In this document: one piece after another, positions 1 to 18,837 of the stretch | How the letters are laid out: each line of letters opens with the position of its first letter | Position numbering within the stretch: the first letter of the stretch is position 1 | Assembly (NCBI GenBank): GCA_043744595.1 | Contig: JAYTVK010000060.1 | Coordinates: 1-18,837 of the forward strand | Direction of reading: 5' to 3' | DNA: 18,837 nucleotides | Source of the DNA: Candidatus Lloydbacteria bacterium | GTDB lineage: Bacteria; Patescibacteriota; Minisyncoccia; Phycocordibacterales; UBA6899 | Translations under genes and position numbers: made by a program | The notes under the pieces: model-generated | The model's input: the letters and a program-made list of their open reading frames with translations, nothing else | What the model was told of the DNA's origin: nothing | The model's database searches: none

Positions 1-54
1 ACCTTTTCGATTCCCTAGCGCGACTGATGCAGATCAGTCGCTTAGGCACCCCCC
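1..54 (+). repeat. Interrupted inverted copy of the tRNA-His 3' end (window-edge truncated)
   Basis: TTCGATTCCCTA (6-17) and TAGGCACCCC (43-52) are the reverse complement of tRNA-His gene positions 102-113 and 92-101. The two blocks are split by a perfect 9-bp-stem hairpin, GCGACTGAT-GCAG-ATCAGTCGC (20-41). Upstream bases do not supply a matching T-stem, so this is not an intact tRNA. Confidence 0.6.
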
Positions 55-58
55 AACG

Positions 59-84
59 AAAAAGCCCCCATTCGGGGACTTTTT
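59..84. terminator. Bidirectional intrinsic terminator-like hairpin downstream of tRNA-His
   Basis: CCCC-ATTC-GGGG core stem flanked by an A-run (59-63) and a T-run (80-85), so it reads as hairpin plus U-tract on both strands. Confidence 0.55.
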
Positions 85-93
85 CTTATTCGG

Positions 94-166
94 GGTGCCT
101 ATAGGGAATCGAACCCTAGCTAAAGGCTCCACAAGCCTCTGTGCTAACCGCTACACCATAGGCACC
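94..166 (-). tRNA. tRNA-His (anticodon GTG)
   Basis: The reverse complement folds as a cloverleaf: G-1 + GTGCCTA acceptor, D stem GTGT/GCAC, anticodon stem GAGGC/GCCTT with loop TTGTGGA, T arm TAGGG-TTCGATT-CCCTA, then 3' TAGGCAC + C73. CCA is not encoded. Confidence 0.88.
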
Positions 167-320
167 ATGACTGATCTCATAACAAGCATAACTGCTAACC
201 GTGGCGCCTAAGCACCGTGCCTATTAAGACTTCTATCTCTGTGGAAAGAAATAAGATAGAAAATGCACCGAACTGGTGCTTGTGCGCATAATACCAGAGA
301 GTGCCGAAAAATCAACTCTA

Positions 321-866
321 TTAGTAATGTGGCTTTTCTTCGCTAATTCCCGCGCGATGATTCGCAAGACGCGCGAGCGCATAGAGGAGCGATGAGAGCC
401 GGTTGAGGTATGCGAAGATCGGGGGTTTCTGGTCGGTGTTCGGTATCTCAAGTGCTGCGACCACTCTCCTCTCGGCGCGACGTGCGACCGTGCGCGCGAC
501 ATCACAATGTGCGCCAAGCTCGGTGCCGCCAGAAACAAAGAAACTGGTGATGGGTGGAAGCTCGCTTTCGATGGTGGCTATCCAGCTTTCGACCTTCTTC
601 ACCTTCTCGATATCCATTTTTTTGTCAGCACCGGCGAGCTCTGCCTGTACCACGAACAGATCCTGCTGCACATCAGAGAGCAGATCGTGATAATTGAGCG
701 GGGCGACGGCGAGTACTTCTTTGCCTTTCATCTTCACAGATCCGATAAGTGAATTGATCTCATCGACCGTGCCCAAGGCTTCCGCTATCACCGACGATTT
801 GGTCATGCGCTGATCGCAGCCGAACAGCTTAGTGGTGCCATTGTCTCCTTTTCCCGTATATAACAT
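321..866 (-). CDS. PduO-type ATP:cob(I)alamin adenosyltransferase
   Basis: 181 aa from the ATG at 866 (MLYTGKGDNGTTKLFG...EINSLIG...QQDLF...RLSSLLYALAR). This is the typical N-terminal GDxGxT ATP motif and helical-bundle signature of the PduO/MMAB family. The longer 369-aa track ORF is a spurious upstream extension across the opposite-strand gene. Confidence 0.8.
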   Translation of the reverse strand: MLYTGKGDNGTTKLFGCDQRMTKSSVIAEALGTVDEINSLIGSVKMKGKEVLAVAPLNYHDLLSDVQQDLFVVQAELAGADKKMDIEKVKKVESWIATIESELPPITSFFVSGGTELGAHCDVARTVARRAERRVVAALEIPNTDQKPPIFAYLNRLSSLLYALARLANHRAGISEEKPHY

Positions 867-992
867 GATTTTTGTAGTATAGCAGAAGTCATGCTCGGAG
901 TAGATTGACGGAAGTTCAAAAAACTCTAGGCTTGAGGAAGTTTGATCTTTCCCTCTTCTTGCCCTTTGTGGCACTTCCAAAAGGAGCGCGTC

Positions 993-1730
993 ATGCAATT
1001 GTTCGGACTCATGCGTACCCGAAAGCTGTATCTTGCGGCTGCGCAGGTAACGCTCGCGGCTTCTGTCTTCCAGCTCATCGCCTACTACAGCGGGTGGGCA
1101 CAAAGTGTCACGCTGTTCGGCGAGACCTTCCACGGTGGTGGCGACGCTATCACCCTCCTCACCACCTGTTTCCTGATGAAGCAGGCGGCGGCGATATACG
1201 GGCATACCGCAAAGTCGCATAAGGCATTCACCTATGCCAACATCACACTGCTGTTTGTCGGGGTGCTGCTGACATGGATGGAACTCGCCGAGCACTTCGG
1301 TGAGCGGGTCGTCCCGACATGGGGCGTGCTGTATGTCGCGGCTATCGGCGCTGCTGCTGATGCGTTCGTGAACTGGTCGCTCATGCGGGTGAAACAGGCA
1401 GATATGCCGGAGTCGCTGCGCGTCAGTCACAGGGCAAACCTACTCCACATCAGACAGGACCTATGGCTCGCGGGTGCGGTCGTCATCTCCGGTCTGGCGA
1501 TCAGATTCGGGATACCCTATCTCGACTTCATCTTTGGGACCATCATCTCGTGCTTCATCCTGCTCGAAGCGACGGGACTTGTATACGAAGTGTGGACGGG
1601 GAAACCATTTCTCTACCATGTCCATCCTTCAGACCTGTTCGCTTTTGCAAGCGCGCTGCTGACCGGGAAGAAAAGGGTACCGCACACTCATAGTGACAAC
1701 GGTGATGAATGCGATCATCACCACCACTGA
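993..1730 (+). CDS. Cation diffusion facilitator (CDF)-like metal transporter, membrane domain only, with His-rich tail
   Basis: AAGGAG lies 6 nt upstream of the ATG at 993. It is a multi-TM protein with two HxxxD motifs (FHGGGDAI and HIRQDLW), as in TM2/TM5 of CDF transporters. The C-terminus is HTHSDNGDECDHHHH, and there is no recognisable cytoplasmic CTD. Confidence 0.6.
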   Translation: MQLFGLMRTRKLYLAAAQVTLAASVFQLIAYYSGWAQSVTLFGETFHGGGDAITLLTTCFLMKQAAAIYGHTAKSHKAFTYANITLLFVGVLLTWMELAEHFGERVVPTWGVLYVAAIGAAADAFVNWSLMRVKQADMPESLRVSHRANLLHIRQDLWLAGAVVISGLAIRFGIPYLDFIFGTIISCFILLEATGLVYEVWTGKPFLYHVHPSDLFAFASALLTGKKRVPHTHSDNGDECDHHHH

Positions 1731-1744
1731 CGCACAAAGGACAT

Positions 1745-1769
1745 GACGCCGAGCGATCGGCGTCTTTTT
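1745..1769 (+). terminator. Intrinsic terminator of the CDF gene
   Basis: GACGCCG-AGCGAT-CGGCGTC followed by TTTTT. Confidence 0.7.
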
Positions 1770-1774
1770 ATATA

Positions 1775-1804
1775 TAAAAAAGAGGGACACGCAGTGCGTA
1801 TCCC
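1775..1804 (-). terminator. Intrinsic terminator of prkA
   Basis: On the minus strand, GGGATACGCACTGCGTGTCCC forms a hairpin followed by TCTTTTTT. It sits directly after the prkA stop. Confidence 0.55.
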
Positions 1805-1840
1805 CCATCTCAGTCAAACTATTACTAAGCCTGCATCACG

Positions 1841-3784
1841 TCATGTCTTGCGCGACTTCAGATACCACTCGCACAAGAGCCGCACTTGCCGGCGGGTGTA
1901 GCCGGCGGCGACCATGCGCAGCACGAAGTCATTGTGCTTCTTTGCATCATCTGCGCTTGCCTTGGCATTGAAGGTGATGACCGGGATCATCTCTTCGGTG
2001 TTCGAGAACATCCGCTTCTCGATCACGGAGCGCATCTTCTCATGCGTTGTCCAGTTAGGGTTCTTGCCGCCATTTCCCGCACGAGCACGCAGAACGAAAT
2101 TCACGATCTCGCTGCGGAAGTCCTTCGGGTTCTTGATGTCCGATGGCTTCTCGACCTTCTCGAGCTCGGTATTGAGCTCAGCGAGCTTGAATACTTCTCC
2201 GGTGTCATTGTCCCGGTACTCGCCGTTCTGTATCCAGTAGTCCGCGAACAGCGCGTAGCGATCGAAGATGTCCTGGCCATAGTCGCCGTAGCTTTCGAGG
2301 TAGGCGGTCTGGATCTGCTTGCCGATGAATACCGCGTAGTCCGGCGACAAATGCTCCTTGATGTACGCAAGGTACTTCTTTTCCGTTTCATCATGAAACT
2401 GCTCGCGCACGATCTGCTGCTCGAGCACGTACATCAGATGGATGGGATTCGCCGCGACTTCTTCGGGGTCGAAGTTGTAGACCTTCGAGACGATCTTGAA
2501 TGCGAATCGGGTCGAGACCCCGCTCATCCCTTCGTCCACCCCGGCCTTATCGCGGTACTCTTGAAAGCTGAGTGCTTCTGCACCTGCGTCCTTCACACTC
2601 GCACCGTCGTACACCTTCATCTTGGTGGTGAGGTTACCCTTCTCGGGAGGCTTGATACGGGTCATCATGGCGAACTCGGCGATCATCTTGAGCGTACCGG
2701 GAGCCGGTGTTGTCCTTGCGAGCGCCGAGGAGGCGAGCATCTTTTCATAGATACTCACCTCTTCAGAAAGTCGCAGACAGTACGGCACCTTGACGATGAA
2801 GATGCGGTCAAGGAACGCTTCGTTGTTCTTGTTGTTGCGGAATGTCTTCCATTCACTCTCGTTCGAGTGTGCCATGACGGTACCGTCGAACGGTATCGCC
2901 CCGAAGCCTTCGGTGCCCTTGAAGTTGCCTTCCTGGGTCGCCGTGAGCAAGGGATGCAGCACCTTGATGGGCGCCTTGAACATCTCGACGAACTCGAGAA
3001 GACCCTGATTCGCAAGACACAGGCCGCCCGAGAAGCTGTATGAGTCCGGGTCATCCTGAGCGAAGGTCTCCAGCTTGCGAATGTCGGTCTTGCCGACGAG
3101 TGAGCTGATGTCCTGATTGTTCTCATCACCGGGTTCGGTCTTGGCGACCGCTATCTGACGCGTAACGCTCGGATAGCGCTTGAGCACCACGAACTTGCGG
3201 ATGTCGCCGCCGAATTCGTCGAGCCGCTTGAGCGCCCATGGGCTCATGATGCGCCCAAGGTAACGGCGCGGGATGCCGTACTCATCTTGAAGCACTCGTC
3301 CGTCTTCTTCGGGGTCGAACAATCCGAGCGGCGACTCATTCACCGGTGAAGGGATGAGCTTGTCGCCCTTCTTGATGGCGAGCGCGTAGAACGGCACGCT
3401 CTGCATGAGGTGCTTCAAACGCTCGGCAATAGAACTCTTGCCGCCGCCGACCGGGCCGAGGAGGTAGAGGATCTGCTTCTTCTCTTCGAGCCCCTGCGCC
3501 GCATGACGGAAATACGCCACCACCTGTTCGATCGAATCTTCCATGCCGTAAAACTCCGCGAACGACGGGTAGGTCTTGATGACCTTGCTGCCGAAAATGC
3601 GCGAGAGCCGCGGATCGTTCCGGGTGTCGATGGTGACGGGCTCGCCAATGGCACGAAGCATGCGTTCGGGCGCCGTTGCGTAGGCAAGCGGATCACGCTT
3701 GCACAGCGCGAGGTATTCTTCGAGGGAAAGTTCCTCATCGCGCGTGCGTTCGAAGCGCGAGGCAAAATTACTGATGACGCTCAT
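1841..3784 (-). CDS. prkA: PrkA family serine protein kinase (YeaG/PrkA AAA+ type)
   Basis: 647 aa. The N-terminus is MSVISNFASRFER...LSLEEYL, with Walker A LLGPVGGGKSSIAERLK. Overall length and colinear motifs match the ~630-650 aa PrkA/YeaG proteins. Confidence 0.88.
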   Translation of the reverse strand: MSVISNFASRFERTRDEELSLEEYLALCKRDPLAYATAPERMLRAIGEPVTIDTRNDPRLSRIFGSKVIKTYPSFAEFYGMEDSIEQVVAYFRHAAQGLEEKKQILYLLGPVGGGKSSIAERLKHLMQSVPFYALAIKKGDKLIPSPVNESPLGLFDPEEDGRVLQDEYGIPRRYLGRIMSPWALKRLDEFGGDIRKFVVLKRYPSVTRQIAVAKTEPGDENNQDISSLVGKTDIRKLETFAQDDPDSYSFSGGLCLANQGLLEFVEMFKAPIKVLHPLLTATQEGNFKGTEGFGAIPFDGTVMAHSNESEWKTFRNNKNNEAFLDRIFIVKVPYCLRLSEEVSIYEKMLASSALARTTPAPGTLKMIAEFAMMTRIKPPEKGNLTTKMKVYDGASVKDAGAEALSFQEYRDKAGVDEGMSGVSTRFAFKIVSKVYNFDPEEVAANPIHLMYVLEQQIVREQFHDETEKKYLAYIKEHLSPDYAVFIGKQIQTAYLESYGDYGQDIFDRYALFADYWIQNGEYRDNDTGEVFKLAELNTELEKVEKPSDIKNPKDFRSEIVNFVLRARAGNGGKNPNWTTHEKMRSVIEKRMFSNTEEMIPVITFNAKASADDAKKHNDFVLRMVAAGYTRRQVRLLCEWYLKSRKT

Positions 3785-4075
3785 GTCATTTCCTTTGTGT
3801 GTCTTTGGTGGGAAACTGGTATAGGGCGACGATCGTACCTATCTGGATATATTGAGTTGTCAAAAAACGATGTCGCTTTTTTCACCCTATCATCTCTGTC
3901 TCACAGGTAAACCTTGACGTGCTGTCAAATTCAAGCGATTTGATATGTATGCAATATATGTCGCGGCGGTAGAAAAAATAAGCATCTTCTGCTACACTTC
4001 CAAAACTAAGCGAATAAGTTTTCTTTATTGTGCGGAATGTGACGGAACTGGACTATCTGTTTTTCTGAATTAAGT

Positions 4076-4157
4076 GGGCATGTGGCGGAACTGGTATACG
4101 CGTACGTCTCAGAAGCGTATCCCGTAAGGGTTGGGAGTTCGAGTCTCCCCATGCCCA
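4076..4157 (+). tRNA. tRNA-Leu (anticodon CAG), class II
   Basis: GGGCATG acceptor / CATGCCC + A73, D stem GCG/CGC, anticodon stem TACGT/GCGTA with loop CTCAGAA, 13-nt variable arm TCCCGTAAGGGTT, and T arm GGGAG-TTCGAGT-CTCCC. CCA is not encoded. Confidence 0.85.
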
Positions 4158-4187
4158 CTTAGTTCGGAAATAAGTTAGCATAAAAAA

Positions 4188-4451
4188 ATGGGAAACAAAG
4201 AATGCCATCATAAAGATGAGATACAAGATGTGACACCGGCGGATATCACCGCGTGCGAGGACTGCGTGAAGACAGGTGACACATGGGTCGCACTGCGCAT
4301 GTGTATGATCTGCGGACATGTCGGATGCTGCAATAGCTCGAAAAACAAGCATGCAACTAAACACTACACCAAAACAGATCATCCTATAATGAAGTCGGTC
4401 ACCGAGGGAGAGGAGTTCATGTGGTGCTACGTCGACGAGAGATATCTCTAG
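4188..4451 (+). CDS. Stand-alone UBP-type zinc-finger (zf-UBP) domain protein
   Basis: 87 aa with the pattern C-x2-C...W-x-x-LRMC-x2-CGHVGCCNSS-x3-H-x3-H...HP, characteristic of bacterial zf-UBP mini-proteins. Confidence 0.75.
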   Translation: MGNKECHHKDEIQDVTPADITACEDCVKTGDTWVALRMCMICGHVGCCNSSKNKHATKHYTKTDHPIMKSVTEGEEFMWCYVDERYL

Positions 4452-4460
4452 TACTGGGGA

Positions 4461-5216
4461 TCATTTACTCTTCGATGCGCCCCAAAGCACTTCGAATTCT
4501 GCACGCTTCAAATTCACAAAATCTTTACTGTGCACGATGAAGCCGTAAAGCTCACTGTGTGATGAGATGAATACCACCTTATCTCCGTAGATGGTATGCG
4601 CCATATTGGGCCTAAAGGTACGCGGAGCAAAACGCCTTTCCACTCCCCAGTCCCCTCCTCTCCAAAGATGGTGCTTCCCTTTGGGAGTAGTGGTCCACAC
4701 CGTGCGCAATGTTATCTTGTGACGGATACGCTTTTTATTTATTTCACTCAATGCTTCGACTCCTATCACTTGCTCCATCTCATGATACGGCCAGACACTC
4801 TCGATAGACTCAACACCTTCCCACAGCATGTCGGAGAGCATCGCGGTCAATCGCTCCTTTCCTTCAAAAAATTTTATTTTCGGATCAAAGGTCTCGGACG
4901 AACGGATGAGTGATTCACGTTTTTCAATAAGTTCTTTTGTCAGGGTATCGATACGTTGCTTGCGCGCTTTCACCACATTGATAAGGTCATCGATGCTGCC
5001 GAGTGCGAAGAATTTCTTTCCGTCTTTATCGAGCTCGACCACGATACCACTTTCAAGTAGCGGGGAGAGGTGATCGTACACCGAGGGGCGCGGGATGGCG
5101 AGACGTTCGCCTATGGTGCGTGCATTCGCGGCTCCATGTTCTGCGAGAAATAGATACACCCGGCGTGATTGCGGGGGCAGTGCGAGCTCATCGAGTATTT
5201 GGTCGAGGATATTCAT
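4461..5216 (-). CDS. TrmB-family HTH transcriptional regulator
   Basis: Start chosen at MNILDQILDEL (ATG at 5216). The N-terminal winged-helix region (SRRVYLFLAEHGAANARTIGERLAIPRPSVYDHLSPLLESGIVVE) is typical of TrmB. A ~150-aa C-terminal domain follows. Confidence 0.68.
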   Translation of the reverse strand: MNILDQILDELALPPQSRRVYLFLAEHGAANARTIGERLAIPRPSVYDHLSPLLESGIVVELDKDGKKFFALGSIDDLINVVKARKQRIDTLTKELIEKRESLIRSSETFDPKIKFFEGKERLTAMLSDMLWEGVESIESVWPYHEMEQVIGVEALSEINKKRIRHKITLRTVWTTTPKGKHHLWRGGDWGVERRFAPRTFRPNMAHTIYGDKVVFISSHSELYGFIVHSKDFVNLKRAEFEVLWGASKSK

Positions 5217-5318
5217 ATTCGTCGATATTCGTCGACAATATAACAAAATTTATTAGGCGTGTAAAGATAGTGACAGAAGAGTTCATTCCCATTCCCCACC
5301 CGCCACTCAGGAGGCTCT

Positions 5319-5855
5319 ATGGCACGCAAGAAGACGCTCATTTCCCTTCCCCTCAACCTCACCGAGCTGAACGAGCGTATCGCGCTCTACAGCAAGCTGC
5401 AACGCGACCTTTCTGTTGAGGAAGCCGCGCGCGACGGAGAGATCGCATTCATCAAGGCGCGTTACGCTCCGATGCTCGCTCAGATTGCGGAGGGCATTGT
5501 ACGCGAACAGTCTGCAATCGAGACTTACGCGAATGCCAACCGTTCTTCCCTCCTTGTCGGCGAGGCCAAGTCGACGTCGCTCGCTGCCGGGCGTATCGGC
5601 TGGCGTCTCGGCGGGTGGCGTGTCGCACTCGCGAAGAACAGCGCCGAAAGGGCTCTCGCTTTCGTGAAGAGCGTACGCGGCCTGCGCAAGAAGTATCTGC
5701 GCGTCGTGTTCGAGCTCAACAAGGAAGCGATGCTTGCAGACCGACCGGAAGTCGACGGTGCATCCTACAAGCAGGACGAATCATTCTTCATCGAGCCGAA
5801 TGCAGCGACCCAGAAGGTCGAAGCAATCGGCGAGGCGATCATGGTCACGAGGTAA
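5319..5855 (+). CDS. gam: Bacteriophage Mu Gam-like host-nuclease inhibitor (Ku-like DNA-end binding protein)
   Basis: AGGAGG RBS. 178 aa, with an N-terminal coiled-coil followed by GRIGWRLGGWRV...LRVVFELNKEAMLADRPEV...ESFFIEP. This is colinear with the Mu Gam motifs (G-V-WR, IR-K-EINKEA, E-F-I-P). Confidence 0.82.
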   Translation: MARKKTLISLPLNLTELNERIALYSKLQRDLSVEEAARDGEIAFIKARYAPMLAQIAEGIVREQSAIETYANANRSSLLVGEAKSTSLAAGRIGWRLGGWRVALAKNSAERALAFVKSVRGLRKKYLRVVFELNKEAMLADRPEVDGASYKQDESFFIEPNAATQKVEAIGEAIMVTR

Positions 5856-5866
5856 CAAGTGATACG

Positions 5867-5902
5867 GTCCGTTCATCTCTTAAGAGGTGGACGGGCTTTT
5901 TT
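5867..5902 (+). terminator. Intrinsic terminator of gam
   Basis: 13-bp stem (with G:U pairs) GTCCGTTCATCTC / GAGGTGGACGGGC, followed by TTTTTT. Confidence 0.7.
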
Positions 5903-5915
5903 ATTTAGATCAAAA

Positions 5916-5992
5916 GGATTTGACCCCTACTGGGTCGGTACACCTTGGTGGTTTCGAAGACGAAACATCACCAAGGTCTTCAAATCCTCTCC
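5916..5992. repeat. Short tRNA-Leu-linked hairpin element (B1)
   Basis: The closing stem GGATTTGA (5916-5923) / TCAAATCC (5980-5987) copies the tRNA-Leu(GAG) T-arm, with TTCAAATCCTCTC matching 13 nt. Inside is a long hairpin: CCTTGGTG-GTTTCG-AAGA-CGAAAC-AT-CACCAAGG. Confidence 0.5.
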
Positions 5993-6007
5993 GCAAGCCA
6001 TGCAGAT

Positions 6008-6125
6008 GGGAGGATTAGGTCACAGATAATTTTCTCGCCGTCGCTCAAAAATTTCTGCGACCCCGACTCGCCGTTTCGTCTGCTGACGAAACATAGACTC
6101 CGTCTTTCAAATCCTCTCTTGGGCA
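6008..6125. repeat. tRNA-linked structured element, copy B2 (possible ncRNA or miniature mobile element)
   Basis: It is colinear over 101 nt with 10132-10232. The first 54 nt from GGTCACAGATAATTTTCTC have only 5 mismatches. The hairpin at 6073-6092 has the same loop but a swapped stem. It ends in a 20/20 inverted copy of the tRNA-Leu(GAG) 3' end (6106-6125). Confidence 0.6.
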
Positions 6126-6127
6126 AG

Positions 6128-6167
6128 AAAATAAGCGTTGAGACATTCTGTCTCAACGCTTATTTTC
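6128..6167. terminator. Bidirectional terminator hairpin downstream of tRNA-Leu(GAG)
   Basis: Perfect 14-bp stem ATAAGCGTTGAGAC / GTCTCAACGCTTAT, flanked by AAA and TTTT. Confidence 0.7.
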
Positions 6168-6172
6168 TATTG

Positions 6173-6256
6173 TGCCCAAGAGAGGATTTGAACCTCCATG
6201 CCCTTGCGGGCGCTACCACCTCAAGGTAGTGCGTCTACCAATTTCGCCACCTGGGC
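6173..6256 (-). tRNA. tRNA-Leu (anticodon GAG), class II
   Basis: The reverse complement is GCCCAGG acceptor, GGCGAAATTGGTAGACGC D arm, anticodon stem CTACC/GGTAG with loop TTGAGGT, a long variable arm, T arm GGAGG-TTCAAAT-CCTCT, then CTTGGGC + A. Confidence 0.88.
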
Positions 6257-6321
6257 TTGAGTTTCACTACTATAGACAATAACTGCAGAACTATCAAGTC
6301 TTATCGTGATTTACCGCGCAT

Positions 6322-6348
6322 AAAACGAAACTCACCCTTGCGGGTGAG
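6322..6348 (-). terminator. Intrinsic terminator of rplS
   Basis: On the minus strand, CTCACCC-GCAA-GGGTGAG is followed by TTTCGTTTT. Confidence 0.65.
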
Positions 6349-6373
6349 ATTTCTGGGTTCTTTTGTACTGGGT

Positions 6374-6826
6374 TTATTTTGCTGCGACTGCCTCAGGAGC
6401 TGCTTCCACAGGAGCTTCAACATGCTCGAAGTCTTTGGTCGAGCCTCCGCCCATGACGGTTTGCTTCATCTTGCGGCGGACATCACGCACGGCTTTCTCG
6501 CGCACATAGTAGAGTTTCGCGCGGCGGACGGTCGAGCGCTTCACGAGCTCTATCTTGTCGATCATTGGTGAGTACAGAGGGAACACACGCTCTACGCCGA
6601 CACCACTTGCGACCTTGCGGACGGTGAAGGTGGCACCCGGCTCACCGCCATGCTTGCGTGCAAGAACGAGTCCTTCAAATGCCTGGAGGCGGTATTTCTT
6701 TTTTGCAGCATCTTCAAGCACCTTGACCCAGACGCGGACCATGTCGCCGGCTCTGAATTCGAGCTTCTGACGTGCCTCCATGTTGACCGGAGAAAGTTTG
6801 ATGATGTTGTGTAATGCGGTATTCAT
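6374..6826 (-). CDS. rplS: 50S ribosomal protein L19 with Ala/Pro/Glu-rich C-terminal extension
   Basis: 150 aa. [14 protein letters not shown]...[16 protein letters not shown]...TFTVRK...[28 protein letters not shown] is the canonical L19 core. About 30 extra residues sit at the C-terminus. Confidence 0.9.
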
Positions 6827-6914
6827 ATTGATGTGTTCACGGACTCAGATAAGCGTAAATCGCTTATTTTTACGTCTCATCTATCTCTTGGGAGAGTACT
6901 CGAACGTAGCCCGA

Positions 6915-6943
6915 AATTTAACATAGACCCCAAATATTTGCAA
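6915..6943 (-). promoter_or_regulatory. Putative sigma70-like promoter for rplS
   Basis: On the minus strand, TTGCAA - 17 nt - TAAATT lies about 90 nt upstream of the rplS ATG. The resulting leader contains a 7-bp hairpin (ATAAGCG/CGCTTAT, 6852-6870). Confidence 0.35.
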
Positions 6944-7006
6944 GAAACCCGTGAAATGGAGAGGAATATGGGGTATTGGTCTATGTTCAGGAAAAAAGCT
7001 ACTTAT

Positions 7007-7729
7007 TCAGAGTTTTTCGAGTGCTGCTTGAAAATCCTGAGGAAGTGATGCCAGAATACTGATTCGCTCGCCATTCTGGAGAGTGAGGGTGAGGCTGACT
7101 GCATGAAGTGCAAGACGTGTGAAACCTAGTCCGGAGGGAGTGTGGTAACGTTCGTCGCACAAAATAGGATGTCCGATGGAAAGCATATGTACACGCAACT
7201 GATGGGTTCGCCCGGTCTTTGGAGCGAGTTCGACGAACGCATACTCTCCTCCTGAATTCATTACTCGGTAGCGGGTACTTGCGGGGCGCATAGTGCCGCG
7301 TGCCTCGGCACCTACCGTCCACTGCCTAAAGTCTGCGCGCGAGCGGCCTATCGGCTTATCGACAACACCTTCAGCTGGATCGGGTGTGCCTATCACCAAA
7401 GCGTTATATACCTTCTCGATCGAGTGATCGAGAAACTGCCTTTGTATGAAATAAAATGCATCATCATTCTTTGCGATGACAATGACCCCCGAAGTCTCGC
7501 GGTCGAGGCGGTGGAGTATTCCTGCGCGTGGCACATATCTTCCCGAATCAAGCGTGTGGAGTCCTCCGATATCAGTAAGTTCGGGGTGGCGCTCGAGTAC
7601 CCAATCGGTGAGTGTCTTCTCTTCGGTGCGTCCATCACTGTGCACAACAAGACCTGCAGGCTTGTCGACCGCCAAGAGTGATTCGTTCTCAAAAATGATG
7701 TTCGGCTCTTTGCCTTCCATGATTTGCAT
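7007..7729 (-). CDS. RluA-family pseudouridine synthase (no S4 domain)
   Basis: 240 aa from MQIMEGK (alternative ATG at 7720). It has LAVDKPAGLVVH, the catalytic HRLDRETSGVIVIAK motif, and GRTHQLRVH. The 391-aa track ORF is an out-of-gene extension into uppS. Confidence 0.85.
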   Translation of the reverse strand: MQIMEGKEPNIIFENESLLAVDKPAGLVVHSDGRTEEKTLTDWVLERHPELTDIGGLHTLDSGRYVPRAGILHRLDRETSGVIVIAKNDDAFYFIQRQFLDHSIEKVYNALVIGTPDPAEGVVDKPIGRSRADFRQWTVGAEARGTMRPASTRYRVMNSGGEYAFVELAPKTGRTHQLRVHMLSIGHPILCDERYHTPSGLGFTRLALHAVSLTLTLQNGERISILASLPQDFQAALEKL

Positions 7730-7772
7730 TATGAATCGTTTGAGAAAAAAAACAATCAGACGGCGTGCGTTA

Positions 7773-8453
7773 CTATTTCCCTCTGCGCCTTTCTCGTTCT
7801 TTGTACCACGCAAGCGTACCAACGAATTCTTCTTTGGTGAGATCCGGCCACAGCGTATCGGTAAAATAGAGCTCACTGTAAATACTTTGCCACGGGAGGA
7901 AGTTCGATAGGCGCTGCTCACCACCGGTGCGCACAATGAGATCGGGGTCGGGTATTTCATTTGTATCAAGCAGTCGTGAAAATGTTTCCTCGGTAAGTGT
8001 TTCGATGAGCTCTTTTGACAACTGCCGCACTGCGCGCACAAGTTCGTCGCGTCCACCGTATGAAAGTGCGATGACGAGCGTGATGCTGTGCGCGTCTTTG
8101 GTCTCAGACTCTGCCTTATCCATAATAGCCCGGAGCTGCGGCGAGAGCGTTTCCCTATCGCCAATGAATCGCATGCGCACACCTTCTCGCTTTGAACGTT
8201 CGATCATTTCGCCGATTGCACTCTCGAACAGTGTCATCAGGAGCTCGACTTCATCGTGTGTGCGTTTCCAATTCTCGGTCGAGAATGCATACACCGTGAG
8301 GTGCGTGACGCCGCCTTCCTTTGCCCAGAGCACCAGGTCGCGCAATTTCCGATAGCCGCTCATGTGTCCTTCGATCGTCTTCAGTCCCTTCGCTTTTGCA
8401 TAACGGCGATTACCGTCCATGATGATAGCTACAGAAAGGCTCTCTTGTGTCAT
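7773..8453 (-). CDS. uppS: Undecaprenyl diphosphate synthase (cis-isoprenyl transferase)
   Basis: 226 aa. AIIMDGNRRYA, TVYAFSTENWKR and RTGGEQRLSNFLPWQS..SELYF are the signature UppS motifs. Confidence 0.92.
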   Translation of the reverse strand: MTQESLSVAIIMDGNRRYAKAKGLKTIEGHMSGYRKLRDLVLWAKEGGVTHLTVYAFSTENWKRTHDEVELLMTLFESAIGEMIERSKREGVRMRFIGDRETLSPQLRAIMDKAESETKDAHSITLVIALSYGGRDELVRAVRQLSKELIETLTEETFSRLLDTNEIPDPDLIVRTGGEQRLSNFLPWQSIYSELYFTDTLWPDLTKEEFVGTLAWYKERERRRGK

Positions 8454-8488
8454 AGATATAGTAACCCCCGGCAGAGTGAAAGGTTGCG

Positions 8489-9802
8489 TTATGTCTTTTG
8501 TGTCGGCACCACCCTCTTTTTCTTCAGCAGAAGAGCTATGTTCTTTGCCTGCATGATGCCTGATGCGGCCGCCCCTTCCATGAATCCCTGAGCTTCTCCG
8601 ATGTGCTCGCCTGAAAAGAATGTATGGAGAAAGGGCTTCTCGAATGCGCGCCGCATCATGTTTCGCTGGTGTGGTCCGTAGTACGCGTAGGCTCCGAGTA
8701 CGAACTTATCTTTCTTCCAGTAGTGACGCTCCATGCGAAGCGGTGTGACACCCGTTGTATCCATCTCGAGTGGAAGCACTTTTTTCAGATCAGCCCATAT
8801 CGCACTCGTACTCATCACCGCAAGTTTGTCGGCGCGCTTGCCTGTCGCATATATCGTGAGTGCCCCGGCTTTTCCTCTTTGGTGTTGAGTAGTATGAAAA
8901 ACATATTGCTCAAGGCCATCAGAAAATTCTGAGAAATCTTCTTTTTTCCAGAATCGCTTTGGGAACAAAAGAATGATCTTGACGATGTCGCCATACTGAA
9001 GATCTGCATCCGCCTTTTGAATAGCAGGAGGAAGTACCGGAGAAAATCGCATATGTTTGACCAAGGGAAGCGGTGCGGTGATGAGGAGTTTTTTTGCACT
9101 CCAGGTCTTACCTCCTGTTGTAATCACCTCTACCCCCTCTTTCTCCTGGATGATCGATTTCACCTCCTCTCCGAGATGGATATGTTTGTTGCCGATCTTC
9201 TTTGCCAGCCCAAGCGGGAGCAGTGAATTACCGCCGATGATATGGTAGTCCATTGCCATGGTCTTTCCCCCTTCAGCATGCTCGAGCAGCGGCAGAAGCA
9301 TCGAGACATTATTTATTCCTGCGCCGTACTCCGCACTGTAAAGGTCATTGAGTATACGGAGTTCTTTTTTTGAAAAATAGCGCGAAAGAAAATGTCCCCA
9401 TGAGTAGCGGTCAAGCGCGAGCATCGCACTTCTGCGTTTCGGAAGCATCGAGAAGAGGTGCTCGAGTTTTGTGGTGACATCCTGATATGACTTATCGGCA
9501 TTACTGCGCGTACGAGATACATAGTGCTCATCAGTATAGCGGTGTAGTTCGAGGGGAAGCGCGAGCTCGCGACACAGTTTGCGGATAGACTTGTGTGCTT
9601 TGCCTATCCACTCCGCACCATGTTCGCTCACGAGCCCCTTTCCGAGGGAAACGCTCCAAATGCGCCCACCTACTCTCTTGCGTGCTTCAAGTATCTCGAC
9701 TGAAATACCTTTTTTGCGAAGTTCGTATGCTGCGGCAAGCCCCGAAATCCCTGCCCCAATGATGAGCACATCGCTTGTGTGTGTGGGATTCTCTTTTGTC
9801 AT
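8489..9802 (-). CDS. Flavin-containing amine oxidase family oxidoreductase
   Basis: 437 aa. It has an N-terminal dinucleotide fold (VLIIGAGISGLAAAYEL...ILEARKRVGGR) and a C-terminal FFSGEH motif typical of the amine oxidase/monoamine oxidase fold. The substrate is unknown. Confidence 0.7.
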   Translation of the reverse strand: MTKENPTHTSDVLIIGAGISGLAAAYELRKKGISVEILEARKRVGGRIWSVSLGKGLVSEHGAEWIGKAHKSIRKLCRELALPLELHRYTDEHYVSRTRSNADKSYQDVTTKLEHLFSMLPKRRSAMLALDRYSWGHFLSRYFSKKELRILNDLYSAEYGAGINNVSMLLPLLEHAEGGKTMAMDYHIIGGNSLLPLGLAKKIGNKHIHLGEEVKSIIQEKEGVEVITTGGKTWSAKKLLITAPLPLVKHMRFSPVLPPAIQKADADLQYGDIVKIILLFPKRFWKKEDFSEFSDGLEQYVFHTTQHQRGKAGALTIYATGKRADKLAVMSTSAIWADLKKVLPLEMDTTGVTPLRMERHYWKKDKFVLGAYAYYGPHQRNMMRRAFEKPFLHTFFSGEHIGEAQGFMEGAAASGIMQAKNIALLLKKKRVVPTQKT

Positions 9803-10086
9803 TGCTGTTTACTGTAGCGTATCGAAAAATCCTCGTATACACCACGCGCTTCTCCCCACTCCAGGGAGACACTTTCTACGTGAGCAAGCAGGGAGCCTTT
9901 ACGGAGAAGTTCGAGATATGCACTAAGCTGACCATCTTCTCCTTCCGCAACCACGCTGACTGAGCCGTCTTCTTGGTTCATGACATAACCAGTGATACCG
10001 AGCTTGCGCGCGTTTCTTGTGGCGAAATCTCTGTACATCACCATCTGTACCCGCCCGATCACTTTCGCCTCCAATCTCTTTTTCAT
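9799..10086 (-). CDS. acyP: Acylphosphatase
   Basis: 95 aa. The V.G.VQ.V.YR motif (VIGRVQMVMYRDFATRNARKLGITGYV.N..DGSV) matches. A 4-bp ATGA overlap with the downstream amine oxidase gene suggests an operon. Confidence 0.85.
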   Translation of the reverse strand: MKKRLEAKVIGRVQMVMYRDFATRNARKLGITGYVMNQEDGSVSVVAEGEDGQLSAYLELLRKGSLLAHVESVSLEWGEARGVYEDFSIRYSKQQ

Positions 10087-10118
10087 GGTTTTATTTAATC
10101 ACGGGCAAGAATTGGAGT

Positions 10119-10232
10119 CGATGAGGGATTCGGTCACAGATAATTTTCTCACCGTCGTTCGAAAATTTCCGCGACCCCGTCTCGCAGCGAAATCTGCTGA
10201 TTTCGCATTTGCTCCGACTTTCGAATCCCTCA
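10119..10232. repeat. tRNA-linked structured element, copy C (possible ncRNA, leader or miniature mobile element)
   Basis: The arms CGATGAGGGATTCG (10119-10132) and CGAATCCCTCA (10222-10232) are complementary, and both derive from the tRNA-Val T-arm/acceptor. The core is colinear with 6018-6118. The hairpin at 10187-10206 is GCGAAATCTGCTGATTTCGC. The element lies between tRNA-Val and the acyP start, on the same transcription direction. Confidence 0.6.
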
Positions 10233-10268
10233 CGGAAGTGCTGCAGAGCACTTCCTGTCGCTTACAAT

Positions 10269-10292
10269 AAAACCGCCCAATGGGCGGTTTTA
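10269..10292. terminator. Bidirectional terminator hairpin downstream of tRNA-Val
   Basis: AAAA-CCGCCC-AAT-GGGCGG-TTTT. Confidence 0.7.
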
Positions 10293-10294
10293 TC

Positions 10295-10370
10295 TGGTGC
10301 GCGATGAGGGATTCGAACCCCCGACCTTCGCTGTGTAAAAGCGCTGCTCTACCAACTGAGCTAATCGCGC
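10295..10370 (-). tRNA. tRNA-Val (anticodon TAC), CCA encoded
   Basis: The reverse complement is GCGCGAT-TA-GCTC-AGTTGGTA-GAGC-A-GCGCT-TTTACAC-AGCGA-AGGTC-GGGGG-TTCGAAT-CCCTC-ATCGCGC-A-CCA. Confidence 0.88.
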
Positions 10371-10610
10371 AAAGTTCCCTTTACTTTGCCTGTGGTCGCA
10401 ACCATCTCTTTCCTACTGTTATCTACCAAGACACCTAATCGCGCAAAGTTCCCTTTACTTTGCCTGTGGTCGCAACCATCTCTTTCCTACTGTTATCTAC
10501 CAAGACACCTAATCACTCAAAGTTCTCTTTACCTTGCCTGTAATCCCAACTATCTGCTCCTGCTGTTATTTACCAAGACAGCTAATCGCGCAAAGTTTCC
10601 CTTACCTTCT
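10361..10610. repeat. 74-bp tandem repeat (~3.4 units) of the tRNA-Val 5' end plus upstream region
   Basis: CTAATCGCGCA recurs at 10361 (inside the tRNA), 10435, 10509 and 10582. Units 1 and 2 are identical, unit 3 is diverged, and unit 4 is partial. Each unit carries a mimic of the tRNA's first ~24 nt (GCGCGATTAG-GTGTC-TTGGTAGA). Confidence 0.85.
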
Positions 10611-10704
10611 ACTCAAAAACTTACGACTCCTGAACAATAAAACATTTCATCGACATATGCAATTATTTGAGATAATGTAACGATATTCAGTCGAGATGAG
10701 AAAT

Positions 10705-10736
10705 GTCCCCGTAGTCGAGTGGATAGAACAAGAACC
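10705..10736 (+). pseudogene. Truncated 5'-half copy of tRNA-Arg(TCT)
   Basis: GTCCCCGTAGTCGAGTGGATAGAACAAGAACC matches the first 32 nt of the intact tRNA (10789-10820) at 29 of 32 positions. Similarity stops at the anticodon loop. The offset is 84 bp. Confidence 0.75.
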
Positions 10737-10788
10737 ATGAAGCCCGATAATAGCAACATGGGTGTGCGTACGAAGAAACAGAATACAT

Positions 10789-10860
10789 GTCCCCGTAGTT
10801 CAATGGATAGAACAAGAACCTTCTAAGTTCTGGATCTAGGTTCGATTCCTAGCGGGGGCA
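10789..10860 (+). tRNA. tRNA-Arg (anticodon TCT)
   Basis: GTCCCCG-TA-GTTC-AATGGATA-GAAC-A-AGAAC-CTTCTAA-GTTCT-GGAT-CTAGG-TTCGATT-CCTAG-CGGGGGC-A. Confidence 0.88.
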
Positions 10861-10871
10861 CAAACGGATAA

Positions 10872-10900
10872 GAAAAGCACCCTGCGGTGCTTTTCTCGTT
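10872..10900 (+). terminator. Intrinsic terminator after tRNA-Arg(TCT)
   Basis: AAAAGCACC-CTGC-GGTGCTTTT followed by CTCGTTTT. Confidence 0.7.
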
Positions 10901-10904
10901 TTGT

Positions 10905-11012
10905 GCGGGCGCAAAGCATATTGCGAGCTTCGAGCGATGCTGCGCCGGGGTCGCGAACACTTAGGTTTTTAGTAGGCTTTGCGCTAAAAAACTTAGTGAT
11001 TCGTGACCAAAC
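10905..11012. repeat. Possible divergent third copy (D) of the tRNA-linked element, in the same orientation relative to its tRNA
   Basis: The reverse complement carries the two anchor motifs GGTCAC and GCGACCCCG, separated by a long A/T-run hairpin (CACTAAGTTTTT / AAAAACCTAAGTG). A second hairpin follows (GGCGCA-GCAT...ATGC-TTTGCGCC). Outside the anchors only the architecture is shared with B2 and C, not the sequence. Confidence 0.35.
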
Positions 11013-11023
11013 CCCTTACCTCC

Positions 11024-11443
11024 TTATCCCTGCACACCGCTTGGGGTGGAAGGCGTAGTGTCGGGAGGAAGTGTCTCCGGTGTGTCTTGAATGACCGATG
11101 CCGGTACCGGGACGCCGCCGGCGCGCTGATATGAAGGTGGCTTCGGTGCAGCACGAAGGAGCTGGGTAAAATTCATTTGTTTCTTTTGATATAGATTGAT
11201 CACCGACTCGAGTTCGGTAAGCGAGAGCGTCGGGCGTTCGGTTTTCGCCGGTACATGTGTTTCGTCTGCGCTTATCGCCCACTCATAGGTGAGATAGCCT
11301 GTTGCACCTATGGCAATGACGGCAAACAAAAGGAACCATAGCCCGGCACGCCAGAGCAGATCCGGATTCGCAATGATGTCTCCGTGGAAACGGAACTTCG
11401 ACACCAGCTTTTTGTATGAAAAATTTATGCGTTGGTTTTCCAT
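11024..11443 (-). CDS. Hypothetical single-pass membrane protein with Pro-rich tail (last gene of the pilMNO cluster)
   Basis: 139 aa with one TM helix (LWFLLFAVIAIGATGYL) and a Pro/Thr-rich C-terminus. Its start lies 1 bp from the pilO stop. I recognise no family. Confidence 0.5.
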   Translation of the reverse strand: MENQRINFSYKKLVSKFRFHGDIIANPDLLWRAGLWFLLFAVIAIGATGYLTYEWAISADETHVPAKTERPTLSLTELESVINLYQKKQMNFTQLLRAAPKPPSYQRAGGVPVPASVIQDTPETLPPDTTPSTPSGVQG

Positions 11444-11444
11444 A

Positions 11445-11999
11445 TTATTTATTTGCCTGCTTCATGCCGACAAGATCAAAAGAGATGCTTCCTGTCCACT
11501 GGTCCGGTTCGGCCGGCTTTCCCGGTTCTGCACTGCCGTCCCGACTCATATTGGTGTCAAATTTACTGATGGTAACGCGTGACGGATACTCCTCGATGAG
11601 TCGCAGGAAGCGAAACATCTGCACCCACGTTCCCTTCAGCCCGGCGTCCGCATGAATGACCTTCGGATTGTCGGCAAGGTCGAAGCGCGAGATATTGACC
11701 GAGAGACCGGTAGTTGAGGCACCGAGCTGTTCGAAGGAATTGAGGAGCGGTATCTGGTTCTCGTCACTCGGGTCAATAAGAAACCGCTCGAGCTCATCGC
11801 GCTGTTTACCGACTGAACTGATGGTTTGGCGTAACTCCTTCAGCTTTTTACCTTTCAGAGCTTCTTGGCTGAGCTGATCGACAATATCAGACTCTTTGGC
11901 CTTTACCTCGACCATGCTCGAATAGCCGTACCACAATCCTCCTGCCCCGATAAGGTCAACGACGAGGAGTATTATCAGAATATTAAGAGTACGTTTCAT
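11445..11999 (-). CDS. pilO: PilO-like type IV pilus assembly protein
   Basis: Start chosen at MKRTLNILIILLV (ATG at 11999, 4 bp after the pilN stop). It has an N-terminal TM helix, a coiled-coil and a ferredoxin-like C-terminal region, and sits after pilM and pilN. Confidence 0.6.
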   Translation of the reverse strand: MKRTLNILIILLVVDLIGAGGLWYGYSSMVEVKAKESDIVDQLSQEALKGKKLKELRQTISSVGKQRDELERFLIDPSDENQIPLLNSFEQLGASTTGLSVNISRFDLADNPKVIHADAGLKGTWVQMFRFLRLIEEYPSRVTISKFDTNMSRDGSAEPGKPAEPDQWTGSISFDLVGMKQANK

Positions 12000-12003
12000 G
12001 TGA

Positions 12004-12549
12004 TTAGTTGAGCGTGATGGTAAGGACATAATCAATATCATTTTTCTTCAGCAAAAAACTCTGAGGATACTTTGCATCTGCAATGTGCGGATTCGTTTCT
12101 TTATTTGAAAGCAGCTTCTGAAACAACAGGAGTGACTCGCGGGTACTTCCGACACCCGAAAGTTGGATAGATGTCGCGGTCGGAGTGCGTAAATATGAGT
12201 AACGCAGCACTGAGACGCCGTCGGGTTTCTGTGCAAGGATACTTGTGAGGAGCTCGGACGGGGGTGTTTCTGCGATAGTGCCACCCTGTCTTAAGAGTGC
12301 TATCTCTGATTTGATCGCATTCAATTGACTTTGTGCTTCTCCGTCGCCGGGGAGCGTCTCTTTTTTCTTTTGGTCGAGTTTTTGTGTCAGATCACTGATG
12401 CTGGTATTCAGTATCAAGTACGAAGGAATCAGCGAGACAAATAGCGACCCTTCGCAGATAAGTATTGCCATCAACATAATGACAGCATAGCGCTGGTAAA
12501 ATTCCTTGCGCAGTTTTTTCTTTTCGGACTGAGGGAGTAGGTTGATCAT
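12004..12549 (-). CDS. pilN: PilN-like type IV pilus assembly protein
   Basis: 181 aa. It has the canonical N-terminal MINLLP PilM-binding motif followed by a TM helix and a coiled-coil. Confidence 0.75.
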   Translation of the reverse strand: MINLLPQSEKKKLRKEFYQRYAVIMLMAILICEGSLFVSLIPSYLILNTSISDLTQKLDQKKKETLPGDGEAQSQLNAIKSEIALLRQGGTIAETPPSELLTSILAQKPDGVSVLRYSYLRTPTATSIQLSGVGSTRESLLLFQKLLSNKETNPHIADAKYPQSFLLKKNDIDYVLTITLN

Positions 12550-12553
12550 ATGC

Positions 12554-13627
12554 TTATGTCAAAAAAACATTACGAAGTGCGAGTCCGATGGCGGCAGTAT
12601 ACCCATGTGAGGCATGCATCGAAAGCGGTGGAATATAGCTCTCGAATGATGCGACATTGACCCATGGGTTGGCTATCTTCACTTTGACATCAAGTGCCAT
12701 CGCAAGATATTCTGCGATACCTCTGAGATTCGCGCCTCCACCTGTCAGATACACACTCTCGATGTTGCCTCCGACTTTGTCGCCATGGTGCGTCTGCCAG
12801 TAGGAATAGTGACGCAAGAGACGTGTGCGCAGATCACTCGTGACCGAGAGGAGCGCAGTGTGCACACCTTCATCTTTTGTGCCGCCGACCAGACCATGTT
12901 TCATCTTGAGAGTTTCCGCCTCTTCGTAGCTGACCTTAAGTGCGCGTTCTATCGACTGTGTCAGATTATGTCCGCCAATATCAAGTGATGCTGAAAATTG
13001 TACGACGCCGTTGGCTGCGACGAAAATGTCGGTCACCATTTTCCCGATGTCGACCACCAGAAACGTACCATTATCTCCGCGCGGAATGATCGCGCGCGCC
13101 ATCGCCTGCGATTCGAATTCAAACGCTTTTGGGGTAATGCCGGTGCCATGGAAAATATCAAGGTACGCATCTACGGCAGTGCGCGGTAGTACCGAAACCA
13201 CGACATCCATCGTATCTTTGTGATGTGATGCCGGTTCATCAATGAGCATGTAGTCAAAGGTCGCATCAGCACCCGAGATGGGGACATGCTCCTCAAGATG
13301 GATCTCTATCGAGTCGCGGACGTCAGTGTCCGCAACGCGCGGGATACGCATATTGGCAAGATATGCCTGCTCCTCAGGAAGTGAGACGTTGGCAAAATTA
13401 AGTTTGTATTCAAATGCGAGTGAAGCGATCACATCCTGGAGTTTTTTCTTGTCTTCTACTTGTCCGCCGGCAATGATCCCGAGCGGGAAATTGCGCGATG
13501 CAAAGCGGGTCACCTCGAGACCCTTACCCCTATGCTCGAGCTCAATGAAACGTACCGCATCAGCAGAAATATCCAGCCCGATAGCAGGCATCGCCAAAAA
13601 TTTTGGTGCAGAAAAGAAAGACATCAC
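12554..13627 (-). CDS. pilM: PilM type IV pilus assembly protein (actin-like ATPase fold)
   Basis: 357 aa. IGLDISADAVRFIEL..., VVDIGKMVTDI and YLTGGGANLRGI are the typical PilM/FtsA-like phosphate and adenosine motifs. Confidence 0.82.
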   Translation of the reverse strand: MMSFFSAPKFLAMPAIGLDISADAVRFIELEHRGKGLEVTRFASRNFPLGIIAGGQVEDKKKLQDVIASLAFEYKLNFANVSLPEEQAYLANMRIPRVADTDVRDSIEIHLEEHVPISGADATFDYMLIDEPASHHKDTMDVVVSVLPRTAVDAYLDIFHGTGITPKAFEFESQAMARAIIPRGDNGTFLVVDIGKMVTDIFVAANGVVQFSASLDIGGHNLTQSIERALKVSYEEAETLKMKHGLVGGTKDEGVHTALLSVTSDLRTRLLRHYSYWQTHHGDKVGGNIESVYLTGGGANLRGIAEYLAMALDVKVKIANPWVNVASFESYIPPLSMHASHGYTAAIGLALRNVFLT

Positions 13628-13677
13628 ATTCTATTATACGCAATAGTTGTGTTCCTGCCAAAGCAGTTTCTGTATAT

Positions 13678-14043
13678 TTATCGGAGTTTGCTTCCTGCCA
13701 ACGTCTCTTTATCAGGATGAAGAAGTACCGCTCCCCCGTCCGCACTACCCACTGCAAGGATCATTCCATTACTTACCAGTCCGCGCAGCGTCCTTGGCTC
13801 GAGGTTGGTGACGAACGGACACTGCTTACCTACCAATTGCTCGGGTTGATAGTATTCGCGGATACCTGAAAGGATCTGACGGATGTCTGCTTCTTCCTTT
13901 GTGGTGCCGTCTTCCTGTGTGACGTGTTTCATCCCAAAATCAACCTCAAGTCGTAGGAGTTTATCCGCTCCCTCTATATATTCGGCCTTAAGGATGGTGC
14001 CGATCATCATTTCGATATGTTTGAATTCATCGATAGTTGCCAT
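13678..14043 (-). CDS. CsaA/YgjH-like tRNA-binding domain protein
   Basis: 121 aa. IGTILKAEYIEGADKLLRLEVDFG...QILSGI...LVGKQCPFVTNLEPRTLRGLVSNGMILA matches the OB-fold tRNA-binding (EMAP/MetG C-terminal) domain pattern. Confidence 0.78.
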   Translation of the reverse strand: MATIDEFKHIEMMIGTILKAEYIEGADKLLRLEVDFGMKHVTQEDGTTKEEADIRQILSGIREYYQPEQLVGKQCPFVTNLEPRTLRGLVSNGMILAVGSADGGAVLLHPDKETLAGSKLR

Positions 14044-14078
14044 ATGCTATGTATTATCGCTGGTCATAGAAACTCATA

Positions 14079-14489
14079 TTATACCTCTTCATGCGAGGTG
14101 TCTCTCTTGGGATTCACCTTATCAAGATAGCTTTGCAGCACAATGGTGGCGGCTGAAGCATCGTTCTGGTCATTGTCACCCTGCAAATGCATCGCCTCAC
14201 GCGAGGACAACACTTCGTTCATAAATACCACAGGCAGGCCCGATGCGGCCTTGAGGTCGTCAGCAAAAACACCGATCTCTTTCATGATGACATTGTGCTT
14301 ATTCTGAAAATTGAGCGACTCGCCGACCACTATTGTTCCCACTTTCTCATCCCGACAGATCTTTGCGATGTGCGCGGGAAGTGAGCGGGAGTTGAGGAGT
14401 ACTCGCAGCGGGAATGCCATGAGTCCACCGTCATCAGAGGTCGCAATGCCGACGCGCTTGGTTCCGTAGTCGATGCCGAGGTATTTCAT
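14079..14489 (-). CDS. ruvX: Putative pre-16S rRNA nuclease / Holliday junction resolvase-like protein YqgF
   Basis: 136 aa from MKYLGIDYGTKRVGIATSD (ATG at 14489), then ...IVVGESLN... The upstream extension in the track ORF runs into tRNA-derived sequence and is rejected. Confidence 0.82.
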   Translation of the reverse strand: MKYLGIDYGTKRVGIATSDDGGLMAFPLRVLLNSRSLPAHIAKICRDEKVGTIVVGESLNFQNKHNVIMKEIGVFADDLKAASGLPVVFMNEVLSSREAMHLQGDNDQNDASAATIVLQSYLDKVNPKRDTSHEEV

Positions 14490-14536
14490 TATGTATTTTT
14501 GAGGTTGGTCTTTTGGGAAAGTCCCGAGTACACCAG

Positions 14537-14559
14537 AGTGCGGAGGAGGTGAGATTCGA
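14537..14559 (-). repeat. Direct 23-bp copy of the tRNA-Ser 3' end (att-like)
   Basis: AGTGCGGAGGAGGTGAGATTCGA at 14537-14559 is identical to 14578-14600 (T-loop to 3' trailer of tRNA-Ser). The two copies are separated by 18 bp. Confidence 0.85.
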
Positions 14560-14581
14560 GCGGTAATAATTTGTTTCAGTG

Positions 14582-14668
14582 CGGAGGAGGTGAGATTCGA
14601 ACTCACGGTCCACTTTCATGGACGACAGTTTTCAAGACTGTTGCCTTCAACCGCTCAGCCACTCCTCC
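14582..14668 (-). tRNA. tRNA-Ser (anticodon TGA), class II
   Basis: The reverse complement is GGAGGAG-TG-GCTG-AGCGGTTGAA-GGC-A-ACAGT-CTTGAAA-ACTGT, then a long variable arm CGTCCATGAAAGTGGACC, then GTGAG-TTCGAAT-CTCAC-CTCCTCC-G. Confidence 0.88.
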
Positions 14669-14814
14669 GCACTGGAACAAATTTTCAATATAACTCACGT
14701 TTCCCTACAGGAACTGTACACCTTTGGGTTATTTTACCACACGTTGTTTGTAAAATTCCTCAAAAGGTCTTGCGGCTTGGCCCCATCAGAATGGGTTCCC
14801 TTATACCATGCCTC

Positions 14815-14877
14815 ACACTTTCATGGACGAAATTTTTCAAGACTGTTGCCTTCAACCGCTCAGCCCCTCTTTTGCAC
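14815..14877 (-). pseudogene. Degenerate 5' fragment of tRNA-Ser (no T arm)
   Basis: 63 bp are colinear with 14611-14673, with about 6 mismatches. These include disruption of the anticodon stem (ACTGT to AATTT) and of the acceptor. No T arm follows. The offset is 204 bp. Confidence 0.75.
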
Positions 14878-14905
14878 TATGGTTTACTTAGGAAAAATTA
14901 GCATT

Positions 14906-16426
14906 TTATCGCAATTGTGTACAGTCAATGACTTCACGTCGCTCTTTCTTGAACCACGAGGACCTGCCTTTCATATCGAGTAGTACCTCTCCCGGCTCCT
15001 TCGCATACACACACATGTTTCTTGCGATCGAAATATATGCACGCGCTTCAGGATATGGAGGAACATTGAGTTCACCCATTGCCCAAGAGGCGATGGGGAG
15101 CATATACCACCCACTTCCCCCCTCTTGTGCATACGACGTGATGCGGGTCGGCATACGAGAGAGTGCGTCCCTTGAGATGACGAGTGTCGCATCATTTGTG
15201 GTGCCCGAGTACATTGACCATGACAAGTATGAATCCCAGGCATTCCAACATGATAATGCGGGAAGGATACCGAAGAACAACATGACCAGCGCGTATGTGA
15301 TCGACCTTCTCAAACGAAACATCTCGCGTGCAGAAACTTCTTTTGTTCCGGCAAAAAGTATCACCGCAAGCAGCAGAAGCGCGACATTCCACGGCCACAC
15401 GGAACTATTATAATCATGGCCAAGTGGACCGAGTACGGAGAGCACAAATACGCACATACATCCCGCGAGTAGGAGAGCGGCTCGGCGCGACCTCGCAAAG
15501 ATAAGTCCTACTCCAATTCCTATCTCGATCAAGGGCACAAGGAATCCAAAAGCAAATACCAGAGGATGCATCGCGCTCGGTAAAAGGTCCGCAACAGGCG
15601 CAACCATCCACGGAAATACTTTTGAGAAGAACAGGATATTTATTTTCTGCAGACCGCTCCATGTATAGATGATCACAACAATGAACCGCAGTATGGTCGT
15701 CGTCACCAACTGCCCTTTTGTGTCTTCGATTCGAAAGGAGAATAGTCCTAGCACAAGCAGCATGACTGCATATTGATATACCCAAGGATGGAGTCTCGTC
15801 ACATCTGCGCACACAAGAAGCGCAGTGAATGCCGCAGCACCAAGGAGTGCATACCTCGGCCGCGATGATATGAACGCAAAAGCAAGGAGCGAAACGAGAA
15901 TGACCGGTGTAAATGATCCGAGCGGCGTAAGGAATGATGAAAATCCATTCATGACCGGCACGAGCGGAAACACCCTTACACTTACCCAAAGCGGGAACGT
16001 GAGAAGTATTCCCGAAATAAAACCAAGTATCGTCACCTGCTTTGCAAAATAGATCCTCGACGCAGGCCCAAATAGGAATCGTCTGTTTGCGGCTATAAAG
16101 CGGTACCCGAGCGGCAGCAGCATGCGCACAAGTGGCAGTCTCGCAACCCGCGTGACCAGTCGCCACTTCGGATATCTTTCAAGGATGACAAGAATGGCAT
16201 CCGCATTCTTGTGTACCGTACCACTCTCATCGATGACGTGAATTTCTTTCTCAACTTGCGCTTTGATTATTCCTGCCGGAAGTTTCTCGGTAACAATATT
16301 ATGGAGTGTGAACTGCTTCGCTTCTCCCGAGTCTTTTATTCGACCCATAAGCGCGGTGCACATCGGGCAGTCGCCGTCGTAATATACCTCAGTTGCACCG
16401 GACTCATTACTGGCGTGATGTTTCAT
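14906..16426 (-). CDS. DCC1-like thiol-disulfide oxidoreductase domain fused to a polytopic membrane domain (HTTM/DoxX-like, uncertain)
   Basis: 506 aa. The N-terminus VYYDGDCPMCTALM...YRFIAANRRFLFG fits the DUF393/DCC motif. About 9-10 predicted TM helices follow (including YTWSGLQKIN), then a ~100-aa soluble tail. Confidence 0.55.
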   Translation of the reverse strand: MKHHASNESGATEVYYDGDCPMCTALMGRIKDSGEAKQFTLHNIVTEKLPAGIIKAQVEKEIHVIDESGTVHKNADAILVILERYPKWRLVTRVARLPLVRMLLPLGYRFIAANRRFLFGPASRIYFAKQVTILGFISGILLTFPLWVSVRVFPLVPVMNGFSSFLTPLGSFTPVILVSLLAFAFISSRPRYALLGAAAFTALLVCADVTRLHPWVYQYAVMLLVLGLFSFRIEDTKGQLVTTTILRFIVVIIYTWSGLQKINILFFSKVFPWMVAPVADLLPSAMHPLVFAFGFLVPLIEIGIGVGLIFARSRRAALLLAGCMCVFVLSVLGPLGHDYNSSVWPWNVALLLLAVILFAGTKEVSAREMFRLRRSITYALVMLFFGILPALSCWNAWDSYLSWSMYSGTTNDATLVISRDALSRMPTRITSYAQEGGSGWYMLPIASWAMGELNVPPYPEARAYISIARNMCVYAKEPGEVLLDMKGRSSWFKKERREVIDCTQLR

Positions 16427-16519
16427 GGTCGTAATATACAGCGATTATATCTCGGAATGATGCTTTGAGTACCTCACAGTGGGTAACTCCTCTTAATCCT
16501 GTTCTTTTTATGATAGAAT

Positions 16520-16978
16520 ATGACGATGATGGAGTGGGACACACTTGAGCATTCGTATACTGAAAAGACCAATGACTGGTACGCTTCAGTGATCATTATT
16601 TCGGGCGCCGGAATTGGACTTGGGTTTCTCCTGAGCAATTTTCTTATCGTCACGCTTATCTTCATCGGCACGATCACCTTCATTCTTATGGCTGCACGTC
16701 GCCCAGAAGAGGTCCATGTCGAGATCCTGCGCAAAGGAATTCGCGTGGGCAATACGCTCTATCCCTATAGTACACTCGACGGGTTTTCGATCATCGACTA
16801 TACCCCACAGCACCGACTATTACTTGAATCATCGAAGCTACTTATGCCACTCATCGCCATTCATATCGCGGATGACATCGATATCGATGACCTACATGAA
16901 GAAGTGAGCCGCTATCTTCCAGAAAAAGATCTTCACGAATCACTTCCACAGCTCCTGATGGAGCGCATCGGCTTTTAA
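16520..16978 (+). CDS. Hypothetical two-TM membrane protein
   Basis: 152 aa. Two adjacent hydrophobic helices (VIIISGAGIGLGFLL / LIVTLIFIGTITFILMA) are followed by an acidic soluble domain. I recognise no family. Confidence 0.5.
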   Translation: MTMMEWDTLEHSYTEKTNDWYASVIIISGAGIGLGFLLSNFLIVTLIFIGTITFILMAARRPEEVHVEILRKGIRVGNTLYPYSTLDGFSIIDYTPQHRLLLESSKLLMPLIAIHIADDIDIDDLHEEVSRYLPEKDLHESLPQLLMERIGF

Positions 16979-17071
16979 TCGGCACTTCTTGTTGTCGTTA
17001 CGAGAATTTTGACGTTTTGGGTTTTTTTGTGTTAGTGTGTCCCTACCGCAACACTGTGGCAATAACTATCA

Positions 17072-17146
17072 GTCCTCGTCGTTCAATGGATAGGACAAGA
17101 GTTTGCGGAACTCTAAATATAGGTTCGATTCCTATCGAGGGCACCA
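17072..17146 (+). tRNA. tRNA-Arg (anticodon GCG), CCA encoded
   Basis: GTCCTCG-TC-GTTC-AATGGATA-GGAC-A-AGAGT-TTGCGGA-ACTCT-AAAT-ATAGG-TTCGATT-CCTAT-CGAGGGC-A-CCA. Confidence 0.85.
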
Positions 17147-17201
17147 AGACAGAACTCAACGGCTTTTTCAAAGCCAGAAGGTGGGACGCGCGAAGCGCGT
17201 C

Positions 17202-17288
17202 CCACTGATTTCCCCCCATTTTTCCAAACGAATTCAGAATTTTTGGCGCGCTTGCGCGCACTAATTTTTCGCCGAGGAGGAGGTTCGA
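17202..17288. repeat. Left copy of a perfect inverted repeat of at least 87 bp (IR-L)
   Basis: I reverse-complemented 18751-18837 by hand and it is identical to 17202-17288 at 87 of 87 positions. It contains an internal palindrome, GCGCGC-TT-GCGCGC, and a GAATTC site. A 9-bp-stem hairpin (GGGACGCGC-GAA-GCGCGTCCC, 17183-17203) abuts its outer end. Confidence 0.95.
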
Positions 17289-17302
17289 AATCAGAAGCAA
17301 TT

Positions 17303-17330
17303 TTGACTAATAGTATTTGCTTAATACAAA
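17303..17330 (+). promoter_or_regulatory. Putative promoter of the serine recombinase gene
   Basis: TTGACT - 16 nt - TACAAA in an AT-rich stretch about 30 nt upstream of the ATG. It lies inside the IR-bounded segment. Confidence 0.4.
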
Positions 17331-17358
17331 AAGAATTTTTATTACTATGATAAATAAT

Positions 17359-18837
17359 ATGGAAAATAAAAAATTCTTTTTGTATGCTCGCAAGAGTACC
17401 GATGTCGAGGATAAGCAAGTTTTGAGTATCGAGGCACAGCTTCAAGAATTGCGAGACTATGCCAAGAGAGAAAATCTGAACATCGCCCTTGAATTTATAG
17501 AAAAACAATCTGCTAAAATTCCAGGTCGTCCAGTGTTTAATGAGATGATGAAGAAAATTGAAAAGGGCGATGCAGATTCTATCCTCTCTTGGCATCCGGA
17601 TCGTCTCGCAAGAAATAGTATTGACGGTGGGAATATTATTTACCTCCTCGACACAGGGAAACTTGCGAGCCTCAAGTTTCCTACTTTTTGGTGTGATTCC
17701 ACATCACAAGGCAAATTCATGTTAAACATGGCTTTCGGGCAAAGCAAATACTATGTGGATTCTCTTTCCGAGAACACGAAGCGTGGACTTCGCCAAAAAG
17801 TTCGTAACGGAGATTATCCAACGCTTGCCCCTGTGGGATATATTAACGACTCCCGAACAAAAACTGTTGTTGTTGATAGAAAGAAAGCGAGAATTATCAG
17901 GCAAGCGTTTGAGTTCTATGTAAAAGGCGGTAATAGACTGGAAGATGTCTCAAACTTTTTGGCGAAGCACAATATATTTTCAAAAACCGGAAAGAGAATC
18001 CACAAATCCCGCGCGACTTCTATACTTTCCAATCCTTTTTACACTGGACTATTTAGATATGGTGGAGAATTGCACGAAGGAAAGTACGAGCCGATCATTT
18101 CAAAGAAACTTTTTGACCAAGCGCAGGAAATGTTGAAACTTCGCGGTAAGCCCGACAGAAAGCCTCTAAACGACCCCCAACCTTTCTGTGGGCTCATTTC
18201 CTGCGCTTCATGCGGAATGATGATAACTGGCGAATACAAGGCTAAGAAGCAACAGAATGGTAATACTCACGAGTATGTCTATTATCACTGCACAAAGAAG
18301 AACAAAATGGTAAAGTGTGAAGAACCTTGTATTCGACAGGAAGAATTGAATCGCCAGTTATCATCCGAAATACAAAAAGTTTCTTTGCCCAAAGACTGGG
18401 CGGAGGAACTAAATCGCATGGCGTTAGAGGAACACAAAACATCCGCCCAGTCTTTAACTGCTTGTGTGAAAGAGAAGCAAGAGAAGATTTCTACAATTTC
18501 AATTAGACTGGAGCGACTTCTCAATGGTTATCTTGATCAAGATATTGAAAAGGAAATTTATCGTGCTGAAAAAGGAAAATTGCTTTTACAAAAGAAGTCG
18601 CTCGAAGAAGAAATCTACAATCTTTCACACAAGCAGAATGATTGGCTCGAACCTTTCCAAAACTGGCTAGAAGTCGCACAGAATATAGACAAAATCGCTT
18701 CTGATTCAGACTTTTTTGCTAAAAAGGTCTGTGCCAAAGAAATCTTTGGCTCGAACCTCCTCCTCGGCGAAAAATTAGTGCGCGCAAGCGCGCCAAAAAT
18801 TCTGAATTCGTTTGGAAAAATGGGGGGAAATCAGTGG
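17359..18837 (+). CDS. Large serine recombinase (resolvase/invertase catalytic domain + recombinase domain + zinc ribbon + coiled-coil), 3'-open at window end
   Basis: My own translation gives 493 codons without a stop, to the last base of the window, so the ORF is absent from the track. There is an alternative in-frame ATG at 17347. It begins MENKKFFLYARKSTDVEDKQVLSIEAQ (catalytic Ser) and continues ...LSWHPDRLARN...GKFMLNMAFGQSKYYVDSLSENTKRGL. The recombinase domain contains LSNPFYTGLFRYGG. The Cys cluster is CGLISCASCG...YYHCTKK...CEEPC. A coiled-coil tail follows. Confidence 0.88.
   Translation, partial: MENKKFFLYARKSTDVEDKQVLSIEAQLQELRDYAKRENLNIALEFIEKQSAKIPGRPVFNEMMKKIEKGDADSILSWHPDRLARNSIDGGNIIYLLDTGKLASLKFPTFWCDSTSQGKFMLNMAFGQSKYYVDSLSENTKRGLRQKVRNGDYPTLAPVGYINDSRTKTVVVDRKKARIIRQAFEFYVKGGNRLEDVSNFLAKHNIFSKTGKRIHKSRATSILSNPFYTGLFRYGGELHEGKYEPIISKKLFDQAQEMLKLRGKPDRKPLNDPQPFCGLISCASCGMMITGEYKAKKQQNGNTHEYVYYHCTKKNKMVKCEEPCIRQEELNRQLSSEIQKVSLPKDWAEELNRMALEEHKTSAQSLTACVKEKQEKISTISIRLERLLNGYLDQDIEKEIYRAEKGKLLLQKKSLEEEIYNLSHKQNDWLEPFQNWLEVAQNIDKIASDSDFFAKKVCAKEIFGSNLLLGEKLVRASAPKILNSFGKMGGNQW
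18751..18837. repeat. Right copy of the inverted repeat of at least 87 bp (IR-R), inside the recombinase ORF and truncated by the window end
   Basis: It is the reverse complement of 17202-17288. It encodes the recombinase residues SNLLLGEKLVRASAPKILNSFGKMGGNQW. Confidence 0.95.

Follow-up and report, generated by a model that had tools for sequence, protein, structure and literature searches.

What kind of sequence is the conserved stretch of about 100 nt that lies beside tRNA-Leu-GAG, and again beside tRNA-Val-TAC, in this DNA of Candidatus Lloydbacteria? The genomes of CPR bacteria (Patescibacteria) are very small and are regarded as containing little mobile DNA. In the window (the whole stretch analyzed, 18,837 nt), positions 6018–6118 (copy A) and 10132–10232 (copy B) align base for base, without gaps and with 5 differences within the first 54 nt, as the initial annotation had described; they belong to a 103-nt repeat at 79% identity. 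In the middle hairpin, the apex TCTGCTGA is common to both copies, with the stems GTTTCG/CGAAAC in one and GCGAAA/TTTCGC in the other. Five of the six pairs are changed on both sides, and these compensatory swaps can be read from the sequence itself. A 19-mer common to A and B occurs twice in the window, with 0.01 occurrences expected (two matches were obtained in none of 200 shuffles).

The features of the window are given below, with X the 3′ end of the target gene, X′ its inverted copy, t–t′ the terminator palindrome, and R1 a covariance model of the family.

6172–6256, minus strand: tRNA-Leu-GAG, target gene of array A (ARAGORN, Rfam tRNA match)
6173–6192: sequence X of array A, the last 20 nt of tRNA-Leu-GAG
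6126–6168: trailer/terminator hairpin t–t′ of array A, between the tRNA and X′; a perfect 20+20-nt palindrome with a 3-nt loop
6106–6125, minus strand: X′(A), perfect complement of the last 20 nt of tRNA-Leu-GAG (6173–6192)
6018–6105, minus strand: core (body) of copy A (R1 match of 118.6 bits; fold; covariation)
6008–6017, minus strand: distal arm X(A), TAATCCTCCC in the tRNA-sense orientation; pairs with X′ and closes the core
5915–5998, minus strand: type-2 element, of a second body family (nhmmer; no match with R1)
10295–10370, minus strand: tRNA-Val-TAC, target gene of copy B (ARAGORN, Rfam)
10233–10294, minus strand: tRNA-Val trailer, with a terminator hairpin (10269–10291) and a second hairpin (10234–10255), read from the sequence
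10220–10232, minus strand: X′(B), complement of TTCGAATCCCTCA of tRNA-Val, 13 nt
10133–10219, minus strand: core of copy B (R1 match of 119.8 bits)
10119–10132, minus strand: distal X(B), CGAATCCCTCATCG, a 14-nt direct repeat of the tRNA-Val 3′ part at 10302–10315
10789–10861, plus strand: tRNA-Arg-TCT, target gene of copy C (ARAGORN, Rfam)
10881–11020, plus strand: copy C, a divergent type-1 member (R1 match of 30.6 bits, E = 8e-9)

In copy A, X–t–t′–X′ is predicted to fold as a single hairpin of ~40 bp. X′(A) spans the complement of the T-loop, the T-stem 3′ strand, the acceptor 3′ strand, and the discriminator of tRNA-Leu-GAG. It is templated on the 3′ strand of the tRNA (GCCCAAG vs. GCCCAGG at the tRNA 5′ end); a derivation of X′ from the 5′ strands of acceptor and T-stem was rejected, since X′ exactly complements the 3′ strand where the tRNA has G·U pairs. 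The core, in the tRNA-sense orientation, runs from GAAAG through a 3-bp helix and a bulged variable hairpin (with an AGCA tetraloop) to a long conserved hairpin ending in CUGUGACC. The distal arm X(A) is a degenerate copy of the T-loop and of the T-stem 3′ part.

The neighboring element at 5915–5998 had been taken for a shorter relative. It belongs instead to the second body family (type-2), which follows the same arm logic: X′ (5977–5998) is the complement of a tRNA 3′ end including CCA, and is followed by a core of ~55 nt and by X (TCAAATCCT). Type-2 homologs were found with nhmmer in three loci (L042, L041, and L037), each downstream from a tRNA. A third small element was seen in addition to the two body families.

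In copy B, the second hairpin of the trailer separates the acceptor-complement from the T-arm-complement part of X′(B), a split arrangement that recurs in L042 and L029. The distal repeat ends after 14 nt and the old tRNA end is not continued; acyP begins 34 nt downstream, and it is copy B, not copy C as first proposed, that forms its leader. The divergent candidate near tRNA-Arg-TCT is a type-1 member (copy C), with a long hairpin larger by 33 nt and, upstream, the palindrome CACAAAcgg..terminator..cgTTTTGTG (terminator at 10871–10896). Fragments of tRNA are abundant across the window, and other tRNAs of the window carry leader/trailer stems that resemble processing stalks.

Copies A and B are genuine representatives of a family of small non-coding elements in the CPR that is large and has not been described before. 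The 19-mer GGTCACAGATAATTTTCTC matched 37 loci, about 32 of which extend to the whole element, all in Patescibacteria. With R1, 54 copies were collected in 34 sources, a sample that was seeded by one 19-mer and is biased toward one conserved variant. The core, with the ends (G)AAAGACGGAG and CUGUGACC, is very highly conserved in sequence across CPR classes. Against Rfam 15, the whole window gave only tRNAs at E ≤ 1; the segment 5900–6140 gave two sub-threshold snoRNA chance matches at E ≤ 10, and six related loci gave only tRNA and tmRNA. Full-text literature searching turned up nothing comparable, in line with the earlier remark that no known RNA family could be recognized.

The genes around the copies are heterogeneous housekeeping genes on either strand, and a cis-regulator of the downstream gene was rejected on this ground. 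All-versus-all clustering of the ORFs in 36 loci yielded housekeeping synteny groups only, with no recurrent neighbor protein, and neither a recombinase gene nor one for Rep or RT was found in or adjoining any copy (~8 kb per locus). The ORFs that overlap the copies in the window (5945–6229 and 9992–10270) have no Pfam match and their frames differ between copies; a peptide gene was rejected, in agreement with the first reading. A T-box, a tRNA-like gene, and a piece of tmRNA were likewise rejected (ARAGORN and Rfam were negative). The hammerhead-like CUGCUGA is in fact the tip of a hairpin (two base pairs and the AGCA tetraloop) and not a junction.

The initial annotation saw in the swapped stem of the middle hairpin a sign of selection, and the data support selection acting on base pairing in single-stranded nucleic acid. 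In an alignment (A4) that had been fitted to the structure of the model, 93.7% of the cells are paired, vs. 76.9% in shuffles and 33%–46% with the partners slid; the covariation score is 0.473 vs. 0.174 in shuffles, and none of 500 shuffles attained the observed score. Double changes occur in 23 of 27 pairs, and the support grows as more homologs are aligned. All 29 copies tested form the variable hairpin, with stems that differ. On the sense strand, the pairs include 124 G·U against 19 A·C. By this ratio, the folding strand is the tRNA-sense strand, which for A and B is the minus strand and not the plus strand on which they were first described. One G·U pair is retained in 47 of 53 copies. 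For copy A, the predicted folding energy is −47.6 kcal/mol on the sense strand (z = −4.9) and −38.4 on the antisense strand (z = −2.8).

The modeled core has the shape of a Y on the sense strand, made of the 3-bp helix, the bulged variable hairpin with its AGCA tetraloop, and the long hairpin. The latter contains two conserved G·U (or G·T) pairs and a bulged A. The core is closed by the X′/X stem, which reproduces the target duplex. The pairing GTCG(C/T)...GCGAC proposed earlier is not supported; at the tip of the long hairpin (GGTCGCGGAAATTTTC...GAAAATTATCTGTGACC, tRNA-sense), the C/T difference covaries with a G/A seven bases upstream.

Conserved G·U pairs, GA/AG tandems, and tetraloops typify functional RNA, and a role as RNA is therefore possible. 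The copies could form a small RNA or a cis-acting module co-transcribed with the tRNA (for processing, as terminator or insulator, or as mimic of the tRNA end), with X′/X as a processing stalk, that would have spread by duplication together with tRNA 3′ ends and without dedicated recombination. Such a module would suit the sense-strand fold with its G·U pairs, tetraloops, and tandem G·A pairs, the very high conservation across CPR classes, the constant position of the copies, co-oriented and downstream from a highly transcribed gene, and the processing-stalk-like stems at other tRNAs of the window. However, an intrinsic-terminator-like hairpin usually separates the tRNA from the element, no promoter was predicted for copies B and C, and the downstream genes have no common theme. 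We consider this alternative rather improbable, also in view of several features of the target sites that it leaves unexplained.

A tRNA gene on the same strand lies upstream of 41 of the 54 copies (at least 14 isotypes), mostly 12–60 nt away, the remainder being in arrays. Further copies do exist, and they are located 3′ of tRNA genes, as had been surmised, with an orientation relative to the tRNA that is constant. The target range is broader than first noted: tmRNA genes precede two copies and the last codons of topA host three, and the spread is both Patescibacteria-wide and Patescibacteria-specific. One copy (L009) retains T-loop-type arms with no tRNA nearby.

In the order of the sense strand, the integrated unit comprises X (the gene 3′ end), the terminator palindrome, X′, the core of ~100 nt, and a direct repeat of X, after which the old flank resumes. 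Because of this layout (X–t–t′–X′–core–X), the element supplies a replacement 3′ end and a terminator for the interrupted gene. X starts either at the T-loop position C56 or at the extreme 3′ end (CACAAA). With the repeats aligned from C56, the exact match of the arms averages 9.9 and 9.0 nt with their own tRNA vs. 5.7 and 4.9 nt with unrelated tRNAs; since C56 is also the invariant last base of the core, the repeat proper starts at C56 or R57. The arms derive from the adjacent tRNA, as first suspected, and the 20-nt inverted copy in A is perfect. Direct repeats of tRNA ends reach 26 nt and inverted repeats 21 nt. The X′/X stem equals the tRNA 3′ part exactly over 19 nt in L021 and over 11 nt in copy B. 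The att-like duplication seen at tRNA-Val is one case among several: direct repeats of 13–26 nt flank copy B and the copies in L007, L021, L024, L027, L030, and L042, and the tRNAs at these repeat-flanked copies are intact (ARAGORN).

In topA (L032, L006, and L023), both copies of the C-terminus encode TIPERCSDK.CPN.NP.K, and the two copies, over a duplicated stretch of ~66 nt, differ by many synonymous changes. Since the amino acids are the same and the synonymous differences many, the proximal topA end comes from another lineage. Tandem arrays, in which each unit has its own X, occur in L027, L004, L018, and L042. Sites without the element are found in relatives, the nearest of which have 52%–68% identity in amine oxidase (the protein used to find them): the spacer between tRNA-Cys and tRNA-Leu-TAA is 35 nt in L005 and 21 nt in L034 vs. 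193 nt with the element in L011. In L041, a syntenic relative, the tRNAs are the same and R1 has no match; the site there may hold a decayed remnant. Exact-protein look-ups with the window proteins returned the same strain or nothing, hence no empty site within the population, and a metagenome scan that started from the amine oxidase gave a single locus, which was irrelevant.

An RNA module would account neither for the insertion in topA, where the gene end is foreign and has diverged at synonymous sites, nor for direct repeats as long as 26 nt, for tandem arrays and empty sites, or for a second body family with the same arms. Our preferred explanation, with a probability of roughly 0.55, is that A, B, and C are miniature non-coding, non-autonomous, site-specific integrative elements of Patescibacteria. 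By analogy with integron attC sites and the CTX phage, they probably recombine as a folded single strand.

Integrative elements of tRNA and tmRNA genes, with their CIMEs, satellites, and tycheposon remnants, share with these copies the site-specific insertion in the tRNA/tmRNA 3′ part, the replacement 3′ end that is carried, the direct repeats of gene ends, and the piling up of fragments and arrays at the locus. The elements here are 10 to 100 times smaller and non-coding, and they hold an inverted copy of the att core and a covarying single-strand fold. They could still be CIME-like deletion remnants of double-strand integrative elements (phages or ICEs with a tyrosine integrase) at tRNA, tmRNA, and topA genes, the core being a leftover P-arm of attP. 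The repeated target 3′ end, the replacement gene end, the choice of tRNA and tmRNA, and the richness of the window in tRNA fragments would all follow. Yet all 54 copies are miniature, and in none does an integrase or any cargo separate X from the core. Pair covariation and strand-specific G·U pairs are unexpected for a double-stranded arm site, and X′, an inverted core-site copy ~100 nt from X, has no role in an attP of the lambda type. Moreover, two conserved 19–21-mers have no exact match among 2.9 million viral contigs; a phage-borne origin is without support, with diverged copies as the case where it is possible. Deletion remnants are in our judgment unlikely.

The MITE-like repeats (ERIC/IRU, REP/BIME, RUP, Correia, and others) are likewise non-coding, multi-copy, of ~100–130 nt, intergenic after genes, conserved across genera, and given to nested insertions and mosaic arrays. 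In contrast to the present copies, they have terminal inverted repeats of their own sequence and fixed short target-site duplications or none; they have neither target-gene ends nor target-derived stems and are not tied to tRNA genes. Here, the core ends are not mutual inverted copies, the inverted arms are target sequence and vary between copies, and the duplications are 5–26 nt of a tRNA 3′ end or ~66 nt of diverged topA.

Derivation from a single-strand HUH transposon, as a non-autonomous element (a PATE of the IS200/IS605 type, or REP/RAYT-like), would make the X–t–t′–X′ palindrome and the long core hairpin the left and right subterminal hairpins. Near both ends lie hairpins that are imperfect, with a bulge and mismatches, the insertion is precise and beside a short motif, the folding strand is the one exposed as lagging-strand template for co-oriented genes, and the nested insertions and mosaic arrays resemble BIMEs. 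IS200/IS605 elements, however, neither duplicate nor carry their target, and here the duplication covers 13–26 nt of a tRNA end or ~66 nt of topA; the left "hairpin" varies with the target and is not conserved, and no TnpA or RAYT gene was seen in the loci. An HUH derivative is very unlikely.

How would a gene-free integrative element of this sort insert? We infer a single-stranded circular intermediate and a recombinase of the type that acts on such folded strands, with DNA as a likelier material than RNA. The small circle would fold into a rod with X–t/t′–X′ as stem and the core as a large loop. The conserved core hairpins would be bound by a recombinase whose gene lies elsewhere, and this enzyme would swap one strand between the X′/X stem and the X sequence of the target gene; replication would then fix the insertion. 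The predicted order, L–X–t–t′–X′–core–X–R, is the order observed, and the same topology arises from integron attC × attI recombination and from integration of the CTX phage at dif. This recombinase is hypothetical, because none was found in or next to any copy. For the T-loop-type copies, a switch of tRNA species would need a new X and a new X′, and the model does not account for a perfectly matching X′ (up to 21 nt). Hairpin-capped double-strand-break and telomere-resolvase models were rejected, as they do not reproduce the observed right flank.

The likeness to integron attC sites and ORF-less cassettes lies in a recombination site that acts as a folded single strand, in which inverted arms enclose a middle part, variable or structured, and in strand-specific irregularities (here, the conserved bulged A and the G·U/G·T pairs of the sense-strand fold). 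One-strand exchange in integrons gives [site left]–[cassette content]–[inverse core...core]–[site right], with the newest unit proximal; X–t–t′–X′–core–X and the tandem arrays match this order. In attC, however, the arms hold the conserved R″/R′ boxes (RYYYAAC/GTTRRRY) and the middle varies, whereas the present elements have a conserved middle and arms that copy the target: these arms read ..GGATTCG/CGAATCC.. or TTTGTG/CACAAA, with no GTTRRRY consensus. Further, the target is a tRNA, tmRNA, or topA gene and not attI, the "cassette" is only a gene 3′ end with a terminator, and no recombinase domain (as IntI with attI would imply) was found in the ORFs of the window or of the neighborhoods tested (~8 kb per locus).

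In CTX-phage attP(+) and in IMEX, two inverted target-like sites ~90–100 nt apart fold in single-stranded DNA into a mimic of the chromosomal site, and a recombinase of the host performs a one-strand exchange that replication then completes, the element being without a recombinase of its own. Here the target is not dif (no dif-like sequence was recognized) but a tRNA T-loop or 3′ end, tmRNA, or topA. The loop is a conserved, covarying structure, and the elements are gene-free and of ~170–210 nt, whereas CTX is a phage of 7 kb. The retron msr-msd resembles the elements in its a1/a2 inverted-repeat closing stem, its G-rich junction, its one or two short hairpins and one long hairpin, and its size of 120–200 nt. 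In contrast, the present elements are target-armed, multi-copy, and at tRNA ends, and no RT domain was found in the window or in the neighbors tested. A retroviral-type primer-binding site, or a stop at m1A58, is not supported, since X′ runs through position 58 to T54–C56.

Segments complementary to the target on both sides of a conserved structured scaffold could also suggest RNA guidance, in which the core, once transcribed, would serve as scaffold in the manner of an IS110 bridge RNA or a TnpB omega RNA, with X′ and X pairing as guides with the two target strands. The specificity does follow the arms (T-loop, tRNA end, topA, tmRNA) and the fold is RNA-like. But the complementarity between X′ and X would tie both up in a stem, none of the copies adjoins a gene for IS110, TnpB, or IscB, and there is no Rfam match to the HEARO or IS605-orfB RNA families. 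An RNA-guided module appears highly improbable.

To a further and more tentative proposal we give limited credence. The elements would be gene-free integrative replicators, in which the X′/X stem reproduces the target duplex and the scaffold is read by a recombinase encoded elsewhere. A change of stem would retarget the element, which would account for the target range (T-loop of any tRNA, tRNA 3′ end, tmRNA, and topA). Single-stranded circles of ~170–210 nt would move between CPR genomes, possibly via natural competence, and the terminator hairpin would prime fold-back synthesis of an X′ that matches the new target.

The family is present in many CPR classes, and at tRNA loci in every carrier genome sampled; its members appear to move between lineages without encoding any protein. 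They generate tRNA fragments and put structured sequence into the leaders of downstream operons, acyP behind copy B being an example. They also break short-read assemblies: two Logan contigs of SRR23617271, the sample matching the window, end inside or beside such elements. A covariance model for these elements merits a place in annotation pipelines. If the folded-strand mechanism is true, single-strand recombination of the integron/CTX style would reach down to integrative units smaller than any other known. A choice of integration site that is encoded in nucleic acid and retargetable would also be suggested, a matter of importance for how recombination systems evolve and possibly for genome engineering.

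The window carries seven tRNA genes amid housekeeping genes (PrkA, a Mu Gam-like protein, L19, RluA, UppS, amine oxidase, AcyP, PilM, and RuvX). Copies A (6018-6118, by tRNA-Leu-GAG) and B (10132-10232, by tRNA-Val) align without gaps, as the initial annotation had it; in our comparison, the similarity covers 103 nt at 79% identity. Within the first 54 nt, the count of 5 differing positions is confirmed, and the hairpin that follows keeps its apex with 5 of 6 stem pairs swapped on both sides. A 19-mer common to both, GGTCACAGATAATTTTCTC, occurs 2 times in the window (0.01 expected). The conserved half of copy A is nearer to a copy in a different genome (L036) than to copy B. The flanks of A and B derive, as proposed, from the adjacent tRNAs, as an inverted tRNA-Leu-GAG end and a repeated part of tRNA-Val. 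Below, X stands for the 3′ end of the target gene, X′ for its complement, t and t′ for the halves of the trailer/terminator palindrome, and core for the ~100-nt conserved body; copies A, B, and C are of type 1.

6106-6125, inverted copy of the tRNA-Leu-GAG 3′ end (20 nt, perfect)
6126-6168, palindrome running on from that inverted end (20+20 nt, perfect)
10119-10132, att-like repeat at copy B, duplicating 14 nt of the tRNA-Val 3′ part
10881-11020 (+), copy C, by tRNA-Arg-TCT, the divergent candidate, now a family member by covariance model (30.6 bits, E about 1e-8)
5915-5998, the supposed shorter relative, which shares the X′-core-X design but belongs to a second body family (type 2)

The 19-mer matched 37 loci in a scan of 185,579 species genomes. 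At five of these (Fibrobacterota, Burkholderiales, Dyadobacter, Neisseria) there is no likeness outside the 19-mer; the whole element is present at the other 32, all 32 in Patescibacteria (Saccharibacteria, Paceibacterota/Parcubacteria, Nomura-, Woese-, Kaiser-, Yonath-, Lloyd- and Vogelbacteria). A covariance model trained on 29 copies yields 54 copies from 34 sources, many of them diverged and without the 19-mer. The family is large and restricted to Patescibacteria. The element has no match in Rfam 15, and no description was found in Rfam or the searchable literature, so that the statement that it belongs to no known family holds.

In the tRNA sense, the consensus reads X′ - GAAAG - N - CGGAG - (bulged hairpin) - CGAG - N′ - CGGGG - UCGCGGAAAUUUUCGAGCGACGGCGAGAAAAUUAUCUGUGACC - X, with N/N′ covarying (AU 15, GC 14, CG 13, UA 6). 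The variable hairpin can be folded in 29 of the 29 copies tested, with stems that are essentially unrelated, a 3-nt 5′ bulge, and an apex of two conserved pairs with an AGCA-type tetraloop. In the 54-copy alignment, 93.7% of cells are paired (76.9% in shuffles, 33-46% with slid partners), and double-sided changes occur in 23 of 27 pairs. The covariation score (0.473 vs. 0.174 in shuffles) is reached by none of 500 shuffles, which bears out selection on base pairing; the 29-copy MAFFT alignment, made without fitting to the model, agrees with this. The wobble pairs (124 G.U vs. 19 A.C on the tRNA-sense strand) decide that this is the strand that folds; one G.U pair is conserved in 47 of 53 copies. 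The folding energy of copy A is −47.6 kcal/mol (z −4.9) in the sense strand vs. −38.4 (z −2.8) in the other. Because of the covariation and strand results, the suggested GTCG(C/T)/GCGAC hairpin is superseded by one long hairpin, in which the C/T change is a compensated G-C to A-U swap in the tip pair. Such an RNA-like fold could also be explained by a functional RNA co-transcribed with the tRNA, a reading that we consider rather unlikely since it leaves unexplained the imported topA gene ends, the arrays, and the empty sites described below.

The position 3′ of tRNA genes is confirmed for 41 of the 54 copies, which lie downstream from a same-strand tRNA (at least 14 isotypes), mostly at 12-60 nt and otherwise farther out, in tRNA-element-element arrays. 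Among the other copies are:

L013 and L033, following tmRNA genes
L006, L023, and L032, inserted at the last codons of topA
L009, with no tRNA close by but with T-loop-type arms kept

One type-1 element (1071-1191 in L003, a Saccharibacteria MAG) lies directly downstream from a tRNA call by ARAGORN (1213-1286) whose anticodon, TTA, would read the UAA stop codon.

The 3′ end of the upstream gene is repeated directly in the 3′ arm, X, and as its complement in the 5′ arm, X′. Exact matches of the arms to their own tRNA have means of 9.9 and 9.0 nt, as against 5.7 and 4.9 nt with unrelated tRNAs, and maxima of 21 nt (X′) and 26 nt (X). In one type of arm, X begins at T-loop C56 or R57; in the other, it consists of the final tRNA bases and an A-rich trailer (CACAAA paired with TTTGTG). 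The topA insertion site, GG[C/G]ACAAAAAC, is the motif of this second type. In copy A, X′ has GCCCAAG-AGAGG where the tRNA's own 5′ strands have GCCCAGG and GGAGG, so that X′ is templated on the tRNA 3′ strand. The repeats would be explained if the copies were remnants of larger integrase-bearing elements; the covariation, X′, and the uniform small size would not, and we regard this as improbable. An HUH/IS200-type PATE, for which we see still less chance, would account for the hairpins and strand bias but not for the duplication of target sequence. Least probable of all is a guide resembling bridge RNA, as the arms are self-complementary and there is no adjacent partner gene.

Several observations bear on mobility. 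Each of the three topA insertions has the final 18-25 codons of the gene twice, one set in frame before the element and one after, and both ends encode TIPERCSDK.CPN.NP.K despite many synonymous differences. Judging from these sequences, a gene end that had evolved within a functional topA of another lineage must have come in with the element, because neutral drift of a local duplication would not keep the protein. Site-specific integrative elements bring in gene ends. The syntenic relative L041 shares the tRNA-Val, Arg-TCT, Leu-GAG, Leu-CAG, and Ser genes with the window and has no type-1 copy; behind its tRNA-Leu-CAG there is a type-2 copy, with none at that place in the window. The spacer between tRNA-Cys and tRNA-Leu-TAA measures 35 nt in L005, 21 nt in L034, and 193 nt, with the element, in L011. 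L027 (two identical 159-nt units), L004, L018, and L042 contain arrays, each unit with an X of its own. Small palindromic modules are nested within some copies; one, CACCACAAGAGTACTTCATTTTTCTAA...TTAGAAAAATGAAGTACTCTTGTGGTG, found in type-1 and type-2 elements (L010, L008, L025, L040, and L042, e.g., L042 4470-4560), is a fourth small repeat family. In the window and among the neighboring genes of the copies, we found no ORF in the element, no recurrent neighboring protein, and no recombinase, and two conserved 19-21-mers have zero exact matches in the viral collection.

Other repeats and tRNA fragments occur in the window. Copies B and C flank, in inverted orientation, the divergent tRNA-Val/tRNA-Arg-TCT pair (10295-10861), which is inverted relative to L041 (4815-5027) and L042 (5007-5551); they could have mediated this inversion. 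Directly upstream of tRNA-Val, a 74-nt unit is repeated 3.3 times in tandem (10361-10603). Each unit combines upstream sequence with a copy of the tRNA-Val start, ~11-25 nt long (exact over 11 nt and diverged over ~25 nt; CTAATCGCGCA on the + strand); a diverged fragment of this kind is present in L042. A partial copy of the tRNA-Arg-TCT 5′ part (10703-10736; 34 nt, 91% identity) precedes the real gene by 50 nt, and its L042 equivalent has an extra insertion in the D-loop region. A 63-nt copy of the tRNA-Ser-TGA 5′ part (14816-14878, 90% identity; site 14674-14878, − strand) is separated from the intact gene by ~140 nt homologous to a module nested in the L009 element (GGAACCCATTCTnATGGGGCC...CCGCAAGACCTTTTGAG); this spacer looks like a third small element, replacing the 5′ side of the tRNA gene. 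The tRNA-Ser 3′ end forms an exact 23-nt direct repeat (14537-14559 and 14578-14600, 18 nt apart), without X′ or core and overlapping the predicted start of the RuvX ORF, that may be the remnant of an element deletion. The leaders and trailers of tRNA-Leu-CAG (4062-4085/4147-4170) and tRNA-Ser-TGA (14568-14589/14662-14683) are complementary for ~15 nt past the acceptor stem and look like processing-stalk extensions. A perfect 87-nt inverted repeat (17202-17288 and 18751-18837) surrounds 1.46 kb, with its second arm ending exactly at the window end and no Pfam match for the ORFs inside; it could be an invertible segment, an IS-like segment, or an assembly fold-back artefact. Of two Logan contigs from the same strain, L044 ends 89 nt past the Gam gene, inside the type-2 element by array A, and L038 has its start within tRNA-Val, next to copy B, which fits repeat-induced assembly breaks in short-read data. 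In L040, the closest relative, rplS and tRNA-Leu-GAG have between them an ORF with a faint LAGLIDADG match (2896-3570) that the window lacks.

In integrated form, the parts follow one another as L - X - t - t′ - X′ - core - X - R, which is what an exchange with a single-stranded circle would yield. We infer that a small single-stranded circle (core-X-t-loop-t′-X′) would fold into a rod and swap one strand, within X, with the X of the target gene, the insertion then being fixed by replication. The product would equal in topology that of integron attC x attI recombination and of CTX-phage integration at dif. This mechanism would account for the perfect X-t-t′-X′ palindrome (in copy A, ~40 bp), for the direct repetition of X, for the gene end and terminator that the element carries, and for the arrays. 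It would also account for the strand specificity of the fold and for the conservation of the bulge and the G.T/G.U pairs, features that a protein could recognize. Transcription bubbles also leave the sense strand single-stranded, as do replication forks if the gene is co-oriented with replication. The folded strand is possibly RNA and not DNA. The model leaves the matching X′ unaccounted for upon a move to a different tRNA species; speculatively, fold-back synthesis primed at the target's own terminator hairpin would supply it.

In the way it works, the element has its closest counterparts in the attC cassette and the CTX-type IMEX, but lacks the R boxes and IntI of the former and the dif of the latter. 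It shares its location with tRNA-targeting islands, without their integrase in cis, and has no TIRs with TSD. What the initial annotation had noticed is real, statistically supported, and wider than could be seen there. We rate the element as a non-autonomous, att-flanked integrative element of Patescibacteria, and there is a realistic chance that its mechanism is new.

Follow-up and report, generated by a model that had tools for sequence, protein, structure and literature searches.

A large serine recombinase element with mirrored, probable attachment arms next to a tRNA gene in Patescibacteria

The question raised by the locus

Why would a recombinase gene be bracketed by a perfect inverted repeat that includes the 3' end of its own open reading frame (ORF)? 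The question arises from an 18,837-nucleotide stretch of DNA (the window) from Candidatus Lloydbacteria bacterium, contig JAYTVK010000060.1 of assembly GCA_043744595.1. A first-pass annotation, made from the sequence alone, had described an 87/87 inverted repeat around a large serine recombinase (LSR) gene next to tRNA-Arg, and had proposed a self-inverting switch, a new kind of TIR-bounded element or the remnant of a second inverted copy. The repeat it described is present as stated, whereas its interpretation is supported only in part. The two arms are explained as copies of one half of an attachment site in an apparently undescribed but widespread family of 4-5 kb mobile elements of ultra-small bacteria (Patescibacteria), which appear to use an LSR to insert at the 3' end of tRNA genes. 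No published description of this element was found in the literature.

The repeat and the recombinase gene in the window

A repeat search of the window gives two arms of 87 nt, 100% complementary and 1462 nt apart, the second ending at the last base. The window is a complete public contig, its neighbour protein being on record on an 18,838-nt NCBI contig, and the repeat is therefore cut by a contig end. Where the repeat and the ORF end had been named beforehand as a point to check; by homology the full arm is 147 nt, so that about 60 nt of the right arm are missing, and the ORF continues through the rest of the arm and across the attachment core. The main features are as follows.

17072 to 17146, plus strand: tRNA-Arg(gcg), detected by ARAGORN and Rfam.
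17142 to 17288, plus strand: left arm (I arm), 147 nt by homology, of which 17202 to 17288 is verified as the inverted repeat here; its inner boundary, AGGTTCGA followed by AATCAGAAGCAATTTTGAC, is identical to that in L002, one of the related loci (numbered L) described below.
17289 to 18750, plus strand: unique segment S1, the 70-nt 5' region plus the recombinase body (codons 1-464).
17324 to 17385, no strand assigned: a 17-nt perfect inverted repeat (17324-17340 and 17369-17385) enclosing the start codon, with a counterpart in L002; its function was not tested.
17359 to 18837, plus strand: LSR ORF, starting at ATG 17359 and open at the contig end, with 493 codons visible.
18751 to 18837, plus strand: right I arm, encoding recombinase residues 465-493 and cut by the contig end.

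The domain content identifies the ORF as an LSR. A resolvase catalytic domain (PF00239) covers residues 7-152 with E = 3.5e-23 and contains the motif YARKSTD, which holds the catalytic serine. It is followed by a recombinase domain (PF07508, 175-261) and a zinc-ribbon domain (PF13408, Zn_ribbon_recom, 275-338), both above the curated cut-offs. Homology to the A118 Int and SprA structures extends to about residue 440; no structure was predicted, and the coiled-coil motif inserted in the zinc-ribbon domain of LSRs was not examined. The GC content is 0.38-0.43 in 17201-18800 against mostly 0.45-0.59 elsewhere. A simple sigma-70 scan found no promoter in 17289-17358, and the annotation that S1 carries the promoter thus remains an inference from position. 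The minus-strand reading from 17300 to 17043 shares NLLLGEKLVRASAPKILNSFGKMGGNQW with the recombinase and then reads antisense through the tRNA, as had been annotated.

The repeat in related loci

Whether related genomes keep a repeat overlapping the 3' end of the recombinase gene had been put forward as a test. About 70 of 84 related loci, from independent assemblies, have the same repeat around a 67-95% identical LSR, and it is contig-internal in about 35 of them. Typical arm lengths are 147, 159 or 171 nt at 95-100% identity, 147 nt being the most common, and S1 is 1.42-1.59 kb. Nearly all of the 8,000 candidates retrieved, a lower bound on their number, scored as relatives, the top 120 at 73-95% identity. 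The recombinase has 95% identical hits while the best other hit of the neighbouring host gene is 47% identical, and GC is about 0.40 in the element against about 0.50 in the host, consistent with horizontal transfer.

This conservation bears on the possibility of an assembly artefact, a fold-back or chimeric join, which had been named in advance as grounds for dismissal. In its favor, the repeat touches the contig end and stops after exactly 87 nt, a length typical of a k-mer, and partial arms at other contig ends cluster at 55, 77 and 99 nt. A unitig carrying the same k-length sequence at both ends can be attached in either orientation. However, the same repeat with the same inner boundary is contig-internal in assemblies made with different assemblers, including 149-kb and 207-kb contigs, and both inner junctions must exist in reads for the contig to be built. 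An artefact is very unlikely and survives only in a narrow form: the orientation of 17289-18750 in this particular contig may be arbitrary, no reads from the source sample having been examined. The neighbour gene occurs in run SRR23617271.

A plain inverted partial duplication of the 3' end of the gene, without a role, is the least likely alternative. The arm is an inverted copy of the ORF's 3' end, and a further 21 nt (17289-17309) match 18686-18706 at 19 of 21 positions, displaced by 44 nt, which suggests that an older duplication was once longer; the same is seen in L002. In contrast, the arms are median 99.3% identical within a locus (15 of 38 at 100%) and median 66% between loci, while the adjacent gene body is 81% identical between loci. 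The arms thus evolve in concert, with the same inner boundary throughout the family, and coincide with an attachment-site half, whereas a passive remnant would decay. The first-pass reading of a remnant of a second inverted copy is not supported. The recombinase frame has no stop codon in 37 of 37 arms, while the other five frames have stops in 16-31 of 37.

Junctions, the empty site and the extent of the element

The outer end of one arm abuts a real tRNA of many kinds (Arg, Leu, Lys, Gly, Glu, Ile, Val, Thr, Phe, Met, Ala, Tyr). The other arm abuts a conserved sequence, psi (about T.T.TATTGTACCAAG.T.GAACCTATTT), which resembles a tRNA 3' half, plus 250-380 nt of conserved non-coding modules. 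A second inverted-repeat pair, of non-coding plus psi arms (150-405 nt, 98.7-100% identical), brackets 1.6-2.8 kb of variable cargo. This pair was found in ten or eleven loci that had several kb of flank, but was not seen in some others with 3-4 kb (L020, L031, L049). The layout in related loci is tRNA ending in CAC, I arm, recombinase segment, inverted I arm, CAC with psi and non-coding region, variable cargo, non-coding region with psi and CAC, and native tRNA trailer. In the window only the tRNA, the arm, S1 and 87 nt of the second arm are present, with psi, the non-coding region, the cargo and attR inferred from homologues. In complete loci the right arm is followed by GTG and psi or by a tRNA.

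The junctions fit ordinary LSR logic, with attL at the tRNA, attR at the far end and an intact inverted attP inside. Nine or ten loci show two or all three junction types, which share only a short core.

17142 to 17144, plus strand: CAC, the inferred common core (crossover region) of the attachment sites; in loci with all three junctions, attL, the internal attP and attR share only CAC, or CACCAA.

The window shows only attL and part of the internal attP, and its junction reads GGGCAC followed by CAAGACAGAACTCAACGG, like the others. The 3' end of the tRNA supplies the attB-derived (B) half of attL, and its terminal CCA is probably contributed by the element: element-adjacent tRNAs end in CCA in 53 of 70 cases, against 17 of 68 for other tRNAs in the same loci. 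The sequence beyond attR (B') is a terminator hairpin or the next tRNA of a cluster. No direct repeat flanks the element beyond the CAC core, and hence no target-site duplication was detected.

An empty target site, also proposed beforehand as a check, was found in one related genome. In L085, tRNA-Lys(ctt) and tRNA-Arg(tcg) are 18 nt apart, while in L002 the same two tRNAs are 4,933 nt apart with collinear flanks. This is the only empty site found, and it belongs to a different locus from that in the window. For the window's own tRNA-Arg(gcg), an exact look-up of the 152-aa neighbour found nothing, and the 506-aa neighbour gave only a 1.7-kb contig and the window's own record, its nearest other homologue being 47% identical; no sister genome and no empty site were obtained in the databases. 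Nine complete elements measure 4.0-5.1 kb.

These measurements bear on a minimal 1.9-kb IS-like transposon (TIR, recombinase, TIR) inserting downstream of tRNAs in either orientation. Many database copies sit on 1.7-2.2 kb contigs, with several copies per genome and many different tRNA neighbours. However, the occupied/empty comparison gives a 4.9-kb insertion that ends at psi-CAC; the mobile unit extends 2-3 kb beyond one arm to psi-CAC, so the arms are not its ends, and the short contigs are explained by assemblers breaking at the arms. Psi plus the non-coding region always lies on the side away from the tRNA, whichever way the gene faces; the gene segment flips inside a fixed frame, so the unit does not insert in two orientations. 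The TIR-bounded reading of the first-pass annotation is thus not supported and is very unlikely. A related model, an element of about 2.2 kb ending after the non-coding region, was abandoned once second copies of psi were found.

Cargo proteins are not conserved between loci. No protein is shared by the cargo segments of ten loci, which leaves the presence of a recombination directionality factor undecided, as small ORFs and factors encoded in trans are not excluded. No phage structural genes were recognised in the cargo, which was compared only between loci and not scanned against family libraries. A prophage integrase was rejected because there is no relative in IMG/VR, because matches to phage-encoded LSRs by tblastn are all below 60% identity (best places 26-29%), and because the cargo is tiny and variable. 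A tmRNA or tRNA-like RNA gene for psi plus the non-coding region was likewise rejected: ARAGORN and Rfam are silent, psi cannot form a T-arm, and the region occurs twice per element as an inverted repeat. An Rfam search for known RNAs in the arms or the psi/non-coding region found only tRNAs.

Orientation of the recombinase segment

The annotation that inversion would give two C-termini and two transcription directions is supported by comparison. Among the 120 closest homologues, 73 ORFs read into antisense tRNA and about 30 read into a conserved non-tRNA flank, ending in LLYQVRTYFQNK and a stop codon. The recombinase segment occurs in both orientations relative to the tRNA, L049 and L089 contrasting with about 30 others. 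The contigs of these two loci are trustworthy, as L049 is 149 kb and the arms of L089 are 95.9% identical, so that the assembly graph is not collapsed. Most contigs that show the window's orientation break at an arm, and some of them may be assembler choices. The two orientations are seen in different genomes; only assemblies were used, and coexistence within one population was not measured.

In a dedicated self-inverting switch, the recombinase itself would invert S1 between sites in the two arms, toggling its own transcription direction and C-terminus as the primary function of the repeat. Both orientations exist with two conserved kinds of C-terminus, and the arms contain conserved sequence at both ends. 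The left halves of attL and the internal attP (tRNA and psi) resemble each other, both carrying TCGAACC offset by 4 nt, and a recombinase acting on both sites is therefore conceivable. However, a site-specific switch needs about 40-50 bp, not 147-171 nt of perfect identity, and crossover at a fixed point would not homogenise the arms, whose concerted evolution points to homologous recombination. Loci with dissimilar arms persist, canonical LSRs pair attP with attB rather than attL with attP, and the second repeat pair around the cargo shows that the arms come from a duplicated attP region. Such a switch is neither shown nor needed, and is considered unlikely. The accompanying premise that classical invertases flip a neighbouring segment rather than themselves is wrong, as hin lies inside its invertible segment.

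A model with two inverted attP regions

The explanation favored with reasonable confidence is that the window ends inside a small integrative element inserted at the CAC at the 3' end of tRNA-Arg(gcg). In this view, elements of the family carry two inverted copies of an attP region of about 0.3-0.6 kb, each consisting in order of a non-coding hairpin-rich region, psi, CAC and the I arm, which divide the element into S1 with the recombinase and S2 with variable cargo. Integration through one copy would split it into attL (tRNA, CAC, I arm) and attR (non-coding region, psi, CAC, native tRNA trailer), while the second copy stays intact inside. The recombinase segment would therefore always be bracketed by two I arms, the window's inverted repeat, and the cargo by two non-coding plus psi arms. 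The left arm is then the P' arm of attL and the right arm that of the internal inverted attP copy. The I arm would do two jobs at once, as P' arm and as the last ~49 codons of the recombinase ORF, which then crosses the core and ends in psi with a conserved stop or in antisense tRNA, depending on which way S1 faces. Recombination between the copies (gene conversion, flip-flop inversion) would keep them near-identical and yield both orientations of S1.

The anatomy and its conservation, the junction logic, the single empty site, the concerted evolution of the arms, the reading frame through the arm and the hairpin covariation are shown. In contrast, that this LSR catalyses integration at CAC, whether flipping is by homologous recombination or by the LSR, and what the spare attP is for are inferences; recombination was not assayed, and no read-level data show that S1 flips within a population. 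Some loci depart from the simple scheme: L018 has tRNAs on both sides, L088 has psi on both sides in two different variants, and L016 and L052 have dissimilar arms. These need extra events such as exchange between elements or nested insertion.

A more speculative possibility, not excluded but held only tentatively, is that the spare inverted attP is functional, making the element a two-site LSR system. The recombinase gene would flip between a state with its native stop in psi and a state fused to antisense tRNA, an integration- or inversion-dependent switch of recombinase activity or expression. The intact internal attP could react with any other tRNA 3' end without a directionality factor, letting the element move, or invert chromosome segments, from tRNA to tRNA, and L018 would be such a product. 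If true, this would be a new mode of LSR mobility with a near-universal target, the CAC at tRNA 3' ends.

The element is a frequent reason why Patescibacteria contigs break next to tRNA genes, and knowing its anatomy would improve assembly and annotation of these genomes. For example, ORFs that read into antisense tRNA, and the 85-aa ORF at 17043-17300, are by-products of the arms. LSRs are sought-after genome-engineering tools, and this family appears to use a very short core at the conserved tRNA 3' end, with a P half-site (psi) resembling a tRNA T-loop region shifted by 4 nt. The family therefore offers a natural series of attP/attB pairs for studying half-site spacing. The duplicated, inverted attP region, of which no description was found, gives testable ideas about mobility without a directionality factor and about tRNA-to-tRNA rearrangements in very small genomes.

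Comparison with known systems

LSR integrases of phages and islands (A118/LI Int, SPbeta SprA, CcrB, XisF) share the resolvase, recombinase and zinc-ribbon domains, the logic of attL, attR and attP with a very short common core, and a recombinase gene next to the attachment site. Identity to the phage-encoded LSRs found is at most 29%, and matches to the named families are weak and far below NCBIfam cut-offs. Here the target is the 3' CAC of many different tRNA genes rather than one site, the ORF runs through the P' arm and across the core, the element carries a second, inverted attP region, and no directionality factor was seen.

Tycheposons, the cargo-carrying, tRNA-targeting integrative elements of Prochlorococcus, are also small and carry variable cargo; 910 of 937 elements (tycheposons and related cryptic elements) carry a tyrosine recombinase and the rest an LSR (bioRxiv 10.1101/2020.12.28.424599). 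Each tycheposon integrase is specific for one tRNA and the elements leave partial tRNA direct repeats, whereas here one LSR family sits at a dozen or more tRNA types, the shared core is only CAC, and there are two nested pairs of long inverted repeats.

The yeast 2-micron plasmid (FLP with 599-bp inverted repeats) and other flip-flop genomes also have two long, near-identical inverted repeats separating two unique segments, one encoding the site-specific recombinase, with its target inside the repeats and isomers that differ in segment orientation. The present element shows this arrangement, as reconstructed from integrated copies. FLP is a tyrosine recombinase acting on the two repeats of a replicating plasmid, while here the sites are attP-type sites of an LSR used for chromosomal integration. 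No replication gene was found in S2 and no circular contig was sought or found, observations that do not settle whether the element replicates autonomously or isomerises through its recombinase.

In the Hin/Gin/Cin switches a serine recombinase gene likewise lies between inverted repeats, as hin does between hixL and hixR, in a segment that occurs in two orientations. Those invertases are small, carry a C-terminal HTH, use 26-bp sites and need an enhancer, whereas the present protein has more than 493 residues with LSR domains, and its arms of 147-171 nt are halves of integration sites. TnpX of Tn4451, TndX of Tn5397 and IS607 also move a small element into many sites that share a short core, possibly without a directionality factor, but lack long inverted repeats and do not target tRNA 3' ends. 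The IS607 transposase is a small serine recombinase, and the match here is weak (25.9 bits against a cut-off of 110). In SSV-type integrases and integration-dependent immunity phages, integration changes the product of a gene spanning attP, as the last ~13 codons of the recombinase are exchanged here. Those systems use tyrosine recombinases, split the integrase gene or truncate a repressor, and none keeps a spare inverted attP.

Hairpins and smaller sequence features

The arm contains three hairpins, and the region around its inner boundary a pair of direct repeats.

17161 to 17175, no strand assigned: hairpin HP3 (GGCTTTTTCAAAGCC), seen in the sequence and the predicted fold, with covarying variants visible in the alignment.
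17181 to 17205, no strand assigned: hairpin HP2 (GTGGGACGCGC-GAA-GCGCGTCCCAC), also in the predicted fold, coding 'WDALRASH' on the gene-sense strand.
17246 to 17259, no strand assigned: hairpin HP1 (GCGCGCTTGCGCGC), a terminator-like hit coding 'VRASAP' on the gene-sense strand; in homologues the stem is replaced by unrelated stems that still pair.
18641 to 18757, plus strand: two direct copies of TTGGCTCGAACCT (18641-18653 and 18745-18757), the second spanning the inner boundary of the repeat.

For HP2, RNAalifold predicts 9 pairs, five of which show compensatory double changes in 12-16 of 38 sequences, and none of those five is ever broken. The att core shows little dyad symmetry, and a search around the inner boundary (TCGA) and around CAC gave nothing convincing; a dyad-like GTTC..TTGGT / ACCAA..GAAC sits 4-5 nt off the inferred core and was not used. 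The frame-shifted tail of one homologue, P0018, is consistent with loss of the 104 bp between the two direct copies, as inferred from its protein sequence. The TCGAACC contained in these copies resembles a tRNA T-loop read antisense, and also occurs in psi and in tRNA T-loops.

The inverted repeat and the recombinase gene

The first-pass annotation described a perfect inverted repeat around a large serine recombinase cassette next to a tRNA-Arg, and this observation is confirmed. A repeat search of the window recovers two arms that are complementary at 87 of 87 positions, the right arm ending on the last base. The relevant features are as follows.

17072-17146, tRNA-Arg(gcg)
17202-17288, left arm of the inverted repeat
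17324-17340 and 17369-17385, a 17-nt perfect inverted repeat enclosing the recombinase start codon
17359 to the window end, recombinase ORF of 493 visible codons, open at the end
18641-18653 and 18745-18757, two copies of TTGGCTCGAACCT, 104 nt apart
18751-18837, right arm of the inverted repeat

The ORF contains resolvase, recombinase, and zinc-ribbon domains and is therefore a large serine recombinase (LSR). The minus-strand reading from 17300 repeats the tail residues of the recombinase and then reads antisense through the tRNA, as had been proposed. The cassette is AT-richer than its surroundings, with a GC content of 0.38-0.43 against mostly 0.45-0.59. The window is a whole public contig, as its neighbour gene is on record on an 18,838-nt contig, and the repeat is therefore cut by a contig end.

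The 17-nt repeat at the start codon, whose downstream arm codes KKFFLY, has a counterpart in the related locus L002 (5850-5888 / 6019-6057), and it could be an operator or an mRNA hairpin that hides the start codon. The second copy of TTGGCTCGAACCT spans the inner boundary of the large repeat. The frame-shifted tail of homologue P0018 is consistent with loss of exactly this 104-bp interval, and the TCGAACC motif also occurs in the conserved sequence psi (see below) and in tRNA T-loops.

Distribution of the repeat among related loci

Homologous recombinases were searched for, and their loci examined for a repeat overlapping the 3' end of the gene, a comparison that had been put forward in advance as a check on the feature. 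The search returned at least 8,000 candidates, nearly all of which scored as relatives, the top 120 being 73-95% identical. Those that carry a source name are mostly called Patescibacteria or CPR bacteria, and many sit on contigs of 1.7-2.2 kb. Their C-termini continue through the arm sequence and then read into antisense tRNA (..GIEP, GFEP, GLEP), and the tRNA differs from locus to locus.

In a scripted comparison of 84 loci, drawn from 80 loci of species-representative genomes and several metagenome loci, the same repeat was found around the gene in about 70. Where the repeat is contig-internal, its length is typically 147, 159, or 171 nt at 95-100% identity, and its inner boundary is the same as in the window. 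The repeat is thus a family trait. Most contigs break inside an arm, and the partial arm lengths at contig ends cluster at 55, 77, and 99 nt, which are common k-mer sizes; in the window the figure is 87. This explains why the window ends where it does, and it also means that the orientation of 17289-18750 in this contig, which was not confirmed here, may be the choice of the assembler. Several genomes carry two copies of the cassette. In L003 (3199-4873) and L004 (3576-3934), a second copy sits at tRNA-Val(tac), 1.4 kb from the first one at tRNA-Leu(gag); no gene is called inside it, so it may be a decayed copy.

Sequences outside the arms and proposed attachment-site junctions

One arm always ends at ..TTGGTG against the 3' end of a real tRNA, and the tRNAs include Arg, Leu, Lys, Gly, Glu, Ile, Val, Thr, Phe, Met, Ala, and Tyr. 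The other arm ends against a conserved sequence, here termed psi, which reads outward as TGGTG/TCTCTATTGTACCAAGYTMGAACCTATTTYCAAAA, the slash marking the end of the arm. Psi contains a T-loop-like TCGAACC placed 4 nt further out than in a real tRNA. It is followed by 250-380 nt of conserved, GC-rich, hairpin-rich non-coding modules (for example L002 5300-5662 and L049 5537-5900), which have no Rfam match. These recurring modules show apparent compensatory stem changes, as judged by eye, examples being GCGGACTCGGTTTTGCGAAA...TTTCGCAAAACCTCGGCTGA and CCGCCCGCA-GGAGGGGTCTGGGGAGGAA-TGCGGGCGG; no function is assigned to them, although terminators or recombinase accessory sites are possible. The frame from tRNA to psi is fixed, and the gene segment is found in both orientations inside it.

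A search for psi revealed second copies. In L002, a 346-nt block of non-coding region and psi occurs twice, inverted and 100% identical, around 2.3 kb holding four small genes, and its outer copy is joined at CACCAA to 27 nt and then to the 5' end of tRNA-Arg(tcg). A second inverted-repeat pair of this kind (150-405 nt, 98.7-100% identical) is present in ten or eleven loci with several kb of flank, namely L002, L019, L028, L047, L066, L068, L071, L075, L081, L082, and L038, where it is cut by the contig start. It was not seen in some other loci with 3-4 kb of flank (L020, L031, L049). The pair brackets 1.6-2.8 kb of AT-rich cargo with no conserved protein. In one locus, L086, a SAVED-domain gene (5559-6104, from precomputed Pfam annotation) lies in the stretch beyond psi; whether it lies inside the element was not checked, and cargo may sometimes be defence-related.

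Written side by side, with the arm of the first repeat pair termed the I arm, the junctions are as follows.

tRNA..CAC / I arm
psi..CAC / I arm
psi..CAC / B'

These junctions share only CAC, or CACCAA where the tRNA trailer begins with CA. B' is a terminator hairpin (L071, L075) or the next tRNA of a cluster (L002, L074). This is the pattern expected for attL, attP, and attR of a serine integrase, the unusual point being that an intact attP remains, inverted, inside the integrated element. The interpretation offered by the first-pass annotation is partly supported: the feature is real, it gives two C-termini, and there are two orientations, but the structure is neither a TIR transposon nor a proven switch. 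It is a new form of LSR integrative element, and no purpose is assigned here to the spare attP. The anatomy of the element, its conservation, and the junction logic are shown by the related loci, whereas it is inferred that this LSR catalyses integration at CAC.

Empty site and mobility

An empty tRNA-Arg(GCG) site in sister genomes had been named as evidence to look for; the empty site described here belongs to a different locus. Metagenome contigs were scanned for the 3' end of tRNA-Lys(ctt), a gap of 3-33 nt, and the 5' end of tRNA-Arg(tcg), and one contig matched (L085), in which the two tRNAs are 18 nt apart. Its flanks are collinear with L002, where the same two tRNAs are 4,933 nt apart, which matches the 4,919-nt block from attL to attR. 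Nine complete elements measure 4.0-5.1 kb. Comparison of L002 (1160-2625) with L085 (259-333) also reveals a second, unrelated LSR (429 aa, 35% identical to that of the window) convergent to tRNA-Arg(tcg), where the sequence departs from the empty site right after CAC; other LSR lineages in these bacteria may use the same tRNA 3' target.

Further signs indicate that the element is foreign and mobile. The host neighbour in the window has no relative above 47% identity, while the recombinase has 95% identical relatives, and, as described, several genomes carry two copies. Element-adjacent tRNAs end in CCA in 53 of 70 cases, against 17 of 68 for other tRNAs in the same loci, and the CACCA of the arm therefore often supplies the CCA.

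Sequence properties of the arm

Within a locus, the two arms are median 99.3% identical, with 15 of 38 pairs at 100%, while between loci the arms are median 66% identical. In contrast, the 150 nt of gene just inside the arm are 81% identical between loci. The fastest-evolving part of the cassette is thus kept identical within each element, which is concerted evolution through recombination between the copies. The recombinase frame has no stop codon in 37 of 37 arms, the other five frames have stops in 16-31 of 37, and common arm lengths differ by 12 nt; translation therefore runs through the arm.

The arm contains three hairpins. In the central one, 5 of 9 pairs show compensatory double changes in 12-16 of 38 sequences, and those pairs are never broken. 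A U-A to U-G change is tolerated only on the gene-sense strand, and the loops are often cUUCGg or cUACGg. This suggests an RNA-level role near the 3' end of the mRNA, although that role is inferred.

Orientation of the gene segment

Among the 120 closest homologues, 73 tails read into antisense tRNA and about 30 read into psi, the psi tails ending in a conserved ..LLYQVRTYFQNK followed by a stop. Many of the psi tails are on short contigs and could be assembler choices. Two examples with the orientation of the window are trustworthy: L049 lies inside a 149-kb contig and shows tRNA, arm, gene, arm, and psi, and L089 has arms that are 95.9% identical, so that a k=141 assembly graph does not collapse them. 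Two routes can produce the two orientations, use of either attP copy at integration or later flipping between the arms, and these were not separated in the present analysis. About 30 contigs that span both arms show the orientation opposite to that of the window, and both states are therefore real.

Some copies are irregular. L018 (3695-5610) has tRNAs on both sides of the cassette, and its arms are 88% identical. L088 (6600-8755) has psi on both sides, of two different variants. L016 (3630-5600) and L052 (100-2010) have arms of different variant lineages. These copies are not explained in detail, but they fit exchanges between elements, nested insertion into a resident attP (psi resembles a tRNA end), reaction of the internal attP with a second tRNA, or tRNA-to-tRNA rearrangement.

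Relation to characterized systems

The enzyme is an LSR distantly related to characterized ones. Phage-encoded LSR matches are 26-29% identical at best, matches to CcrB, XisF, A118 Int, and SprA are weak and far below NCBIfam cut-offs, and the enzyme is absent from IMG/VR. In concept, the element resembles tycheposons, which are cargo-carrying and tRNA-targeting, with a minority using LSRs. The broad range of tRNA targets through a CAC core, an ORF that crosses attP, and two nested pairs of long inverted repeats created by a duplicated, inverted attP region were not found in the literature searched. Formally, the closest layout is that of the 2-micron plasmid.

Other tRNA-associated features of the window

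Two further tRNA genes of the window are accompanied by repeats of their own 3' ends.

14538-14559 and 14579-14600, minus strand, direct repeat of the last 22 nt of tRNA-Ser(tga)
6106-6192, self-complementary stretch of about 90 nt just downstream of tRNA-Leu(gag)

The last 22 nt of tRNA-Ser(tga), TCGAATCTCACCTCCTCCGCAC, are repeated directly 19 nt downstream of the gene, which looks like the scar of another tRNA-integrating element. The stretch downstream of tRNA-Leu(gag) is a long terminator hairpin, the far side of which repeats the tRNA 3' end in inverted form.
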